DNA of 64,000 nucleotides from a bacterium (GCA_043813955.1 JBDRKN010000020.1:685-64684); one strand, 5' to 3'. Positions 1 through 64,000 are shown, counted from the stretch's first letter. Numbers and translations are program-made. The notes: a model not told the origin generated them from the sequence alone.

Positions 1-783
1 TATGATGATAATTTTACTTCTAATATCAGAGAAAGTATAAAGCATAAGGTTCTTACATTTGGCTTTGATGAAAACGCTGATCTCACAGCTCAAAACATTA
101 TCTGTTCTTTTCAGCAATCTGATAATATTAACAGCTTGGCTGGAATTAATTTTAAGCTTAAATATGAAGGCGCATACATTCCTATTCTTCTGCCCCGCGT
201 AATCAGCTATGCGTCAATTTATGCAGCTATTGCTGGAGCAGCAGCAGGCTTTATTTACAAAATGAACGGAATTGAAATTGCTGACAGCCTTAAACAGTTT
301 AATCTTCCAAAAGGAAGAATGAATTTAATCAAAGGAATTAATAATTCAATGATTATTGATGATACGTATAATTCCTCTCCGCAATCAAGTATTGCTGCCT
401 TAGAGATTATAGATCAGATTAATCTTGACATAATCAAAACCAAATATATTGTTATGGGAGACATGCTTGAGCTTGGCAAAGACAGCGAAGCTGAACATAT
501 TAAGATTGGCAAAAAAATTGCCAGCATTCCAAAAGCAAAGCTTTTGGTTATTGGCTCAGAAGCTAAAAATATTGCCAAAGGCGCAAAACAAATGAATGAT
601 ATTAAAATATTTGATAATCAAAAAGAATTAATAAAATATTTGCAGGATAATATAAAAGCAGGGGATTTGATTTTAATAAAAGCTTCCCAAGGAATGCGCT
701 TGGAGAAAATAGTCAAATCCATTATGGCTGAGCCTGAAAAAGCCAAGGATCTATTAGTCAGGCAGGATAAAGGGTGGTTATAA
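1..783 (+). CDS. murF: UDP-N-acetylmuramoyl-tripeptide--D-alanyl-D-alanine ligase (MurF), C-terminal part; 5' end outside window
   Basis: Frame 1 is open from nt 1 into listed ORF 136..783. Mur-ligase C-terminal motifs are present (IIDDTYNSSPQS, VMGDMLELG, ASQGMRLEKIV). Confidence 0.8.
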   Translation, partial: YDDNFTSNIRESIKHKVLTFGFDENADLTAQNIICSFQQSDNINSLAGINFKLKYEGAYIPILLPRVISYASIYAAIAGAAAGFIYKMNGIEIADSLKQFNLPKGRMNLIKGINNSMIIDDTYNSSPQSSIAALEIIDQINLDIIKTKYIVMGDMLELGKDSEAEHIKIGKKIASIPKAKLLVIGSEAKNIAKGAKQMNDIKIFDNQKELIKYLQDNIKAGDLILIKASQGMRLEKIVKSIMAEPEKAKDLLVRQDKGWL

Positions 784-787
784 TTTC

Positions 788-814
788 TTGCACCCATATC
801 TACAATGCTATAAT
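788..814 (+). promoter_or_regulatory. sigma70-like promoter, TTGCAC-15-TATAAT with TGc extended -10
   Basis: Read directly: TTGCAC 788-793, TGC 806-808, TATAAT 809-814, just upstream of the 833/842 start. Confidence 0.4.
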
Positions 815-832
815 CTATTTTTATAATATAAT

Positions 833-2218
833 TTGAGTATTATGACCAAGCAAGCAATAACCAAATTAATCAAACAACCTGAATCAGAGATTTTTGAAAA
901 AAAGCCTTCGCTTTCTGATATTAGAAGAATTGTGGAAGTTGTTTGCTCTTTTGTTAATAGTAATGGCGGCAAGATTTTAATTGGAGTGAGTGAAAAAGGG
1001 AAAATGATAGGTGTTGATATTGGCAAGAATACAATTGAAAGATTAACTGACACAATTATTGATAATACTGATCCTAAAATTTATCCAGAAATTTTAACAT
1101 TAACCAAAGATAAAAAGAATTTGATTTTAATTTTAACTAAAGCAAGCCCTCAAAAACCGCATACTGCCTATGGCAGATCTTTTAAACGAGCTGGCAAGAA
1201 TACTAAATTAATGTCGCAGACGGAATATGAGAGATTATTGTTAGAAAAGAACAAGGACAAGATGCAGTTTGATACTGAAATCTGCAAGGACGCCACTTTT
1301 AAAGATATTAGTATTAGAAAAGTTAATTGGTATTTAAGGGGGAGAAAAAAAGCTAGGAATGTTTCTGATAAAGTAAAAATATCTGATAAACAATTGTTAA
1401 CCAATTTGAAATGCCTAAAAAGCAATAAGCCAACTAATGCTGGGATTCTATTTTTTGCCAAAGACCCTTTAAATTATGTTTCGCATGCACAGTTAAGATT
1501 AATAAGAATTAAAGGAATAAAAATTTATGGCAATATTTTGGATAGATTAGACTGTAAAGGAACATTATGGGAGATGGTCGGACAAGCAGAGGAATTCATT
1601 GGAAAGAATGTTAGACTTTTAGGCATAAGGTCAGAAAAGAGTTTTAGAAGAGAAGATAAATTTGATTATCCAATTAAGGCCTTGAGAGAGGCAATAATCA
1701 ATGCCTTGATTCACAGAGATTATTACAATTCTGCTGATGTAAGAGTTTTTATATTAGACGACCGAATAGAAATTGTCAGTCCAGGAAGTTTTCCAGAAGG
1801 AGTAACACCTGAACATCCTGAGCATAAACCTGTTAACAAAATTCTTTCAAATTTAATGTATGATATTGGTTTTATTGAAAAATATGGTTCTGGAATTTAT
1901 CTTATCAATGAATTATGTTTGGAAAATGGCAATAAAAAACCCGTTTATGATATCTCACCAAATCAAACCATGGTAACATTTAAGTCGCAGGTAAAAGACG
2001 TAACAGTTATTGAAATAGATAAAAAAATTATTAAAGAGTTTAATAAAAGACAAAGAATTTTTATCAAATCTAAAATAAAAAATGTGTCAAGAAGTCAATA
2101 TGCAAAATTGGTTAATTGTTCTATTAGGACAGCATCTAGTGATCTGCAGGATTTGTTGAGCAGGAAAATGGTAAAAAAAATAGGCGCAGGTAAGTATATT
2201 AGATATATTCGTATTTAA
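833..2218 (+). CDS. AlbA_2 (divergent AAA/Schlafen-like) + RecG-C-like HATPase_c_4 domain protein with C-terminal wHTH; putative DNA-binding regulator
   Basis: The N-terminus ESEIFEKKPSLSD...NSNGGKILIGV is typical of the AlbA_2 domain. The middle REAIINALIHRDY motif is typical of the RecG-like C-terminal ATPase-like domain. TTG at 833; ATG at 842 is an equally plausible start. Confidence 0.65.
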   Translation: MSIMTKQAITKLIKQPESEIFEKKPSLSDIRRIVEVVCSFVNSNGGKILIGVSEKGKMIGVDIGKNTIERLTDTIIDNTDPKIYPEILTLTKDKKNLILILTKASPQKPHTAYGRSFKRAGKNTKLMSQTEYERLLLEKNKDKMQFDTEICKDATFKDISIRKVNWYLRGRKKARNVSDKVKISDKQLLTNLKCLKSNKPTNAGILFFAKDPLNYVSHAQLRLIRIKGIKIYGNILDRLDCKGTLWEMVGQAEEFIGKNVRLLGIRSEKSFRREDKFDYPIKALREAIINALIHRDYYNSADVRVFILDDRIEIVSPGSFPEGVTPEHPEHKPVNKILSNLMYDIGFIEKYGSGIYLINELCLENGNKKPVYDISPNQTMVTFKSQVKDVTVIEIDKKIIKEFNKRQRIFIKSKIKNVSRSQYAKLVNCSIRTASSDLQDLLSRKMVKKIGAGKYIRYIRI

Positions 2219-2220
2219 TT

Positions 2221-2256
2221 CTCACGTGCAATCTCACGTGCAATCTCACGTGCAAT
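2221..2256. repeat. Perfect 3x tandem repeat of the 12-mer CTCACGTGCAAT (contains palindrome CACGTG)
   Basis: Read directly: 2221-2232, 2233-2244 and 2245-2256 are identical; the array starts 3 nt after the stop codon of the preceding gene. Confidence 0.95.
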
Positions 2257-2379
2257 AATTTGGCAAAGAAATTTTTTAAAATGGGTATTATAAAATTAAC
2301 TTAAACAAATTTAATTATAAAAAATTGGATAATTTAGTATTAAGCTGGTTTAAATTATGAAATTTGTTTTTAATTTTTC

Positions 2380-2408
2380 TTGCCCCCTGATATACAATAT
2401 GCTACAAT
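2380..2408 (+). promoter_or_regulatory. sigma70-like promoter TTGCCC-17-TACAAT with TGc extended -10
   Basis: TTGCCC 2380-2385, 17-nt spacer, TACAAT 2403-2408. It implies a ~180-nt leader before the ATG at 2598. Confidence 0.45.
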
Positions 2409-2540
2409 ACAACCACAGTTATCACAGATAATAATTATTAGTATAATAAAGCATAAAATGCTAAAACCGCGGAACAACAAATCGGAGAGAGAGAGTAAAT
2501 AGCGCTTTCCCTGTTTTTTGCAACAAAAAAATAATTATGT

Positions 2541-2568
2541 AAAAACACTATTTATAGTGTTTTTATTT
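2541..2568 (+). terminator. Terminator-like hairpin + T-run inside the leader of the DUF1566 gene
   Basis: AAAAACACTA-ttta-TAGTGTTTTT followed by ATTT, 30 nt upstream of the ATG at 2598. Confidence 0.4.
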
Positions 2569-2597
2569 ATATATTCTAAATAATTTAAAAAAACAAT

Positions 2598-4127
2598 ATG
2601 AAAACCAATAAAACACTAATTAACATTCTAAAGATGTGCATTGTTATACTAATAGTATCAATAATAACCAATATCATAGTAAGAGCAGGTTCTCTAACCC
2701 CCTCAGCCTCTCCAGCAGCAACCAGCTATACCCTTACAGACATATATACCAGATTAACAACAAATGCCACAGCTACAGAGGCAAACCATGTTTTCACGCC
2801 CTCTGCATCTCCAGCAGCCTCATTTTACACGCTAACCCAGATATATGACTCAATACCTACTATTACAGCAGCTAATGTATTCAATGGCATAGAATATCTA
2901 GGAATAACAGGAACATTAGATCTAGCCTGTAATGACCCTACATTTAACGGCACACTCAACAAAGTAGCAACAGCATACGATGGAGCAGGAGACGGGACTA
3001 ACAGATGGTGCATGACTAACTCAGGAGACGCTGTAGCAGGAGAAATGCTGTCTGGAAAGATAGCATGGGTAGACGGTATAGCAATAACCGGCTCTCTTGC
3101 CACCCAAACTCTGTCTGATCTCAATGATACAGTCGCGGCAGGAAATTACGCAGCTACCACATTATCTGCTGTAGACACTGATTTAGCCACAGCTAATATA
3201 TTATCAGGCAAAACAATATTTGGAATAGCAGGCAATTCTAATGTAGTTAATACCTCTACAGGAGATGCAATAGCAGGAGATCTGTTTAATAGCAAAATAG
3301 CATGGGTAGACGGCTCATCTGTTGCAGGAACATTAGATCTAGCCTGTAATGACCCTACATTTAATGGCACGCTCAACAAAGTAGCAACAGCCTATGACGG
3401 AGCAGGAGACGGAACTAACAGATGGTGCATGAGTGATTCTGGAACTGTTGCGGTTGGTGAAATGAAAACAGGAGAAGTAGCATGGGTAGACGGAGTAGCT
3501 ATCACTGGCACAGGAACCCAAACACTCTCAGCTGCCAACAGCACAGTCAATGCTGGCTATTACGCAGCAACCACGTTAGAAACAGTAGACACTGATTTGA
3601 CTGCTGCTAATATTTCCAGCGGTATTACTATCTTTGGCGTTGCTGGATCAGCTAGCGGAGCTTCTCTACATTCTGGCCAAACCACTTCCTATGGCACAGC
3701 TCCAGATGATGCTGATAATGACGGCACAGCCAAGAGCTATACTGATAATGCCAATGACACAGTTACTGATAACCATACTGGTCTAATATGGCAAAAGTAT
3801 GACCAAGTAGCAAAAACATGGGAAAACGCACTATCATATTGCGATACCCTAACCTTAGGCGGCAGTTCTGCTTGGCGATTACCCTCAAACGTAGAAGGCT
3901 TTACAATGTTTGACTATGGCTGCGCTGCTGCTGGCGGTTCTTGCTATGGTGATTATCAAAATAGCGCTTTAGACTGGACTAATACAACTGATACTGGCAT
4001 ACTATGGACATCTACTACTAGAGTTGACAGCTCAAGCAACGCCTACAACCTCTACGCTGAGCTTGGCAGCACTAACATGTACGGCGTTTCTAAGACTGGT
4101 ACGTATACCGTCCGCTGCGTCCGTTAG
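2598..4127 (+). CDS. Secreted/membrane-anchored repeat protein with C-terminal DUF1566 (Lcl C-terminal-like) domain
   Basis: N-terminal hydrophobic segment; PSASPAA-x-YTLT-x-IY motif twice; ~139-aa internal repeats (IAWVDG three times). The C-terminus TGLIWQK...W..A..YC..L.LGG.SAWRLPS is typical of DUF1566. Confidence 0.7.
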   Translation: MKTNKTLINILKMCIVILIVSIITNIIVRAGSLTPSASPAATSYTLTDIYTRLTTNATATEANHVFTPSASPAASFYTLTQIYDSIPTITAANVFNGIEYLGITGTLDLACNDPTFNGTLNKVATAYDGAGDGTNRWCMTNSGDAVAGEMLSGKIAWVDGIAITGSLATQTLSDLNDTVAAGNYAATTLSAVDTDLATANILSGKTIFGIAGNSNVVNTSTGDAIAGDLFNSKIAWVDGSSVAGTLDLACNDPTFNGTLNKVATAYDGAGDGTNRWCMSDSGTVAVGEMKTGEVAWVDGVAITGTGTQTLSAANSTVNAGYYAATTLETVDTDLTAANISSGITIFGVAGSASGASLHSGQTTSYGTAPDDADNDGTAKSYTDNANDTVTDNHTGLIWQKYDQVAKTWENALSYCDTLTLGGSSAWRLPSNVEGFTMFDYGCAAAGGSCYGDYQNSALDWTNTTDTGILWTSTTRVDSSSNAYNLYAELGSTNMYGVSKTGTYTVRCVR

Positions 4128-4170
4128 GCAATGAATTAATAATTTGGTCATTCTTAGATTTTCTAAATAA

Positions 4171-4196
4171 AAAAGCCTGCTTTAGAGCAGGCTTTT
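4171..4196. terminator. Bidirectional intrinsic terminator between convergent genes
   Basis: AAAAGCCTGC-tttaga-GCAGGCTTTT: 7-bp GC-rich stem flanked by an A-run and a T-run. Confidence 0.7.
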
Positions 4197-4233
4197 GCAA
4201 GAGAGGACGTATCTTGCTTAGGCATTCGGCTAT

Positions 4234-4890
4234 TTAGAGCCGAATTTTTCTTTCTTTCCCTTTTAATAAATTCATGATATTGTCTCTATGCTGAATAAAG
4301 GCGATCAGAAATATGAAAATAACAGCTCCTGTTAGCCACAATACGTAGGAATCAAAAAAATTCTCTTGGGATATGTAGATATTTAATAACCTGCCTAATA
4401 ATAATGTAGAAGAAGCAATTAATGAGCTTAAAGAAACATATTTCCAAAAAAAGAAAACGACTACAAAAATTATAATCAAGCTAACTGATACTTCCCAGCC
4501 CAAAATAGTGATTATGGTTCCAAAACTTGTAGCAATAGCCTTGCCTCCTTTAAAACTAATAAATGCTGAAAAGCAATGGCCTAGTATTGGAGCTATAACT
4601 ATGAGAAATAGCAAGAGGTAATCAGAGTCATACCCTAGGACAAATTTAACAATAACTATTGGCAACAAGCCTTTTGCAAAATCTCCTAAAAAGGTTAAGA
4701 AAGCCCATTTCTTGCACTTTCTGCTGGAAAGGTTATGGGTTTTACATATCCTATATACATTCGTGCAGCCAATCCCACCGCTACCAAATTTACGAATATC
4801 TTTGTTAATAATTTTTTTAACAATTAGATATCCTATAGGTATTGCGCCCATAAAATAGGCGCAGGCTATTAAGAAAATTGAAAAGAGCAT
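4234..4890 (-). CDS. plsY: Glycerol-3-phosphate acyltransferase PlsY
   Basis: Polytopic membrane protein of ~218 aa with the FGSGGIGCTNVYR motif (PlsY GSGN.G.TN signature region). Confidence 0.8.
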   Translation of the reverse strand: MLFSIFLIACAYFMGAIPIGYLIVKKIINKDIRKFGSGGIGCTNVYRICKTHNLSSRKCKKWAFLTFLGDFAKGLLPIVIVKFVLGYDSDYLLLFLIVIAPILGHCFSAFISFKGGKAIATSFGTIITILGWEVSVSLIIIFVVVFFFWKYVSLSSLIASSTLLLGRLLNIYISQENFFDSYVLWLTGAVIFIFLIAFIQHRDNIMNLLKGKERKIRL

Positions 4891-4960
4891 ACAACACCTT
4901 TGTTTTTGTTATATAAAATATTTATTATAAAAATGCAATAAGGTTCTGGGACAATACAAA

Positions 4961-5248
4961 TTAAGAAAACCAGTTCTTAAAAATATTTTTAATAAAAATA
5001 AATAGACCAATTGAAAGCAATTTGATAAACTTTTCCCGGGAAATACCAATTTTTTCCAAATGTTTTAAAAGCTGATGCCTTACGCCGATAGAAACAGTTT
5101 GAGCTTTTGGCACAGATAAAATAATGCGGGATTCTGGATGAACCAAACGAGTATGACTGCCCTTGCCGCCTTTCTTAATTTTAAAACCGAGCCGCTTAGC
5201 GGCTTGGATAAATTCTTTAGAAGAAAATGCTGGCAGTTTCTCGCTCAT
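4961..5248 (-). CDS. hicA: HicA-family toxin (type II TA)
   Basis: KEFIQAAKRLGFKIKKGGKGSHTRLVHP matches the HicA dsRBD-like fold signature (GSH). It lies immediately downstream of a HicB-like gene. Confidence 0.7.
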   Translation of the reverse strand: MSEKLPAFSSKEFIQAAKRLGFKIKKGGKGSHTRLVHPESRIILSVPKAQTVSIGVRHQLLKHLEKIGISREKFIKLLSIGLFIFIKNIFKNWFS

Positions 5249-5254
5249 ATAAAA

Positions 5255-5497
5255 TTAATTAGTCGCCAGCTCAAGTTGAAGTTCGCCTTCTACTTTAAGA
5301 AGAAAAGGATCGGATAATCTATCAGGCACGCCAAAATAAGTAAAGACAGAATCTTTCATATTCAAAATAGCTTCCTCTTGGGTTTTGCCTTGAGAATAGC
5401 AGCCAGGAATATCAGGAGAATCAGTCCACCAAATACCGTCTTCTCCCAAATGAACCCGGATAGCAAATTTTTTAGGAATTTGTTCTAAACTTTCCAT
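5255..5497 (-). CDS. hicB: HicB-family antitoxin (UPF0150-like)
   Basis: 80 aa; the FAIRVHLGEDGIWWTDSPDIPGCYSQGKTQEEAILNMKDSV pattern is typical of the HicB N-terminal domain. There is a 6-nt gap to hicA. Confidence 0.65.
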   Translation of the reverse strand: MESLEQIPKKFAIRVHLGEDGIWWTDSPDIPGCYSQGKTQEEAILNMKDSVFTYFGVPDRLSDPFLLKVEGELQLELATN

Positions 5498-5597
5498 ATG
5501 CCAGTAGTATATACCTGTTAAAAATCAAAGTCAAATTCAAAAAACAATTTTAATCATTCGGCATGAACGGGGCAAAAAAACGGTATATTTAATTTTG

Positions 5598-5669
5598 TAG
5601 TCCCTAGGGGAATTGAACCCCTCTTTCCAGGTTGAGAACCTGACGTCCTAACCAATAGACGAAGGGACC
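5598..5669 (-). tRNA. tRNA-Glu (anticodon CUC), no encoded CCA
   Basis: The reverse complement GGTCCCTTCGTCTATTGGTTAGGACGTCAGGTTCTCAACCTGGAAAGAGGGGTTCAATTCCCCTAGGGACTA folds by hand into a cloverleaf: 7-bp acceptor with G1:U72, GTCT/GGAC D stem, TCAGG/CCTGG anticodon stem, loop TTCTCAA, AGGGG/CCCCT T stem. Confidence 0.85.
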
Positions 5670-6607
5670 TAGCCTAATATACTGCCAATAAAATCTTGGT
5701 TTCCATTTAAAAATTCTTTAGATGAAAGCTCATTCTTGCCCTGTATTTGCAATTTTTCAATAATTAAAGCATCTTTGCCGCATTGTATTGCCAGCCCATT
5801 ATTATACATAAAAGTCTTTCCTATTTTCTGGCTGTTTATAGTAATAATCTCATGCTGAACATGCGTAATTTTTAATTGCTTGCCCTTAACCCATGTCCAT
5901 GCGCCAGGCCAATGGCCCAAAGCTCGGACAAAACGCTCAATTTCTTGAGCTGATTTTTGCCAGTCAATCAAGCCGTCGCTTTTTTTAATTTGATGAACAT
6001 AATTAGCCTTGCTGTCATCCTGTGGCTGTGGTTCAATTTTACCTTTAATATATTTTTTAATAGTTGGAATTAATAACTTAGCGCCTGCTTCAGCTAAGCG
6101 GTCATACAAGCTGACTGTTGTTTCCTCAGAGCTAATAACTGTTTTAGCTTGGCTTAAAATCGGGCCAGTGTCAAGAGTTTCATCCATGACCATAATGGTA
6201 ACGCCAGTCTCTTTTTCATTGTTGAGAATAACGGCGTGAATCGGAGAAGCTCCGCGATATTTAGGCAAGAGAGAGGCATGAACATTAAGACAGCCATATT
6301 TAGGCAAGCGCAGGACATCTGGAGGAATAATCTGCGCATAAGCAGCTATTACAATAATATCTGGCTGCAACTTTCTAATATTCTCCATTACTTGGATAAT
6401 ATTCTGAGGCTGCCAGATATTTTCAATCTGGTATTTTACAGCAAGCTCCTTAACAGGAGGAGCAGTTATAACCTGTTTTCTTCCAATTGGCATATCTGGC
6501 TGTGTAATAACAGCCTGAATCTTAAAATCAGCATCTTTGTATAATGCTTTAAGAGCTGGCAAGGCAAAATCCGGCGTGCCAGCAAAAATTGTCTTTATGC
6601 TGTTCAT
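5669..6607 (-). CDS. fmt: Methionyl-tRNA formyltransferase
   Basis: Full-length similarity to Fmt (FAGTPDFA, LNVHASLLPKYRGASPI). The 4-nt overlap with def upstream gives the classic def-fmt operon. Confidence 0.9.
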   Translation of the reverse strand: MNSIKTIFAGTPDFALPALKALYKDADFKIQAVITQPDMPIGRKQVITAPPVKELAVKYQIENIWQPQNIIQVMENIRKLQPDIIVIAAYAQIIPPDVLRLPKYGCLNVHASLLPKYRGASPIHAVILNNEKETGVTIMVMDETLDTGPILSQAKTVISSEETTVSLYDRLAEAGAKLLIPTIKKYIKGKIEPQPQDDSKANYVHQIKKSDGLIDWQKSAQEIERFVRALGHWPGAWTWVKGKQLKITHVQHEIITINSQKIGKTFMYNNGLAIQCGKDALIIEKLQIQGKNELSSKEFLNGNQDFIGSILG

Positions 6608-7074
6608 ACCTGTTTATTTAAACTCCTAGCCTTGTCTATGAATAGAATGCCGTCTAAATGATCAATCTCGTGCTGGATTACGCGAGCCATCATGCCCTTA
6701 GCCTGAATGTTTTTTTCTTTTCCAGACTTGTCTAAAAATTTGCATTTAATTTTCTTAAAACGCTTGACTTTGCCAAAAACATCTGGAACAGACAAGCATC
6801 CTTCTTCGCCCCATTCCTTAGTTAATGAAGTTTTAACAATCTTTGGATTAATCATTATTAAAACTCCGTCTTTAATATTAATTGCAATTAAACAAATATT
6901 CTTTCCTATTTGAGGAGCTGCCAAGCCAGCTCCGTCATCTCTGACCATGGTCTGAGACAAATCAAGGCATAACTGCTGAAATTCTTTATGAGATATTATT
7001 TTCTTGCTCACTAATTCTGACCTTTTTCTCAATATAGGGTTTGGCTCTATTAAAATTTTTAATATATTTGACAT
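6604..7074 (-). CDS. def: Peptide deformylase
   Basis: The three PDF motifs are present: GAGLAAPQIG, EGCLS, QHEIDHL. Confidence 0.9.
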   Translation of the reverse strand: MSNILKILIEPNPILRKRSELVSKKIISHKEFQQLCLDLSQTMVRDDGAGLAAPQIGKNICLIAINIKDGVLIMINPKIVKTSLTKEWGEEGCLSVPDVFGKVKRFKKIKCKFLDKSGKEKNIQAKGMMARVIQHEIDHLDGILFIDKARSLNKQV

Positions 7075-7148
7075 AATTATAAAAAAGTATTAAGATTTTA
7101 AATAAATAATAGCTCATTTTAACAAAAAAATCAAGTCAGGCGGCAATT

Positions 7149-7379
7149 ATGGTTACTCAATTATCAGACGGAACTTACCAGGTTTTTGGAATTTTATTAT
7201 ACAAAAATCAAAGATGTTTTTTCCTTAAAGACTATGAACATAATAATTGTATTATTGATTATCGAGAGAGCATTTACAAAAGAATGCTTCCATGGAATAT
7301 TTCATTAAAAACTAAATTTAAGGTTATTTCAGTTAATGGCAGCAAAAAAATTAATATTATACTTAGGGGCATACTTTAG
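7149..7379 (+). CDS. Hypothetical small protein (76 aa)
   Basis: An ORF that ends inside a good intrinsic terminator. I recognise no family. Confidence 0.4.
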   Translation: MVTQLSDGTYQVFGILLYKNQRCFFLKDYEHNNCIIDYRESIYKRMLPWNISLKTKFKVISVNGSKKINIILRGIL

Positions 7380-7390
7380 CCCCTTTTTTT
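7366..7390 (+). terminator. Intrinsic terminator
   Basis: GGGGC-atacttta-GCCCC followed by T7. Confidence 0.6.
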
Positions 7391-7411
7391 ATTATCTGCT
7401 ATACTATTTAC

Positions 7412-7663
7412 ATGAAACAATTAGGCGATATTTTCAAAAACAGGAAAGTTAAAAAACCGCCAGCTTATGAATGGCAGGATTTAGCTTTGCGCATGATTGA
7501 AGAGCTGAGGATTCCTAAATTCAAGCGCAGTTCTGTTTTTAAAATATGCAAAGAAAACTCCAGGGAAGCTATTGAACAAGCTTTTAATGACACAAAAGAA
7601 CTCTGCCCAGACGGACAGAGTTGGAAGTATTTTTTCAAAATTATTTCTAAAAAGAATAATTAA
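7412..7663 (+). CDS. Hypothetical protein (83 aa)
   Basis: ORF only. The 3' end overlaps the convergent gene 7647..8432 by 17 nt. Confidence 0.4.
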   Translation: MKQLGDIFKNRKVKKPPAYEWQDLALRMIEELRIPKFKRSSVFKICKENSREAIEQAFNDTKELCPDGQSWKYFFKIISKKNN

Positions 7664-8432
7664 CTACTAAACATCCAACTCCAAAAGGATGTTCATATGA
7701 CAGCAATTTAGCTGTTTTTTTCATGTCTGATAATAAGCCAAGCAGTATCATAATCGGCCTTAGGCCTGTTTCATTAACATCTTTAATTAGCTTTGGATCA
7801 ATCTTTAATATGTTAATATCATCATTCTCAATAGCTTTAATAACTTTTTTATCAAACTTTTTAGCCTGCAAAGAATAACCTGCTAAAGCTTGCCTGCTAA
7901 GGCAGCAGGATAAATCAGCAGAAACAATAATAGCTATCTTTCTCTGGCTGATTACAAGCTCATGCCTTAATAGCTGTCCAAACTCATAATGGCTCTTTAA
8001 ATCCTGCTGTGAATTGTAAATAGGGATAATTTTAACATTAGGCAGATTCTTTGTTAATAAAAACAATGGCACAGCTGATCCAGAATCAAGAACAGGCTCA
8101 TTAATAATCTGCAATTGTGTTTTTGATTCTAAATTTTCTTTAAGCCTCGCAGCTAGCTCAACATCTCCGGATAATTTAAACTTATTAGTCAAATCCCCAA
8201 ATTCTTCAAACTTTCCCTCAAATTCAGAGCTGATATTCAAGCTAAAAGCCTCTGGCTGAATCAAGCCATGCGGTGAAAGAATAATTATGGTTTCTGGCTT
8301 AACAGATTCCAAAGCAACCCTTAACTTATCATACGCAGTTAAGGTCTGTTTTAATTGATTAGTATTTTCTTTTCCCACTTCAGGAATCAGCAGAGGAGAG
8401 TGGGAAGCGATTGCAGAAAAAATTACAGACAT
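7647..8432 (-). CDS. Class III extradiol dioxygenase subunit B (LigB/MEMO-like) family protein
   Basis: N-terminal AIASHSPLLIP and ILSPHG motifs at family-typical positions, ~260 aa. Family-level call only. Confidence 0.5.
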   Translation of the reverse strand: MSVIFSAIASHSPLLIPEVGKENTNQLKQTLTAYDKLRVALESVKPETIIILSPHGLIQPEAFSLNISSEFEGKFEEFGDLTNKFKLSGDVELAARLKENLESKTQLQIINEPVLDSGSAVPLFLLTKNLPNVKIIPIYNSQQDLKSHYEFGQLLRHELVISQRKIAIIVSADLSCCLSRQALAGYSLQAKKFDKKVIKAIENDDINILKIDPKLIKDVNETGLRPIMILLGLLSDMKKTAKLLSYEHPFGVGCLVVNYSF

Positions 8433-8464
8433 AAATGAAAGCAGGCCTTGGGCCTGCTCCTTAA

Positions 8465-9937
8465 TTATTCAGTTTCTTCAACAGCTCCTAAAACCTGTAT
8501 AGGCTCGCCCTTGGTGTATAGCAAAAAAACCTTTGGTGAAATAGTAACAATATTTTCCCATTTATACCCCATGCTTTCAAATACTTCAGCAGATTTAATA
8601 GCCCTAAGCTGTCCTTGGTCAATCACATAAACGCCTGGAGCCTTGTCAATCTTAACAAGCTCGCCGTCATTAAATTTTATAGGCTCTACTGTCTGATATC
8701 TGGCTAGCTCATGCGGGCTTACAGGAATAATTTTGCGGCCTTTAAACTTTACTTCTAAAAATATGCGCTCTAAAATAGGGGCTTTAACTCCTTCTTCAAC
8801 CCAATAAACGCCTCCTGTCATATCATCCTGCAGCAAAGCGCCCATTGGATAAGCAGAATTTTCAGTAATTGGCTTGCTTTCTTCATATGAATTTATATCC
8901 TCCCATGAAGCATTCATAATCTCTTCTGGATTATATCCAATGCGCCTAAATGCTTCTATGTTTGTAAAGCCTCTGCGCTTGTTATCTACTAAGAGCCAAA
9001 GTTTTCCGTCTGGATCCTGAATAATTGAATACTGGGGAAATCTAATAGGAGCTCCTATTTCAAATTTTGATAAAACAGCTTTGTCTACTTGTATAATCTT
9101 TTTTAAATCAAACCTTGAGACAAGGGCGGCTTTTGACAGAAAAGGGCGTTTTTGATCATTTTGAATCAGCCAGACTCCTGCCTCGCCCTTGGCTTGTAGC
9201 AAAGATCCATTAGGATAGGTGGTTCTAAAATATCTGTTCCAGATTACCCAAAAATTATAATTGCCATTATATACATGGGGAGTATAGTTATACAAAGCGG
9301 CAGTAGCATTATTAGTTGGAGTAACAATTGATTCTGCCCTAACTGAGGTAGAATATGGATTAGTAAAATGATATGTTCTGTTAATTTTGTATTTATAATT
9401 CTGCGGATTATCCATATAATCCCTGAATTGGAGAGCAGCGCTGTTAACCTGCTTTCCAAAGCCTCTCCAGCGCGAATTACAGCCTCCGCCGTCAGGGCAG
9501 CCATAGCCCATGGCCCAGTCAAGCCTGCCTCTTTCTGGATTTCTATTATCAATCAAACCTTGTTCTTTCTGAAGCAAAACTAACAAAAACTTAGGATTTA
9601 TAGTCTTAAACGGCTGGCATTTAAATTTCTTTTCAGCAAAAGTAGGTCGAGAACTCAATTCAACGCCATCGCAGTTAAAGTTATTAACAGAAGCATTATA
9701 TATAATTTCTGCTGCGCTCTTTATTTCATAATTAGCGTCAAATGTCTTGTAATTTGCTAAATAGCTTGCTCTGTTTTCTAAAAAATCCTGTATATCTGAT
9801 ATGCTCATGGAATTATAGTCTAAAAGCTCATAGTCTGATATAAGAAAGCTTGGGTTAAAAGCTTGTCCTGCTTTAGCAGAATTAGCTGATAATAAAGTAA
9901 AAATTACACAAAAGGATAATATAAACGCTTTGCGCAT
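8465..9937 (-). CDS. Secreted hypothetical protein (signal peptide); possible cell-wall-associated protein
   Basis: N-terminal signal peptide (FTLLSANSAKA). Long ORF with uniform composition. No confident family assignment. Confidence 0.55.
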   Translation of the reverse strand: MRKAFILSFCVIFTLLSANSAKAGQAFNPSFLISDYELLDYNSMSISDIQDFLENRASYLANYKTFDANYEIKSAAEIIYNASVNNFNCDGVELSSRPTFAEKKFKCQPFKTINPKFLLVLLQKEQGLIDNRNPERGRLDWAMGYGCPDGGGCNSRWRGFGKQVNSAALQFRDYMDNPQNYKYKINRTYHFTNPYSTSVRAESIVTPTNNATAALYNYTPHVYNGNYNFWVIWNRYFRTTYPNGSLLQAKGEAGVWLIQNDQKRPFLSKAALVSRFDLKKIIQVDKAVLSKFEIGAPIRFPQYSIIQDPDGKLWLLVDNKRRGFTNIEAFRRIGYNPEEIMNASWEDINSYEESKPITENSAYPMGALLQDDMTGGVYWVEEGVKAPILERIFLEVKFKGRKIIPVSPHELARYQTVEPIKFNDGELVKIDKAPGVYVIDQGQLRAIKSAEVFESMGYKWENIVTISPKVFLLYTKGEPIQVLGAVEETE

Positions 9938-10093
9938 AAAATATGTTTAATTTGTTATATTATGATTATAGCACAAATTATAGAATAAGAAAGATGTACA
10001 AGTCCATGAACATAATTGACACAAAGCATTTGATATGATTTAATAATATATTATTTAATTAACTAATTTTGCACATTTACAAAGGATTTGAAA

Positions 10094-10633
10094 ATGGAAT
10101 TATCAGAAAGACAAAAAGGACTTCTTAATAAACGCATTATTAAGATATATGGAGAAATTGATGGACATATGGTTGATTATGTGCGTGAATGCCTTGAAAC
10201 ACTAATAATATCCGGCAGCCCCAAAATAACAGTTATATTCTCTAGCTATGGTGGAAACATTATTTCTGGTTTGGCTATCTATGATTTATTAATACTGTAT
10301 AAAGGCAAAATAATAGGAAGGGCTATCAACTTTTGCCATTCAACAGCTATTTTTTGTTTGCAGGCATGCGATGCAAAAGAGGCAAGCCGTCATTCCTCTC
10401 TGCTTGCGCATAATCTTTTGGGCAATAAAGTTAAGTTGGATCTTTTGCTTAATAAAAAAAGGCGGAAGAAGTATATCGCTAATTTAAAAAGACAGCAAAA
10501 ATTAATGAATGATATTTTCCTTAAAAAAACAAAGTTCAAAAATATAGAAGAACTGAAAAAATTTTTGGCTAAAAACAAAGTTATAACCGCCAAGAAAGCA
10601 AAAAAACTAGGTCTTATTGATAAAATTATTTAA
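10094..10633 (+). CDS. ClpP-like (S14 family) protease homologue, divergent
   Basis: Aligned by hand to E. coli ClpP (RIIKIYGEIDGHM..., SSYGGNIISGLAIYD). Ser (CHSTA) and His (LLAHNL) positions are kept; the Asp position appears to be Asn. AAGGA sits 7 nt before the ATG at 10094, and the listed TTG at 10088 has no spacing for an SD. Confidence 0.6.
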   Translation: MELSERQKGLLNKRIIKIYGEIDGHMVDYVRECLETLIISGSPKITVIFSSYGGNIISGLAIYDLLILYKGKIIGRAINFCHSTAIFCLQACDAKEASRHSSLLAHNLLGNKVKLDLLLNKKRRKKYIANLKRQQKLMNDIFLKKTKFKNIEELKKFLAKNKVITAKKAKKLGLIDKII

Positions 10634-10642
10634 GGAGGATTT

Positions 10643-10909
10643 ATGGATATATTAGAATTTGACATCCATGATGTCGGGGAAAAAGATATGAAAACGCTCT
10701 CTATGAAAGAGAGGGGTCAAGCGCCTGTCATTTTTACAAAGGCAAAAATTGACAATAGCAAAATCATGCCTGGCAATATTTTGGAGATTAGGACAGATGA
10801 TGGGATTAAGCCTTATTTAATTAAAAGCGTACATCGGGAGGCTAGCAAAAAAACTAACCAAGATATCAAAAAAGGCAAAGTTTTTGTTTCTGAGCTCAAG
10901 CCTCGTTAA
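10643..10909 (+). CDS. Hypothetical protein (88 aa), probably translationally coupled to the ClpP-like gene
   Basis: Strong SD (AAGGAGG) 5 nt upstream, 9 nt after the previous stop, followed by a terminator. Confidence 0.55.
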   Translation: MDILEFDIHDVGEKDMKTLSMKERGQAPVIFTKAKIDNSKIMPGNILEIRTDDGIKPYLIKSVHREASKKTNQDIKKGKVFVSELKPR

Positions 10910-10913
10910 TAAC

Positions 10914-10944
10914 AAAGCCGGTATTGCAATAGTACCGGCTTTTA
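10914..10944. terminator. Bidirectional intrinsic terminator
   Basis: AAAGCCGGTA-ttgcaatag-TACCGGCTTTT between convergent genes (10909 end, clpB 10959 end). Confidence 0.7.
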
Positions 10945-10958
10945 AAATATCCAAATCA

Positions 10959-13580
10959 TTATTTAACCGCAAGCAAAACCTTGTCTTTTTCCCCTATATT
11001 AATAGTTACATCATCTCCTGCTTTAATCTTGCCTTCAATGATTTCCATGGCTAATTCATCAAGAATCAAATCCTGAATCTTGCGCTTGAGCGGCCTGGCT
11101 CCAAAAGTCTGGTCATAGCCTTTGTCAGCAAGCATGGTTTTAACTTTTTTGCCAATCTTAATGCTTATTTCCTTATTTTTCAAACGTTTTTCCACTTTGA
11201 TTAATTCTAAATCAACAATTTTCATTAAATCCTGCTTATTTAAATTTCTAAAGATGACAATCTCATCTATGCGGTTTAAAAACTCTAATTTAAAATGCTG
11301 GCGCAGAATTTTATCAATCTTTTCCTTTACTTCATCATGGAATATTTGCTTAGTCTGCATCTCATCAGTTGTGTCATAAAACCCTATAGAATACTCCTTG
11401 ATTATTTCATTGCCTAAATTAGATGTCATGATAATAATAGTATTTTTAAAATTAACAGCTCTGCCCTTGGAATCAGTAAGCTGGCCGTCATCTAAAATCT
11501 GCAAAAGAATATTAAATATCTCTGGATGCGCTTTTTCAATTTCATCAAACAATATTACGCTGTAAGGTTTTCTCCTAATTCGCTCTGTAAGCTGGCCTCC
11601 GTCATCATAGCCAACATAGCCTGGGGGCGAACCGATTATCTTTGCCACGCTGTGCTTTTCCATAAATTCGCTCATGTCTAAGCGAATCAAGGCTGATTCG
11701 TCATTAAACATAAATCCTGCTAATACTTTAGCTAATTCAGTTTTGCCAACGCCAGTTGGCCCGACAAAGAAAAAGGATCCAATTGGCTTTTTTTCTTCAT
11801 TAATGCCTGCTCTGGAACGCCGTATAGCATTGGCTATGGCGCTAATAGCATTATCCTGTCCAATAATTTCTTTGCCAAGCTCCTGCTCAATGCGGGCAAG
11901 CTTTTTAATTTCTGATTCAAGCATCTTAGATACTGGGATGCCGGTCCATTTAGCAACTACTATGGCAATATCCTCATCAGTAACTTCTTCTTTTAACAGC
12001 TTTTGGCCCTTGCTCTGGATTTTGTTCAATTCTATTTCATTAGCCTTAATTTGTTTTTCCAGATCAGGTATCTTAGAGTAGCGAATCTCCGCTACCTTGG
12101 TTAAATCATCTCCAGAACGCTGGATTATATCTGCCTCAGCTTTAAATTTGTCAATTTCTTTTTTAGCATTCCTGATTTTTGAAATAATATCTTTTTCATT
12201 CTGCCAATGCAGTTCTAATTGATGAACCTCTTCTTTTATTTTGCCTAATTTTTGATCAATATTGCGCAATTTAACTCCTCCTTCTTTAGCTAAGCCAGCT
12301 TTGGCAATCTCTAGTCTTCTTAATTCATTTTTTAGATTATCAAGTTCTTCAGGAGAGGAATCAATTTCCATGCGCAAAGCAGAGGTTGCTTCATCCATTA
12401 AATCAACTGACTTGTCAGGAAGGAAACGGTCTGAAATATATCTATGCGATAATTTAACAGCAGCTACTAAAGCAGAATCAGTAATCTGTACGCCATGATG
12501 CACTTCGTACTTTTCTTTAATGCCACGCATGATTTCAATAGCATCTTCAACTGTTGGCTCATCAACGTGAATTGGCTGAAAGCGCCTTTCAAGAGCAGAA
12601 TCCTTTTCAATATATTTTTGGTATTCTTTTGTAGTAGTAGCGCCAATAGTAATTATCTCGCCCCTTGCTAGCGCGGGTTTAAGCATATTAGAGGCGTCCA
12701 TAGCGCCCTCAGAGGCTCCTGTGCCTACAATAGTATGCAATTCGTCTATAAATAGGATAATCTTGCCGTCCTGGGATTTAATTTCCTTAAGCACTGCCTT
12801 AAGCCTGTCTTCAAACTCGCCCCTAAACTTAGCCCCGGCTATTAAAGCGCCTAAATCCAAGCTCACAAGCCTTTTATTATATAGGGTTTCAGGTATGTTA
12901 TTTTCTGCAATACGCTGCGCCAAGCCTTCAACAATAGCAGTCTTGCCTGTACCAGCCTCGCCAATTAATACAGGGTTGTTTTTCCTTCGCCTGGACAATA
13001 CTTGCATAATTCGCTTGATTTCATTATCTCTTCCAATAACTGGATCTAGCTTTCCTTTCTTGGCTAAATCAGTAAGGTCATTAGTATATCTTTCCAAAGC
13101 GCGAAATCTGTTTTCAGGGCTCTGGCTGTCTATTTTCTCATTGCCTCGAAGGTCTTTTAAGATAACAATGGTCTGGTCATAATCAAGGCCTAAATGAAAA
13201 AGAATCTGCTGAGCTTTTGACCTTGTTCTAACAATGGATAAAAATAGATGCTCTGCGGAAATAAATTCGTCTTTCATTGTCACAGATTCGCGATTAGCCT
13301 GCTCAATCACATTAGCCATCTCGGCTGTTCCCTGAACCATGCCAACAGATACTTCTACCTGCACCTTTGGAAGTTTTTCAATCTCTAATTCTGCCTTGTT
13401 TCTAACCAAATCAGGATTTATCTTAAATCTTTCTAAAATAGTTCTAACCATGCTCTCTGGCTGTTCAATCAAAGCCACCATTAAGTGCAGGGCATTAATA
13501 TGCTGCTGCCCAAATTCTTGCGCAATAATCTGCGCGTTTATTATTGCTTCTTGAGATTTATGAGTAAATTTGTCTAACAT
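10959..13580 (-). CDS. clpB: ATP-dependent chaperone ClpB
   Basis: 873 aa with a Clp_N domain, two AAA+ modules (GEAGTGKT, GPTGVGKT) and the long coiled-coil middle domain characteristic of ClpB. Confidence 0.95.
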   Translation of the reverse strand: MLDKFTHKSQEAIINAQIIAQEFGQQHINALHLMVALIEQPESMVRTILERFKINPDLVRNKAELEIEKLPKVQVEVSVGMVQGTAEMANVIEQANRESVTMKDEFISAEHLFLSIVRTRSKAQQILFHLGLDYDQTIVILKDLRGNEKIDSQSPENRFRALERYTNDLTDLAKKGKLDPVIGRDNEIKRIMQVLSRRRKNNPVLIGEAGTGKTAIVEGLAQRIAENNIPETLYNKRLVSLDLGALIAGAKFRGEFEDRLKAVLKEIKSQDGKIILFIDELHTIVGTGASEGAMDASNMLKPALARGEIITIGATTTKEYQKYIEKDSALERRFQPIHVDEPTVEDAIEIMRGIKEKYEVHHGVQITDSALVAAVKLSHRYISDRFLPDKSVDLMDEATSALRMEIDSSPEELDNLKNELRRLEIAKAGLAKEGGVKLRNIDQKLGKIKEEVHQLELHWQNEKDIISKIRNAKKEIDKFKAEADIIQRSGDDLTKVAEIRYSKIPDLEKQIKANEIELNKIQSKGQKLLKEEVTDEDIAIVVAKWTGIPVSKMLESEIKKLARIEQELGKEIIGQDNAISAIANAIRRSRAGINEEKKPIGSFFFVGPTGVGKTELAKVLAGFMFNDESALIRLDMSEFMEKHSVAKIIGSPPGYVGYDDGGQLTERIRRKPYSVILFDEIEKAHPEIFNILLQILDDGQLTDSKGRAVNFKNTIIIMTSNLGNEIIKEYSIGFYDTTDEMQTKQIFHDEVKEKIDKILRQHFKLEFLNRIDEIVIFRNLNKQDLMKIVDLELIKVEKRLKNKEISIKIGKKVKTMLADKGYDQTFGARPLKRKIQDLILDELAMEIIEGKIKAGDDVTINIGEKDKVLLAVK

Positions 13581-13616
13581 AGTAGAATAATAGTATAATA
13601 GAAAACTGATGTCAAT

Positions 13617-13649
13617 AAAAAAAACCCCTTCTTTGCAAGAAGAAGGGGG
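13617..13649 (-). terminator. Orphan intrinsic terminator on the minus strand just upstream of the clpB promoter
   Basis: On the minus strand: CCCCTTCTT-cttgca-AAGAAGGGG (9-bp stem) followed by T8. It directly abuts TTGACA-17-TATTAT, whose -10 ends 6 nt before the clpB ATG. Confidence 0.55.
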
Positions 13650-13926
13650 TACTTGCGCTATTTATTAGCATTGTTTTTAAGAGTAATATTATTGTAAACA
13701 CTAATAAACAAAATTATATGCTCTTTTTTATTGAATGTCTTTAAAAAAACAGATATCAATGCTAATAGGGCAAGATTTTAATTTAAAAGGAGCTTATCAT
13801 GGTATTTGATAACTTACCATATAATAATTTTTTTGTCAATATTTAAATATTCCTTTAATATTAGCTAAAAATCAAAATAAGCATATAGTTGCTAAATTAA
13901 ATCAAATAAACTATAATTAAGTTAAT

Positions 13927-15096
13927 ATGACTGAAAATACAGTAAAAATCCTTGATATTAAAATATCCACCCTGGATAATCAGAAAATAAGGAATCAGGT
14001 ATATAAATATTTAAAGGGCAGGCAGCGGCATCAGATTGTTACGCCTAACCCAGAATTTCTATTATCCTCGCTAAAGGATGATGAATTTTATTATATTTTA
14101 AACAATGCCAGCCTATCAGTGCCTGACGGCATTGGCCTTAAATTTGCTTCATGGCTAAATGGAGGGAATATAAAGAGAATGGCTGGTTCTGACTTAATGC
14201 AGGATATATTAGCTTATGCGCATAGTGATAACATGCCTGTGGCTGTCCTTAATTGGTCAAAAGGATTGTCTAGCAATCAGGAAATCTCTAATGCAATTAA
14301 GAATAAATATCCAAAAATAAAATTATTAATACAGAGCGCTGAACGTGATAAAGATATTGATTTGGACAAAATAAAGAAATTTGCTCCAGCTGTTCTTTTA
14401 TGCAGCTTAGGAGCTCCATATCAGGATAAGGTAATTTTTAAGCTCTTGCCTCAATTGCCTTCAGCAAGGCTTGGGATGGGAATAGGAGGAAGCTTTGACT
14501 TTATGACAGGCAAACTTAGAAGAGCGCCTGTTTTAATGCGCTCCTTAGGCTTAGAATGGATTTGGCGCTTGATTTTGCAGCCAAGGAAAAGATTTAAGCG
14601 CATATATAATGCCTTTATTATCTTCTCATGGACTGTGTTCAAAGTTAAATATATTAACAGATTTTTTTATAGAAAAAATGTGATTGGATTTTTATTTAAA
14701 GACAAACAAGTTTTGATTTTAAATTCTAATAAAGTAGACGAAGATTACTGGGGACTTCCGCAAGGCGGGATAGATAAGGGGGAAAGCGAAATTAATACTA
14801 TTAAGAGGGAAATAAAAGAAGAGACTAATACTGATAATTTTAAAATCTTAAAACAGTATAATAATATATATAAATATGACTGGCCTAAAAATTATGGTAT
14901 AATGGGATATAGGGGGCAGAAGCAAACTCTGTTTATTTTAAAATATTTTGGAAAAAAAGATGATATTAAAATATCTTTAGAGCATAAGGACTTTCGCTGG
15001 GTAGATATTAACAAGCTCATAGACGAAGCTGACCCTATTCACAGGGGATCGTACGAACTCTTTGTTCAAAAATATTATAATAATAAATATGTTTAA
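13927..15096 (+). CDS. Fusion protein: WecB/TagA/CpsF-family (GT26) glycosyltransferase + C-terminal Nudix hydrolase
   Basis: The N-terminal ~245 aa carry GT26 motifs (QIVTPNPEF, LSVPDGIGL, LGAPYQDK, GMGIGGSFDF). The C-terminus carries a Nudix box, GGIDKGESEINTIKREIKEETN. Confidence 0.75.
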   Translation: MTENTVKILDIKISTLDNQKIRNQVYKYLKGRQRHQIVTPNPEFLLSSLKDDEFYYILNNASLSVPDGIGLKFASWLNGGNIKRMAGSDLMQDILAYAHSDNMPVAVLNWSKGLSSNQEISNAIKNKYPKIKLLIQSAERDKDIDLDKIKKFAPAVLLCSLGAPYQDKVIFKLLPQLPSARLGMGIGGSFDFMTGKLRRAPVLMRSLGLEWIWRLILQPRKRFKRIYNAFIIFSWTVFKVKYINRFFYRKNVIGFLFKDKQVLILNSNKVDEDYWGLPQGGIDKGESEINTIKREIKEETNTDNFKILKQYNNIYKYDWPKNYGIMGYRGQKQTLFILKYFGKKDDIKISLEHKDFRWVDINKLIDEADPIHRGSYELFVQKYYNNKYV

Positions 15097-15265
15097 AATT
15101 AAAAAATGGCTCTACTTGCTTAATGATGCTACTAATGCAATGTTAGACAAGGACAAAGAAAAAAATCGCAAATCAATTTCCAAGCTTAAAACATGGATAT
15201 TTGTAATAATCATTCTCTTGGCAATTTCTGCGATTTTTAATTTATATCAATATTTTATAAAATAA
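15089..15265 (+). CDS. Small membrane protein (58 aa from the ATG at 15089), hypothetical
   Basis: The ATG overlaps the end of the upstream gene by 8 nt. One C-terminal TM helix (WIFVIIILLAISAIF). Weak support. Confidence 0.3.
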   Translation: MFKIKKWLYLLNDATNAMLDKDKEKNRKSISKLKTWIFVIIILLAISAIFNLYQYFIK

Positions 15266-15267
15266 AT

Positions 15268-16731
15268 ATGGATGAGATTAGACTCAGGCTGGCGCCCAGC
15301 CCAACCGGATTTTTGCATATTGGCAATCTTCGCACTGCCTTGTTTGGCTATTTGTTATCCAAGAATATGCAAGGAAAGTTTATTCTCCGCATTGAGGATA
15401 CTGATCAAAAACGCGAAGTAAAGGGAGCTGTTGACAGCTTGATTAAAGTTCTTGACTGGGCTGGCATTAAATTTGACGAAGGGCCTCATATTAAAGGAGA
15501 TTACGGACCTTATGTACAGAGTGAGAGAATGGATATTTACAAACAACATGCTGAAAAATTATTAAAAAACAAGCATGCGTATCGCTGTTTCTGCAGTACA
15601 GAGAGATTGGAAAAAATAAGAACAGAGCAGACATCTAAAAAACAAGCTCAGCGATATGACAGAACATGCCGCAATTTATCTGAAGATGAAGTTAAATCTA
15701 AGATAAGCAATAATGAGCCTTTTGTTATAAGGCAAAAGATGCCAGAAACAGGGGATATAGTAGTTTATGATGAACTGCGAGGCAATATTAAATTCAAGGC
15801 AAGCGAATTAGAAGACCATATCTTAGTTAAATCAGATAATATGCCAACCTATCAATTAGCTAATGTTGTTGACGATCATTTAATGAAGATATCGCATATA
15901 ACCAGGGGAGAGGAATGGATTCCTTCAGCTCCAAAAAACCTTTTGCTTTATAAATCTTTTAACTGGGATATTCCTAAATTTATACATTTGCCCTTAATTT
16001 TAAACAAAGAGGGTGGCAAGCTAAGCAAGAGACAAAGTGATGTCTTTGTAGAGGACTTTAAACAGCTTGGCTATCTGCCGCAAGCTTTGATTAATTCTTG
16101 CGCGCTATTAGGCTGGCATCCAAAAGGTGATAATGAAATATTTAGCTTAGAAGAGCTAGAAAAAGAATTTAATATTGAGGGAATGGGATCTAGTTCTGCT
16201 GTATTTGATTTGGAAAAATTAAATTATTTTAATGGTTATTATATTAGAAAAATGGATTTAGACAAGCTGGTTGAAATAAGCAAGCCATATTTTGAAGAAA
16301 ATCTTAAATCAGCAAGTTTAGAGCAGAAGGGTGATGATTATCTTAAGAGCGTTATGAAACTAGAGCAGGATAGGCTGAAAAAGCTTTCAGATATTACAGA
16401 AAGGACAAAACTATTCTTTGTTCAAAATTTAGATTATGAGCCAGAATTGCTTGTCTGGAAAAAATCAAACAAACAAGCAACAAAAGACAATCTTGAACAA
16501 ACATTAAATCAATTAGAAAAAATCTCTGATAAGGACTGGAATCAGAATACTTTGGAGCAAATAATGATGAGTTATATTGAATCTAAGCCAGCAGGAGTAG
16601 GTGATTTTCTCTGGCCAATGCGCGTAGCCCTGACAGGGGAGAAGAATAGTCCAGGACCGTTTGAGGTAGCTGAAGTGCTGGGTAAAAAAATAAGTTTAGA
16701 GAGAATAAAACAAGCTATTGACAAACTTTAA
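15268..16731 (+). CDS. gltX: Glutamate--tRNA ligase
   Basis: Class I motifs HIGN (HIGH) and KLSKR (KMSKS); full-length GluRS similarity. Confidence 0.95.
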   Translation: MDEIRLRLAPSPTGFLHIGNLRTALFGYLLSKNMQGKFILRIEDTDQKREVKGAVDSLIKVLDWAGIKFDEGPHIKGDYGPYVQSERMDIYKQHAEKLLKNKHAYRCFCSTERLEKIRTEQTSKKQAQRYDRTCRNLSEDEVKSKISNNEPFVIRQKMPETGDIVVYDELRGNIKFKASELEDHILVKSDNMPTYQLANVVDDHLMKISHITRGEEWIPSAPKNLLLYKSFNWDIPKFIHLPLILNKEGGKLSKRQSDVFVEDFKQLGYLPQALINSCALLGWHPKGDNEIFSLEELEKEFNIEGMGSSSAVFDLEKLNYFNGYYIRKMDLDKLVEISKPYFEENLKSASLEQKGDDYLKSVMKLEQDRLKKLSDITERTKLFFVQNLDYEPELLVWKKSNKQATKDNLEQTLNQLEKISDKDWNQNTLEQIMMSYIESKPAGVGDFLWPMRVALTGEKNSPGPFEVAEVLGKKISLERIKQAIDKL

Positions 16732-16791
16732 TTTTTATGTTAAACAAAAGAATAGATAATTAATTTGTTCTTTTTTTTATTGAGGTGAAAA

Positions 16792-17130
16792 GTGAATGAA
16801 AACAGTAAAAACAGAGATATTGATGAAATCCTAAGGGAAAAAATTTCTTTTAATCCAATTCCTGAAACAAAAAAATCCAAAGACCCTCTTGAAGATATAG
16901 AGGACGGTTTTTATGAAAAAACAAGGAGCGGTTATTTTGACAAGCAATATAAGAGAAGAAAAGGTCTGGAAAAAAGAAAAGATAAGAGGACACCTGATAT
17001 GAGAGAAAAATCTCACTCAGGTAAAATAAGAAAGATTTCTTCAAAGTCAAATCGTTTAACTAAGGCCGGAAAGAAAAGATTAAAGAGGTTTAATAAAGGA
17101 ACCTCTAAAAAAACCTCTAGAAGGCATTGA
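16792..17130 (+). CDS. Highly basic Lys/Arg-rich hypothetical protein (112 aa, GTG start)
   Basis: GAGGTG SD 4 nt upstream of the GTG, followed by a terminator. No family recognised. Confidence 0.45.
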   Translation: MNENSKNRDIDEILREKISFNPIPETKKSKDPLEDIEDGFYEKTRSGYFDKQYKRRKGLEKRKDKRTPDMREKSHSGKIRKISSKSNRLTKAGKKRLKRFNKGTSKKTSRRH

Positions 17131-17140
17131 TAATCAACCA

Positions 17141-17171
17141 AGCGCTATCCTTTGCAAGATAGCGCTTTTTT
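17141..17171 (+). terminator. Intrinsic terminator
   Basis: AGCGCTATC-ctttgcaa-GATAGCGCT followed by T5. Confidence 0.7.
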
Positions 17172-17198
17172 AGTATAATATAGTTATATCTTTAATAT

Positions 17199-18452
17199 AT
17201 GTTTAAAAAGATAATAATATTCCTATTTATAGCATCATTGTCCCTTATAATAACCAAGGTCTTGTTTGCTTTTGACGAACCAGCTCTAAAAGAGTATTCA
17301 ATAGAGGAGACTAATGCAGAAATCATGGAGCTAAATATTGATATTGAGTCTAAAAAAGATGAATTAAACAAACTAAATTCTAAGCAAGAGGCATATCAGC
17401 AGGAAATACGCTATGCTCAGTCAAAACAGGCTAGCCTGGATAATCAAATAGCTATCCTAGACAATCGCGTAGCTGATGCCCAGATCAGCATTGACAAAGT
17501 AAAGCTGAATATTGAAAAAGTTAATTTGGAAATTAAAAAGATTGATTTGGAAATAAGAGCAAAGGATAAAAAGATTGAGCAGGAAAAGGAACAATTAGCT
17601 GTGGCTATAAAATTATTATACCAGCAGGGGAATAAGAGCGATTTGGAAATTATTCTATCCCATGATAACTTGAGCGATTATTTGGATCAAATTAAATACT
17701 TAAAAGATATTAATACAGGTATTACAGACAGCTTGGATGATTTAAGGGAAAATCAAGTTCAATTAGCTAAAAACAAAGAAGAATTAGAAAAAAAAGAATC
17801 CAGCCTTAATCAATTAAAAGACGATTTAAGTCTAAAGCAGGGCGGCTTGACAGCTGAACAGGATAGCAAAACATTTCTATTATCTCAGACTAAATCATCA
17901 GAAAAAGAGTATCAAAGGTTATTAGAATTAGCCAAGCAGGAACAGGAGCAGGCGTCTACTGAAATAGCTGCCTTGGAAAAAACAATCAGAGAAAAACTGT
18001 CTAGGATGGATAACAACCAGCTTGATGAACACGCAGGAGATAGTGAAGGCCTAATTTGGCCAATATCTAAGAACACTATTACTGCGTACTTTCATGACCC
18101 TGATTATCCATTTAGGCATTTATTTGAACATCCGGCTATTGATATTAGGGCAGGGCAGGGAACGCAGATTAAAGCAGCAGACTTTGGTTATGTTGCCAGA
18201 ACCAAATTTGATGGAGATAACAGCTATGCCTATATCATGATTGTCCACAGCAACGGACTGGCTACTGTTTATGGCCATGTTTCAAAGATTTATGTGCAAG
18301 AAGACGAATATGTCTCACAGGGGCAGGTTATAGGGTTAACAGGGGGCACACCAGGCACTCCTGGCTGTGGAAGGCTTAGCACAGGCCCTCATTTGCATTT
18401 TGAGGTTAGATTAGACGGTATTCCTGTTAATCCATTAGAATATTTGCCATAA
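17199..18452 (+). CDS. M23-family metallopeptidase with N-terminal coiled coil (EnvC-like)
   Basis: Signal/TM segment, long coiled coil, and a C-terminal LytM/M23 domain (HPAIDI, GHVSKI, GPHLHFEV). Confidence 0.85.
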   Translation: MFKKIIIFLFIASLSLIITKVLFAFDEPALKEYSIEETNAEIMELNIDIESKKDELNKLNSKQEAYQQEIRYAQSKQASLDNQIAILDNRVADAQISIDKVKLNIEKVNLEIKKIDLEIRAKDKKIEQEKEQLAVAIKLLYQQGNKSDLEIILSHDNLSDYLDQIKYLKDINTGITDSLDDLRENQVQLAKNKEELEKKESSLNQLKDDLSLKQGGLTAEQDSKTFLLSQTKSSEKEYQRLLELAKQEQEQASTEIAALEKTIREKLSRMDNNQLDEHAGDSEGLIWPISKNTITAYFHDPDYPFRHLFEHPAIDIRAGQGTQIKAADFGYVARTKFDGDNSYAYIMIVHSNGLATVYGHVSKIYVQEDEYVSQGQVIGLTGGTPGTPGCGRLSTGPHLHFEVRLDGIPVNPLEYLP

Positions 18453-18527
18453 ATAGAAAAAAACTTGTTTAAAAGATTATTATTATAGTAATCTTTTTTA
18501 ATATTAGCCAAAAATTAAGATTTAGGT

Positions 18528-18556
18528 TTGACAATAATTAAGAAATATGATATAAT
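18528..18556 (+). promoter_or_regulatory. Consensus sigma70 promoter TTGACA-17-TATAAT
   Basis: Read directly: TTGACA 18528-18533, 17-nt spacer, TATAAT 18551-18556; 48 nt upstream of the ATG at 18605, which has an AAGGAG SD. Confidence 0.6.
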
Positions 18557-18604
18557 GATATATTATTTGTAAAATTAACAATTTAATAAAAAAGGAGAAT
18601 TCTC

Positions 18605-18997
18605 ATGAAATCCAATTATTTTGTAGAACTAGAAATATTAAAAGACTTGGTTAGCAACAATTGTAATGAAGAGAGCAAAAAAAAGTATTTAGAAGAATGT
18701 TGGGTAAAATTAACAAAAAACCTTGACGCAAATTCAAACAATACTTTGCAAGAAATAGCGAAAACTATTGATAGAGTTTTTAAAAATTTAAAGGATCTTG
18801 TAAAAGCGCTCTGTCTTGCGGCAGATGATAGCAGAATGCCAAAACTTGGATATTGGGCAAAAGGACTCAATATCAAAATATCAGAAGCTGAAACATTCCT
18901 TCCAGGCTATATAGTTTCGATTGCACTTAAAGAAAATATGGCAACATATTGTAATCAGGGGATACCAAGAGGAATTTTATACAACAAGGCAGGATAA
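18605..18997 (+). CDS. Hypothetical protein (130 aa)
   Basis: Consensus promoter, AAGGAG SD and a downstream hairpin. No family recognised. Confidence 0.55.
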   Translation: MKSNYFVELEILKDLVSNNCNEESKKKYLEECWVKLTKNLDANSNNTLQEIAKTIDRVFKNLKDLVKALCLAADDSRMPKLGYWAKGLNIKISEAETFLPGYIVSIALKENMATYCNQGIPRGILYNKAG

Positions 18998-19008
18998 TTA
19001 AAAAATAA

Positions 19009-19046
19009 AGCCGATCCAATGTATAACACAAAGGACGGCTTTTTTA
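19009..19046. terminator. Imperfect hairpin + T-run between convergent genes
   Basis: AGCCGATCC...GGACGGCT followed by T6; one unpaired base in the stem. Confidence 0.45.
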
Positions 19047-19055
19047 TTTGCATAA

Positions 19056-20000
19056 TTATTCTTTTAATGGATGAAATTTTTTCTGTATTTTTTGCGCGTA
19101 AAGATCAGAGGCGTGAACATAACGGGTGGTAGTATCAAGAGATTCATGGCCTAATAAAATTTGAATTGCTACAGGATTGGCCCCAGCTTCAGCTAAATAA
19201 GTAGCAAAACCATGCCGTAAAGAGTGGGCTGAAGTCGGAACATTAATACCCAAAATTTCTCTATATTTTTTTATTTTAAATTGTAGATAATTAGTTGATA
19301 TTTTTTTGTCTTTTATAGGACCAGAATTAAGACCTCGGTAGGGGATAAAGGCAAACACAGAATCATCGCGTCTTATATTTAAATAAGCTCTTAAATGTTT
19401 AAAAGCTCTCGGGGTTAAATAAACAAATCTTTCTTTTTTGCCTTTTCCTAAAACAAAAATGCGTCCATTTTTATCTATCTGGCTTATTTTTAAATTAATT
19501 AATTCAGAGATTCTCATGCCAGTTGAAAACAAAACTTCAAGCATAGCCCTATTGCGCAAGGCTATTCTTTGGTCAGTTTCTAATTCAGAAGGACACTCAA
19601 TTAACTTAACAATTTCCTCTAATTCTGCAACCTGCGGTTTCTTTTTTACAGTTTTTATCATCTTAATAACTTCAGGGGAAAGAGGGGAGTCATAGTCCAT
19701 TTCAATTAAATATTTAAAATAACTTCTTAAAACTGACAGCATCCTATTAACAGAGTAGGCGTCTAATTGTTTTTTGCCTAATTCACGATTAGCTGTTTTT
19801 CTATGGCCAGAAATCAACCAGGCTTTATAATTTAAAATATCTTTTTTAGTCAGCTTGCTAAAGATAATTTTATTTTTTATTAAAAAATCAGAAAAAACCC
19901 TTAAATCACGTTTGTAATTATAAATAGTTGCTGGTGAATAATTATTTACCTTAAGATTTAATAAAAAATCTTCTAATAAAGGCAATGGGTGATTAGCCAT
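19056..20000 (-). CDS. Tyrosine recombinase, XerC/XerD-like
   Basis: SAM-like N-terminal domain plus catalytic motifs (MLEVLFSTGMRISEL, HSLRHGFATYL, LGHESLDTTTRYVH). Confidence 0.85.
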   Translation of the reverse strand: MANHPLPLLEDFLLNLKVNNYSPATIYNYKRDLRVFSDFLIKNKIIFSKLTKKDILNYKAWLISGHRKTANRELGKKQLDAYSVNRMLSVLRSYFKYLIEMDYDSPLSPEVIKMIKTVKKKPQVAELEEIVKLIECPSELETDQRIALRNRAMLEVLFSTGMRISELINLKISQIDKNGRIFVLGKGKKERFVYLTPRAFKHLRAYLNIRRDDSVFAFIPYRGLNSGPIKDKKISTNYLQFKIKKYREILGINVPTSAHSLRHGFATYLAEAGANPVAIQILLGHESLDTTTRYVHASDLYAQKIQKKFHPLKE

Positions 20001-20226
20001 AAATTTATGCTTTAATGAATAATTAAACAGAGTGCTGCTTTTTTTACTTTAAATTAGCCATTTAAATTACTGCGTATAATATCCCTTATACTCAATTATA
20101 GCATAAAATTAAATCTGATGCAAATAATATTACACCTACATTAAAATTTTTCCTCCTATAGGTATGTTGTATCATGAATCATAAAAAATTTTAAACATAG
20201 TCAACGCAGGAATTAAAATTAAAAAC

Positions 20227-20252
20227 AAAAGACGATGTAAGTATCGTCTTTT
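20227..20252. terminator. Hairpin terminator, nested in a 12-bp AT-rich inverted repeat
   Basis: GACGAT-gtaagt-ATCGTC flanked by A/T runs. The outer inverted repeat is GGAATTAAAATT (20209-20220) / AATTTTAATTCC (20259-20270). Confidence 0.55.
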
Positions 20253-20269
20253 AAAATAAATTTTAATTC

Positions 20270-20416
20270 CTATGAGATGGTTAGGCCAATAAAATGAATC
20301 TCATCATTAAATAACAGAATAATTTTTAGCGCCAATAAAAAAAATCCAATCGCTGTGATAATAAAAACGATTACTGCTAAAAAAAATACTATTTTGAAAA
20401 TTGTTTCCTGCCACAT
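20270..20416 (-). CDS. Possible small membrane protein (48 aa), not in ORF track
   Basis: My translation: MWQETIFKIVFFLAVIVFIITAIGFFLLALKIILLFNDEIHFIGLTIS. One or two TM helices, followed by a terminator. The SD spacing is poor. Confidence 0.3.
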   Translation of the reverse strand: MWQETIFKIVFFLAVIVFIITAIGFFLLALKIILLFNDEIHFIGLTIS

Positions 20417-20487
20417 ACTCCTCTCTTATATTTTTAAATTTAAACTTTAATATTTTTATTATCCCCTCTCCCCTCTTTAAATATTAT

Positions 20488-20775
20488 TTATAAAATATCA
20501 AATTTTATTTTTTCTTTATATACCCTTTTATTTTTGAGCCGCAATGCGTAAAAATGAATTTCTCCCTTTTCTATATTGTAAAAAATTCTATACTTATCCC
20601 CTGCTACATGTTTGCGCCTGCATCCAAGTTGTTCTATGAATTCTGATTTTATATATGGGTTTTCCAAAATAATATCTATAGCTTTTTTTATTATGGATTT
20701 TAATTTGATATTATTTATAGCTAAACTCTCAAGATTGTCCTTAAATTCCAAGGTATATCTATCTTTATAATCCAT
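20488..20775 (-). CDS. RelE/ParE-family toxin (type II TA)
   Basis: 95 aa; the ...RRKHVAGDKYRIFYNIEKGEIHFYALRLKNKRVY pattern is typical of the RelE/ParE fold. Confidence 0.65.
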   Translation of the reverse strand: MDYKDRYTLEFKDNLESLAINNIKLKSIIKKAIDIILENPYIKSEFIEQLGCRRKHVAGDKYRIFYNIEKGEIHFYALRLKNKRVYKEKIKFDIL

Positions 20776-20782
20776 ATAATGT

Positions 20783-20959
20783 TTAATTGAAAAGATCCTC
20801 TCTTGAAAATAAATTCCCTTCTAAAGCTTGTCTTTTGCCTCTCTCAATAGATTCAATATCTGATTCATCAAAAAATTCTTCTTCTATAAAATTCAAATTT
20901 TTAGTAAAACCAGAAATTAAAGTTGTGATAAAAATTGGTTGCGCTGTTTGTGCAGACAT
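20783..20959 (-). CDS. Putative cognate antitoxin (58 aa), below the ORF-track cut-off
   Basis: My translation: MSAQTAQPIFITTLISGFTKNLNFIEEEFFDESDIESIERGKRQALEGNLFSREDLFN. It ends 7 nt before the toxin ATG. Small, acidic and upstream of the toxin, as expected for an antitoxin. Confidence 0.45.
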   Translation of the reverse strand: MSAQTAQPIFITTLISGFTKNLNFIEEEFFDESDIESIERGKRQALEGNLFSREDLFN

Positions 20960-20971
20960 ATAAAATAATGA

Positions 20972-21211
20972 TTATTTTAATTTTTTTATAAGATTATTTA
21001 AAACTTTTGCGAAATCTTTAGTATGCTCAACTGACATTATTACTCTGCTTGCAACTTTGGCATCAGTTGGAGATACGGTAATAAAATCAAAAAATATTTC
21101 ATTTTTAGAAACAGAAATATTAACTAAATTGGAATAAACTGAAGATAACTCTTTTGGTAAATTTATATTTATTTTGTTATCATTTTTATTATTAGTTTTT
21201 AAACTAGGCAT
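20972..21211 (-). CDS. DUF3467-like small protein
   Basis: 79 aa; the central YSNLVNISVSKNEIFFDF pattern resembles DUF3467. This comes from memory of the family, not a search. Confidence 0.45.
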   Translation of the reverse strand: MPSLKTNNKNDNKININLPKELSSVYSNLVNISVSKNEIFFDFITVSPTDAKVASRVIMSVEHTKDFAKVLNNLIKKLK

Positions 21212-21317
21212 AATTATAAAATTAATTTTGAGAATAAGATATTTATATCAAATTAGCACAACAATGTCAACATAATGCTAATTTTATTATAACATAAATT
21301 TTCTATTTTTATAAATA

Positions 21318-22130
21318 TTATTTATAAAAAACTTTATCACCATACCTTAAGTCTATATACAGCTTGTTGTAGAATGCTGAATCCATAATCTCTTTCTTTA
21401 CTGCGACCAGCTTATTAACCTGCTTAGCTATAGCCTCCTCTGTATTAAAGTACAGCAATGGCCCCTCCTCTACCTTAAGCTTAAATGTATTGACTTCGCC
21501 GTCAATAACATACTGCTGGATTGGCAAATCGCTAAGAGCCGCGGTTATCTGCTGATGCAGGCCATTAATAGAATCTAAATATTTGCCTTCTATAACAATG
21601 CTCCTCCCCTCCTTCTTAAGCTCATCTAAGTTGTTAATTATAATTATATCTTCAGGACAATCAAAAGATTCTAAAATAATATCGCCATTGCGGTTAATAT
21701 AATAATATGTTTCATTCTCATGCCAGACCATAGAATAGTCCTTCTCCTCTAAATTAAGCGCCAATCCTTTTGGCCATCGCTTTTTAATTCTTAGCCGATT
21801 TATTTGAAAATTTTCATGCAAACTCTCAAACAGCCAGTCTTTGTCTAAAAAAATCAAATTATCCTGCGGAAAAACATACCATTTTTTTTGATCAAGATGC
21901 TCCCAGATAAAACTTTCTAATTCAACCTCAGAAATATTCTTAGTATTAGAAATAACTATATGTTTAAGAGTAAAAACATCTGAAAGAGTAATCAGCCATA
22001 GCAAGCCAAGTATAAAAAAAATAAAAACCATGCGCATAAGCTTGGTTTTAATTATTTTCTTTTTTTTATCAGCGCTTGGAAGCACAACTGTAACAATTCT
22101 ATTGCCTGATTTTCTGCGCCTGTTAAACAT
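21318..22130 (-). CDS. ftsQ: Cell-division protein FtsQ-like (TM + POTRA)
   Basis: N-terminal basic tail, one TM helix, then a POTRA-like segment (FTLKHIVISNTKNISEVELESFI). Size and architecture match FtsQ/DivIB. Confidence 0.6.
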   Translation of the reverse strand: MFNRRRKSGNRIVTVVLPSADKKKKIIKTKLMRMVFIFFILGLLWLITLSDVFTLKHIVISNTKNISEVELESFIWEHLDQKKWYVFPQDNLIFLDKDWLFESLHENFQINRLRIKKRWPKGLALNLEEKDYSMVWHENETYYYINRNGDIILESFDCPEDIIIINNLDELKKEGRSIVIEGKYLDSINGLHQQITAALSDLPIQQYVIDGEVNTFKLKVEEGPLLYFNTEEAIAKQVNKLVAVKKEIMDSAFYNKLYIDLRYGDKVFYK

Positions 22131-22132
22131 AA

Positions 22133-23392
22133 TTATCTCTTAATCACTTTTAAGTTATTTAAATATGGCCGTAGAGCTTTTGGCACTTCTACAGATCCGT
22201 CAGCTTGCTGATAATTCTCTAATATGGCTATTATGGCTCTGGGCACAGCAATGCCAGTGCCATTTAATGTATGTACATAATCTTTGCCATCCATTGTTTT
22301 GTACTTAATATTCAATCCTCTAGCCTGATAATCTGTGCAATTAGAGCAAGAGGTAATTTCAGCCCAGCCCCCTTCTCCTTCATCCTTGTTAGGCTTGCCT
22401 GGCAGCCAGGCTTCTAAATCAAAAGTTCTGGCAGATGGATTGCCTAAATCAGCTGTGCAATGGTCAACAACCCTGTATGGAATGCCCAAGCCTTTAAAAA
22501 TCTCCTTTTGAATAGCCAGCATTTCATTATGTATTTTCTCGCTCTCGTCTGGCTTGGTATATGCAAACATTTCCACTTTAGTAAACTGATGCACCCTGAA
22601 TATGCCTTTGGAATATTTGGAATAAGTTCCAGCTTCTGTTCTAAAACAATGAGATACAGCTACATATCGCTTAGGAAGCCCTTCTAAAAGCTCATCTGCA
22701 TGATATGCTCCTAAAGTAATCTCAGACGTACCAATCAAGCTTAAATCACTGTCTTTTATATTATAGACCTGGGTTGATTCCCCTCTTGGGCTGTATCCAA
22801 GCTTCTCTATAATACCTGTCTTGGCTAAATCAGGAGTCATCATTGGCATATAGCTCATCTTTGTAATAATATCCAAGGCATACTGCACTAAAGCCTGCTC
22901 CATTAAGGCTAATTCATTTTTAAGAAAATAAAACTTAGCGCCAGCTACTTTAGCCCCTCTTTCCATATCAATCAAATCTAATTTGACAGCTAATTCTAAA
23001 TGGTCTTTTGGCTTAAACTTAAACTTGGCTGTCTTTCCAACCTCTTCCATAACAACATTATCTTCTTCATTAGAACTTACTTTAACACTCTTATGCGCCA
23101 AATTTGGAATCATGATTAAAAGCTGGATTAGCTCATCATTAATAATAATTAAATTATTCTCAATCTGCTTAATCTGGCCACTCGCCTGCTTCATTTCCTC
23201 GATCTCTGAATCACTTGGCTTTATTTTGGATTTAATATTGCGCTTGGCCTGAAGCTGCTGCAATTGGCCCTGGATTTTTCTTTTTTCATCATCAAGCTGT
23301 AAAAGGCGGTCAATATCAACCATTACTCCCCTATTATCATTATTTTGTTTTACTAAGTGAGGATTCTCACGTATAAATTTAATGTCTAACAT
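22133..23392 (-). CDS. serS: Serine--tRNA ligase
   Basis: N-terminal coiled-coil arm plus class II core motifs (FRTEAG, GTGIAVPR). Confidence 0.95.
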   Translation of the reverse strand: MLDIKFIRENPHLVKQNNDNRGVMVDIDRLLQLDDEKRKIQGQLQQLQAKRNIKSKIKPSDSEIEEMKQASGQIKQIENNLIIINDELIQLLIMIPNLAHKSVKVSSNEEDNVVMEEVGKTAKFKFKPKDHLELAVKLDLIDMERGAKVAGAKFYFLKNELALMEQALVQYALDIITKMSYMPMMTPDLAKTGIIEKLGYSPRGESTQVYNIKDSDLSLIGTSEITLGAYHADELLEGLPKRYVAVSHCFRTEAGTYSKYSKGIFRVHQFTKVEMFAYTKPDESEKIHNEMLAIQKEIFKGLGIPYRVVDHCTADLGNPSARTFDLEAWLPGKPNKDEGEGGWAEITSCSNCTDYQARGLNIKYKTMDGKDYVHTLNGTGIAVPRAIIAILENYQQADGSVEVPKALRPYLNNLKVIKR

Positions 23393-23393
23393 A

Positions 23394-25508
23394 TTATAAT
23401 CCTAATTCATTAGCAATGTTTTTTAATGCATCCAGGCTAATCTGCAAGAATGTGTCCAACTCCATTCCAGCCTGTTCGCATTCATTAATTATCTCTCGAT
23501 TGCAATTAACAGCAAAAGCAAGAGTCTTTAATTTCTTTTTCAATGAGTTTAACTCCACATTAGCCAGCTTTTTATCAGGCCTGACCAAGGTAGTCGCTAT
23601 AATCAAGCCAGTCAAGGTTTCAGCTGCTGCTAATAAATGCTCTAGCTTACCTGCGCGCTTCTTGTCAGCATATACGCTTATCTGCGGATGCCCATAGCAA
23701 TGGGAAATCACAGAATTTATTAAAAACTGGCTAGTGCCTGCCTGTTTTAATAGCTCAACAGCCTTAACACAATGCTGAGAAGGATCATCCTTTGTTAATT
23801 CCCAGTCAATATCATGTAATAATCCAACAATGCCCCATATCTCAGAATCTTCATTTAAATGCTCAGCTAAAGCCCGCATAATTACTTCAGTTTCCCTGCA
23901 GTGTAATAATGTATTCTTGTTATGTATATACTTATGTAATAATTCATTAGCCTGCTTGTAATCCATACCCAATTCTGGAGAGCTAAATTCTTCTTCTGCT
24001 TTTACATCAAGTTTAATTTCTGGCTCATATACTGGCTCAGGTTTTTCTAATTTAGGCTTCATTAATGGAAAAATCTGGCATTCTCTTGATGTTTTATTCA
24101 TTAAAAAGCTAAATGCTCTCTCTGACATGCCAAAACCGCAGGTTGGAGGCATTCCATATTCTAAAGCTTCAACAAATTCATCATCTTTGCGCTGCGCCTC
24201 TTCATCCCCTGCTTCACGCAATTTTTGCTGTTCTTCAAATCGTTTAATCTGATCTAATGGATCATTAAGCTCGCTGTATCCATTTCCTAATTCAGAGCCG
24301 GCAATAATTACTTGAAATCGCTGGGCAAGATCTGGATTTTTTTGATCACGCTTGGCTAATGGCGAAACAGCAATTGGCACGCCGACTAAAAATCCAGGGC
24401 CAGCAAGCTTTTTGCGGCAATGCTTCCATAAACTATCAATAGCGCGTGTAATATTAAAACCATTAATATCATATTCTATTCCAAGCTCTTTTAATTTAGC
24501 TTCCATTTCTTCTAAACTAGCTGATAGAATATCAATTCCTATATGCTCTTGAACTATTTCTCTGTAATCATATCTTTCCCATGATTTATCTAAATCAACT
24601 TCAAATTCATTAATAGTGAATTTAAGAGTTTTAAAAGTTTGTTCAGCTATGTATTTAAACATCTCCTCTACTAATTTCATTCCCTTTTCATAATCAGCAT
24701 AAGCCCAATAAAATTCCATCTGAGTATAATCCTGCAAATGTTCAGAATCCATGCCCTCATTTCTAAACTGCCTTCCTATTTCAAAGGTTTTTTCAAACCC
24801 GGCTACCATGAGTTTTTTCTGCCATAATTCACCCATTGAAATGCGCAGATATACATCTAAATCCAAAGCATTGTAATGTGTTACAAAGGGCCTGGCATCA
24901 GCTCCGCCTGGCGTATTTTCCAAAATCGGAGTCTCAACTTCCACAAAACCCTTGTTTTTCAAAAATTCTCTAACAGAATTCCAAAACTTATCCTTTTTTA
25001 AAATCATGTCCTTGACTTCAGGATTCATTAAAATATCCAGATATCTTTTTCTTAATCTCTCCTCCTCGTTTTTTAATCCATACCATTGGTCAGGCAAGGG
25101 CCGCAAGGCCTTTGATATCAAGCGCCAGGACTTAACCAGCAAACTCTGTTCTCCAGCCTTGGTAACAAAACAAACGCCATTAACTTCTACAAAATCGCTA
25201 ACGTCAAGAAATTTAATTAAATTATTATAGTTCTCCCCTATTTCATTCTTTGAAAAAACAAGCTGAATCTTTCCAGAATAATCTTCTAAATCAGCAAAAG
25301 AAATATTTCCATGAGAGCGCAAGCTGCGCAGCCTGCCTGCTAAAACAATATTTTCTTCCTTTTTCTTTAAATCATCAAAGCTAGACAGCACATTGCCTGC
25401 TTCATATGAGCGATTAACAACAGCCGGGTATGGATTAATACCCTGCTCTTTAATCTGCTCTAGTTTTTTAATGCGATCAGCTCGTTCGCTTTGTTTTTCC
25501 TCTATCAT
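23394..25508 (-). CDS. lysS: Lysine--tRNA ligase (class II) fused to a C-terminal HD-domain phosphohydrolase
   Basis: aa 1-~495 are a complete LysRS (OB anticodon-binding domain, class II core, ending ...IFPLMKP). After a ~25-aa linker comes an HD domain (HCRETEVIMRALAEHLNEDSEIWGIVGLLHDIDWE). Confidence 0.9.
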   Translation of the reverse strand: MIEEKQSERADRIKKLEQIKEQGINPYPAVVNRSYEAGNVLSSFDDLKKKEENIVLAGRLRSLRSHGNISFADLEDYSGKIQLVFSKNEIGENYNNLIKFLDVSDFVEVNGVCFVTKAGEQSLLVKSWRLISKALRPLPDQWYGLKNEEERLRKRYLDILMNPEVKDMILKKDKFWNSVREFLKNKGFVEVETPILENTPGGADARPFVTHYNALDLDVYLRISMGELWQKKLMVAGFEKTFEIGRQFRNEGMDSEHLQDYTQMEFYWAYADYEKGMKLVEEMFKYIAEQTFKTLKFTINEFEVDLDKSWERYDYREIVQEHIGIDILSASLEEMEAKLKELGIEYDINGFNITRAIDSLWKHCRKKLAGPGFLVGVPIAVSPLAKRDQKNPDLAQRFQVIIAGSELGNGYSELNDPLDQIKRFEEQQKLREAGDEEAQRKDDEFVEALEYGMPPTCGFGMSERAFSFLMNKTSRECQIFPLMKPKLEKPEPVYEPEIKLDVKAEEEFSSPELGMDYKQANELLHKYIHNKNTLLHCRETEVIMRALAEHLNEDSEIWGIVGLLHDIDWELTKDDPSQHCVKAVELLKQAGTSQFLINSVISHCYGHPQISVYADKKRAGKLEHLLAAAETLTGLIIATTLVRPDKKLANVELNSLKKKLKTLAFAVNCNREIINECEQAGMELDTFLQISLDALKNIANELGL

Positions 25509-25587
25509 ACAAACTCAAAATATCCAGTAAATTACCGGAAGAATAAATAGTTATAGTTATATTTTAAGATATTTTAAGTTAAAAGTC

Positions 25588-25619
25588 AAAAAAACGCGCA
25601 TTATATAATAATGCGCGCT
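25588..25619 (-). terminator. Intrinsic terminator of the response-regulator gene
   Basis: On the minus strand: GCGCGCATTAT-tatat-AATGCGCG followed by T7. Confidence 0.65.
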
Positions 25620-25680
25620 GCAAATAATTTTAATTTAAAAAAATATTTACATTTACTATATTCACAAGATGTTAGGTATT

Positions 25681-26130
25681 TTATGAAGATAATACCAGAT
25701 CCTGTAAATGATAAATATACTTGCAGAAACAGCTATACTCAACAGCATTCTTGACTTTAGCTAATAATACCTTTTCTACTACTGGTTTTAGCATAAAATC
25801 ATATGCTCCAGCTTCTATGGCTTGTTCCTGATATGCTCTTTCTAAAAACATCATAGACATTAAAATAACTGGGATGTTCTTTGTTTGAGGATTTTCCTTA
25901 ATGCGTTTGCAGGCTTCATAACCATTTATTATTTTTGGCATCATTAAATCCAAAACTATGGCATCTGCTGAGCTATCGCTCTCTAATTTTTCAATCAACT
26001 CTTGCCCGTTATAAAGCGCGATTGTATTATACCCGGCATCCTTTAAATATCTGCGAATCAACTGGGCTGTGATTTTATTATCCTCAACAACCAAAATATG
26101 AGAACGATACTCCTCAATTAATTTTTCCAT
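25681..26130 (-). CDS. Stand-alone response-regulator receiver domain protein (CheY-like)
   Basis: ILVVEDN, DAIVLDLMMP and a conserved K further on. No output domain. Confidence 0.8.
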   Translation of the reverse strand: MEKLIEEYRSHILVVEDNKITAQLIRRYLKDAGYNTIALYNGQELIEKLESDSSADAIVLDLMMPKIINGYEACKRIKENPQTKNIPVILMSMMFLERAYQEQAIEAGAYDFMLKPVVEKVLLAKVKNAVEYSCFCKYIYHLQDLVLSS

Positions 26131-26165
26131 AATAAATTCCTTTGTAAAAGTGCAACAATATTTAT

Positions 26166-26621
26166 TTATTCAACTTTTAAAATCTTGTATTCTACTTCAC
26201 CTTTAGGAGTCTGAACCATAATCTTATCTCCTTTTTTCTTTTCTAACAAAGCTATTCCCAGAGGCGATTCATTAGAAATTTTCCCTCCTAATGGATCGGC
26301 TTCATTAAAGCTTACAATAGTAAATTCTTTTTTTTGTCCATTAGCCGAAGATGTTACCCTAGAACCCATTCCAATATTCCCATTATTACCGCTTGGCACT
26401 ACCTGAACGTTTTTCAGCAAGTTGGTAATTTCAATAATCTTTCCTTCATTAAAAGCCTGCGCTTCTTTAGCATCAGCATATTCAGCATTCTCGCTCAAAT
26501 CTCCCAATTCCTTAGCTGACTCAATACGATCAGCAATTTCCCTTCTCTTGGTCTTGGTTAAATATTGCAATTCACGCTCTAGCTTTTCATAACCTTCCTG
26601 GGAAATAATTTGTTCAGACAT
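26166..26621 (-). CDS. greA: Transcription elongation factor GreA
   Basis: Coiled-coil N-terminus with the acidic tip (GDLSENAEYADAKE) plus a C-terminal FKBP-like domain. Confidence 0.9.
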   Translation of the reverse strand: MSEQIISQEGYEKLERELQYLTKTKRREIADRIESAKELGDLSENAEYADAKEAQAFNEGKIIEITNLLKNVQVVPSGNNGNIGMGSRVTSSANGQKKEFTIVSFNEADPLGGKISNESPLGIALLEKKKGDKIMVQTPKGEVEYKILKVE

Positions 26622-26672
26622 AATATAATTTTTAATTATAACTTAATACACACTATACAATGTTTTCCAAAA

Positions 26673-28157
26673 TTATACAAGGGTCAGCTGTTCTGGCTTA
26701 TTTTCTCCAGAGATATCAATAATTAAGCTGGCTAGAATCAAATATCCAAGGCCTAATGGATGATTCAAATATGGCGTAAAGATATGAACAACAGCTAATA
26801 CTGCCAAGCCCATAGTCCAAGCTAATACTAACGGCTGTTTTGAGCTGCGCTTTATAAGGCCATCATGGACTAATTTAATAATCAGGGCTAGATAAGCTAA
26901 GAGGCCCCAGAGCCCGAATTTTAACCATATATCAAGCCATCCCCATTCAAAAGCATAAGTAGTATAGCTATGGTCAGCAGTGTTCTGCACAACTCTTGGA
27001 TCACTGGAAATATATGTTACAGTAGCGCCAAAACCCTGGCCAGAAACTGGATTATGCTTAATTGACTTCCATAGCTCTGGCAGCAAAGACCACCGCGAAG
27101 AAGCAGCCGCCTCTGTTGTAAGATTAGCCCTGTCAATCAAGGTAGTGGCAGAAAAATCAGCTACTGGCTCTGGATAAGGAAATTTAATAATCGCTGCAAT
27201 CAAGATCAAGCTCATTAATCCTGACAAAACAATCAAGCCATTAACTGATAAAAACTTTTTTAATTTTAATTTGTAGATGCTGATTGATAATGGCCAAAAA
27301 ATCATTAAGCCGATCAAGCTGCCTGCCCAAAAACTGCGGGATAAGCTGGTAATCACTAATGAAATCAATAATGTTAACCCTATGCTGTATTTAATAATTC
27401 TTTTTTTATCTGATTTTTTCACAGCCATGGCTAGTAATAGAAGGATTCCAAAGACAGCCAAAACTATGAAAATATGAGACTGGAAAAAGATGCGGAAAAA
27501 GCCGCTTTGAGTCATAGTCACCTCTCCTATGCCAGAATTCCTAACCCATCCATACAAGACAGAATTTGCTGAAAATAAATTATGAGAAAAAAAGAATAAT
27601 AATATATATGTCTTGATTGCTATCCAGCTTACGCCAGCCATGACAACCTGCCACAATATTTTTAATTTCTTTTCATTAAATAGCTGGTATATAGGAAAGA
27701 TAATAGCCAAATACAGCCAATTATTGGCATCAAAAAAAATATTGCTATAATTATTTCCACTGGCCAATCCGCCTAGGCCAGCCAGAACAACGCCGACAAA
27801 CAGAGCGAGCCAATAATACTTAAAGCGTGATTTTAAAAACTGCAAACCTTGCCTATAGCGCAATGCCTTTGCAATCCAGACTGACATTATGATTAGCCAC
27901 AAAGCTATTCTTATGGAAACAGCAGCCTGATCTGTTTCCCAATAAAATAGATACCCTTTTGAACCTATAACCAGCTCTGCTAATAAAATATATATGCCAT
28001 ACTTAAGATCTTTCAAGCTTACAAACAAAGTAATAATTACAATTAAAATAAATACTGCCTTATTAACATTTGGCAGAAGATATCCTGACAAAGACAGCAG
28101 CTCTGCAAGGATTATGAACAACAGAGCCCATTTAAATGTTTTAAATTTATTTATCAT
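26673..28157 (-). CDS. O-antigen ligase/polymerase-like (Wzy_C family) polytopic membrane protein
   Basis: About 12 TM helices with a large loop, in an operon with GT and flippase genes. Confidence 0.55.
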   Translation of the reverse strand: MINKFKTFKWALLFIILAELLSLSGYLLPNVNKAVFILIVIITLFVSLKDLKYGIYILLAELVIGSKGYLFYWETDQAAVSIRIALWLIIMSVWIAKALRYRQGLQFLKSRFKYYWLALFVGVVLAGLGGLASGNNYSNIFFDANNWLYLAIIFPIYQLFNEKKLKILWQVVMAGVSWIAIKTYILLFFFSHNLFSANSVLYGWVRNSGIGEVTMTQSGFFRIFFQSHIFIVLAVFGILLLLAMAVKKSDKKRIIKYSIGLTLLISLVITSLSRSFWAGSLIGLMIFWPLSISIYKLKLKKFLSVNGLIVLSGLMSLILIAAIIKFPYPEPVADFSATTLIDRANLTTEAAASSRWSLLPELWKSIKHNPVSGQGFGATVTYISSDPRVVQNTADHSYTTYAFEWGWLDIWLKFGLWGLLAYLALIIKLVHDGLIKRSSKQPLVLAWTMGLAVLAVVHIFTPYLNHPLGLGYLILASLIIDISGENKPEQLTLV

Positions 28158-28564
28158 AATATAATAATTACATTATCTCCAATGCTAAATCCGAATTCTT
28201 CAGCAAGGCCGGCATTAACTTCAAGAACATAATCAACAGGCTGGCCTGGACTATATTTATTTGCTGGTTCAGCTCCTTCTACGGATAAGTCATTATCTAT
28301 TTTAACAATTTTTTCATTATTAATCCAAATAATGTCTAAAGGAAAATTCATATTGCGCATTACAAACTCTGGTTCTGTTTTCTCAGAAAAAACAAAGAGC
28401 ATTCCGCAGGTCTTGCATATTTCTTCGCGATTGCTCAAACCATTATAATGCTGCTCATCTGTATCAGCTATTTCTATTTTAATAATATGGTCATTAATTA
28501 TTACTTGAGGCTGAACCATGGAACAGCCTGATAATAACAAACAGATGATTAACAAAATTTTCAT
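28154..28564 (-). CDS. DUF192 domain lipoprotein
   Basis: Lipobox LLSGCS. The GMLFVF...F.MRNMNFPLDIIWI pattern is typical of DUF192. Confidence 0.7.
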   Translation of the reverse strand: MKILLIICLLLSGCSMVQPQVIINDHIIKIEIADTDEQHYNGLSNREEICKTCGMLFVFSEKTEPEFVMRNMNFPLDIIWINNEKIVKIDNDLSVEGAEPANKYSPGQPVDYVLEVNAGLAEEFGFSIGDNVIIIL

Positions 28565-29241
28565 AAATTATGTTTTTGTTTGATTATATTAACTGACTCT
28601 CTATACTTCTTAACCAAAGGCAGGAATGGAATATTGTAAAATATTTTGGGAATCCAGGAACTGATCATGCCCCCTGCATAAGTTTTAAACAGAATTTTGT
28701 CAATCCAAACTCCAATATAATCATTCTCCAGCATGGTAAGCCATAAATCCCAATCCTGCAGTCTTTTAATATTATTATCAAAGCCAGGGAAATGTTCTTT
28801 TCTGATTAAAGAAGAAGTATGAATATACGGCATCTGCCTTAATTTATCAGGGTTAAAAGGCCAAAGCTTGAACAGCTTAACCCCATACTTAAATGAGCTG
28901 TATGCATAACTAGCCTTAAGATTATTTTTCAAAGCCTGAATCATATCTTCAAGCATATTTGGCTGCATAACTAAGTCAGCATCGCAGAATAATAGAAATT
29001 CTCCTTTAGCATCTTGTGCTCCTCTGTTTCTGGCAGGATTAGAACCCTGGTTAGATTGAGATATGATTTTAAATTTATCAAACATATTTTCATAATTCTT
29101 AATCACTAAATCAACATTATCAGTAGAGCCGTCATTAACTATGATTATTTCATAATCCTTGCATGTCTGAATTAAAATACTGTCCAGACATTTATCCAGC
29201 TTGTCAGCCTGATTATAGATTGGGATAATTATTGAAATCAT
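28561..29241 (-). CDS. Glycosyltransferase family 2
   Basis: ISIIIPIYNQ...IIIVNDGSTD and a DAD motif. Confidence 0.85.
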   Translation of the reverse strand: MISIIIPIYNQADKLDKCLDSILIQTCKDYEIIIVNDGSTDNVDLVIKNYENMFDKFKIISQSNQGSNPARNRGAQDAKGEFLLFCDADLVMQPNMLEDMIQALKNNLKASYAYSSFKYGVKLFKLWPFNPDKLRQMPYIHTSSLIRKEHFPGFDNNIKRLQDWDLWLTMLENDYIGVWIDKILFKTYAGGMISSWIPKIFYNIPFLPLVKKYRESVNIIKQKHNL

Positions 29242-30314
29242 TTTAATATATTATATATTTTTTGAGCCTGTTTTTTCCAGGAAAATTCATTAACAGCCCT
29301 CTGCCTGCCCTGGTCTCCTAATCTTTGCCTTAATCCCTCATACTTGCTTAGCTTAATAACAGCTTTAGCAATATCATTAATATCTTCAGGATTGACCATA
29401 AGGCCGGTCAAGTTATCCACAACTGCGTCAGATACTCCTCCGCTCTTTCCTGCTATTACAGGCTTGCCTGCCAAAGCTGCTTCTAAATAAACAATCCCAA
29501 AACCTTCAATGTCATTACCTATGCTTCTTGCTGGCATAATAAATATATCGCAGGCATTCATCCATGTCCACTTGTCTGCTTCATTCAAACTTTTAAGAAA
29601 TTTGATTTTGTTTTGAATTTCATTTGGCAGCTCTTTGACTTTGTTTTTTAAATATTCTTCATCAGGCCCAGTGCCTGCGATATAATAGACTAAATTAGAA
29701 ACTTCTGCAACAATCTGAGGCATAGCCTCAATCACTTTGTCAAAGCCTTTGCGCTCAATTAATCTGCTAATGCTGAACAATACAATTCTATGCAGATTAT
29801 ATGCGTCTTTAAGCTTGGAGATGGCCTGCTCATTATATATAGGGCGTCCTGCAATTCCAGGATTCACTATTTTAACCTTGCCCAGCTGTTTTTGATCAAT
29901 AATTTCTTTAACTTTTTCCCCAGTATAGCTGTTAGCGCAAATAATTTTATGAGCCTTGTGCAGAATTTTCTTGGCTAGCCATGCTTTTCTAGGATGAGCT
30001 AAAGCGCAGGATAAATCATAGCCATGCAAAAATACTGAATATCTAAATTTTAATAAATAAGATAAGATCCATGTTGCCGTGCCCAAAGGTAAAATATGGC
30101 CTACTAATACATAATTAATCTCTTCTTGCTTAATGGTCTGCCAAAGTTTGCTGATTGCCGGAAGCCACTTTATCAAACCAGGCTTAATTAGCTGTTTTTC
30201 ATTATTATGCAAAACAGTAATATGCTCTGGATAATTCTTAACCATATTACTGTAATAATGGGCAATGCCTCCATGAAAAGGAAAATATTCTAAGGTAAAT
30301 AGCAAAAGCTTCAT
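29238..30314 (-). CDS. Glycosyltransferase family 4 (GT-B, Glycos_transf_1)
   Basis: EGFGIVYLEAALAGKPVIAGKSGG motif. Confidence 0.85.
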   Translation of the reverse strand: MKLLLFTLEYFPFHGGIAHYYSNMVKNYPEHITVLHNNEKQLIKPGLIKWLPAISKLWQTIKQEEINYVLVGHILPLGTATWILSYLLKFRYSVFLHGYDLSCALAHPRKAWLAKKILHKAHKIICANSYTGEKVKEIIDQKQLGKVKIVNPGIAGRPIYNEQAISKLKDAYNLHRIVLFSISRLIERKGFDKVIEAMPQIVAEVSNLVYYIAGTGPDEEYLKNKVKELPNEIQNKIKFLKSLNEADKWTWMNACDIFIMPARSIGNDIEGFGIVYLEAALAGKPVIAGKSGGVSDAVVDNLTGLMVNPEDINDIAKAVIKLSKYEGLRQRLGDQGRQRAVNEFSWKKQAQKIYNILK

Positions 30315-30315
30315 A

Positions 30316-31755
30316 TTATTTGCGTTTAAATGACTGTAAAATACTAATTATATCCTCCTTTTTAAATCCGCCAAGCAAGAATAGCATAACTCCGTAAATC
30401 ACTGCGCCAAAGATAACAGAAATAATCAAATTAAACTCTGTTCTAAAGCTATATACAAAAATGCCCATAAACAAAGAGGCTATTAATGATTTGCCAAAAA
30501 CCTTGGCAATATTCCAAAAACGATAGTTAATAATCTGCGGAACCAGGCGCCAGCCAAGGAATAATAGCAATAGGCTGGATAATGTAAGCGTAATGCTGGC
30601 TCCTATTACTTCTAATCTAGGGATTAAAATCAAATTCAAAGTTACGCTAAATAAAGCTGTAATTGCCATATTAATAGTATTCTTTTTTTGCCTGTCGCAG
30701 GCATTGAGCAATGAGCCGATTGGATATGACAAAAACATTAAAAACAATGACAGCATTACAATCTGCAATGGCAAAACTGCTTCAGCATATCCTTGTTTAA
30801 AAATTAAGATCAATTCATCAGCCAAGCATATAATTCCAACCATAATTGGCATAGCAACGATGATGGAATAATTCATTGCCCGCTCAAAAGTAATTGACAG
30901 CTGTTCTTTGTTTTCCTTCCAATACTTGCTCATAGCCGGATAAAGCGCGGCTACAAAAGCTCCTGGGATAAATTGGAATGCCATGACTATCTTGAATGGA
31001 ATCTGATAAATTCCAACTGCCCTGTCATCTACAAGCTTGAATAGCAAAATAGTATCAGTAAATGTGTAAACTTTCTGAAAAATAGCATAAAGGCCGAATG
31101 GTATGGTAATAGCTATTATAGTTTTAATCATCTGCTTGTCCCATTGAGGCCATATCCTTATCTTATACTTAAAAATATTAACTAAGGCTGAGTAAATAAA
31201 ATTCATTGTGCTTGCAATAACTAATGCAAACATTAACCACTCCATGCCCCAATTATAGTGAAGGACAATTAAGCTGAATATTAATACTGATAGCTGATAA
31301 CCAACAGCGGCAAAGCTTTCAAATTTTAAATTATGAAAACCGCGGGTAGAAGCATAGAACAAGGTAGTAAAAGAATCTAAAACCATGACAATTGATGCAA
31401 TATATACCAAGTTTCTAACAATATCGCTATACCCCCAAACATTTGCAATTATAATCACAGCCAGCCATGAAAAAATAGCCAAAGGAATTTTTAAGGCCAA
31501 AGCATTATTAAGCAGCTTAGCTGCTCTATCTTTAGTCTTGGCAACCTCTCTAGTCAGAACATTAGCAAGCCCTAAGTCAACAAAAATAGAAAAAATAGAA
31601 ACAAAAGAAATGGCAAAATAAAACTTGCCAAGGTCTTCTGGACCCAGCTCTCTGGCATATATGGTGAAATAAGAAAAAGAGATTATCTTTTGAATAATCA
31701 ATGCTAAGGTGAAATAAGATGTATTTTTAGCAATATTAGCTACTTTTCCTGTCAT
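30316..31755 (-). CDS. Wzx-type polysaccharide flippase (MOP superfamily)
   Basis: About 14 TM helices, typical flippase length. Start set at the ATG at 31755 (MTGKVANIAKN...), because the 17 upstream codons of the listed ORF run through a GC-rich repeat region that looks non-coding. Confidence 0.7.
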   Translation of the reverse strand: MTGKVANIAKNTSYFTLALIIQKIISFSYFTIYARELGPEDLGKFYFAISFVSIFSIFVDLGLANVLTREVAKTKDRAAKLLNNALALKIPLAIFSWLAVIIIANVWGYSDIVRNLVYIASIVMVLDSFTTLFYASTRGFHNLKFESFAAVGYQLSVLIFSLIVLHYNWGMEWLMFALVIASTMNFIYSALVNIFKYKIRIWPQWDKQMIKTIIAITIPFGLYAIFQKVYTFTDTILLFKLVDDRAVGIYQIPFKIVMAFQFIPGAFVAALYPAMSKYWKENKEQLSITFERAMNYSIIVAMPIMVGIICLADELILIFKQGYAEAVLPLQIVMLSLFLMFLSYPIGSLLNACDRQKKNTINMAITALFSVTLNLILIPRLEVIGASITLTLSSLLLLFLGWRLVPQIINYRFWNIAKVFGKSLIASLFMGIFVYSFRTEFNLIISVIFGAVIYGVMLFLLGGFKKEDIISILQSFKRK

Positions 31756-31836
31756 AAAGTGGAACCCTTTCGCGCCATCGCTCGCTCGGAAATGTTTCCA
31801 CTGCAATGGAACCGCTTCGCTCGCTCGCTCGGCAAT
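31756..31836 (-). promoter_or_regulatory. GC-rich leader with two direct repeats and alternative hairpins upstream of wzx
   Basis: Plus-strand reading: TGGAACC-N11-TCGCTCGCTCGG (31760-31789) and TGGAACC-N7-TCGCTCGCTCGG (31807-31832). GTTTCCA (31794-31800) between them can pair with TGGAAC of either repeat. Confidence 0.4.
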
Positions 31837-31925
31837 AAAAAATATTTAAAATCTATTTAAAGTATAGCAAAAATCAATAAAAAAACAAGGTTTGTTTAAC
31901 CTTATTTTGCAAATATAAATAAAAA

Positions 31926-32168
31926 TTAAAGTTTACTTATAAATAAATCAACGTCATAACCCAACTCTTCAACTTTTTTTATGTAACTTTTTATTACTTC
32001 TTTGTAAATTTTATGTTGGACTGTTATCTCTAACTTTGTTTTTTGACATTTGACCATTCTATGGCTTCCTTTGCCAGATATTGGCGGTAAAATAGTAAAA
32101 CCAACTTTCTTAAATGCCTTTAATATTTTCTTCTGACTACTATCTGATGGATAATTAACAGGTGGCAT
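31926..32168 (-). CDS. hicA: HicA-family toxin (second copy)
   Basis: KILKAFKKVGFTILPPISGKGSHRMVK matches the HicA signature. It overlaps the upstream partner by 14 nt. Confidence 0.6.
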   Translation of the reverse strand: MPPVNYPSDSSQKKILKAFKKVGFTILPPISGKGSHRMVKCQKTKLEITVQHKIYKEVIKSYIKKVEELGYDVDLFISKL

Positions 32169-32487
32169 ATCTTAATTTGATTTCCTTATTAATAGGAGAT
32201 ATCAATGCCTCTGTATTGCAATAACGCCTAGGCACATGAAAAGAAGTAAAAATAGCATCTTTAATATTATCTTCTAATTCACCTAAATTTTTTCCACTCG
32301 TAATTATATATTTTTTATATGCATTACTTGATTCAGCCACAAAATATTCGCCTGTTTCATCTCTAACAGTACGCACAGTAAAATCTATTCCGCCATTGAC
32401 TTTCAAATACTTAGTCAAACTATTAAATGCCTCAATGCCTTCCTTGCTTGGAAAATAAGATAATATTTTATAGTAAAGATTAAACAT
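32155..32487 (-). CDS. HicB-like antitoxin candidate
   Basis: Position upstream of hicA and a HicB-like pattern (YFVAES...TSGKNLGELEDNIKDAI). Weaker than the first pair. Confidence 0.45.
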   Translation of the reverse strand: MFNLYYKILSYFPSKEGIEAFNSLTKYLKVNGGIDFTVRTVRDETGEYFVAESSNAYKKYIITSGKNLGELEDNIKDAIFTSFHVPRRYCNTEALISPINKEIKLRYATC

Positions 32488-32573
32488 AAAATGTAGGACT
32501 TAATATTTATATTATATCATAAAATACAAAAAACCTCAAAATAGAAACTTTAATAACAACTATATAAATAAAA

Positions 32574-33020
32574 CTAACGCTTGCTCCACTGAGGCGCGCG
32601 CCTGGCTTTCTTTAAACCTGGCTTTTTTCTTTCTTTTCTTCTGGCATCTCTTGTTAAAAGGCCTTTAGCTTTCAAAGATGCGCGCAATTCCTGATTGTAT
32701 TTAATTAAAGTTCTGGCAATACCGTGCCTTACAGCATCTGCCTGCCCTGCCTTGCCTCCGCCTTTGGCAATAATGGAAAAATCCATTTTCTCGCTGCCAG
32801 TAAGCTTAATCGGCTGCATTACAGCAATACGCTGCTCTATAGTAGAAAAATATTTTTCAGCTGGCATATTATTAACAATAAGGTTGCCAGCGCCCTTGAC
32901 ATACAAGCGAACCTGAGCTACAGAAACCTTGCGTCTGCCAATAGCAGAAATATATTTGCCTTTAAACTTAACTGTTGGTTTTTCTGCAGTTTCTTTTTTT
33001 ATTATTTTCTTTTCATCCAT
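32574..33020 (-). CDS. rpsI: 30S ribosomal protein S9
   Basis: AIGRRKVSVAQVRL...GGGKAGQADAVRHGIARTL...RKKPGLKKARRAPQWSKR. Confidence 0.95.
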   Translation of the reverse strand: MDEKKIIKKETAEKPTVKFKGKYISAIGRRKVSVAQVRLYVKGAGNLIVNNMPAEKYFSTIEQRIAVMQPIKLTGSEKMDFSIIAKGGGKAGQADAVRHGIARTLIKYNQELRASLKAKGLLTRDARRKERKKPGLKKARRAPQWSKR

Positions 33021-33021
33021 A

Positions 33022-33378
33022 TTACTTGATAATTAATCTTTTTAACATATCCTTGCGCAAACGATTGTCTGGAAGCATTTTCCTTACAGCTCGCTTAAGA
33101 ATATCGCCAGGATCATTTTTAAAAACATCTGACATCTTAGTTTCTTTTAATCCTCCTGGATAGCCGGAATAATGATAATATTTTTTTTGCTCTAATTTTT
33201 TGCCAGTAAATTTTAATCTATCAACATTAGTTACCTCAACAATATCTCCTATATCCAAATGAGGCTGGAATTCAGGCTTGTCTTTTCCGCGCAAAGCAAT
33301 AGCTATTTTAGTAGACAATCTTCCAACTGTCTGCTCTGCAGCGTCAAAGATTTGAGTTTTCCTTTTTATTTCTTTCAT
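33022..33378 (-). CDS. rplM: 50S ribosomal protein L13
   Basis: TVGRLSTKIAIALRGKDKPEFQPH...YYHYSGYPGGLKE. Confidence 0.95.
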   Translation of the reverse strand: MKEIKRKTQIFDAAEQTVGRLSTKIAIALRGKDKPEFQPHLDIGDIVEVTNVDRLKFTGKKLEQKKYYHYSGYPGGLKETKMSDVFKNDPGDILKRAVRKMLPDNRLRKDMLKRLIIK

Positions 33379-33382
33379 AAGT

Positions 33383-33733
33383 TTAAACTAATTCCAGCTG
33401 GACTATCTCAGCTCCATCGCCCTGTCTTGCGCCTAATTTAACAATTCTAGTATAACCGCCTGGTCTTTCCTTATATTTCTTTCCTAAAACATCCATAGCC
33501 TTTTTAACAGCCATTGGCTGGGGCAAGACAGAGATTAACTTGCGCCGCGCAGTAAGATCGCCTGCCTTTGCAGTAGTAATTAATTTTTCTACCAATGGCT
33601 TAACTGCCTTAGCCTTGGCTTCAGTAGTTTTAACTTTTTCATAAATCAAAACACTGGCAGCCAAATTCCTCAACATCATTTCCCTTGGCTGCTTTTTTCT
33701 TCCTAAAATTTTTCCTTTCTTTCTATGTCGCAT
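33383..33733 (-). CDS. rplQ: 50S ribosomal protein L17
   Basis: The conserved N-terminus MRHRKKGKILGR begins at the ATG at 33733; the listed ORF extends 5 codons further upstream. Confidence 0.9.
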   Translation of the reverse strand: MRHRKKGKILGRKKQPREMMLRNLAASVLIYEKVKTTEAKAKAVKPLVEKLITTAKAGDLTARRKLISVLPQPMAVKKAMDVLGKKYKERPGGYTRIVKLGARQGDGAEIVQLELV

Positions 33734-34565
33734 AGTTATTAATTGCATTTATAACATCATCCTTGGTTTTCATCTTTTCTGGCTCTTCAATTCCTTTTTC
33801 CTTGGCTAATTCATTTAATTTAGCTCTGGTTAATTTTGATAAATCTAATTCTTCTTTAATCTCTTCCTCTTCAGGCTCTTCTTTTTTTAATAAAGCATTG
33901 AACTGGTCAATCAGAACATTAACAGCTTGCTCAAAAGCCTGTTCTGGATTAATAATTCCGTCAGTAGTAATATCTAAGGAAAGCTTATCCCAGTTTGTCA
34001 TCTTTCCAACACGGGTATTTTCTACATCAATGCCGGCTGCCAAGACAGGAGAAAAAATAGAATCAATTTCAATATAGCCGATCTCCTTATTCCTATCCTC
34101 GCGGTTTTCAATTGTTTCATAACCCATGCCTCGTGAAACAAAGATTTCCATTTCCAAAGTTCCTGCCGGATCAGTAATATGCGCTAAAAGCAAATCCTTA
34201 TTAATAATCTCAACATCGCTATTGGCTTTAATGTCGCTGGCTTTGACTTCTTTTTCACCGCGGGCTTCAAGCTCTAATCTGACTATTTCATCTGTATGAA
34301 TTTTCAAAGTTAATTGTTTTAAATTAAGAGCAATATCTAAAACATCTTCCTTAATATTAGGCAAAGCCATAAACTCATGTTCAGCGCCCTTGATCTTAAC
34401 GCCAACCACGGCTGTGCCTGGCAAGGAAGACAGCAAGACCCTTCTTAAAGAATTACCTAAAGTAGTTCCATAGCCAGGATATAGAGGTTCAATAATGACA
34501 AATTTTTGATTTGGCTTATCGCCTTGGATAAAAGTTATATTTTTGGGTAAAGCTATTTTTTGCAT
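33723..34565 (-). CDS. rpoA: DNA-directed RNA polymerase subunit alpha, with short atypical C-terminal region
   Basis: Alpha NTD motifs (GYGTTLGNSLRRVLLSSLPG, SPV..V...VE..RVG). Start set at the ATG at 34565 (MQKIALPKN). About 280 aa. Confidence 0.9.
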   Translation of the reverse strand: MQKIALPKNITFIQGDKPNQKFVIIEPLYPGYGTTLGNSLRRVLLSSLPGTAVVGVKIKGAEHEFMALPNIKEDVLDIALNLKQLTLKIHTDEIVRLELEARGEKEVKASDIKANSDVEIINKDLLLAHITDPAGTLEMEIFVSRGMGYETIENREDRNKEIGYIEIDSIFSPVLAAGIDVENTRVGKMTNWDKLSLDITTDGIINPEQAFEQAVNVLIDQFNALLKKEEPEEEEIKEELDLSKLTRAKLNELAKEKGIEEPEKMKTKDDVINAINNYAT

Positions 34566-34619
34566 ATGTCTTTTTTTATCCCTCCCGGGACCATGCTCGC
34601 AGAGCATGATTTTTAAAAA

Positions 34620-35243
34620 TTATCGTGAATAAAACTCAACAATGGCCTGGCTGTTAATTGACTGGTCAACTTCTCCTTTGCTTGGCTCATGCAATACCTT
34701 TGCCTGCAATTCAGTCCAATCCCAGTTAAGCCATCCTGGCAAATTTGCCTTCTTGGCTTTTCCCAAGGATTGATTAAAGAGTTTGTTATTTTCCTTGCTT
34801 TTTTTAATTTTAATAATATCATTGCTCTTTACCTGGAATGACGGCACATTAACCAGCTTGTCATTGACTAAAAAATTGCTATGGCTAACCATTTGTCTTG
34901 CCTGGGAGCGCGATACTGCCAGACCTAAGCGATAGATAACATTATCTAATCTAGTTTCCAGCATTTTCAAAAAATTTTCGCCAGCATTGCCTTTGCGCTT
35001 AGCTTTCTCAAACAAAATCCTGAACTGCTTTTCTCTCATGCCATATGAATGCTTGGCCTTTTGTTTTTCAGCTAATTGCACGCCATATTGGCTTTGCTTG
35101 GCACGGCGCTTAGCGCCATGAATACCTGGTATATAATTGCGCGAAACCATAGCGCACTTTGGCGAACTACAACGATCGCCCTTGAGCATTAATTTGCTTC
35201 CAGCGCGCCTACATTTTCTGCATTGTGCGTCTAATTTAGACAT
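34620..35243 (-). CDS. rpsD: 30S ribosomal protein S4
   Basis: N-terminal Cys cluster (CRKCRR...C.SPKC), YGVQLAEKQK, and an S4 RNA-binding domain (RLDNVIYRLGLA.SR.QARQ.V.H). Confidence 0.95.
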   Translation of the reverse strand: MSKLDAQCRKCRRAGSKLMLKGDRCSSPKCAMVSRNYIPGIHGAKRRAKQSQYGVQLAEKQKAKHSYGMREKQFRILFEKAKRKGNAGENFLKMLETRLDNVIYRLGLAVSRSQARQMVSHSNFLVNDKLVNVPSFQVKSNDIIKIKKSKENNKLFNQSLGKAKKANLPGWLNWDWTELQAKVLHEPSKGEVDQSINSQAIVEFYSR

Positions 35244-35245
35244 AA

Positions 35246-35779
35246 TTATACTCTTCTAGGTTTTTTAGAACGGCAGCCATTATGTGGCATTGGGGTAACG
35301 TCCTTGATATAGGTGACGTTCAGGCCGTTGGCATTTAAAGCCCTGATGGCTGATTCGCGGCCAGTACCTACGCCTTTAACAAAAACACTAACCTCTGACA
35401 AACCATATTCTTTAGCCTTGGCTACTGCAATTCTTGTAATTATCTGGGCAGCATAAGGGGTTGATTTCTTAGGGCCTCTAAATCCAGCCATGCCGGCTGA
35501 AGCCCATGAAAGGACATTGCCTTCTATATCAGTTAAAGTAACAATGGTATTGTTGTATGAGGAGCTAATAAAAGCCTTGCCTATGGACACTCTTTTAATG
35601 CCTTTTTTCTTTTTCTTGCCCTTGGTTTTCTTAGCTTTTTTCTGTCCGGTTTTCTCTAATTTCTTTTTAACATCTTCAGGCAAATCTTCTAAACCAGTGA
35701 TTTCTACAGGGTCTTTAATCTCAGCTACTGGCTCAGCAACTTCTTCTTTATTTTCCTCTTGTTTCTTCTCTTTAGTCAT
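35246..35779 (-). CDS. rpsK: 30S ribosomal protein S11 with ~58-aa Lys/Glu-rich N-terminal extension
   Basis: S11 core ([13 protein letters not shown]...[17 protein letters not shown]...[17 protein letters not shown]). The ATG at 35779 is the only ATG that does not overlap rpsM extensively. Confidence 0.85.
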
Positions 35780-35783
35780 AAAT

Positions 35784-36176
35784 TTATGTTTTCTGGGCCG
35801 CGGTCTTTCTGCCTGAACCCATAGTGCGCCGGACATTGCCTCTTACAGTGCGGGTATTAGTCTTGGTGCGCTGTCCTCTGGATGGCAAGCCCTTGCTATG
35901 CCTGCTGCCGCGATAGCTGCCGATTTCCTTTAAGCGCTTGATATTAGCCGAGATGTCCCGGCGCAAATCGCCTTCTACCCTAAACTCTTTCTCAATCTTA
36001 ACCCTTAATTTATTAACCTGGTCTTCTTTTAAATCCTTGGTTCTAATGTCAGGATTAATTTTTAATTCAGACAAAATCTTAGCAGACCTTGATCTGCTAA
36101 TGCCAAAAATGTATGTTAAAGCGATTTCTATTCTTTTGTCATTTGGAATAATTACTCCAGAAATACGTACTGCCAT
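35784..36176 (-). CDS. rpsM: 30S ribosomal protein S13
   Basis: [26 protein letters not shown]...[21 protein letters not shown]. Confidence 0.95.
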
Positions 36177-36181
36177 AATAT

Positions 36182-36295
36182 TTAACCCTGTCGTTGTTTA
36201 TGCTTAGGATTTTTGCAAATAACGCAAACTCGGCCTTTCCTGCGAATGACCTGGCAATCCTTGCACATCTTTTTAACAGAAGATCTAACTTTCAT
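36182..36295 (-). CDS. rpmJ: 50S ribosomal protein L36 (37 aa, below ORF-track cut-off)
   Basis: My translation: [37 protein letters not shown]. It lies between infA and rpsM, as in most bacteria. Confidence 0.9.
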
Positions 36296-36330
36296 AACTG
36301 CGAATTATTAAATAAAGTTGAAATGGATTC

Positions 36331-36570
36331 TTAGAGTCTGAAAATGATGCGGCCTTTGGTTAAATCATACGGACTAAGCTGTATTTTAACCTTGTCACCA
36401 GTAGATATTCTGATTCTGTTCATTCTCATCCTGCCTGATAAATGAGCCAAAATCTCGCGGCCATTTTCAAGAAGTACCCTAAAGGAGCTGGCTGGCATTA
36501 GTTCAATGACTTCACCGACCACTTCAATGAACTCCTTAGAGTCCATAGCTTGTTGATTTTGTTTGTTCAT
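36331..36570 (-). CDS. infA: Translation initiation factor IF-1
   Basis: S1-like OB fold sequence [63 protein letters not shown]. Confidence 0.9.
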
Positions 36571-36740
36571 TAAAGAAACAAAAAATTTTGGTAAATAAAC
36601 TTAAAAATTTACCAAAACTGATAAATTAATAATTTTTAACATGTATATGCAGATATTATATATTTTATTTGCATTAATGTCAAGTATTTATTATAAATAG
36701 AAGAAAAATAGAAAAAATAACTAATATTACAGCAATATCC

Positions 36741-38549
36741 TTATTCTAGAACAGCTTTTATCCTTCTTATGCCAGCACTGCTGCTTTGCTCTTTTTTTAT
36801 CTTAAAAACTCCTAAATCACCAGTATTTTCAACATGAGGGCCATTGCAAATCTCCTTGCTAAAACCATTAATAGCAAATACCTTAACCATATCATCATAT
36901 TTTGATTCAAATACGCCAATAGCTCCAATCTCTTTGGCTTTTGATAATAACATTTCTTCACAGCTAACAGACAGCTTGTCTTTAATAGCCTGGTTAACTA
37001 AATTCTCTATTTCCTGTATTTGCTCATTAGCAAGCTTGTCTGAATTAGAAAAATCAAAACGCAAGCGGTCAGCTGTAATGTTGCTGCCTTTTTGATATAC
37101 ATGATTTCCTAAAACTTTGCGCAAAGCAGATAATAATAAATGGGTTGCTGTATGAAGCTTAGTGGTTTGTTCGCTATGGTCAGCTAAGCCGCCCTGGAAT
37201 TTGTGAGCAGACGCAGTTCTAGACAGTTCTTGATGCTTTTTTAATTCTGCGTTAAAGCTATTTTTATCAACCATCATTCCTTTTTCTTCAGCCAGCTCCT
37301 GAGTCATTTCAATTGGAAAACCATAGGTTTGGTATAGGTCAAAAGCTTTCTTGCCTGAAATATTATCACAAAGCTTGCTAAATTCTTTCAAGCCTCGCTC
37401 TAAAGTTTTTTCAAACTTAGCTTCTTCTTCTGTTAAATTTGAAAATACAAAATCTTGGTTATTCTTCAATTCTGGATAAACATCCTGATAATCATTAATA
37501 ACTGTTTTTGCAATCTCTGATATCCAATTTTTTTTGCTAATTCCAAGCTGCCTTGCATAGCGGATTGCCCGCCTAATCAATCTTCTAACAACATAGCCCT
37601 GGTCAGTATTGGACGGGGCTATTCCTTTATCATCACCCATTATGAAAGTAGCAGCCTTAAGATGGTCAGCAATTACTTCAAAACATTTAATATTCTCTTT
37701 GTATTTTTTTCCAGACAGCTCTTCTATTTTCTTGATTATATTGATAAATAAATCTGTTTCAAAAATATTATCCTTATTCTGCAAAACCATTGCTGTGCGC
37801 TCTAATCCTCCTCCAAAATCAACATTCTTGTTTTTTAGCTCTTTCCAGCCGTCTTCTGTCTTCTGATATTGCATAAATACAGAATTGCCAATTTCTATAA
37901 ATCTGCCACAGCCGCAGTTTGGATGGCAGTGAGCGCCAAATTTTGAATCATGCTCTCTGCTAGTATCATAAAATACTTCAGAATCAGGGCCCCCTAGCTC
38001 TCCAATTGCATCGCCTCTCTGCCACCAATTCTTTTCTGTGTATGCAAAAATTTTATGTTTTGAAAAATCAGATTCTTTATCTGGATCGCCTTCTTCAGCA
38101 TTAATACCAATATTTTTAAAAATCTCTTTAATAATTTCTGCAGACTCCTGGTCTTTTAAAATCTTTTCATTGCCTGCGTATATTGTAAAATAGAGTTTTT
38201 CAGGATCAATGCCAAGGTCATCTGCGAGCCAATGAAAATACCAATTTAGCTGTTCTTTTTTAAAATAATCGCCAAAAGACCAGTTGCCAAGCATTTCAAA
38301 AAAAGTATTATGCCTGTTATCTCCTATCTCCTCTATATCTTCTGCGCGAAAACATTTCTGGCTATTTATTAAACGCTTTCCTTTAGGATGTTTTTCTCCA
38401 AGCAAATAAGGCACTAATGGAGACATGCCTGAATTAGTGAATAGCAAGCTTGGATCATTTTCCGGAATTAAAGAAGAGCTATTAATTTCAGCATGATCCT
38501 TAGCTTTGAAAAATTCTATATATCTTTGCCTAATTTCTTTAGAATTCAT
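36741..38549 (-). CDS. alaS: Alanine--tRNA ligase, short form (602 aa; catalytic + tRNA-recognition + editing domains, no C-Ala domain)
   Basis: N-terminal AlaRS motifs (FFKAKDH, FTNSGM, QKCFR, NTFFEMLGNWSFGDYFK). Editing-domain metal motifs HTATHLL and CNGPHV lie near the C-terminus. Confidence 0.9.
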   Translation of the reverse strand: MNSKEIRQRYIEFFKAKDHAEINSSSLIPENDPSLLFTNSGMSPLVPYLLGEKHPKGKRLINSQKCFRAEDIEEIGDNRHNTFFEMLGNWSFGDYFKKEQLNWYFHWLADDLGIDPEKLYFTIYAGNEKILKDQESAEIIKEIFKNIGINAEEGDPDKESDFSKHKIFAYTEKNWWQRGDAIGELGGPDSEVFYDTSREHDSKFGAHCHPNCGCGRFIEIGNSVFMQYQKTEDGWKELKNKNVDFGGGLERTAMVLQNKDNIFETDLFINIIKKIEELSGKKYKENIKCFEVIADHLKAATFIMGDDKGIAPSNTDQGYVVRRLIRRAIRYARQLGISKKNWISEIAKTVINDYQDVYPELKNNQDFVFSNLTEEEAKFEKTLERGLKEFSKLCDNISGKKAFDLYQTYGFPIEMTQELAEEKGMMVDKNSFNAELKKHQELSRTASAHKFQGGLADHSEQTTKLHTATHLLLSALRKVLGNHVYQKGSNITADRLRFDFSNSDKLANEQIQEIENLVNQAIKDKLSVSCEEMLLSKAKEIGAIGVFESKYDDMVKVFAINGFSKEICNGPHVENTGDLGVFKIKKEQSSSAGIRRIKAVLE

Positions 38550-38589
38550 GGTTTTTAGTATATATTATAATTTTTGGATTTTCAAGTTA

Positions 38590-39726
38590 TTATTTTATCC
38601 CCTCCCTTATATAATCCATTAAATTTTTGTAAAATTCCAGATTATTCAATGTTGCTAATCTTTGGCCCAAGGGCTCGCCTACTTTTAATAAATAATGGAG
38701 ATAAGCTTTAGATAGTGTTAATTCTGAAAAATTAGAATCAATATTAATAGCTGTCTTGTCTTTTGCAAATTTGGAATTATTAATATTAATTGCCTGATAA
38801 AAATCTGTAGTAACTTTGTCGCTCTTAATAGATTTGGCTATTATCTCTTTGGCATTTGGCTTAAATACAAACAATCTTCCATGCCTGCCCTCTCTTGTCG
38901 GAATTACGCAGTCAAACATATCAATTCCGCGCTTAACAGCTTTGAGAATATTTTCAGGATAGCCTATGCCCATTAAATAACGTGGCTTGTTTAAAGGCAT
39001 GGTTGGGGTTAAATAATCCAAAACCTTGTACATCTGTGATTGAGTCTCGCCTACTGACAGACCTCCGATATTATATCCGTCAAAGCCAATATCCATTAGC
39101 TCGTCTAAGCTTTGCTGCCTAAGCTTCTTGTCCAATCCTCCCTGAATCACAGCAAATAATAATGGCTTATCCCCCCTTATTCTTTCATGAGCCTGTTTGG
39201 TCTGCTTGGCCCATTTTGTTGTTAAATCTACAGCTTTTTGCAAATACTCCTTTTTGGCTGGCAAGCAAGCGCATTGATCTAAGCAAACAGCAATGTCAAC
39301 GCCTAATTCATTCTGTATTTTTAAAGCCTTAACAGGGCTTAAAAAATGCTTGCTCCCGTCAATATAGGATTTAAATTCCACTCCTTTGTCAATAACTCTA
39401 ACAAGATTTTCTCCTTTTTTATTTCTATCCTGAGCTAAAGAAAAAATCTGAAAACCGCCGCTGTCAGTTAAAATAGCGTTTGGCCAGTTCATAAACTTAT
39501 GCAAGCCTCCAAGCTTTTTAATCAGCTTGGATCCTGGCCGAAGCATTAAATGATATGTGTTTGAGAGAATAAGCTTGTAGCCTATTTTTTTTATCTCATC
39601 TGCGCTTAAATATTTAACAGCTGCCTGCGTGGCTACTGGCATAAAAACAGGCGTCTGTATCTTTCCATGCCTGGTAGTCAAAACGCCCGCGCGGGCGTTT
39701 TTAAGTTGTTGGGTTAATTTAAACAT
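38590..39726 (-). CDS. tgt: tRNA-guanine transglycosylase (queuine tRNA-ribosyltransferase)
   Basis: TPVFMPVAT, ILTDSGGFQ, GLSVGE, CVIPTR motifs. Confidence 0.9.
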   Translation of the reverse strand: MFKLTQQLKNARAGVLTTRHGKIQTPVFMPVATQAAVKYLSADEIKKIGYKLILSNTYHLMLRPGSKLIKKLGGLHKFMNWPNAILTDSGGFQIFSLAQDRNKKGENLVRVIDKGVEFKSYIDGSKHFLSPVKALKIQNELGVDIAVCLDQCACLPAKKEYLQKAVDLTTKWAKQTKQAHERIRGDKPLLFAVIQGGLDKKLRQQSLDELMDIGFDGYNIGGLSVGETQSQMYKVLDYLTPTMPLNKPRYLMGIGYPENILKAVKRGIDMFDCVIPTREGRHGRLFVFKPNAKEIIAKSIKSDKVTTDFYQAININNSKFAKDKTAINIDSNFSELTLSKAYLHYLLKVGEPLGQRLATLNNLEFYKNLMDYIREGIK

Positions 39727-39728
39727 AA

Positions 39729-41642
39729 TTACTGCACTACGCCGTCGCTTTCAATCATAACATCATCTTCAAGCCTGGTGGTCTTTGCTTTGTTTGCCCG
39801 GCTTATTTCATCATCAGTAACCGTATCTTTAGCTATAATCCTGGTGCCAGGCAAAAGAATCATAATCTGATTGCGATTAGACTCTGATGGAGTAATACTA
39901 ATATTAAACTCAGCGTTTGGCTTGTTAGTTATTGGCAGATGATCAATTTCCCAGATTACCTGATGCGATTCTTTCTTGTATTCTATGTTGCCTGCAGTTG
40001 ACTGTTCTTTGCCTTCCCAGACAACATAGGCAGGCAATTCTGCTACGATCTGGATATTTGTTAAATCATGCATTGTATTATCAATCTGCCAAAATGCGCG
40101 CAAGCTTGTGGTTTCTCCAACCTTGGGAGGCAAAGGCCCGTTGCCAACAGCAATATTATCATCATTAAAGTATCTTACCTGCTCTAATAATTGCAGATCA
40201 CTGTTAACCTGGCTAATAATCACATTGCTGATATTAGAGCTATGCTCTTCTTCATCTTCTTGATCAAGCATTATTTGAAACTGCGCATAGCTCTTTATTT
40301 TGTTATCTCCTTTGTAATTGCTGTTCTGCCTGGCCTGTTCTGCGGTTTTGACCTTAATGGAAAAATCAATAGTTCCGCTGCTATCGCTGGACAAAACAGC
40401 CAAGGCAGGCAATTCAGACTTTGTCCATGTAATAGTATTGTCTTTTTTAACTCCGCTATCCCCTTCTATGCTGTCCCAATCAATCAAATCTCCTTCCAAG
40501 ACAGCCATAATCATAACATCTTCAATATCATAATCCTCTTTATTAGAATAATTAATAGAATAATTAAGAGTCTGTCCAAAATCAATATTATTATTCTGGT
40601 CAGAACCGTTAATGATTAAATTTAAATTCAGATTATTTTTAACTATTTCAATATCAATCTCTTTAGTCTGGAATAAATAATATGATACTCCTAAATCTTC
40701 TTCGGCTTCTTGGTCTTGATTTGGATCATACTTGTATTCAAATTTTAATTCAAAACTCTGTTTAGCAGCTACTTTATCAGGAAACTTAAACCTTATCTTT
40801 AATTCCTGATCTTTTTTGTCAATGCCCTCTGCCTGCCAAACCCATGGCTCAACCGCAACAACCTTGTCAGAATCCTGCTTTTGGTTTAGCAATACAACAT
40901 TTTCTTTTTCAGTAGGCTGAACTGTAAGCCTGAAATTATCCATATATCCGTCATTCTCAGCTTTGTAATTAATTACTATGCGCTGCTCTTCATTAACCAT
41001 TGCGCTTGCAGGGCTTACAATCTCAATATCTATCCCGGTTCCAACAACAAGATTGTCAAAGCTTGCTACTTTTTTAAACTCGCTTGTAAAATTCTCTGGC
41101 TGGTAAGTCATTTCTCCTAAAATAATATTTTGCTTGTCTTTTGGCGCAATAATCTTGCCTTTGATTTTAATCTCGCCTCCGCGGTGCGAGCCTAATTCTT
41201 TAACTTTCCAGACATTATTATTCTCGTCAGGATCTGGAGAGCTGGTTAAGAAAATGAAATTTTCTGGATATTCAAGGCGTATTAAAATATTTTCAATGCC
41301 TACTCTTTCTAAATTTTGATATTTGACTGTGTAATAGAATTCTTTGCCTGCAATAATTTTTTTGTCAGATTCAATAGTTATTTTAACTGCCTCAGAATCA
41401 GTAGCTCTATTAAAATAATACCAAATTCCCATTGCTATCAAAGCTAATATCGCGGCATATCCAATAATTAAAAAAAGCCAGAACCACCATTTGCGTTTTG
41501 GTTTAATGTTTAATTTTTTAACATTAATAATCTCGCCATCATCACTTTGATAAATTTCAGACAAACCCTCCTTAATGGTTCTTTGCCTCATCTTTTCACT
41601 GGCTGTCTCTTCTTTTTCTTCTATTTTTTTGTCTTTTAGCAT
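39729..41642 (-). CDS. Membrane-anchored large extracytoplasmic protein, hypothetical
   Basis: Start set at the ATG at 41642 (MLKDKK...) to avoid overlap with the upstream gene. One TM helix (WWFWLFLIIGYAAILALIAMGIWYYF), then ~550 aa of beta-rich sequence. Confidence 0.55.
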   Translation of the reverse strand: MLKDKKIEEKEETASEKMRQRTIKEGLSEIYQSDDGEIINVKKLNIKPKRKWWFWLFLIIGYAAILALIAMGIWYYFNRATDSEAVKITIESDKKIIAGKEFYYTVKYQNLERVGIENILIRLEYPENFIFLTSSPDPDENNNVWKVKELGSHRGGEIKIKGKIIAPKDKQNIILGEMTYQPENFTSEFKKVASFDNLVVGTGIDIEIVSPASAMVNEEQRIVINYKAENDGYMDNFRLTVQPTEKENVVLLNQKQDSDKVVAVEPWVWQAEGIDKKDQELKIRFKFPDKVAAKQSFELKFEYKYDPNQDQEAEEDLGVSYYLFQTKEIDIEIVKNNLNLNLIINGSDQNNNIDFGQTLNYSINYSNKEDYDIEDVMIMAVLEGDLIDWDSIEGDSGVKKDNTITWTKSELPALAVLSSDSSGTIDFSIKVKTAEQARQNSNYKGDNKIKSYAQFQIMLDQEDEEEHSSNISNVIISQVNSDLQLLEQVRYFNDDNIAVGNGPLPPKVGETTSLRAFWQIDNTMHDLTNIQIVAELPAYVVWEGKEQSTAGNIEYKKESHQVIWEIDHLPITNKPNAEFNISITPSESNRNQIMILLPGTRIIAKDTVTDDEISRANKAKTTRLEDDVMIESDGVVQ

Positions 41643-41652
41643 ATAAATATAT

Positions 41653-44052
41653 TTATTTCTTATACTCAGCAAATAAATATGCCCAGTATTTGTCAGTATC
41701 AAGCTGCTCGCCTGCTGCTTCTGGATAATGCCATACTGTTTCAAGATCCTGCTGCATATCTAAATTATAGTAAAAATTGGTCTTAAGGGCTCCGGGCTGC
41801 TTTTGAACCATCAAAGTGTAATTATATGTCTGGTCTGGATTAATCATGCTTTTCAGCTTGTCAATAATATTTTCAGGAGCTGGCTGCTTGATTATCTCAA
41901 AAGGAAGCTTGTAAGTTAATTTAATAATAGTAGTATCGCCTGGATCAACCATTGACCAGTTAGCAAAGACAGTTTTGTTGTTCTCATAATATATCTTAGT
42001 GCCTGTTGATTCATCAATCATTGCCTGCTCTTCTTCATGAAACAAATCAGGATCAGTCTGCCATTCAGGATCTGGCTGTTCAAAGTATTGTCCGCCTGGC
42101 TGTCTAAATCCAGACGCAGAAATTAAATGGCTGCCTGCAGGCACATAAATGCGCATCCAATCAACATTTCTAAATCCTGAGAACTTTTCGCCCCTAATGC
42201 TTTTATGCTCGCGCTCAATAGTCAATTCATTCACAATAGTTCCGTCTAACCTTATAGTGCTGTCTAAATAAATCTTCTGCTCCATGTCGCGATCGCTCTT
42301 GGCTCCTGCAATATTTGTATTAATTACTGACAAATAATCCATATCAGTATTCTTGATTTGTCCTCCCCAGTTTAATTCATTAACCTTGTCTTGCAGCTGC
42401 TCATCAGTAAAGTAAAGCAAAATATGCTTTTCCTGCAAACTGCTGTCAATTACATCAATCAGATTAATTAATTTATCTCTATCCAAATTATGCGATATTT
42501 CATCAATAATCCTAGGCAGCAAGTCACCGATTATCTTTTTGGGCTCAACAGTCTCATCTGGCTTTTGTTCAGCAAATTCCTGGACTGTCATTAAAAAATT
42601 ATCTGCGCCAATCACAACATCATAATCCTCTGTCATATCAATAGGGCCAATCACCTCAAGCAAACGCTCTAGAACTGTCGGAGTCAAGCTAATAACACCG
42701 TCTACAGTCGGGCCATTGCTCTTTTCATAAAACCACATGATTTTGTTCGCGCTGGTCGGCCAGTCTGGCCACCAGTTGCTGTCCCAAAAATGCCACAAAG
42801 GATTAACCAAATGCAATGGCTTTGGCGCGGTTACTAATACTCTTAATCCTGCCTCAGTATCATATGTTCCGCCCTTTGGAGTATCTATATTCTTTATCTC
42901 GCCTCTGCTAAAATCAATAGTTCCAAAGCTTCCCATAAATCCTCCACTAGCCCTCATTTCTGTATTATTTTGAAATATTAATAAATAGCGCTTGTCATAA
43001 TAATCACCCAAGAATATCTGCAGATTATCAGATATGTCCAAAAGTTCTTTTAAGCTGGATTGCAAAAACTCGGCCTGTCCTTTCATGGCAATGAATTCAT
43101 CATGATATTCTTCTGGTATTACATTATAGTTAATTTGATTAATTTCTCTGTTCAAAGCTATGGCCTTAATTAAAGCCTGGTGCCCATAGCCGCTAAAATC
43201 ATCTAATACCTGGACAAGCTTCTTGCCTTCTGTATTTACAAGAAAGCTGTCAACCGCAGCTGCGACATTAGCTCCGACTTCTGAGGCTAATTGCCCTGCC
43301 TTGGTTATATGCTTGCTGTTCCCGGCAAGCTGTATAGTATGGCTTGGAGCAATTTTAGCTAATACAAATAATGAATCATTAATTACTTCTAATTGATTCT
43401 GAGCATTAATGAAATTAGCGCTGGCTTGGCTAAAACTCTGCCTTGCCTGAATAAAATCGTTCTCTTCAATAGCTGATTTAGCTGAAAAAAGCTCTCCAAT
43501 AGCTGCCTGTGATATATTAATAACCTTGCCTTTTAATTCATTAAGGAATTGGAAGTCGCTATAGAGCTTGATTGGAATAATAAATAATAATATTAAAACA
43601 GCAAAGCCAAGCGCTGGTTTTAGAGAAATTCTTGGATTTAATTTAATGCGCTTAACACTTTGTACTGTCCTTCTGGGCAAAACCCTTGCAGAGCCAATTG
43701 ATATAGCTGCTAACTTTCTTGTTTTCTTTATGCCCAAATTAATCTGCTTAAACGGCCAGATTAGCAAGCCATATGTTAATGTCTTGAATATTATTATAAA
43801 TCCCTTGAACAATAATATAGCTCCTGCGAATATTTTTTTAACTGGCCAGATAAAAATACGGCTCACAGCATAGCCAATGTTGATTAAAATCTTTGCAACA
43901 GCAGGCCAGAATATAGCCTCGCGATGCCTATGCTTGGTTATTTTTTTAAACAGCCTGTATTCAAATTTGCCCAAAGCAATAGCAGACTTAATCAATCCGC
44001 TGAATAAGCGGATAATTGTTAGCTGGCTTAATGCTTGCTTGTGGCGCTTCAT
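41653..44052 (-). CDS. DUF4012 domain membrane protein
   Basis: Several N-terminal TM helices. The RYLLIFQNNTEMRASGGFMGSFG motif is the signature of DUF4012 as I remember it. Confidence 0.7.
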   Translation of the reverse strand: MKRHKQALSQLTIIRLFSGLIKSAIALGKFEYRLFKKITKHRHREAIFWPAVAKILINIGYAVSRIFIWPVKKIFAGAILLFKGFIIIFKTLTYGLLIWPFKQINLGIKKTRKLAAISIGSARVLPRRTVQSVKRIKLNPRISLKPALGFAVLILLFIIPIKLYSDFQFLNELKGKVINISQAAIGELFSAKSAIEENDFIQARQSFSQASANFINAQNQLEVINDSLFVLAKIAPSHTIQLAGNSKHITKAGQLASEVGANVAAAVDSFLVNTEGKKLVQVLDDFSGYGHQALIKAIALNREINQINYNVIPEEYHDEFIAMKGQAEFLQSSLKELLDISDNLQIFLGDYYDKRYLLIFQNNTEMRASGGFMGSFGTIDFSRGEIKNIDTPKGGTYDTEAGLRVLVTAPKPLHLVNPLWHFWDSNWWPDWPTSANKIMWFYEKSNGPTVDGVISLTPTVLERLLEVIGPIDMTEDYDVVIGADNFLMTVQEFAEQKPDETVEPKKIIGDLLPRIIDEISHNLDRDKLINLIDVIDSSLQEKHILLYFTDEQLQDKVNELNWGGQIKNTDMDYLSVINTNIAGAKSDRDMEQKIYLDSTIRLDGTIVNELTIEREHKSIRGEKFSGFRNVDWMRIYVPAGSHLISASGFRQPGGQYFEQPDPEWQTDPDLFHEEEQAMIDESTGTKIYYENNKTVFANWSMVDPGDTTIIKLTYKLPFEIIKQPAPENIIDKLKSMINPDQTYNYTLMVQKQPGALKTNFYYNLDMQQDLETVWHYPEAAGEQLDTDKYWAYLFAEYKK

Positions 44053-45248
44053 AGGATTTGATTATATATCTCTTTTGTCTGGCGGGCGCATTCCCACCAG
44101 TTATATCTCTTAACTCTTTCCTTGCCCAGCTTAATCAATCGCTGGCGCAATTCCTGATTCTCTATAATCTTTTCCAAAGCCTGCTTTATTTCCTTTTCAT
44201 TTTCTGGGTCAAAGAATAATGCGGCTTTGCCTAAAATCTCTGGCATGCTAGTGCGGTCAGAGCTGACAACAGGACAGCCTTTGGCCATTGCTTCCAATGG
44301 AGGCAAACCAAATCCCTCATACAATGAAGGAAATACATAGGCAATAGCTTTCTGATACATTACTTCTAATTCTTGATCAGGCACATAACCTGGAAAGACT
44401 ACTGAGCTATGCTCTGCCTGTCCTTGTATCCACAATCCAAGCTGTCTTGTCTGATCCTTTAACTCGCGATAGAAATGATCTTCTTTTCCAACTAAAACCA
44501 ACCTTAAATCAGGCCGTTCTTGGATTAATTGCTTAAACACTTTTACAAGCATAAGCAAATTCTTATGCGGATAAGCATTGCCCACATATATTAAAAACGG
44601 CTTATCTATATTATACCCTAAAAGCGTTTCCTTGTCATTGAGTTTTGATGAAAACAAGCTATCATGGCCCTTGGCTAAATTAGACACTCCTTCATATGTT
44701 ACAGCTATGCGATCCTGCTTTATATGAAAAGTCTTAATTAAATCTTTTTTAGTATATTTTGAAACAGCTATAATCTTCTTAGCCCTCTGGACTGTAATCC
44801 AAATATTTATCCTGTAAGCTAAATTTTTCAGCCAGTACATCCATGGGCTTAAAGTAGTCGCCCTCTTTGTTGGATGCTTGATTAAAATCAAATCATGAAT
44901 AGTTACTACAAACTTGACTGGACAAAATATTGGCACATTAAAATGCGGGAAGTGAATTAAATCCAAATTTTGCTTAAGAATAATTAAGGGCATCTTTATC
45001 TGCTCTGCTAAGGTATACCATCTTGTATTGGCTCTGACCTTTTTAATTCTATGCTCCTGACCTTTAGGAATTTTAAATTCATCATAATTATCCTGATTTA
45101 AAAAAATAACATATTCATTAACTGTATCTATCTTAATAATATTATCAACAATTTCCTGGGTATAGCGACCAAGGCCCTTGCCAACAGGACCATAAAATCG
45201 GGCGTCAATGCCAATGCGCTTAATTGAAGATTTTAATTTGTCTTTCAT
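44049..45248 (-). CDS. Glycosyltransferase family 4
   Basis: EGFGLPPLEAMAKGCPVVSSDRTSMPEI motif; 4-nt overlap with the downstream gene. Confidence 0.85.
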   Translation of the reverse strand: MKDKLKSSIKRIGIDARFYGPVGKGLGRYTQEIVDNIIKIDTVNEYVIFLNQDNYDEFKIPKGQEHRIKKVRANTRWYTLAEQIKMPLIILKQNLDLIHFPHFNVPIFCPVKFVVTIHDLILIKHPTKRATTLSPWMYWLKNLAYRINIWITVQRAKKIIAVSKYTKKDLIKTFHIKQDRIAVTYEGVSNLAKGHDSLFSSKLNDKETLLGYNIDKPFLIYVGNAYPHKNLLMLVKVFKQLIQERPDLRLVLVGKEDHFYRELKDQTRQLGLWIQGQAEHSSVVFPGYVPDQELEVMYQKAIAYVFPSLYEGFGLPPLEAMAKGCPVVSSDRTSMPEILGKAALFFDPENEKEIKQALEKIIENQELRQRLIKLGKERVKRYNWWECARQTKEIYNQIL

Positions 45249-45328
45249 GCAATTATTATATCACAAAACATTGCTGTTTTAAAATATTGAACAAACAAAA
45301 AAACGCTTTTAGCGTTTTTTTAAGATAA

Positions 45329-46540
45329 TTATTGTATAAATTTATAATAAACCCCTAAAATATCCTGTAAATGTCTGGCTGGCTTGAATTTTTGCTCCAC
45401 AAACTCCCTGGCTTGATAACCCATTTTCTTAACTTTTTCAGGATTATTCAATGCCCAATTTATTTTTTCAATCAAATCTTCTGATGAATCATGCTGGAAT
45501 AATAATCCAGTCTGCTTGTCTTTAACAACTTCTGGAATGCCTCCAATCTTAGAAGCTATGACTAGCTTGCCTAAAGCAGCTGCCTCTAAATTAACCAAGC
45601 CAAAGACCTCATACCATTGAGACGGCGCAATGACTGCATAGGATTTTCTAATAATCTCCTTTAATTCATTATTATGCTTAGGGCCCATTATCTCTACCTT
45701 GCCTTTTAGATTTAAAGCGTCAATCTTATTCTGAATAGCTTTATGCTCTGGGCCAGAACCGATTATTTTTAATTTAATGTCCTTGATTTCAGGCATAACC
45801 TGAACTAATTTATCAACGCCCTTTTCTTTGCTTAGACGTCCGAAGTATACAAAGTAGTCTCCTGGCTCATAATCAGGCTTAAACTCATTAACATCTATAT
45901 AATGATGTAATATTTTGATTTTATTCTCATCTACTCCCCATTCAATTAACTTGTTTTTAACAAATTCAGTAGGAGCAATGTATAGATTAATATTTTTATG
46001 ATAAATATTCCAAACTTTATGGTGCAAATACATCTCTATGCTAGCTAACAAACTTTTGAACAGCGAATTTTTAAAGCATTTTGTTCTTAAACACTTGTAG
46101 TATTTGCCTCCTTTACATTGTTCACATATTTTATCACGCGCAAACATTTTGTAATTTGGACAAACCAGCTTGTAATCATGCACATGCATGACTACTGGAA
46201 TATTTTTTTTCTTTGCAACAGGCAGAATTGAAGGAGAAATCTGATGATAAATATTATGAATATGGATAATGTCTGGCTTAAAATCTTCTAATAATCTTTT
46301 AAATTTCTTAGCTGCTTTAAAGTTGTAAATTATCCTGAACAGATATTTAAATCTAAAGCTGTTAAAATCAATTTTAGAAACAAAATAATCTTCAAATTTG
46401 CTTAAAAGATTATTTGAATCGCGCATGCAGAACTTAGCTACTTCTACGCCATGCTTCTCAAGCATCTCTGACAGATCTAAAAAATACTTGTCAGCTCCTC
46501 CGCGCAGATAATTAAATTTGTTAACTTGCAAAACCTTCAT
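45329..46540 (-). CDS. Glycosyltransferase family 4
   Basis: EVFGLVNLEAAALGKLVIASKIGGIPEVV motif. Confidence 0.85.
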   Translation of the reverse strand: MKVLQVNKFNYLRGGADKYFLDLSEMLEKHGVEVAKFCMRDSNNLLSKFEDYFVSKIDFNSFRFKYLFRIIYNFKAAKKFKRLLEDFKPDIIHIHNIYHQISPSILPVAKKKNIPVVMHVHDYKLVCPNYKMFARDKICEQCKGGKYYKCLRTKCFKNSLFKSLLASIEMYLHHKVWNIYHKNINLYIAPTEFVKNKLIEWGVDENKIKILHHYIDVNEFKPDYEPGDYFVYFGRLSKEKGVDKLVQVMPEIKDIKLKIIGSGPEHKAIQNKIDALNLKGKVEIMGPKHNNELKEIIRKSYAVIAPSQWYEVFGLVNLEAAALGKLVIASKIGGIPEVVKDKQTGLLFQHDSSEDLIEKINWALNNPEKVKKMGYQAREFVEQKFKPARHLQDILGVYYKFIQ

Positions 46541-47957
46541 AAAATCGTCTCATTAAACCAAGATTTATCCAAAATATGATATTAAAAAAATTAGCTTCCA
46601 AATATGGCTGGAACAAAAACGCAATCAAGCAGAAAACTGCAATGCCTAATCCTGCAAGCCTTAAAACAGATAAATTGATATCTTTTGCCTTTTGTTTAAA
46701 TACATTTTTGATTAAATTAAAATAGAAGGAAATAAGGATTATAAAGCCTAAAATGCCTGTCTGCACAAAAACAGCAAGCCAGGAATTATGAATATTGCGC
46801 ACTTCTACATAATCTCGATAATACCCCATGTCTATGAAAATCTTCTGGCCAAATCCTAATCCAAGAAAAATATTATCTTTGTATTCTTTCCAAACTCCTT
46901 TCCATACTGTGCTGCGCCATGCAATGCTGGAATCAGACGCGTCAACTACTGAAACAGCTCTGTTGACTAATCTGTCCTGGGTTTCAAGCATGTCCTGGCT
47001 AAAAGAAGCAAAAGGGAAAAGATTAATTAACAAAATGATTACTGACAAAATCATAACAGCAGCAGCTATGTATTTGGCTATTAATTTTCTAAAAATCTCT
47101 TTATGCTCTTTGCAAATAATAATATACAAAAATATCAAAGCAGCAAACATGGCAATCCATAGATGTCGCATTAAAGAACCTGCAATTCCTATTGCAAAAA
47201 TTGGAAGCAAAATATACCAGAGCTGATTTAATTTTGTCTTTTTAAATAAAATGTAGCTTAATCCTGCTAATGAAATCAAACATAAATAAAAAGCATGGTC
47301 AAAGTCTAAAATTCTTGAACCTTGTGTAGATAAAGGAGTAATATATGTCCACAAACCCTGGCCAACAATAAGTCCATAAATTATGAAAGGAATAATTATA
47401 ATTGAGCCAAAAATAATGAATTTGAAAAATCTCTGCAATTGCTCCTTGCTGTCAATTAAGAATAATGTTGCAAAGTATAGCAAGGGATAAAAAATGTAAT
47501 TCTTAAACGAGCTAAAGGCTGTCAGAAAATCTCCGTCTAAATAGAAAATGCTGATTAAAAAATACACGGCAGTTAAAGCCATAAAGCATGCTAACAGCAC
47601 GTCAGCCAGCTTTAGCTGCAATTTAATCTTTCTTCCAACCAAGCTAAGCCATATGCTGAACAACATGCCAAGCATAATAATGTCTGCGAGATAAAGCTTG
47701 TACTCTACTTCATTAATCCAAAAAGACTGCAAAGTAAAAAACTTAGCAAAAATTAATGTAAGCGCTATTAAGGCATATAATCCTCCCCTAGGATAAATGA
47801 ATGACAATATTAAGCCAGCTAATGCTATGATAATATAGAAAAAGAGATTAAATCCTAAAGTAAAGTTGATTAATAAAAAGGCAGAAAATAATGCTATTAA
47901 GCAAATAGCTGTAATTGCTTCTTTTTCTAACTTAATTTTAGCTAAAATCTGAATCAT
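46521..47957 (-). CDS. O-antigen ligase/polymerase-like polytopic membrane protein
   Basis: About 11-12 TM helices; context between GT genes. Family-level guess. Confidence 0.5.
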   Translation of the reverse strand: MIQILAKIKLEKEAITAICLIALFSAFLLINFTLGFNLFFYIIIALAGLILSFIYPRGGLYALIALTLIFAKFFTLQSFWINEVEYKLYLADIIMLGMLFSIWLSLVGRKIKLQLKLADVLLACFMALTAVYFLISIFYLDGDFLTAFSSFKNYIFYPLLYFATLFLIDSKEQLQRFFKFIIFGSIIIIPFIIYGLIVGQGLWTYITPLSTQGSRILDFDHAFYLCLISLAGLSYILFKKTKLNQLWYILLPIFAIGIAGSLMRHLWIAMFAALIFLYIIICKEHKEIFRKLIAKYIAAAVMILSVIILLINLFPFASFSQDMLETQDRLVNRAVSVVDASDSSIAWRSTVWKGVWKEYKDNIFLGLGFGQKIFIDMGYYRDYVEVRNIHNSWLAVFVQTGILGFIILISFYFNLIKNVFKQKAKDINLSVLRLAGLGIAVFCLIAFLFQPYLEANFFNIIFWINLGLMRRFYEGFAS

Positions 47958-48060
47958 AATTTATTATTTAATGACCAACTTTAACATAAAAATTAAAAAA
48001 AGTCAAAATAAAAAAGGCAAATCTATTTCAGAATTATTCTGATTAAATTTGCCTTTGCTT

Positions 48061-49149
48061 TTAAGGATGATATTCAATATAATCCCTAAAAATATCAAAA
48101 AGAGCAAAGCTCCTGCTTTGCAGCCAAGCTGGACTAACAATTACATTTTCCTGCCCTTTTCCAATAGCTCCAATATCTTCTAACTCCTTATATATTTCTG
48201 GATGATTACAATGCAGTTTTTGGCAATTAATTCTGATAAAACCATTATTGTAATTTTTCCAATCAACATAACGGATATCATCTTTAGCAGGATATCCCAT
48301 TATTGGCTTGATCTGTTTATGTTTTATGATTTTAGGTTTGGGCTTATCAAGGATTTGAAAAAGAAAATTAGGATCTCCATCTTCTCTTTTACCGTTACGA
48401 TAGGGGATAATTTTCAAATTTTCTAGATCAATCACATCTCCTCTCTTGTTGTCCTCTTCCACAACATCAAAATACTTATTATCTCCTTCGTAATTAACTT
48501 TTAACTGAAGCCAATCTCCATGACGCCGATCAATAATAGCATAATCTTTCCCAAGTTCTACTGGAGTAATAAATGGCACATCATTAAAAGGAAATTTAGT
48601 TCTCCACTGCCAGATTTCTACTACTTGATCCCTAAGATCTATCTGCCAGCTTAATTTGCCAATATATGGCAAATTATATTTATTCTTAACATGGCTACTA
48701 TCTTTTGAAAGATAAAACCCAACACTATATCGTACTGGCTTGTAGCCTTCATAAGCAGGCCCTGGAATAGCTCTGCCACTGCGTTCTTCAGCCATGAAAA
48801 AATTTTTATCTGACGGCTTAAAAAACAGTTGTCCTTGAATTTCTACAATATCCACTGACCAGGGAACTTTAATAATATTATCATCATCATCTACCTCAAT
48901 CTGGCCAATTTGGAATAGCGGATCTTGTGAAGTTCTGACATAATCTTCATAAACATCGAGTTCAACAATATCATCGTTAGATTCCTTTGCTGAAAAAATT
49001 GGTTTGTCTGACTTATATCCATAAGTTGTTTCCAAATACTCCTTACTGATAATGATATTACCTTCATCATTTTTGGTAAGTATTTCTGTGGTGCCACAGC
49101 TTATAGCCAGCATTGGCATCAACAACAGCAAGAAAAAAAATCTTTTCAT
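48061..49149 (-). CDS. Lipoprotein, hypothetical
   Basis: Signal peptide with lipobox (PMLAISCGT). No family recognised. Confidence 0.55.
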   Translation of the reverse strand: MKRFFFLLLLMPMLAISCGTTEILTKNDEGNIIISKEYLETTYGYKSDKPIFSAKESNDDIVELDVYEDYVRTSQDPLFQIGQIEVDDDDNIIKVPWSVDIVEIQGQLFFKPSDKNFFMAEERSGRAIPGPAYEGYKPVRYSVGFYLSKDSSHVKNKYNLPYIGKLSWQIDLRDQVVEIWQWRTKFPFNDVPFITPVELGKDYAIIDRRHGDWLQLKVNYEGDNKYFDVVEEDNKRGDVIDLENLKIIPYRNGKREDGDPNFLFQILDKPKPKIIKHKQIKPIMGYPAKDDIRYVDWKNYNNGFIRINCQKLHCNHPEIYKELEDIGAIGKGQENVIVSPAWLQSRSFALFDIFRDYIEYHP

Positions 49150-49191
49150 TAGTAAAACTCCTTAATTAATTTAACAATTTTATTATTTTCG

Positions 49192-50100
49192 TTAATTAAC
49201 AATATCAATAAAAAAGTAAGCATTTATCTCTGCTCCAAAGACAACCCGTCGGCTCCAAATATTATAGCTTCCCTCTTGCAATTTAACATACACCTTTCCT
49301 AATTTACCCTGTTTAAAAAACGGAGTAATTTGAATTCCAAACTCTGTTAAAGTTTTAAAATTATCAAAATCATACATGATAATTCCAGTTCCAATGCCAA
49401 GCGACGCTAAAAAATTCTTCCCAATTTTCAAGTCCCATACAGCTATTTCGCTGCCTATTTTAAGATAATGTTCATAAAGCTCTGGGTTAATACTCGCCCA
49501 TTTAGAGTCATTTTTTACTTCCAATGGAAAAACATAATTAACATAAATCCAAGTGTCATTAAACCAATTATCCTCGAATTGCCTGCCATGAGTACGATAA
49601 CCTAATCTAATAATACCGGTTATAAAGTCAGAGCGATCTGAAAGTCCAGAAGCTACAGTTGCTGTGCGCTGCACATGGCCTGCGCCGAAGACAAGGCAAA
49701 TATTATAAGATTCCCCTTTAAGTATAATGTTAGGGCCAATCTGCCAACCAAACCCAGTTTCACTAAAAGTCATGTCATTATACCCTGAATTGCTAACAGA
49801 ATTCGCATGAACATGAATTCCTAAACCAACGTTTCCAAAAAAATGAACATAATATCCATTAAGATACTGGCCGATTCCGCTGATTTTATCACTATTAAAT
49901 AAGCTTCCGCCAACTGTAAAATTACAGTTTTCTGAATAAAAAGCTTTATTAGAACCACCTGAAACATTTGTTGATGTCCCATCCTTAATCCTTTGGATTT
50001 TCTTTTTAGGATTAGCTATAGTTGCCTGCGGCAACTGCAAACTGGCCAAACAGAATATGGCCGCCATAATCAATAACCGAGAAAACATTATTTTTCTCAT
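49192..50100 (-). CDS. Secreted beta-strand-rich protein, hypothetical (porin/OMP-like sequence texture)
   Basis: Signal peptide (IFCLASLQLPQATIA). Gly/aromatic-rich with alternating hydrophobic patterns throughout. Confidence 0.5.
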   Translation of the reverse strand: MRKIMFSRLLIMAAIFCLASLQLPQATIANPKKKIQRIKDGTSTNVSGGSNKAFYSENCNFTVGGSLFNSDKISGIGQYLNGYYVHFFGNVGLGIHVHANSVSNSGYNDMTFSETGFGWQIGPNIILKGESYNICLVFGAGHVQRTATVASGLSDRSDFITGIIRLGYRTHGRQFEDNWFNDTWIYVNYVFPLEVKNDSKWASINPELYEHYLKIGSEIAVWDLKIGKNFLASLGIGTGIIMYDFDNFKTLTEFGIQITPFFKQGKLGKVYVKLQEGSYNIWSRRVVFGAEINAYFFIDIVN

Positions 50101-50204
50101 GATAAACCTCTGAATTGTTAATAAAGTTTATTTATATTCAATTGTAATGTACAAAATTATTAATTTAATTTTGCAGCCACTAAGCTGCAAATTCAAATAA
50201 ACAA

Positions 50205-51101
50205 TTATCTAAATAACTGATCTTCAGAAGGCCTTTCTTCTGGCCTGCCAAATAAATCGTCAACTATGTCAGTCTGCTCTGGCTCTTCCATAGGGCTATC
50301 CAAATTCAAGGGCCCTATCTCTGGTTCAGGATAATCAAAGCAAGTCTTTTCTGGCTCTTGCTCTGCAACAAGCCAGTCAGGAGCTATTGGCTCTTCAGCA
50401 GGCATAGCTTGTTCAATCGTATCATCAACAGGATCAGGAATCCAGTCATAAATCATTCTTTCCTTTTTTCTGCTGAAAAATCTAATATCTTTTCTGTCAG
50501 GAAACAAATAAATGTATGACAAGCTGAATATAAATCCAAGGAAAAGTCCTAAAATTAGATTAAGAGCAACATTTGGCTTAACAGGATAATTAGAAGTAAT
50601 TGGCTCGTCTAGCAGCTTAATCTTAACATTATTCATTCCATGGTAGTTAATATGCTGCGTCATTAAAACATGCCCGACAGCCCTGGCAATCTGTTCTGCC
50701 TGCTGTCTGTCCTTATGATAGGCGGCAAGAGAAATGATTCCTGTGTCGCTAATAGCTTTAGCGCTAATAGTTTTATTCCATTTCTTGCTCTGTTTCTTAG
50801 CAGTCTGTCCAAAATAATCCTTGTCAATATTAAAACTGGCATTTATTACACGGTTGTAAAAAGAGCCAGAATAAGTAATCTTGGCCAGTATTCCGCTCAA
50901 ATATTCGTTAGAACGGGCTGCTGCATACGGATCAGGGCTTGTTTGGCTAGAACCCTGAACTACAAGAAGCCTAAGCTCAGAACTGTACTTAAAAGGCTGC
51001 ACAGCAGTGAGCACAAGGGCTATGACTAAAAAAGCAATAACTAAACTAATAATAGTTTGCTTTTTTCTTTTAATCAAGCTAAAAAAATCATTTAATTCCA
51101 T
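50205..51101 (-). CDS. Wzz/chain-length-determinant-like protein with acidic Pro/Glu-rich C-terminal tail
   Basis: N-terminal TM after ELNDFFSLIKRKK, periplasmic-type middle, second TM (LNLILGLFLGFIFSLSYIYLF), then an acidic tail. Confidence 0.55.
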   Translation of the reverse strand: MELNDFFSLIKRKKQTIISLVIAFLVIALVLTAVQPFKYSSELRLLVVQGSSQTSPDPYAAARSNEYLSGILAKITYSGSFYNRVINASFNIDKDYFGQTAKKQSKKWNKTISAKAISDTGIISLAAYHKDRQQAEQIARAVGHVLMTQHINYHGMNNVKIKLLDEPITSNYPVKPNVALNLILGLFLGFIFSLSYIYLFPDRKDIRFFSRKKERMIYDWIPDPVDDTIEQAMPAEEPIAPDWLVAEQEPEKTCFDYPEPEIGPLNLDSPMEEPEQTDIVDDLFGRPEERPSEDQLFR

Positions 51102-51216
51102 AGGATTTATTTAATATTTTTTTCTTTATTTTAATACAAAATCCTATCATTTTTTAATAAAAAAGTCAATCTTAAAAACAAAATTGACAAAATTACAATA
51201 TTGCTTAATTATTATG

Positions 51217-51783
51217 CTAATCTAAGCTTAAATTATATTTTTTTAATTTTTTGCAACACTGCTTAAAATCAGGAATAGTTTGTTCCACAAGATGCCAGAA
51301 TTTTTTTGAATGGTTTAATTCTGCTAAGTGGCACAATTCATGTACAATCACATAATCTACCAAAGAAGTTGGCAAGAATATTAATCTATAATTAAAATTC
51401 AAATTTTTCTGCTTAGAGCAGCTGCCCCACCTTGTTTTCTGATTTTTAATGGCTAGCTTGTTAAACTTAAACTTATACAGCTGGTTATAGCAACTAATTC
51501 TGTCATTAACCAAGCTTCTGGCCTGTTCTTTGTATTTTAAATAATTTGCCCGAGTGTTTTTAATCAATCTCTTGCCCTGATTTTTTTCAAACCATTCCAT
51601 TTTTTTCAAAATCCAAATTCTCTTTTGTTTTAGAACACGCTCAATCCTGTAATTGCTCAGTAATCCAAACGGAACAGTAACAACCAGCTTATTTGGATAA
51701 ACAGTCAAAGACAAGCGCTTAGCGCGCTTGTTTTTTCTTACAGTATAATTAACAGATTTTTTTTCTAAAATAATTTTAGCCAT
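51217..51783 (-). CDS. YgjP-like (DUF45/M48-type) zinc metallopeptidase
   Basis: TRWGSCS and HELCHL...NHSKKFW motifs. Start at the ATG at 51783 (MAKIILEKK), overlapping the upstream gene by 8 nt. Confidence 0.8.
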   Translation of the reverse strand: MAKIILEKKSVNYTVRKNKRAKRLSLTVYPNKLVVTVPFGLLSNYRIERVLKQKRIWILKKMEWFEKNQGKRLIKNTRANYLKYKEQARSLVNDRISCYNQLYKFKFNKLAIKNQKTRWGSCSKQKNLNFNYRLIFLPTSLVDYVIVHELCHLAELNHSKKFWHLVEQTIPDFKQCCKKLKKYNLSLD

Positions 51784-52564
51784 TTTGGCTTGTTTTAATT
51801 GCCTGCAATATCTGGTCATGAACCAAGGCATTACTAGCTACCATGTCCTTGCTCTTTAGCTGCCATTCATTATTATCAAAATCAGTCACTTTGCCTCCAG
51901 CTTCTCTGACCATTAAAATTCCGGCTGCCACATCCCATGTATTGGCTCCTGGAATAACCAAGGATTCTAAACGGCCGGCCGAGACAAAGGCTAATTCAAT
52001 AGCAGCGCTTCCAAGCTGGCGGCAGTCAAAACCATGCAGTTTTTGCTGGCTAAAGTAGCTAATTATTTTTTCAATATTCTCTTCATCATATCCATGGCAA
52101 AAAGCATTTAAAACCTTGCCCTGGCTAATCTCTGATACCTTGATTGGCTTGTCATTAAGAAATACTCCCTTATCTTTAATCGCTATATAAAATTCTTTTA
52201 AGACAGGCGCATAAATTACACCAAGCACAATCTCTTTTTTAAAAAATAAGCCAACAGAAATAGCCCAGATTGGGTTATGCATTGAAAAATTAGTAGTGCC
52301 GTCAATAGGGTCAACTGCCCAAAGCCAGTCTGATTCTTTCTTATTAGCGCCCTTCTCTTCTGAGAGAACAGCATGATCAGAAAAATTTTCTTTAATAGCA
52401 GAAAGAATTATTTTCTCTGATAATAAATCATATTCAGTTACAATCTCATGCAATGATTTTAACTGAACTTTGCTCCTGTCAAAAGTCTTAAACTTTTCAA
52501 ACAAAATATCGCCAGCTTCCATGACTGCTTGACTAATTACTTGCTTATGCTGTTCTAATTCCAT
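51776..52564 (-). CDS. Inositol monophosphatase family protein (SuhB-like)
   Basis: LSEE, WAVDPIDGTTNF and WDVAAG motifs. Confidence 0.85.
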   Translation of the reverse strand: MELEQHKQVISQAVMEAGDILFEKFKTFDRSKVQLKSLHEIVTEYDLLSEKIILSAIKENFSDHAVLSEEKGANKKESDWLWAVDPIDGTTNFSMHNPIWAISVGLFFKKEIVLGVIYAPVLKEFYIAIKDKGVFLNDKPIKVSEISQGKVLNAFCHGYDEENIEKIISYFSQQKLHGFDCRQLGSAAIELAFVSAGRLESLVIPGANTWDVAAGILMVREAGGKVTDFDNNEWQLKSKDMVASNALVHDQILQAIKTSQNG

Positions 52565-52565
52565 G

Positions 52566-53138
52566 TTATTTTTTTACTTCAAAATATGCCTTAGGATGGC
52601 TGCATGAAGGACATTGCTCTGGCGCTTCATTTCCAGTATGAGCATATCCGCAATTTCTGCAAACCCAAACAACTTCATTATCTTTTTTAAACATAGTATT
52701 ATTTTCTATATCATCCAAAAGATCTCTATACCTATCCTCATGATTTTTCTCAGCATTGGCAATAGCTTTTAATCTATTAGATATTTCTAAATAACCCTCT
52801 GATTCTGCTGTATCAGCAAATTCAGGATACATGCTAGTATATTCATAATTCTCTCCAGCAATAGCTGATTTTAAATTTTCCTCTGTAGCGCCTAAAATAG
52901 TCGGGACTCCTGCATCAACTTTAATTTCATTATATGCGCTATCTTCTTTTTTTAAGCTATTAATCATGCGCATAAGCCATTTGGCATGTTCTTTTTCCTG
53001 ATCTGCTGTTAAAGAAAAAACAGCGGCAACCTTTTCATAACCTTCTTTCTTAGCAATACTGGCATAAAAGGTATATCGATTTCTTGCCTGGCTCTCTCCA
53101 ATAAAAGCCTTTGCTAAATTGTTTATTGTTTTTTGCAT
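52566..53138 (-). CDS. Rubrerythrin
   Basis: Ferritin-like diiron domain ([16 protein letters not shown]...EKEHAKW...) plus a C-terminal rubredoxin-like CRNCGY...CPSC. Start at the ATG at 53138 (MQKTINN). Confidence 0.85.
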
Positions 53139-53179
53139 ATATTTATAGTTAATTATGTTCATTATTATTTTAATACAAC

Positions 53180-53196
53180 ATAACAATTTTGTCTAT
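53180..53196. repeat. Target-site duplication, left copy (ATAACAATTTTGTCTAT)
   Basis: An identical 17-mer recurs at 54675-54691, immediately outside the IS termini. Confidence 0.8.
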
Positions 53197-54673
53197 GTCA
53201 AGGCCAAATAGAAATGTCATAGTTGGAGCCATTTAGAAATGTCATACTTGACTAAATTTGTTAATTATTTTTGAACTAAAATTGGCTGTTCTTTTTTCAT
53301 CTTTCCGTATAGAAACTGCCTTCTCCATGGATGATCTATCGGAGGTATATATGAACCCTGTTTTTGTTTCGTTAGAGCTGGCAGTTTAATATTAATTTCC
53401 TTTCTCGGCCTTTCTGGCAGGACAGTGTAATTTAGATAATAATCTCTCAAACGCAACTTTATGGATCCGTCCAAATGTTCTTCAACAATTATCGAATCCT
53501 TTTTGTAAACAGTAGTCGGCTGCTCTCGGTCTAATTGAAAATATCTAGTTTTATACATCACTGTGTAATCATTATGCACTATCCTTTGCTCCTGGACCGA
53601 AAATATCTGCAACAATTTTTCTTTAATTTGTTCACCTAGTTTTTTATGCAGATTCTTTCTCCTTTTTGGCGCAACCGCGAATTTAGCATTAAACTTTGGA
53701 ATGTATTCTATCAGAAACTCATTAGCCTTCTCAGCAGTTGCAATCCCTGCTAATCTCAACTCTTTAACCAATCTATCCTGTAGAGTCTCAAACATTCTCT
53801 CAACCCTGCCCTTAGCCTCTGGGCTATATGCCGTAATTGGTTTAACACCTGCCTGATTCATAGCTCTTTGAAACTGCGTTATCATATCCTTGTTATCTAC
53901 CGCATTTCTATGATTTATCTTGTAAGTGCTGAATTTATCGAGGTATATTGACAATGGCAGCCCATTTTTCTCAAAATACTCTGTCCAGAATTTAAACACC
54001 GCGACTGTACTTTCATTAATATCAAATTTAGCATGAGTTATCTTTCCAGTAGCATCATCAACAGCTAACAACAGACAACTTTCTTCCTCGCCGAACCAAA
54101 TATGATATGAACCGTCAAACTGCTGCATCTCGCCATAGTTGTCTTTCCTGGCTCTCCAGACATGCCATTTCTTTGATTGCTTTCTCAGCTTAACTTTCCA
54201 TAGTCCCAGATTTGTCATAATGCCCCGAACAGTTTCTTTGCCCAACCTTATATTATCTACTTCATCTAATTTTTCAGCAGCAAATGTAGGACCAAAATCA
54301 TAGTATTTATCTTTTAATAATTTCTTTGCTTTTTTGATAATATTTGGGTTTAATTTCCTGTTGCCTGTTTGACCCCTGCCTTTATGGATGAGTCCCTCAG
54401 CTCCGTGTTTAGCTACTTCAGACTTTAACCTCTTAACATGTCTCACAGATACCCCTATTTGTTTAGAAGCGTCTGTGCCGTTAATCCTGCCATCAATTAA
54501 ATTCTTGATAATATCATATCTAGATAGTTCTTTTCTTGACATACATATTAGTTTTTGTGACATAATTTTGTTTAGTTTAATTAATTATATTAACTAAACA
54601 AATTATGGCACAAAAATTAGCAGGTATGACATTTCTAAATGGCTGTACTATGACATTATCATTTGGCTCCGAC
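53197..54673 (-). mobile_element. Complete insertion sequence (1.48 kb): rve-type DDE transposase flanked by 53-54-bp imperfect terminal inverted repeats
   Basis: Left end GTCAAGGCCAAATAGAAATGTCATAGTTGGAGCCATTTAGAAATGTCATACTTG (53197-53250). Reverse complement of the right end GTCGGAGCCAAATGATAATGTCATAGTACAGCCATTTAGAAATGTCATACCTG (54621-54673). Each end contains two copies of an AGCCA-N6-AATGTCATA-like site. Flanked by a 17-bp direct repeat. Confidence 0.85.
53265..54563 (-). CDS. Transposase, N-terminal HTH + integrase-core (rve) DDE domain; resembles ISNCY/IS1202-group or IS481-like enzymes
   Basis: YGEMQQFDGSYHIWFG...LLLAVDDATGKI (first D), IYLDKFSTY (second D), SPEAKGRVER (E). The family name comes from memory, not a search. 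Confidence 0.8.
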   Translation of the reverse strand: MSQKLICMSRKELSRYDIIKNLIDGRINGTDASKQIGVSVRHVKRLKSEVAKHGAEGLIHKGRGQTGNRKLNPNIIKKAKKLLKDKYYDFGPTFAAEKLDEVDNIRLGKETVRGIMTNLGLWKVKLRKQSKKWHVWRARKDNYGEMQQFDGSYHIWFGEEESCLLLAVDDATGKITHAKFDINESTVAVFKFWTEYFEKNGLPLSIYLDKFSTYKINHRNAVDNKDMITQFQRAMNQAGVKPITAYSPEAKGRVERMFETLQDRLVKELRLAGIATAEKANEFLIEYIPKFNAKFAVAPKRRKNLHKKLGEQIKEKLLQIFSVQEQRIVHNDYTVMYKTRYFQLDREQPTTVYKKDSIIVEEHLDGSIKLRLRDYYLNYTVLPERPRKEINIKLPALTKQKQGSYIPPIDHPWRRQFLYGKMKKEQPILVQK

Positions 54674-54674
54674 A

Positions 54675-54691
54675 ATAACAATTTTGTCTAT
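54675..54691. repeat. Target-site duplication, right copy (ATAACAATTTTGTCTAT)
   Basis: Identical to 53180-53196. One extra A (54674) lies between the IS end and the repeat, so the duplication could be read as 16 or 17 bp. Confidence 0.8.
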
Positions 54692-54782
54692 TGACTATTA
54701 AATATTATTATGCTATGCTTTTATCATAATTCAATAAAGTCTTAAGTATTATTGTTTTCATTAATGCTTGAGCATACATTAA

Positions 54783-54953
54783 ATGAGTAATCAAAACTAT
54801 TCCAATGACCGACAAATGGTCAAGGGAAATTGGACTTGTTCACAATGCGGGGCTACAATTACTGAGCTTCCATTTGAACCAGATGGAGAAAGACCATTAT
54901 TTTGCAGAGATTGCCACAAGCAAAAAATGCAAAACAGTCCAAGACGATATTAA
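54783..54953 (+). CDS. Small zinc-ribbon protein, CxxC-x18-CxxC (56 aa, below ORF-track cut-off)
   Basis: My translation: MSNQNYSNDRQMVKGNWTCSQCGATITELPFEPDGERPLFCRDCHKQKMQNSPRRY. Followed by a hairpin plus T-run at 55009-55033. Confidence 0.6.
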   Translation: MSNQNYSNDRQMVKGNWTCSQCGATITELPFEPDGERPLFCRDCHKQKMQNSPRRY

Positions 54954-55071
54954 GAAATAATTAAAAGATTTAAACTATCTTCAATAATATATTTCTAATC
55001 AAAGAAATTGCGCAATTAGGCGCAGTTTTTTTGTAGTTATTTTTAACAAAAATCAGCTATTTATGTTTATA

Positions 55072-55100
55072 TTGACAAAAAATTTTTTTTATGTTAGTAT
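55072..55100 (+). promoter_or_regulatory. Promoter of cspA: TTGACA-17-TAGTAT with TGt extended -10; implies a ~115-nt 5' UTR
   Basis: TTGACA 55072-55077, TAGTAT 55095-55100. The UTR contains the hairpin CCCCTGGTTAGGGG (55127-55140). Confidence 0.5.
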
Positions 55101-55221
55101 TAAATAGTTAGTTTAATTACTATCCACCCCTGGTTAGGGGCGACAAATATTAAAATTGTAGAGATAAAGTCGAATTTCTACTTCTTAGTATTTACTTAAT
55201 TAGATTTATCTTTACATTTAT

Positions 55222-55416
55222 ATGCAAGGAACAATAAAAAAACTGACTGAAAAAAACTTTGGTTTTATCGCTCAAGATGGTGATGAAGATTTATTCTTTC
55301 ACGCCAACAATTTGGAAGGTGTTGCTTTCAATGAATTAAGCGAAGGAGACGCGATCACATTTGAGATCGAAAAAACTCCAAAAGGCGATGCCGCAGTCAA
55401 TGTTAAAAAAGTTTAA
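55222..55416 (+). CDS. cspA: Cold-shock protein (CspA family)
   Basis: GTIKKLTEKNFGFIAQDGDEDLFFH carries the RNP1/RNP2 motifs; 64 aa. Confidence 0.9.
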   Translation: MQGTIKKLTEKNFGFIAQDGDEDLFFHANNLEGVAFNELSEGDAITFEIEKTPKGDAAVNVKKV

Positions 55417-55429
55417 TACTTTTATAATA

Positions 55430-55459
55430 AAAACAGGCTCAAATTTGAGCCTGTTTTTA
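55430..55459. terminator. Bidirectional intrinsic terminator
   Basis: AAAACAGGCTC-aaattt-GAGCCTGTTTTT. Confidence 0.75.
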
Positions 55460-55481
55460 TTTGCTCTCAAGCTATGCTCAG

Positions 55482-56534
55482 CTATTTCTGCCAAATATAT
55501 TTAGCCATCTTCCAGCTATATTTAACAACAATTAACATAATAAAGAGATAAATAACATATTGCAGAATAACAAAAATAACAGCTAATAAATTAATAGTTA
55601 TACCCTGGATTGAAGCATTAATATCATGAACAAAGTTTTTAATAGCCATTTTCCAAGAATCTTTTAGATTATCAACATCAATATATTTATCTTTATAAAT
55701 ATTAATATTGAAATAAGTATAGTCTAAACGATCTAATTGATTGGATTTAGCTATAGTTAAACGATCTAATTGTTCATTAATAGTTATTTTTTCCTGAGTT
55801 AAACGTTCAATAATTTTAATTTTACTATCAATAATTTTAGCCAAACTTTCCACATCTTTAGTCTGTGTAGCTAAATTCATAATTTTATCATAGGCATCAA
55901 TTGCATTTTCTAAAGTTTCCTCAATTGACTGTTTTTTCTTTTCTAGCACCTCAACTTCATTGGTAAAATCATCAATTGTCTGCTTGATAGTGTATGAATT
56001 TTTTGATAGTTCTTTTGGATCAAGATCTTCAATAATATCTAAAATCTCATCTGCATTATCATTCTTAACTTTAAATCTGTAATCACAACTATGGCCGTCT
56101 TGTTTATTGGCATTTTCAAAAATTACGTAGTCCTTTACTTTAAGATCAGATACTATAGCGCAAGTTTCATCTAAATGAGCTGTGTTGATTAAACCATTGT
56201 ACTCAGTTATTTCAAAATCTTCAGCATCATCACCAGTTGCGTGGCCCTGAGGAGGAATAATACCATATGCCGTATTACGTATTGATAGGCTAGTATCGCC
56301 CCAACCGCCCATTTTTTCATCTATGTCGCTAGACTCCATAGACTCCATTGCCATTTCAAAATCATTAAATCCACCCATCCCTTTATTATCAATGTTTGTT
56401 TTCAGAGTAAGAGAATCAAAAGAGCGTCCCACTATATTAAATAAAAAAACAATAACAAAAATAGCCACTATTGCTAAACCAGCCACTTTTAATATAGCAA
56501 TTGGTTTGAATTTAAATTTTTTTAAAAATTCCAT
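55482..56534 (-). CDS. Membrane protein with DUF4349-like architecture (N-terminal TM, coiled coil, C-terminal TM pair)
   Basis: The architecture matches DUF4349 as I remember it; sequence-level assignment was not verified. Confidence 0.45.
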   Translation of the reverse strand: MEFLKKFKFKPIAILKVAGLAIVAIFVIVFLFNIVGRSFDSLTLKTNIDNKGMGGFNDFEMAMESMESSDIDEKMGGWGDTSLSIRNTAYGIIPPQGHATGDDAEDFEITEYNGLINTAHLDETCAIVSDLKVKDYVIFENANKQDGHSCDYRFKVKNDNADEILDIIEDLDPKELSKNSYTIKQTIDDFTNEVEVLEKKKQSIEETLENAIDAYDKIMNLATQTKDVESLAKIIDSKIKIIERLTQEKITINEQLDRLTIAKSNQLDRLDYTYFNINIYKDKYIDVDNLKDSWKMAIKNFVHDINASIQGITINLLAVIFVILQYVIYLFIMLIVVKYSWKMAKYIWQK

Positions 56535-56655
56535 AAGTTTTTAATTAAAAATAATTTTATATGATAATTATAGCACTTTTAAAATAACAAAAAAAGATGC
56601 TTACTATTAGATTAGAACTACATAATAAAAAGCCATAAAATTAGATCCATGAAAA

Positions 56656-56730
56656 GGGAAAAATATTTTAGATTTTGTCTTCATCTTAAAAACTAAAGCA
56701 ACTGGAGCCGCTCCCATATGGTGTGGGTTC
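56656..56730 (+). repeat. Box+hairpin module, solo copy 1 (degenerate hairpin)
   Basis: GGGAAAAATATTTTAGATTTTG (56656-56677), CTTCATCT..AACTAAAG (56679-56698, pairing partly lost), ACTGGAGCCGCTCCC, GGTGTGGGTT. Lies 58 nt downstream of the stop of gene 56788..57180. Confidence 0.75.
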
Positions 56731-56787
56731 ATATATAACTGATTTAACATTTTTATTAATAGTTACAGTAGTTGACAATTATTTTAT

Positions 56788-57180
56788 TTATACAAAATTT
56801 GCATCATCTAAAATTTCTATTACATATTTATGCATTTTTATTAAAGTTTTTTTAGTATATTTAACATGAGCTTGAGCTTGTTTCATAACATTTTTATCTC
56901 CATCAACAAGTTGGGAACTAAAAGTATATGTTACATATCCGTACTTCTGCCCTCGATAATCTGCACGATCCAGTAATTGTTGTATTGCTTCATCATCCTT
57001 GAATTTTTTTCTATTCTTTTTTATTAATCTGTACGTGAAGGGATTAATACTTGCCTCAACTATTGCAAAAATTCTACTGACCTTATCATCTAAAATTCTT
57101 GTTTCAATACATAATCGTATTTCTGAATATGGCCCAGTCCCTCCCCATAATCCATCTCTTTGTTTTTGTGTTATTTCCAT
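56788..57180 (-). CDS. Hypothetical protein (130 aa)
   Basis: ORF only; no family recognised. Confidence 0.5.
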   Translation of the reverse strand: MEITQKQRDGLWGGTGPYSEIRLCIETRILDDKVSRIFAIVEASINPFTYRLIKKNRKKFKDDEAIQQLLDRADYRGQKYGYVTYTFSSQLVDGDKNVMKQAQAHVKYTKKTLIKMHKYVIEILDDANFV

Positions 57181-57383
57181 AAAATAGCTTATTTTAATAT
57201 AAAGTCAGCATTTTTTATTTGAGGTAATAAGTGAGGCCGTCTATTGTGTTGTTGGCATTTGGTAGTGCATGAGAATGGATGGTGGCGGAAAATATTACCA
57301 AAAAATTGAAGTACACTTTTTATATTATTTATTATTTTATTTCTAGCGGCAGAGATTCTTTTATAAACTGTTCTATGTCTTCT

Positions 57384-57584
57384 CTAACTAAAAGCCTTGA
57401 TAAATTTACGTTCTTTATAACAATAAGAAGTAACAGTTCTGCCTCTGGCTAGAAAATTAGCAAAACCCAAATAATCAAACCTAATAGTATTATTCACATT
57501 TAGATCTTTTAACTTATGATATAGATTGCTGCCATCTATATATATGGCAACTCTCTTGTTTTTCTTATTATCTTTTTGTTCCAT
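57384..57584 (-). pseudogene. Truncated NYN/LabA-like domain gene (N-terminal ~66 aa only)
   Basis: From the ATG at 57584: MEQKDNKKNKRVAIYIDGSNLYHKLKDL..., stopping far short of the ~170 aa of the intact paralogue at 61338..61853. The part of the listed ORF upstream of 57584 runs through a hairpin plus T-run. Confidence 0.55.
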
Positions 57585-57590
57585 AGTTTG

Positions 57591-57628
57591 AAAAAACCCA
57601 CTGTGCCCCCTCGCGGGAACAGAGTGGG
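57591..57628 (-). terminator. GC-rich hairpin + T6 in the leader of the truncated NYN gene
   Basis: On the minus strand: CCCACTCTG-N14-CACAGTGGG (one mismatch; the loop has an inner CCC/GGG stem) followed by TTTTTT, ending 6 nt before the ATG. Confidence 0.5.
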
Positions 57629-57924
57629 TGGTTTTAGCAAAACAATGGATAACTACTATAAACAACAGTTTCAGTGAATAAATTATAGTATACTATTTAA
57701 ATAAAAAATGTCAATAGTTATCCACAACTATAACTATTATATCATTTTTAAAACATTAAGTAAAAAATTGTTCATGTACAAGATGAGCACATAGTATTGA
57801 CATAAATTTATCATTATACACTATCATGGCTGACAAAAAACAACAAAAAAATATTAAAAAATGGCGATTTGGTTAATGTTAATGCAACTCATAGAAGAGC
57901 TATTATTCTTAAATTGGTAATAAA

Positions 57925-59715
57925 TTAACTAGCCTTAAAAGCCCGCTTTCTGTCATTTTCAGTTAAGTGCTGTTTTCTTAGACGAATACTCTTGGGAGTA
58001 ATTTCCAAATATTCATCACCACTCATAATACTCATACCACTCTCTAAAGTTAATTCCATGGGTGGTGTTAAACGAATAGCTTCATCAGCGCCTGAGGAGC
58101 GCATATTAGTCAACTGCTTACCTTTAATAGGGTTAACTACTAAATCATTACCTTTGGCTACATTGCCAATAACCATACCTTCATATACCTCTGTATTAGC
58201 GGTCACATAAAGAATTCCTCTGTCTTGTAGATTAAAAAGAGAAAAACCAAGTGCCTTGCCAGCAACCATAGAAATCATAGAACCAACCTCACTCTTTTCA
58301 ATCTCACCAGCATAAGGCCTAAAATCAATAACTCGATTATAAAGAATACCTTGGCCACGTGTGTTGACCACAAATTCATTACGATAACCCAATAAACCAC
58401 GAGTAGGAATTTCAAAAATAATTTTAACGTCACCGTGCTCTAGCTTCATTTCAACCATATTACCGCGACGTTTGGCTAATTTTTCAATCACTATGCCAGA
58501 CATTGTTTCAGGAACAATAACTGTCACCTCTTCAAAGGGTTCTAGTTTAGTGCCATCTTCTTCTTTAATAATAACCTGAGGCTGAGAAACTTGCATTTCA
58601 TAGCCCTCACGTCTCATATTTTCTAAAAGAATAGCAATATGCATTTCACCGCGGCCATAAACCTTACAATAATCAACATTAGAAAAATCAATCTTTAAGC
58701 CAACATTAATTTCCAATTCTTTTTCTAATCTTTCTTTAATCTGACGATTAGTAATAAATTTACCTTCTTTACCAGCAAGGGGTGAATTATTAACTAAAAA
58801 ATTCAAAGAAATAGTTGGCTCATCAATACTAATAGCTGGCAAAGCCTCTTGCTCAGCATTAGCACAAATAGTTTCACCAATATAGATATTAGGCAAACCA
58901 GCTATCATAATAATATCACCAGCCCCTGCTTCAGTAACTTCTTTTCTAGTTAATCCGTCAAAGGTAAATATTTTAGTAATTTTACCAGCCCTATTACCGC
59001 CTTGAGCATCTTTAATAATTACATTCTCACCTGCTTTAATTAAGCCTTCATAGATTCTGCCAATAGCTAAACGACCCAAAAAATTATCATAACCTAAATT
59101 AAACGGCTGGACACGTAAAGGCTGATTACAAGCCTCTTCACTAGAAGCAACTGGGACTTCTGCTAAAATAGTATCTAATAGCGGAGTTAAATCTTTAAAT
59201 TCATCATCTAAGTTAGCCTTGGCCACCCCCTCGCGAGCAATAGTATAAATAGTAGTAAAATCAAGCTGTTCGTCATTAGCGCCTAGATCAAGGAATAATT
59301 CATAAATCATTTCACTGACTTCATCAGGTCTAGCAGCTGGCTTATCAATCTTGTTAATCACAACAATTGGTTTTAATCCTAAATCTAATGATTTTTTTAA
59401 AACAAACTTAGTCTGGGGCATAGGACCTTCTTGAGCGTCAACTACTAACAAGACTGAATCAATAGAACGCAAAACACGTTCTACTTCTGAGCCAAAATCA
59501 GCATGACCTGGCGTATCAACAATATTAATCTTATTATCTTGATAATAGACTGAGGTATTTTTTGAATAAATAGTAATACCACGCTCCTGTTCTAGAACGT
59601 TATTATCCATACTGTCACCCTCGCTAGACATGCCTGTTTGACGCATCAAAGAATCAGTTAAAGTAGTTTTGCCATGATCAACATGAGCAATAATTGCAAT
59701 GTTTCTGATTTTCAT
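57925..59715 (-). CDS. typA: Translational GTPase TypA/BipA
   Basis: MKIRNIAIIAHVDHGKTTL, DTPGHADFG, NKID. Start at the ATG at 59715; the listed ORF has 32 extra upstream codons. Confidence 0.9.
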   Translation of the reverse strand: MKIRNIAIIAHVDHGKTTLTDSLMRQTGMSSEGDSMDNNVLEQERGITIYSKNTSVYYQDNKINIVDTPGHADFGSEVERVLRSIDSVLLVVDAQEGPMPQTKFVLKKSLDLGLKPIVVINKIDKPAARPDEVSEMIYELFLDLGANDEQLDFTTIYTIAREGVAKANLDDEFKDLTPLLDTILAEVPVASSEEACNQPLRVQPFNLGYDNFLGRLAIGRIYEGLIKAGENVIIKDAQGGNRAGKITKIFTFDGLTRKEVTEAGAGDIIMIAGLPNIYIGETICANAEQEALPAISIDEPTISLNFLVNNSPLAGKEGKFITNRQIKERLEKELEINVGLKIDFSNVDYCKVYGRGEMHIAILLENMRREGYEMQVSQPQVIIKEEDGTKLEPFEEVTVIVPETMSGIVIEKLAKRRGNMVEMKLEHGDVKIIFEIPTRGLLGYRNEFVVNTRGQGILYNRVIDFRPYAGEIEKSEVGSMISMVAGKALGFSLFNLQDRGILYVTANTEVYEGMVIGNVAKGNDLVVNPIKGKQLTNMRSSGADEAIRLTPPMELTLESGMSIMSGDEYLEITPKSIRLRKQHLTENDRKRAFKAS

Positions 59716-59906
59716 AAAAAAATTAAAACCGCCTAAATAGCGGGCAAATAAATAATAAATTATCTTTAATTTACGTAAATACAATATAATACATTTATTA
59801 TCTAATGTCAAGAGTGTAACTATTGTAACTGTTGCAGAGTTAATGTTACTTTTTTTCAGGAATTATACAAAGTGCAATTAAACAACAAAAAACACCAAAT
59901 TAATGT

Positions 59907-60299
59907 CTATTTACAAAAAGTATAATCTATATAATTTTCTCGAATTATTTTTTTCCATGTGGCTGTTTCGTTATTCCCGCCAATATCATCTTTATGATAG
60001 ACAAGTAATATTTTAATTTCCCTGATTTTTTTATGTGCAGCTATAATACAGCGATTTCCTGATTTTTTTCTAGAATACTTAGTCCCTGCAATACGAAATT
60101 CTGTCTTGCAAATAGAAATATCATTTATGCAAACGATTTCATCGGCTATGCCTGTTTCTAATAATGCATCAAGGCGTTTTAACTCCTCTATGATACCTTG
60201 CCATGTTTTGTCCCAAAAACTTTTATATTTTTTCTGAAATTTTTTTATATAATGACGTTCAGCGTATTTTTCTGTAATAACAACATAATTAGTAGACAT
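59907..60299 (-). CDS. Putative toxin partner of the Panacea-domain protein (130 aa; RelE-superfamily-like C-terminal pattern)
   Basis: Overlaps the upstream HTH-Panacea gene by 11 nt. The KTEFRIAGTKYSRKKSGNRCIIAAHKKIREIKILLVYHKDD pattern resembles RelE/HigB-type toxins. Weak; assessed by eye. Confidence 0.4.
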   Translation of the reverse strand: MSTNYVVITEKYAERHYIKKFQKKYKSFWDKTWQGIIEELKRLDALLETGIADEIVCINDISICKTEFRIAGTKYSRKKSGNRCIIAAHKKIREIKILLVYHKDDIGGNNETATWKKIIRENYIDYTFCK

Positions 60300-60978
60300 A
60301 AGCGGGATCTTCTTGGATTATAAGCTCATATGGGATAACCTCATCTAAAGCGCATAAACGATATGGCAATTGTTCGTGTGTAAAATCAACTATTTCTTGT
60401 GTTTTTTTATTTTTCCATTTTTTTGCTATTTGCTTTATGAGGTATTTTTCTTCTTTTGAGAGTTTATTTAATTGTCTTCGCTTTGAGCCTTCGCCTTCCC
60501 TAATCAAAATTATACCGTCATTGCTTCGGTCTATGTTTACCTTGCCTTGTTCTTCTAATTCATCTAAAGCACGGAAGTATGAATCTGGCACAGGACCATA
60601 TTTAATTCGTTTGTACTGCATGCCACTCATACTTTGCATTTTTTCATAAAACCATGCAAAATCAGCAAGATATAATAATTTTGCTAATTTAGTTTTAGGT
60701 ATTTTACCATCGCTATTTGAACTAGCAACGCGTAAATAGGCAAGCAGCATTTCTTTATATTTTTCATAATCTGGTGCTACACCTGTTTCCATATCTTTCA
60801 AACTAATACCAAAAATATCAGAGAGTTTTTGTGCCTCTGATAGCAACAATTCTCTCTTACCTTGTTCAACAGCAATATATGATGTGCGAGAAATCCCTAG
60901 TTTATGAGCGATTTCCTGCTGGGATATTCCTTTTTGCACACGTAAAGATTTTATAAATTGTATATATGTTTTAATCAT
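60289..60978 (-). CDS. XRE-family HTH fused to a DUF4065 (Panacea/SocA-like) antitoxin domain
   Basis: N-terminus LRVQKGISQQEIAHKLGISRTSYIAVEQGKRE (HTH_3/XRE). C-terminus KTKLAKLLYLADFAWFYEKMQSMSGMQYKRIKYGPVP (DUF4065 signature). Its promoter TTGACA-17-TATAGT overlaps the inverted repeat TGTCA-N7-TGACA. Confidence 0.75.
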   Translation of the reverse strand: MIKTYIQFIKSLRVQKGISQQEIAHKLGISRTSYIAVEQGKRELLLSEAQKLSDIFGISLKDMETGVAPDYEKYKEMLLAYLRVASSNSDGKIPKTKLAKLLYLADFAWFYEKMQSMSGMQYKRIKYGPVPDSYFRALDELEEQGKVNIDRSNDGIILIREGEGSKRRQLNKLSKEEKYLIKQIAKKWKNKKTQEIVDFTHEQLPYRLCALDEVIPYELIIQEDPAYVY

Positions 60979-61084
60979 AGATAATTACTTAATTGCTTAA
61001 CTAATTATACTATACTACACCATAATATACTTGTCAATAATACTGACATGTAATTATACGCAATAATGACATAAATTTAGGTAT

Positions 61085-61125
61085 AAAAAATCCCTGCTTT
61101 TCTCATTGTGAGATAAAACAGGGAT
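61085..61125 (-). terminator. Strong intrinsic terminator on the minus strand, downstream of the NYN gene and module copy 2
   Basis: On the minus strand: ATCCCTG-ttttatctcacaatgagaaaag-CAGGGAT followed by T6, with inner pairing TCTC/GAGA. Confidence 0.65.
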
Positions 61126-61136
61126 AAAGTGTCATC

Positions 61137-61192
61137 TGTGGGCAAAAATGTTTTAAATTTTGTCTTTAGCTTGAGAGCTAAAGTAAACTGGG
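61137..61192 (+). repeat. Box+hairpin module, solo copy 2 (TGTGGG-type box, compensated hairpin)
   Basis: TGTGGGCAAAAATGTTTTAAATTTTG (61137-61162), CTTTAGCT-tgag-AGCTAAAG (61164-61183), TAAACTGG. Confidence 0.8.
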
Positions 61193-61337
61193 AATAATTC
61201 TATTATAAGATAGAAATGATAGAATGCGGTTAACTATGGTTAAGACTAGCCCTTGACTTATTTATTGTTTTGGTATACAATATAAATATTAAGACGAAAA
61301 GGGTCCCTGAAGTCGTAAAAAACTGATGGCCCCCTTT

Positions 61338-61853
61338 TTATTTATATTCAATTAAATGTTTTATATTAATGAGGTAATCAAAGAATTTCCTCGTTATTTT
61401 TTTATAAAGAGAAGAAGCAAATTCTTTATTTGGGAATAATATCTTTTCAAATTTATCTTCTTTAATTAAAAAATCTACTAACATTCTATAATCACCATCA
61501 CCAGATACAAGAACAATTTTATGAAATTGTTCTTTGTAATATAATTTTTTCATTATTGTAAAAATAATATCAGAATCCACATTACCTTTTTTCTTTCCTA
61601 ACATTTTAGTATTATGTTCTCTAAATTTTAAAATAAAACCAGCAGCTTGAATTTCATCATAAAGTTCTTCATTTATTTCATTCATATATCCTAAAAAATA
61701 ATAAGCTTTATCTACTTGATATTTTTTAGATAAATAATTACGGAACTTAACTAAATCAACTCTCCATGTAGGTTTATTAGATCTAATTCCCATGTATAAA
61801 TTTTGCCCATCAATAAATGCTAAATTATTTTGCTCATCATTATTTCTTACCAT
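61338..61853 (-). CDS. NYN/LabA-like (PIN-like) RNase domain protein
   Basis: LAFIDGQNLYMGI near the N-terminus, NVDSDI, and VLVSGDGDY: the conserved acidic residues of NYN domains. 171 aa. Confidence 0.75.
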   Translation of the reverse strand: MVRNNDEQNNLAFIDGQNLYMGIRSNKPTWRVDLVKFRNYLSKKYQVDKAYYFLGYMNEINEELYDEIQAAGFILKFREHNTKMLGKKKGNVDSDIIFTIMKKLYYKEQFHKIVLVSGDGDYRMLVDFLIKEDKFEKILFPNKEFASSLYKKITRKFFDYLINIKHLIEYK

Positions 61854-62003
61854 AAAACTATCTATTTTATTTATAACTTTATATTAGATTAAAACAACAA
61901 AAAATACCAATTCAAAATTAGTATTTCTTAAAAAGATTGGCTCGAACCGAATTTTGCGGGAACGGGAAGTGAGCTTGAGCTTTATTAAACCCTTTAAAAT
62001 ATT

Positions 62004-62316
62004 GGTTGAGATGGCGCGTAGTTTTAATGGAGTTTACCCTACGCACGTGGCGCGTGCCGTTCTGCTCTCAACCTTGGATAAAATCCGAACCTATTTCGCG
62101 ACCAACACGGATATCTAAGTTAAATCCCACTCCGCGTCTCCAGTTCACCGCAAAGTCTTGCGGTGTGCAAAATCTAAAACATTTTTACCCACAGATTTTT
62201 TATTTATTCTTGGGGCGCGCTTTTTTTATTAAGGAAAGGGAAAAATATTTTAGATTTTGTCTTTAGTTTAAGAACTAAAGTAAACTGGATACGCTCCCGC
62301 CAGCGTTGGTGGGGTT
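62004..62316. repeat. GC-rich composite element A (~313 nt): long minus-facing arm + 47-nt spacer + plus-facing arm; candidate structured RNA/recombination site
   Basis: Boxes at 62168-62190 (read on +: CAAAATCTAAAACATTTTTACCC) and 62238-62259 (GGGAAAAATATTTTAGATTTTG). Hairpins at 62146-62165 and 62261-62280. Paralogue of 62843-63170. Confidence 0.8.
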
Positions 62317-62380
62317 GATTTAAATTGACTTATGTTAAATATGCTTTTCCAATAAACACTAAATACAGAATTGTTTGAGT

Positions 62381-62418
62381 AAATAAAAGACCTGACTATT
62401 CTGCCAGGCCAAAAAAAA
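62381..62418 (-). terminator. Intrinsic terminator of gene 62433..62711
   Basis: On the minus strand: GGCCTG-gcagaatagt-CAGGTC followed by TTTTATTT. One pair is G-U on the minus transcript but an A-C mismatch on the plus strand, which favours minus-strand function. Confidence 0.55.
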
Positions 62419-62432
62419 TTAAAATAGTTATA

Positions 62433-62711
62433 CTATCCATGCTCGAAACCGTAAACATTAAATCGCTTTATCATTGCCTCTTTTCCTTTTTTAATAAAAC
62501 TTTCCTTAACATCATCATTCATTGAAACAAAAGCTGTTAATTTACAACTCTTGCCATTGTTATCAATATGTGAGTCCATTGTGTCATAGATAGTCAACAT
62601 TCCAATACCAGAATATCCAATCTTATGACCAGAAAATACTACATGTAATTCCATCTCTCGAGAAAAAGATAATTTAAACTCAGAAATAGATATTATTACT
62701 TCTACTTTCAT
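62433..62711 (-). CDS. Hypothetical protein (92 aa from the ATG at 62711)
   Basis: A minus-strand promoter TTGACA (62781-62776)-17-TATCAT (62758-62753) would start transcription downstream of the listed ATG at 62762. The ATG at 62711 (MKVEVII) has AAGGG 7 nt upstream. Confidence 0.5.
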   Translation of the reverse strand: MKVEVIISISEFKLSFSREMELHVVFSGHKIGYSGIGMLTIYDTMDSHIDNNGKSCKLTAFVSMNDDVKESFIKKGKEAMIKRFNVYGFEHG

Positions 62712-62842
62712 TTTATTACCCTTTTTAATGATACAATTTAATTTCTGACTCAATGATATCATATTTCAATAATTATGTCAATACTAACAAAAAATACTAA
62801 CAAAAAATAACTAAATTTAGCTATTTTTTGTAAATATTCTCA

Positions 62843-63170
62843 GCCCCTTTGAAATACTCCCCGAAAGGGTGGCGCGTCCTTGTCTGCTCTCAACCTTGGA
62901 TAAAATTCGAACCTATTTCGCGACCAACACGGACAAATGAGCCAGGCTGCCCTCGGCGGGCAGTTGCCCACCCAGCTCCTCTAGTCCACCGCAAAGCATT
63001 GCGGTGTGCAAAATCTAAAATATTTTTACCCACAGATTTTTTATTTATTTTTTGGGCGCGCTTTTTTATTAAGGAAAGGGAAAAATGTTTTAGATTTTGT
63101 CTTTAGTTTAAGAACTAAAGTACTGGAGACACTCTGACGGGGGGTGCGGTAGGAGGCGGTTGGTGGGGTT
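62843..63170. repeat. GC-rich composite element B (~328 nt), paralogue of element A
   Basis: Boxes at 63009-63031 and 63078-63099; hairpins at 62987-63006 and 63101-63120. Three near-identical blocks are shared with A; the inserts and tails are unrelated. Confidence 0.8.
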
Positions 63171-63193
63171 ATAATATCACATCAAAACAAAGG

Positions 63194-63898
63194 TTAATTT
63201 GCTAAAAATTCTTTTGCTTTATCTAAATCTTGCCGAAAATTGCTTACGTTAGTAAAAACTGAATCAGATGATTTTAAATAAGAAATAAACTTGGAAAAAT
63301 TTTCAATATTCATAGAAAATAAATGGATATATTCCTGAAATATATCCATTGTATTATCTGGAAGCTCCCTCTCATACTCGTATTTATCTGAAACACGAAA
63401 TTCTCTATTACATTTATCTAACTCCCTCTCAAGCTTCTTTAAAAAATGTTCATATACTTGTACATCTATTTTGTTTTTTTCTTTTAACTTTAGATATGAT
63501 GTTGCCATAAAAGCATAATTAAATACCTCTGCTTTATGGCCTCCATTAAAAATTTTTCCATCTCTTTTGTTATGAATAATCGGATTTAAAAAAGCATGAT
63601 GGGTTTCATGAAATAAACATCCCCACAAATTTTTCGGATATTCTCTTTGAATATTTCTATTGTAGATTCCCATTTTAACGATATGGTAATTGCCTTCAAC
63701 TCTATATGATGCGCTACCTGTCGAATCGTCTAATTTTATATTTATTTGATCATAATCCCATACTTGACCAAAAATTTCTTCAATGATTGGAAAAGCAACC
63801 TCATCAATACAATCAAGGTATTCTTTCAGTTTTTTCACCGCTTCAGTATGCTCTGAAAATTCCGCTATATTTTCAATAATATAGTGTTTTGTTTGCAT
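63194..63898 (-). CDS. Hypothetical protein with HExxH motif (putative zinc metallopeptidase)
   Basis: LFHETHHAF at about aa 96-104; no further family assignment. The start is only 38 nt from the 3' end of tRNA-Gln. Confidence 0.5.
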   Translation of the reverse strand: MQTKHYIIENIAEFSEHTEAVKKLKEYLDCIDEVAFPIIEEIFGQVWDYDQINIKLDDSTGSASYRVEGNYHIVKMGIYNRNIQREYPKNLWGCLFHETHHAFLNPIIHNKRDGKIFNGGHKAEVFNYAFMATSYLKLKEKNKIDVQVYEHFLKKLERELDKCNREFRVSDKYEYERELPDNTMDIFQEYIHLFSMNIENFSKFISYLKSSDSVFTNVSNFRQDLDKAKEFLAN

Positions 63899-63936
63899 AA
63901 AATTTTATTTTGATATTTTAATTTGTATCTTATGTG

Positions 63937-64000
63937 CTCGGGGACAGGGATTTGAACCCCGATTCTCAGGACCAGAACCTGATGTCCTACCATTAGACGA
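63937..64000 (-). tRNA. tRNA-Gln (anticodon CUG), 5' ~8 nt cut off by the window end; no encoded CCA
   Basis: Reverse complement: TCGTCTAATGGTAGGACATCAGGTTCTGGTCCTGAGAATCGGGGTTCAAATCCCTGTCCCCGAG. D arm GTCT/GGAC, anticodon stem TCAGG/CCTGA with loop TTCTGGT, T arm CGGGG-TTCAAAT-CCCTG. Confidence 0.8.

Follow-up and report, generated by a model that had tools for sequence, protein, structure and literature searches.

Single genes and a clustered repeat beside tRNA-Gln

The window, by which we mean the whole 64,000-nt (64-kb) stretch of DNA that was analysed, closes with a variable chromosomal region between tRNA-Gln and typA of a candidate-phyla-radiation (CPR) bacterium. The single minus-strand genes of this region were found at the coordinates originally predicted (Table 1), as was the partial minus-strand tRNA-Gln that bounds the array, with its CUG anticodon loop. 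The assignment of one cargo product as an NYN-domain protein was confirmed by Pfam (PF01936, 1.2e-14). Sites matching promoter and terminator consensus sequences separate the modules from the cargo, most clearly for the 92-aa orphan gene, whose promoter-like site at 62781-62753 combines TTGACA, a 17-nt spacer and a TG-extended TATCAT (a strong consensus) and whose terminator-like site lies at 62410-62389. Judged by these motifs, at least one cargo gene, that of the 92-aa orphan, looks self-contained.

Interspersed with the genes is a conserved box. Searching the 64-kb window with the pattern GGGNAAAAATRTTTTARATTTTG (up to three mismatches allowed) returned exactly six matches compared with 0.03 expected by chance, and none of 100 shuffles reached six. 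A profile HMM of the 61-nt core recovered the same six copies (E 7e-15 to 8e-13; next-best match in the window E 0.19) and none in the other 56.5 kb, which bears out the claim that the box is confined to the last 7.5 kb. If placement were uniform, the clustering of six copies within 6.4 kb of 64 kb would have a P of about 6e-5. The copies form inverted pairs, namely 61134-61162 with 62168-62196 (I2; 29 nt, 93% complementarity), a second pair of this kind (I4; 29 nt, 90%), 62168-62189 with 62238-62259 (22 nt, 91%) and 63009-63030 with 63078-63099 (22 nt, 91%).

The original prediction had described the box as being followed by a hairpin and ACTGGA, and had placed two facing pairs across a 47-nt spacer. 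The first description holds except at 56655, where the hairpin is degenerate, and the facing pairs are present, with spacers of 47 and 46 nt. The ATCTGTGGG and GGAAAGGG flanks were found as claimed; the "bulged A" in the palindrome arms is more plausibly a substitution that stays in register (GGGT against AGGG). Of the six arms in the window, three start with TGTGGG and have the TG terminus that had been likened to the ends of DDE transposons, and the other three start with AAAGGG and lack the TG tip.

The arms form composite junctions

Each arm consists of an AT-rich core of ~30 bp, an 8-bp hairpin and the motif ACTGGAG(A/T)AYGC. Two kinds can be distinguished, P arms with a short tail and M arms with a tail of ~130 nt, which is conserved between copies (62047-62111 and 62869-62933 are 92% identical). 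Because the minus-facing copies bear this extra tail, the real units are two composite junctions of ~290 bp each (J1 and J2) plus two solo P arms; the ~135-bp palindromes that had been taken as the unit exist, but the true unit is larger. The arms face inward around single genes of toxin- or defence-like type (NYN, the 92-aa orphan and the HExxH protein), and the junction palindromes form where neighbouring units abut head to head, so that site orientation alternates along the array (+ - + - +, 61140 to 63077). The solo P arm at 56649-56735 converges on the 3' end of the 130-aa orphan gene, and the P arm of J2 on the HExxH gene.

Arm parts occur in different combinations. The type-1 flank is joined to the M hairpin (62190, 63031), to the P hairpin (61140) or, in copy Rp1 of the sister-lineage contig L021 described below, to no hairpin. 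Sub-modules are reshuffled at the box, and hybrid arms are present. One reading of the core is a weak dyad, with an arm on either side of the 7-nt centre RTTTTAR, which holds the variable box positions; within a type, 9-10 of 13 positions agree between the left and the right arm, compared with 7 of 13 across types. Since the family was found in two genomes only, such dyad arguments, like those from covariation, are statistically weak. The same type-1 flank contains TTACCCACA, a DnaA box with one mismatch, yet DnaA-like 9-mers are spread window-wide (27 versus 17.9 expected) with only two in the array, unlike the cluster of an oriC-type origin.

Both M tails carry an ORF stub on the plus strand: that of J1 runs from 62047 to a stop at 62116-62118 and ends in LLSTLDKIRTYFATNTDI, and that of J2 ends in LLSTLDKIRTYFATNTDK with its stop at 62938-62940. 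The antisense strand of the J1 P arm ends in GAYPVYFSS before a stop.

Table 1. Coordinates of the repeat array, its cargo genes and its border in the window.
Feature	Position	Strand	Details
Box-pattern matches	56655-56677, 61140-61162, 62237-62259, 63077-63099	+	pattern search
Box-pattern matches	62168-62190, 63009-63031	-	pattern search
Solo P arm	56649-56735	+	box 56656-56677; decayed hairpin 1; ACTGGAG 56701-56707; hairpin 2 56713-56727
130-aa orphan cargo gene	56788-57180	-	adjoins solo arm; no family match
Hybrid arm	61134-61195	+	type-1 left flank ATCTGTGGGC; box 61140-61162; ACTGGG 61187-61192; downstream of NYN gene
P-type hairpin of hybrid arm, CTTTAGC/GCTAAAG	61164-61183	+	
NYN-domain (PIN-like RNase) cargo gene	61338-61853	-	
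AT-rich hairpin with U-run, terminator-like	61894-61923	-	closes M tail before NYN gene; seen by eye, unflagged by scan
M arm of J1	62047-62196	-	box 62168-62190; flank ACAGAT 62191-62196
Hairpin of J1 M arm, CACCGCAA/TTGCGGTG	62146-62165	-	CTCCAGT 62138-62144; conserved tail 62047-62137
J1 spacer remainder	62197-62237		full box-to-box spacer 62191-62237 (47 nt); AT-rich; contains GGGGCGCGC
P arm of J1	62238-62325	+	box 62238-62259; hairpin 62261-62280; ACTGGAT 62284-62290
Terminator-like hairpin 2 of J1 P arm	62295-62314	+	
92-aa orphan cargo gene	62433-62711	-	own terminator-like and promoter-like sites
AT-rich palindrome closing J2 M arm	62793-62838		
M arm of J2	62869-63037	-	box 63009-63031; hairpin 62987-63006; conserved tail 62869-62986
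Additional variable hairpin of J2 M arm, CUGCCC/GGGCAG			
J2 spacer remainder	63038-63077		full box-to-box spacer 63032-63077 (46 nt); contains GGGCGCGC
P arm of J2	63078-63175	+	box 63078-63099; hairpin 63101-63120; ACTGGAG 63122-63128; G-rich tail
HExxH cargo gene, zincin-like	63194-63898	-	
tRNA-Gln (CUG)	63937-64000	-	partial at window end; bounds array

The same arms bracket other genes in a sister lineage

Near typA on contig L021 we found an M arm with its tail (HMM E 2e-40 to 1e-40), a type-1 box (E 4e-6), a P arm and a tail fragment. The L021 typA is sister to that of the window among 120 homologues (82% amino-acid identity), and L021 is the nearest sampled relative. Its arms bracket Fic, a 95-aa orphan and MarR, compared with NYN, the 92-aa orphan and the HExxH protein in the window, and the cargo proteins of the two share no similarity: the arms are homologous and the cargo is entirely replaced. 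The presence of the same repeats around wholly different genes suggests an exchangeable gene-module system. It strengthens the predicted architecture, in which a conserved imperfect palindrome, or a pair of inverted arms, marks off unrelated single genes on one strand, and comes close to the unit-level difference that the original prediction had proposed to look for in relatives.

Identity between window and L021 is near 100% in the box and roughly 85% in the M tail, with TypA proteins that differ by 18%; neutral DNA would not be conserved to this degree. Conservation reaches far past a plausible protein site, into the tails. The boundaries of cargo replacement fall within the tails and not at the box, and copies inside one genome have genome-specific inner boundaries in common.

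In both genomes, arms and cargo are set apart by terminator-like sites. The three L021 cargo genes have strong promoter-like sites (8938-8911, 7718-7690 and 7085-7057), and terminator-like hairpins on the gene strand close the L021 tails (7778-7749, 7122-7091 and 9011-8994), a feature more in keeping with an RNA-level function than with a DNA site. The terminator scan flagged no site from the stop codon of the HExxH gene to J2, nor from that of Fic to the junction in L021, so that transcripts of these two genes would read through the junction to the next terminator. No promoter-like site was found ahead of any arm in the scans of window and L021.

Neither the 185,579 species-representative genomes nor the JGI metagenomes contained the exact box, and the arms were absent from six other typA neighbourhoods and from IMG/VR, plasmids and phages. 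The other typA neighbourhoods contain either variable defence genes or a serine-recombinase element that has integrated there, and the HExxH homologues in other Patescibacteria are likewise without arms. The repeat family is previously undescribed, small and lineage-specific.

Comparison with known recombination sites and transposons

No recombinase or transposase adjoins the array in the window, as had been noted before, or the locus in L021. The only nearby transposase belongs to an IS1202-family insertion sequence (53196-54674) whose inverted repeats, TGTCAAGGCCAAATAGAAATGTCATAG, bear no relation to the box. A single tyrosine recombinase is encoded in the window (19056-20000); it is Xer-like, scores 84.5 bits on the integron-integrase model TIGR02249 (265-bit cutoff) and adjoins its own dif-like site (20069-20096), which is unlike the box; the motif RYATAA-N6-TTATRY has a single match in the window, at 20074-20091 beside this gene, and none in the array. 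No Y1 (RAYT) transposase was found among the window ORFs, and no copy of the module surrounded a transposase in any sequence examined. The flanks of 61134 have no direct repeat in common with those of 62196 or 63037 that would represent a target-site duplication, and an ATC/GAT match that might be taken for one belongs to the inverted repeat.

Dif modules of Acinetobacter carry one or a few accessory genes, often toxin-antitoxin or adaptive, with their own expression signals, and on plasmids they lie between inverted sites of ~28-30 bp in alternating orientation and are served by an enzyme in trans (PMC10132070). The window array is alike in that accessory genes that look self-contained lie between inverted sites of this size, with alternating orientation and no adjacent recombinase. 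However, the box is not a pdif site (28-bp XerC-spacer-XerD, ..CATAA N6 TTATG..): it is without XerC/XerD-type arms (CATAA-N6-TTATG) and has no arm in common with the dif-like site of the window. Adjacent modules do not share one site but have two, with a 46-47-nt spacer between them, the sites have an extra hairpin, the ACTGGAG motif and long conserved tails, and the array is chromosomal and lies in Patescibacteria.

Like MICs, transporter IS and MITEs, the array has terminal inverted repeats (the 29-nt pairs above) and conserved subterminal sequence around a passenger gene without a transposase, and the putative ORF stubs at its ends are reminiscent of deletion derivatives. Ends of TnsB/IS1202-type elements start with TGT (PMC10132070), as do half of the window ends. 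Unlike MICs and MITEs, the repeats form a cluster at a single locus and are not dispersed; as a derivative of a transposon with terminal inverted repeats, the array shows neither a target duplication nor, in the sequences examined, an autonomous element or a cognate transposase with the same ends. The view that neither the integron nor the mini-transposon model fits cleanly is upheld by the missing AAC/GTT triplets (see below), the promoter-like site of a cargo gene, the lack of target duplications, the ends without TG, the unrelated ends of the nearby insertion sequence and the Xer-like nature of the tyrosine recombinase.

Possible sites for the exchange of single-gene modules

Our leading explanation, which we hold tentatively, is that the arms serve at the DNA level as ends or recombination sites, delimit single-gene modules that can be exchanged, and are used by an enzyme working in trans. 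This enzyme, a recombinase or transposase with its gene at another locus, would recognise the arms, these would delimit the modules in the variable tRNA-Gln/typA locus, and recombination or transposition would take place at them. The clustering of the repeat, its conservation in L021 around different cargo, the self-contained look of the cargo genes, the reshuffling at the box, the weak dyad, the lack of a match to any described RNA family and the strong fold of the single-stranded junction speak for this explanation. Against it speak the lack of an adjacent enzyme and of target duplications, the AAAGGG starts of three arms, conservation and replacement boundaries that extend into the tails, the RNA-like features of the tails and the armless HExxH homologues. 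The closest working analogies to such a mechanism are the Acinetobacter dif modules and mobile insertion cassettes. A bolder version, which we think unlikely, is that Patescibacteria possess a hitherto unknown recombination system with the arms as its sites, a third cassette platform beside integrons and dif modules. Its site would comprise a ~30-bp dyad core with a 7-nt overlap and an accessory hairpin plus ACTGGAG; single-gene toxin or defence modules would be assembled and shuffled at a fixed chromosomal locus by an enzyme encoded elsewhere, possibly Xer-like or an unrecognised protein.

CPR genomes are tiny, and the ways in which these bacteria gain and trade accessory genes are poorly understood. 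Should recombination or transposition indeed take place at the arms, CPR bacteria would have a compact platform for toxin and defence cassettes, built on a new type of site. Such a platform would be directly testable, given a ~30-bp core, a small array and two natural variants with different cargo.

Alternative explanations

It is conceivable, if on the unlikely side, that the junctions belong with the selfish or structural palindromes of the REPIN/BIME/Correia kind and lie in the 3' UTRs of accessory genes, acting at the level of RNA or DNA topology (for example in mRNA 3'-end protection, as RNase III processing sites or in insulation) and not as mobile units, and that the locus is a general gene-turnover hotspot. 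The layout fits, since the junctions, like REPIN/BIME and Correia/NEMIS elements, are intergenic and combine two short palindromic units, inverted and of different sequence type, across a short linker, located at gene 3' ends in a region of gene turnover and prone to a strong hairpin or cruciform. The predicted passage of HExxH and Fic transcripts across the junction, the variable genes or serine-recombinase element in armless typA neighbourhoods, and the lack of both target duplications and an adjacent enzyme also speak for this explanation. However, REP-type dispersal and a RAYT/Y1 transposase are both missing from the 64-kb window, where all six copies cluster, and the 22-23-nt box is far longer than the GTAG head of REP sequences. 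The exact box is missing from the species-representative genomes and JGI metagenomes. REP families are usually species-specific, whereas this box is identical in two deeply diverged lineages with TypA only 82% identical. In addition, the paired boxes show no covariation that would preserve their pairing within a junction, the R position differing between the two arms in both J1 and J2.

Alternatively, the module-sense strand of the arms might give rise to RNAs that are small and non-coding or act in cis, such as 3'-UTR-derived sRNAs cut from the transcript of the upstream gene at the junction hairpin and ending at the tail terminator, which we regard as improbable. Consistent with this idea, tails are closed by gene-strand terminator-like hairpins (the three L021 sites and 62295-62314 in the window), and the sense strand of the arms folds better than the antisense strand in three comparisons (-37.5 versus -26.9, -56.6 versus -40.8 and -41.3 versus -19.8 kcal/mol). 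Hairpin 2 of the P arms is kept despite differing sequences, with G.U pairs on the sense strand only, a strand bias that again resembles RNA-level more than DNA-site function, and hairpin 1 shows one compensatory change (U-A to C-G). Against it, shuffle z-scores of the arm folds are only about -1 to -2, RNAalifold on the family members from the two genomes found no pair changed on both sides, the L021 M hairpin has one pair broken, and no arm is preceded by a promoter-like site. Rfam covariance models gave no match at E up to 1 (window 56000-64000 and L021), and the substitutions in the M tail fit coding on the opposite strand better. Should the arms prove to be structural palindromes or RNAs, they would still represent a conserved family of non-coding elements that has not been described before and that marks variable loci in these genomes.

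In a further, distinctly improbable, explanation, the tails are 3'-end remnants of two convergent ancestral genes (ending in GAYPVYFSS and LSTLDKIRTYFATNTDI, each followed by a stop) that were copied together with a shared intergenic palindrome by local segmental duplication during gene insertion, and are now functionless or encode micro-peptides. On the antisense strand of the M arm, five of the seven codons that differ between window and L021 are synonymous, including Leu UUG/CUG and Arg CGA/AGA, and this frame is the sole stop-free one (simulation P 0.021). In GAYPVYFSS, all three differences are third-position synonymous, the stop codon is shared and a 3-nt indel is in frame; the genome-specific inner boundaries common to copies within a genome point the same way. 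However, no proteins with these C-termini were found among 5.8 billion clusters or 1.84 billion representatives, where the sole match was a spurious repeat protein, Pfam gave nothing for the stub sequences, and the P stubs have neither start codons nor visible ribosome-binding sites. Functionless remnants would not stay ~85-100% identical across such distant lineages, and the near-invariant box and the inward-facing pairs would be left unexplained.

Most improbable is an integron-type array, either a CALIN (an attC cluster without integrase) or one whose integrase is encoded just outside the window, where about 5 kb of the source contig lies, not necessarily past nt 64000: the array does share with attC arrays such as the Vibrio cholerae repeats homogeneous, species-specific imperfect palindromes of ~120-140 bp (here ~135 bp, in one polarity) after unrelated single genes on one strand, mostly orphan or toxin-like as in sedentary chromosomal integrons, but it lacks the R'' (RYYYAAC) and R' (GTTRRRY) cores that flank such a palindrome, the best candidates by eye, ATCTAAA and TTTAGAT, being without the AAC/GTT triplet. 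Integron sites fold as single strands into a bulged hairpin of 57-141 nt with extrahelical bases; the junction is predicted to fold strongly (-40 kcal/mol, z -7.9), into a four-way junction with two side hairpins and a ~47-nt loop. The palindrome consists of two arms that can occur independently and contain hairpins of their own, solo arms are present, the L021 P arm lies upstream of Fic in opposite polarity, at least one window cargo gene and the three L021 cargo genes have their own strong promoter-like sites, and in place of an IntI-type integrase with attI and Pc beside the array the window holds only the Xer-like tyrosine recombinase.

Among the cargo proteins, the HExxH protein belongs to a 54-member family in which all source-given names that identify a taxon are Patescibacteria, and its AlphaFold2 model (pLDDT 93.6) bears a weak resemblance to gluzincin M1/LTA4H catalytic domains.

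A lineage-restricted family of inverted repeats brackets accessory genes

The box (GGGNAAAAATRTTTTARATTTTG), a 22-23-nt repeat followed by a hairpin and ACTGGA, occurs six times in the window between 56655 and 63099, where 0.03 copies are expected by chance; for six uniformly placed copies to share such a span, P is ~6e-5. When box, hairpin and ACTGGA were combined into a 61-nt profile, it picked up the same six copies at E ~1e-13 or lower, and no other match in the 64-kb window was better than E 0.19. The six coordinates, the hairpins and the inverted pairs agreed with the original prediction, and the two kinds of 5' flank it distinguished, ATCTGTGGGY and GRAAAGGGA, were borne out. The tRNA that it placed at the window end is matched by Rfam; ARAGORN missed it because it is truncated. 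The repeats are a real, undescribed and lineage-restricted family of modular inverted repeats, whose members bracket self-contained accessory genes at a variable locus.

The family has two arm types. In P arms the box is followed by the hairpin CTTTAGY/RCTAAAG, then by ACTGGAKAYGC and another, terminator-like hairpin (e.g. 62295-62314), while in M arms the box carries a ATCTGTGGGT flank and is followed by the hairpin CACCGCAA/TTGCGGTG, by ACTGGAGACGCGG and by a conserved tail of ~130 nt. Two M tails, 62047-62111 and 62869-62933, share 92% identity. Given these two types, M with its long tail, the units are two composite junctions (J1 and J2, each an M and a P arm head to head across a spacer), a solo P arm and a hybrid arm. 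The arms point inward, towards each gene, and the M tails are closed by AT-rich hairpins and U-runs ahead of the next gene. Five of the seven GGCGCG occurrences on the + strand of the window lie within the array (62013, 62049, 62214, 62871 and 63055), at the inner boundaries of both M tails (GTGGCGCGT) and in the middle of both junction spacers (GGGCGCGC); the motif is absent from L021, the contig of the nearest sampled relative.

Features of the window and of the related contig L021
Feature	Position	Strand	Detail
Solo P arm	56655		decayed in part
Hybrid arm	61140		type-1 flank + P hairpin
Composite junction J1	62047-62325		~290 bp
Composite junction J2	62869-63175		~290 bp
NYN RNase			cargo; Pfam 1.2e-14
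NYN fragment	57384-57587	minus	Pfam E 0.0025
Two-gene unit	59907-60978	minus	HTH_3 + SocA/Panacea-domain protein (229 aa) overlapping 130-aa partner
Two orphan genes			among cargo and neighbours
Xer-like tyrosine recombinase	19056-20000	minus	
IS1202-family insertion sequence	53196-54674		intact, 1,479 bp
Its transposase	53265-54563	minus	NCBIfam ISNCY_2, 378 bits
L021 M arm + tail			then strong terminator 7778-7749, then promoter of 95-aa gene
L021 type-1 box			no hairpin; facing Fic 3' end
L021 P arm			then terminator 9011-8994, then 12/12 promoter of Fic
L021 M-tail fragment + terminator			upstream of MarR-like gene

Conservation of the arms and replacement of the cargo in a sister lineage

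The exact box pattern gave single chance matches, with neither hairpin nor ACTGGA, in species-representative genomes and JGI metagenomes. Three exact patterns had zero matches in IMG/VR, as had a junction when BLASTed against plasmids and phages. We used typA as the anchor for finding relatives' loci; the TypA of the window is 100% identical to a protein from an NCBI MAG, and the next closest is 82% identical. Homologous elements lie 1.9-3.9 kb from typA on L021, a 9.1-kb contig of the Logan assembly of run ERR15087771; among 120 TypA proteins in a neighbour-joining tree, L021 is the sister of the window. The cargo proteins of the two are unrelated: the family is conserved in this sister lineage, with its cargo replaced completely. 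Between window and L021 the box is essentially identical and the M tail roughly 85% identical, while the TypA proteins differ by 18%, and either purifying selection or recent transfer must act on box and tail. At the L021 junction (7900-7960), only the 15-nt inner half of the box forms a perfect inverted repeat, CCAAAATCTAAAATA / TATTTTAGATTTTGG; these halves flank a 23-nt segment bearing the type-1 flank, and flipping that segment would move the full box from the other arm to the M arm.

No arms were found in six further typA neighbourhoods (L019/L020, L022, L031/L032, L033 and L034) or in eight loci encoding homologues of the HExxH cargo protein (L023-L030); the arms are specific to the lineage pair of the window and L021. 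In some armless neighbourhoods there are genes for restriction-modification or of OLD type, or else an integrated serine-recombinase element, and the typA region is therefore a general gene-turnover hotspot. At 3622-11000 of L031, an ~8-kb element encoding a large serine recombinase and Rep-like, trypsin-like and HEPN/Toprim proteins sits beside typA and tRNA-Gln(TTG), whereas the arrangement in L034 (3430-3710) is uninterrupted, which makes the typA flank of this group an integration hotspot.

Candidate functions of the arms

We tentatively favour the possibility that the arms are DNA end or recombination sites defining exchangeable modules; by analogy, they would act like dif modules or mobile insertion cassettes. 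The box and its flanks can be read as a ~30-bp three-part site, in which the 7-nt centre RTTTTAR separates a left arm (AAAGGGAAAAAT or GTGGGYAAAAAT) from a right one (ATTTTGTCTTT or ATTTTGCACAC). The left arm matches the right at 9-10 of 13 positions within a type and at 7 of 13 across types, and the end positions of the centre are two of the three variable positions of the box. Mixed arms, which join a type-1 left half to a P or other right half, exist at 61140 and at L021 Rp1, as expected if crossovers happen in the box. This dyad and the mixed arms are only suggestive of a DNA site. As a single strand, the junction is predicted to fold into a four-way junction (-40 kcal/mol, z -7.9), but its two boxes do not covary at the R position.

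Several specific site models for the box were rejected. The pdif/Xer model fails because the box is unlike the single dif-like site of the window, the candidate chromosomal dif site ACTGCGTATAA-TATCCC-TTATACTCAAT (20069-20096), which is 69 bp away from the Xer-like gene's start codon. GC skew is useless for locating the replication terminus here because it follows gene strand. An oriC/DnaA-box model failed its test, and the 3' end of tRNA-Gln, proposed as an att site, has no second copy elsewhere in the window. Transposon derivatives share inverted repeats with the arms; unlike them, the arms have no target duplications and half of their tips lack TG. No cognate element with arm-type ends was found.

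The intact IS1202-family element was rejected as the source of the arms, to which its ends are unrelated. These ends (TGTC...GACA) are imperfect inverted repeats of ~27 bp, and near each end the repeat core recurs internally. The family features were taken from PMC10132070. The element is flanked by a 16-bp target duplication (ATAACAATTTTGTCTA, 53180-53195 and 54675-54690), so that it falls into the subgroup whose target duplications exceed 15 bp, for which no target was found in PMC10132070. Here the insertion point is just upstream of a TTGACT promoter. A 9-nt overlap between the target duplication and the P arm (ATTTTGTCT) is most likely due to chance.

That the arms are instead REPIN/BIME-like structural palindromes appears unlikely, although it is the strongest of the alternatives: the layout of such elements fits the arms, but their dispersal and a RAYT transposase are missing in the window.

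A derivation of the arms from 3' untranslated regions, as RNAs, is improbable, and evidence at the RNA level is mixed. Folding is more favourable for the sense than for the antisense strand, but with z-scores of just -1 to -2. Three different sequences preserve hairpin 2 of the P arm, with G.U pairs on the sense strand only, and hairpin 1 shows one compensatory change; RNAalifold found no pair with changes on both sides. In window and L021, no promoter-like site precedes any arm, and Rfam matched tRNAs alone, with no family for the arms.

We consider it slightly more doubtful still that the arms are decayed gene stubs or micro-ORFs. The antisense strand of the tails has an unexpected coding-like pattern. 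M tails would encode ...LLSTL(D/N)KIRTYFATNTD(I/K)* in their sole stop-free frame, and five of the seven codons that differ between window and L021 are synonymous (simulation P 0.021); in P tails (...GAYPVYFSS*) all three differences are synonymous, besides an in-frame indel. No parent protein with these C-termini was found in two large protein collections and Pfam, and no convincing start signals accompany the stubs, which may be gene relics of an ancestral element, micro-ORFs or coincidence. On the sense strand, a coding box (GKN(I/V)LDF) was rejected, its frames not being kept among copies and type-2 arms having no start codon. The + strand ORFs of 85-86 aa that cross the junctions are not genes, because the frame shifts between the two copies. 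Read as a sigma-70 promoter, the box has no acceptable -35/-10 pair.

An integron is highly improbable: attC cores are absent, the window has no integron integrase (its tyrosine recombinase scores 84.5 bits against a cutoff of 265), and promoter-like sites precede cargo genes.

Cargo and genomic neighbourhood

The DNA of the window is ordinary chromosomal sequence from a Patescibacteria (CPR) bacterium, with aminoacyl-tRNA synthetases, ribosomal proteins, rpoA, and glycosyltransferase and polysaccharide genes. The cargo and its neighbours are accessory-type genes, and no recombinase or transposase is adjacent to the array. A strong promoter-like site (62781-62753), which matches the consensus at 11 of 12 positions and bears the TG extension, accompanies the gene of the 92-aa orphan, as does a terminator-like site (62410-62389). 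The HExxH protein is in a family of 54 homologues, for which all source-given names that identify a taxon are Patescibacteria; H97, E98 and H101 are invariant and E124 nearly so. Its confident AlphaFold2 model (pLDDT 93.6) bears a weak resemblance to gluzincin M1/LTA4H catalytic domains (TM 0.5-0.57, E ~0.01-0.1).

The NYN fragment is probably a pseudogene. This truncated ORF keeps just the N-terminal 40-50 residues of the domain, and a perfect 12-bp GC-rich hairpin lies ahead of it (~57600-57632). The antitoxin-type SocA/Panacea gene and its partner, which matches no family, look like a toxin-antitoxin pair; they are placed between typA and the array and have no arms of their own. At the far end of the window (833-2218, +), a protein combines Schlafen/AlbA_2 and HATPase_c_4 domains, an architecture frequent in defence contexts.
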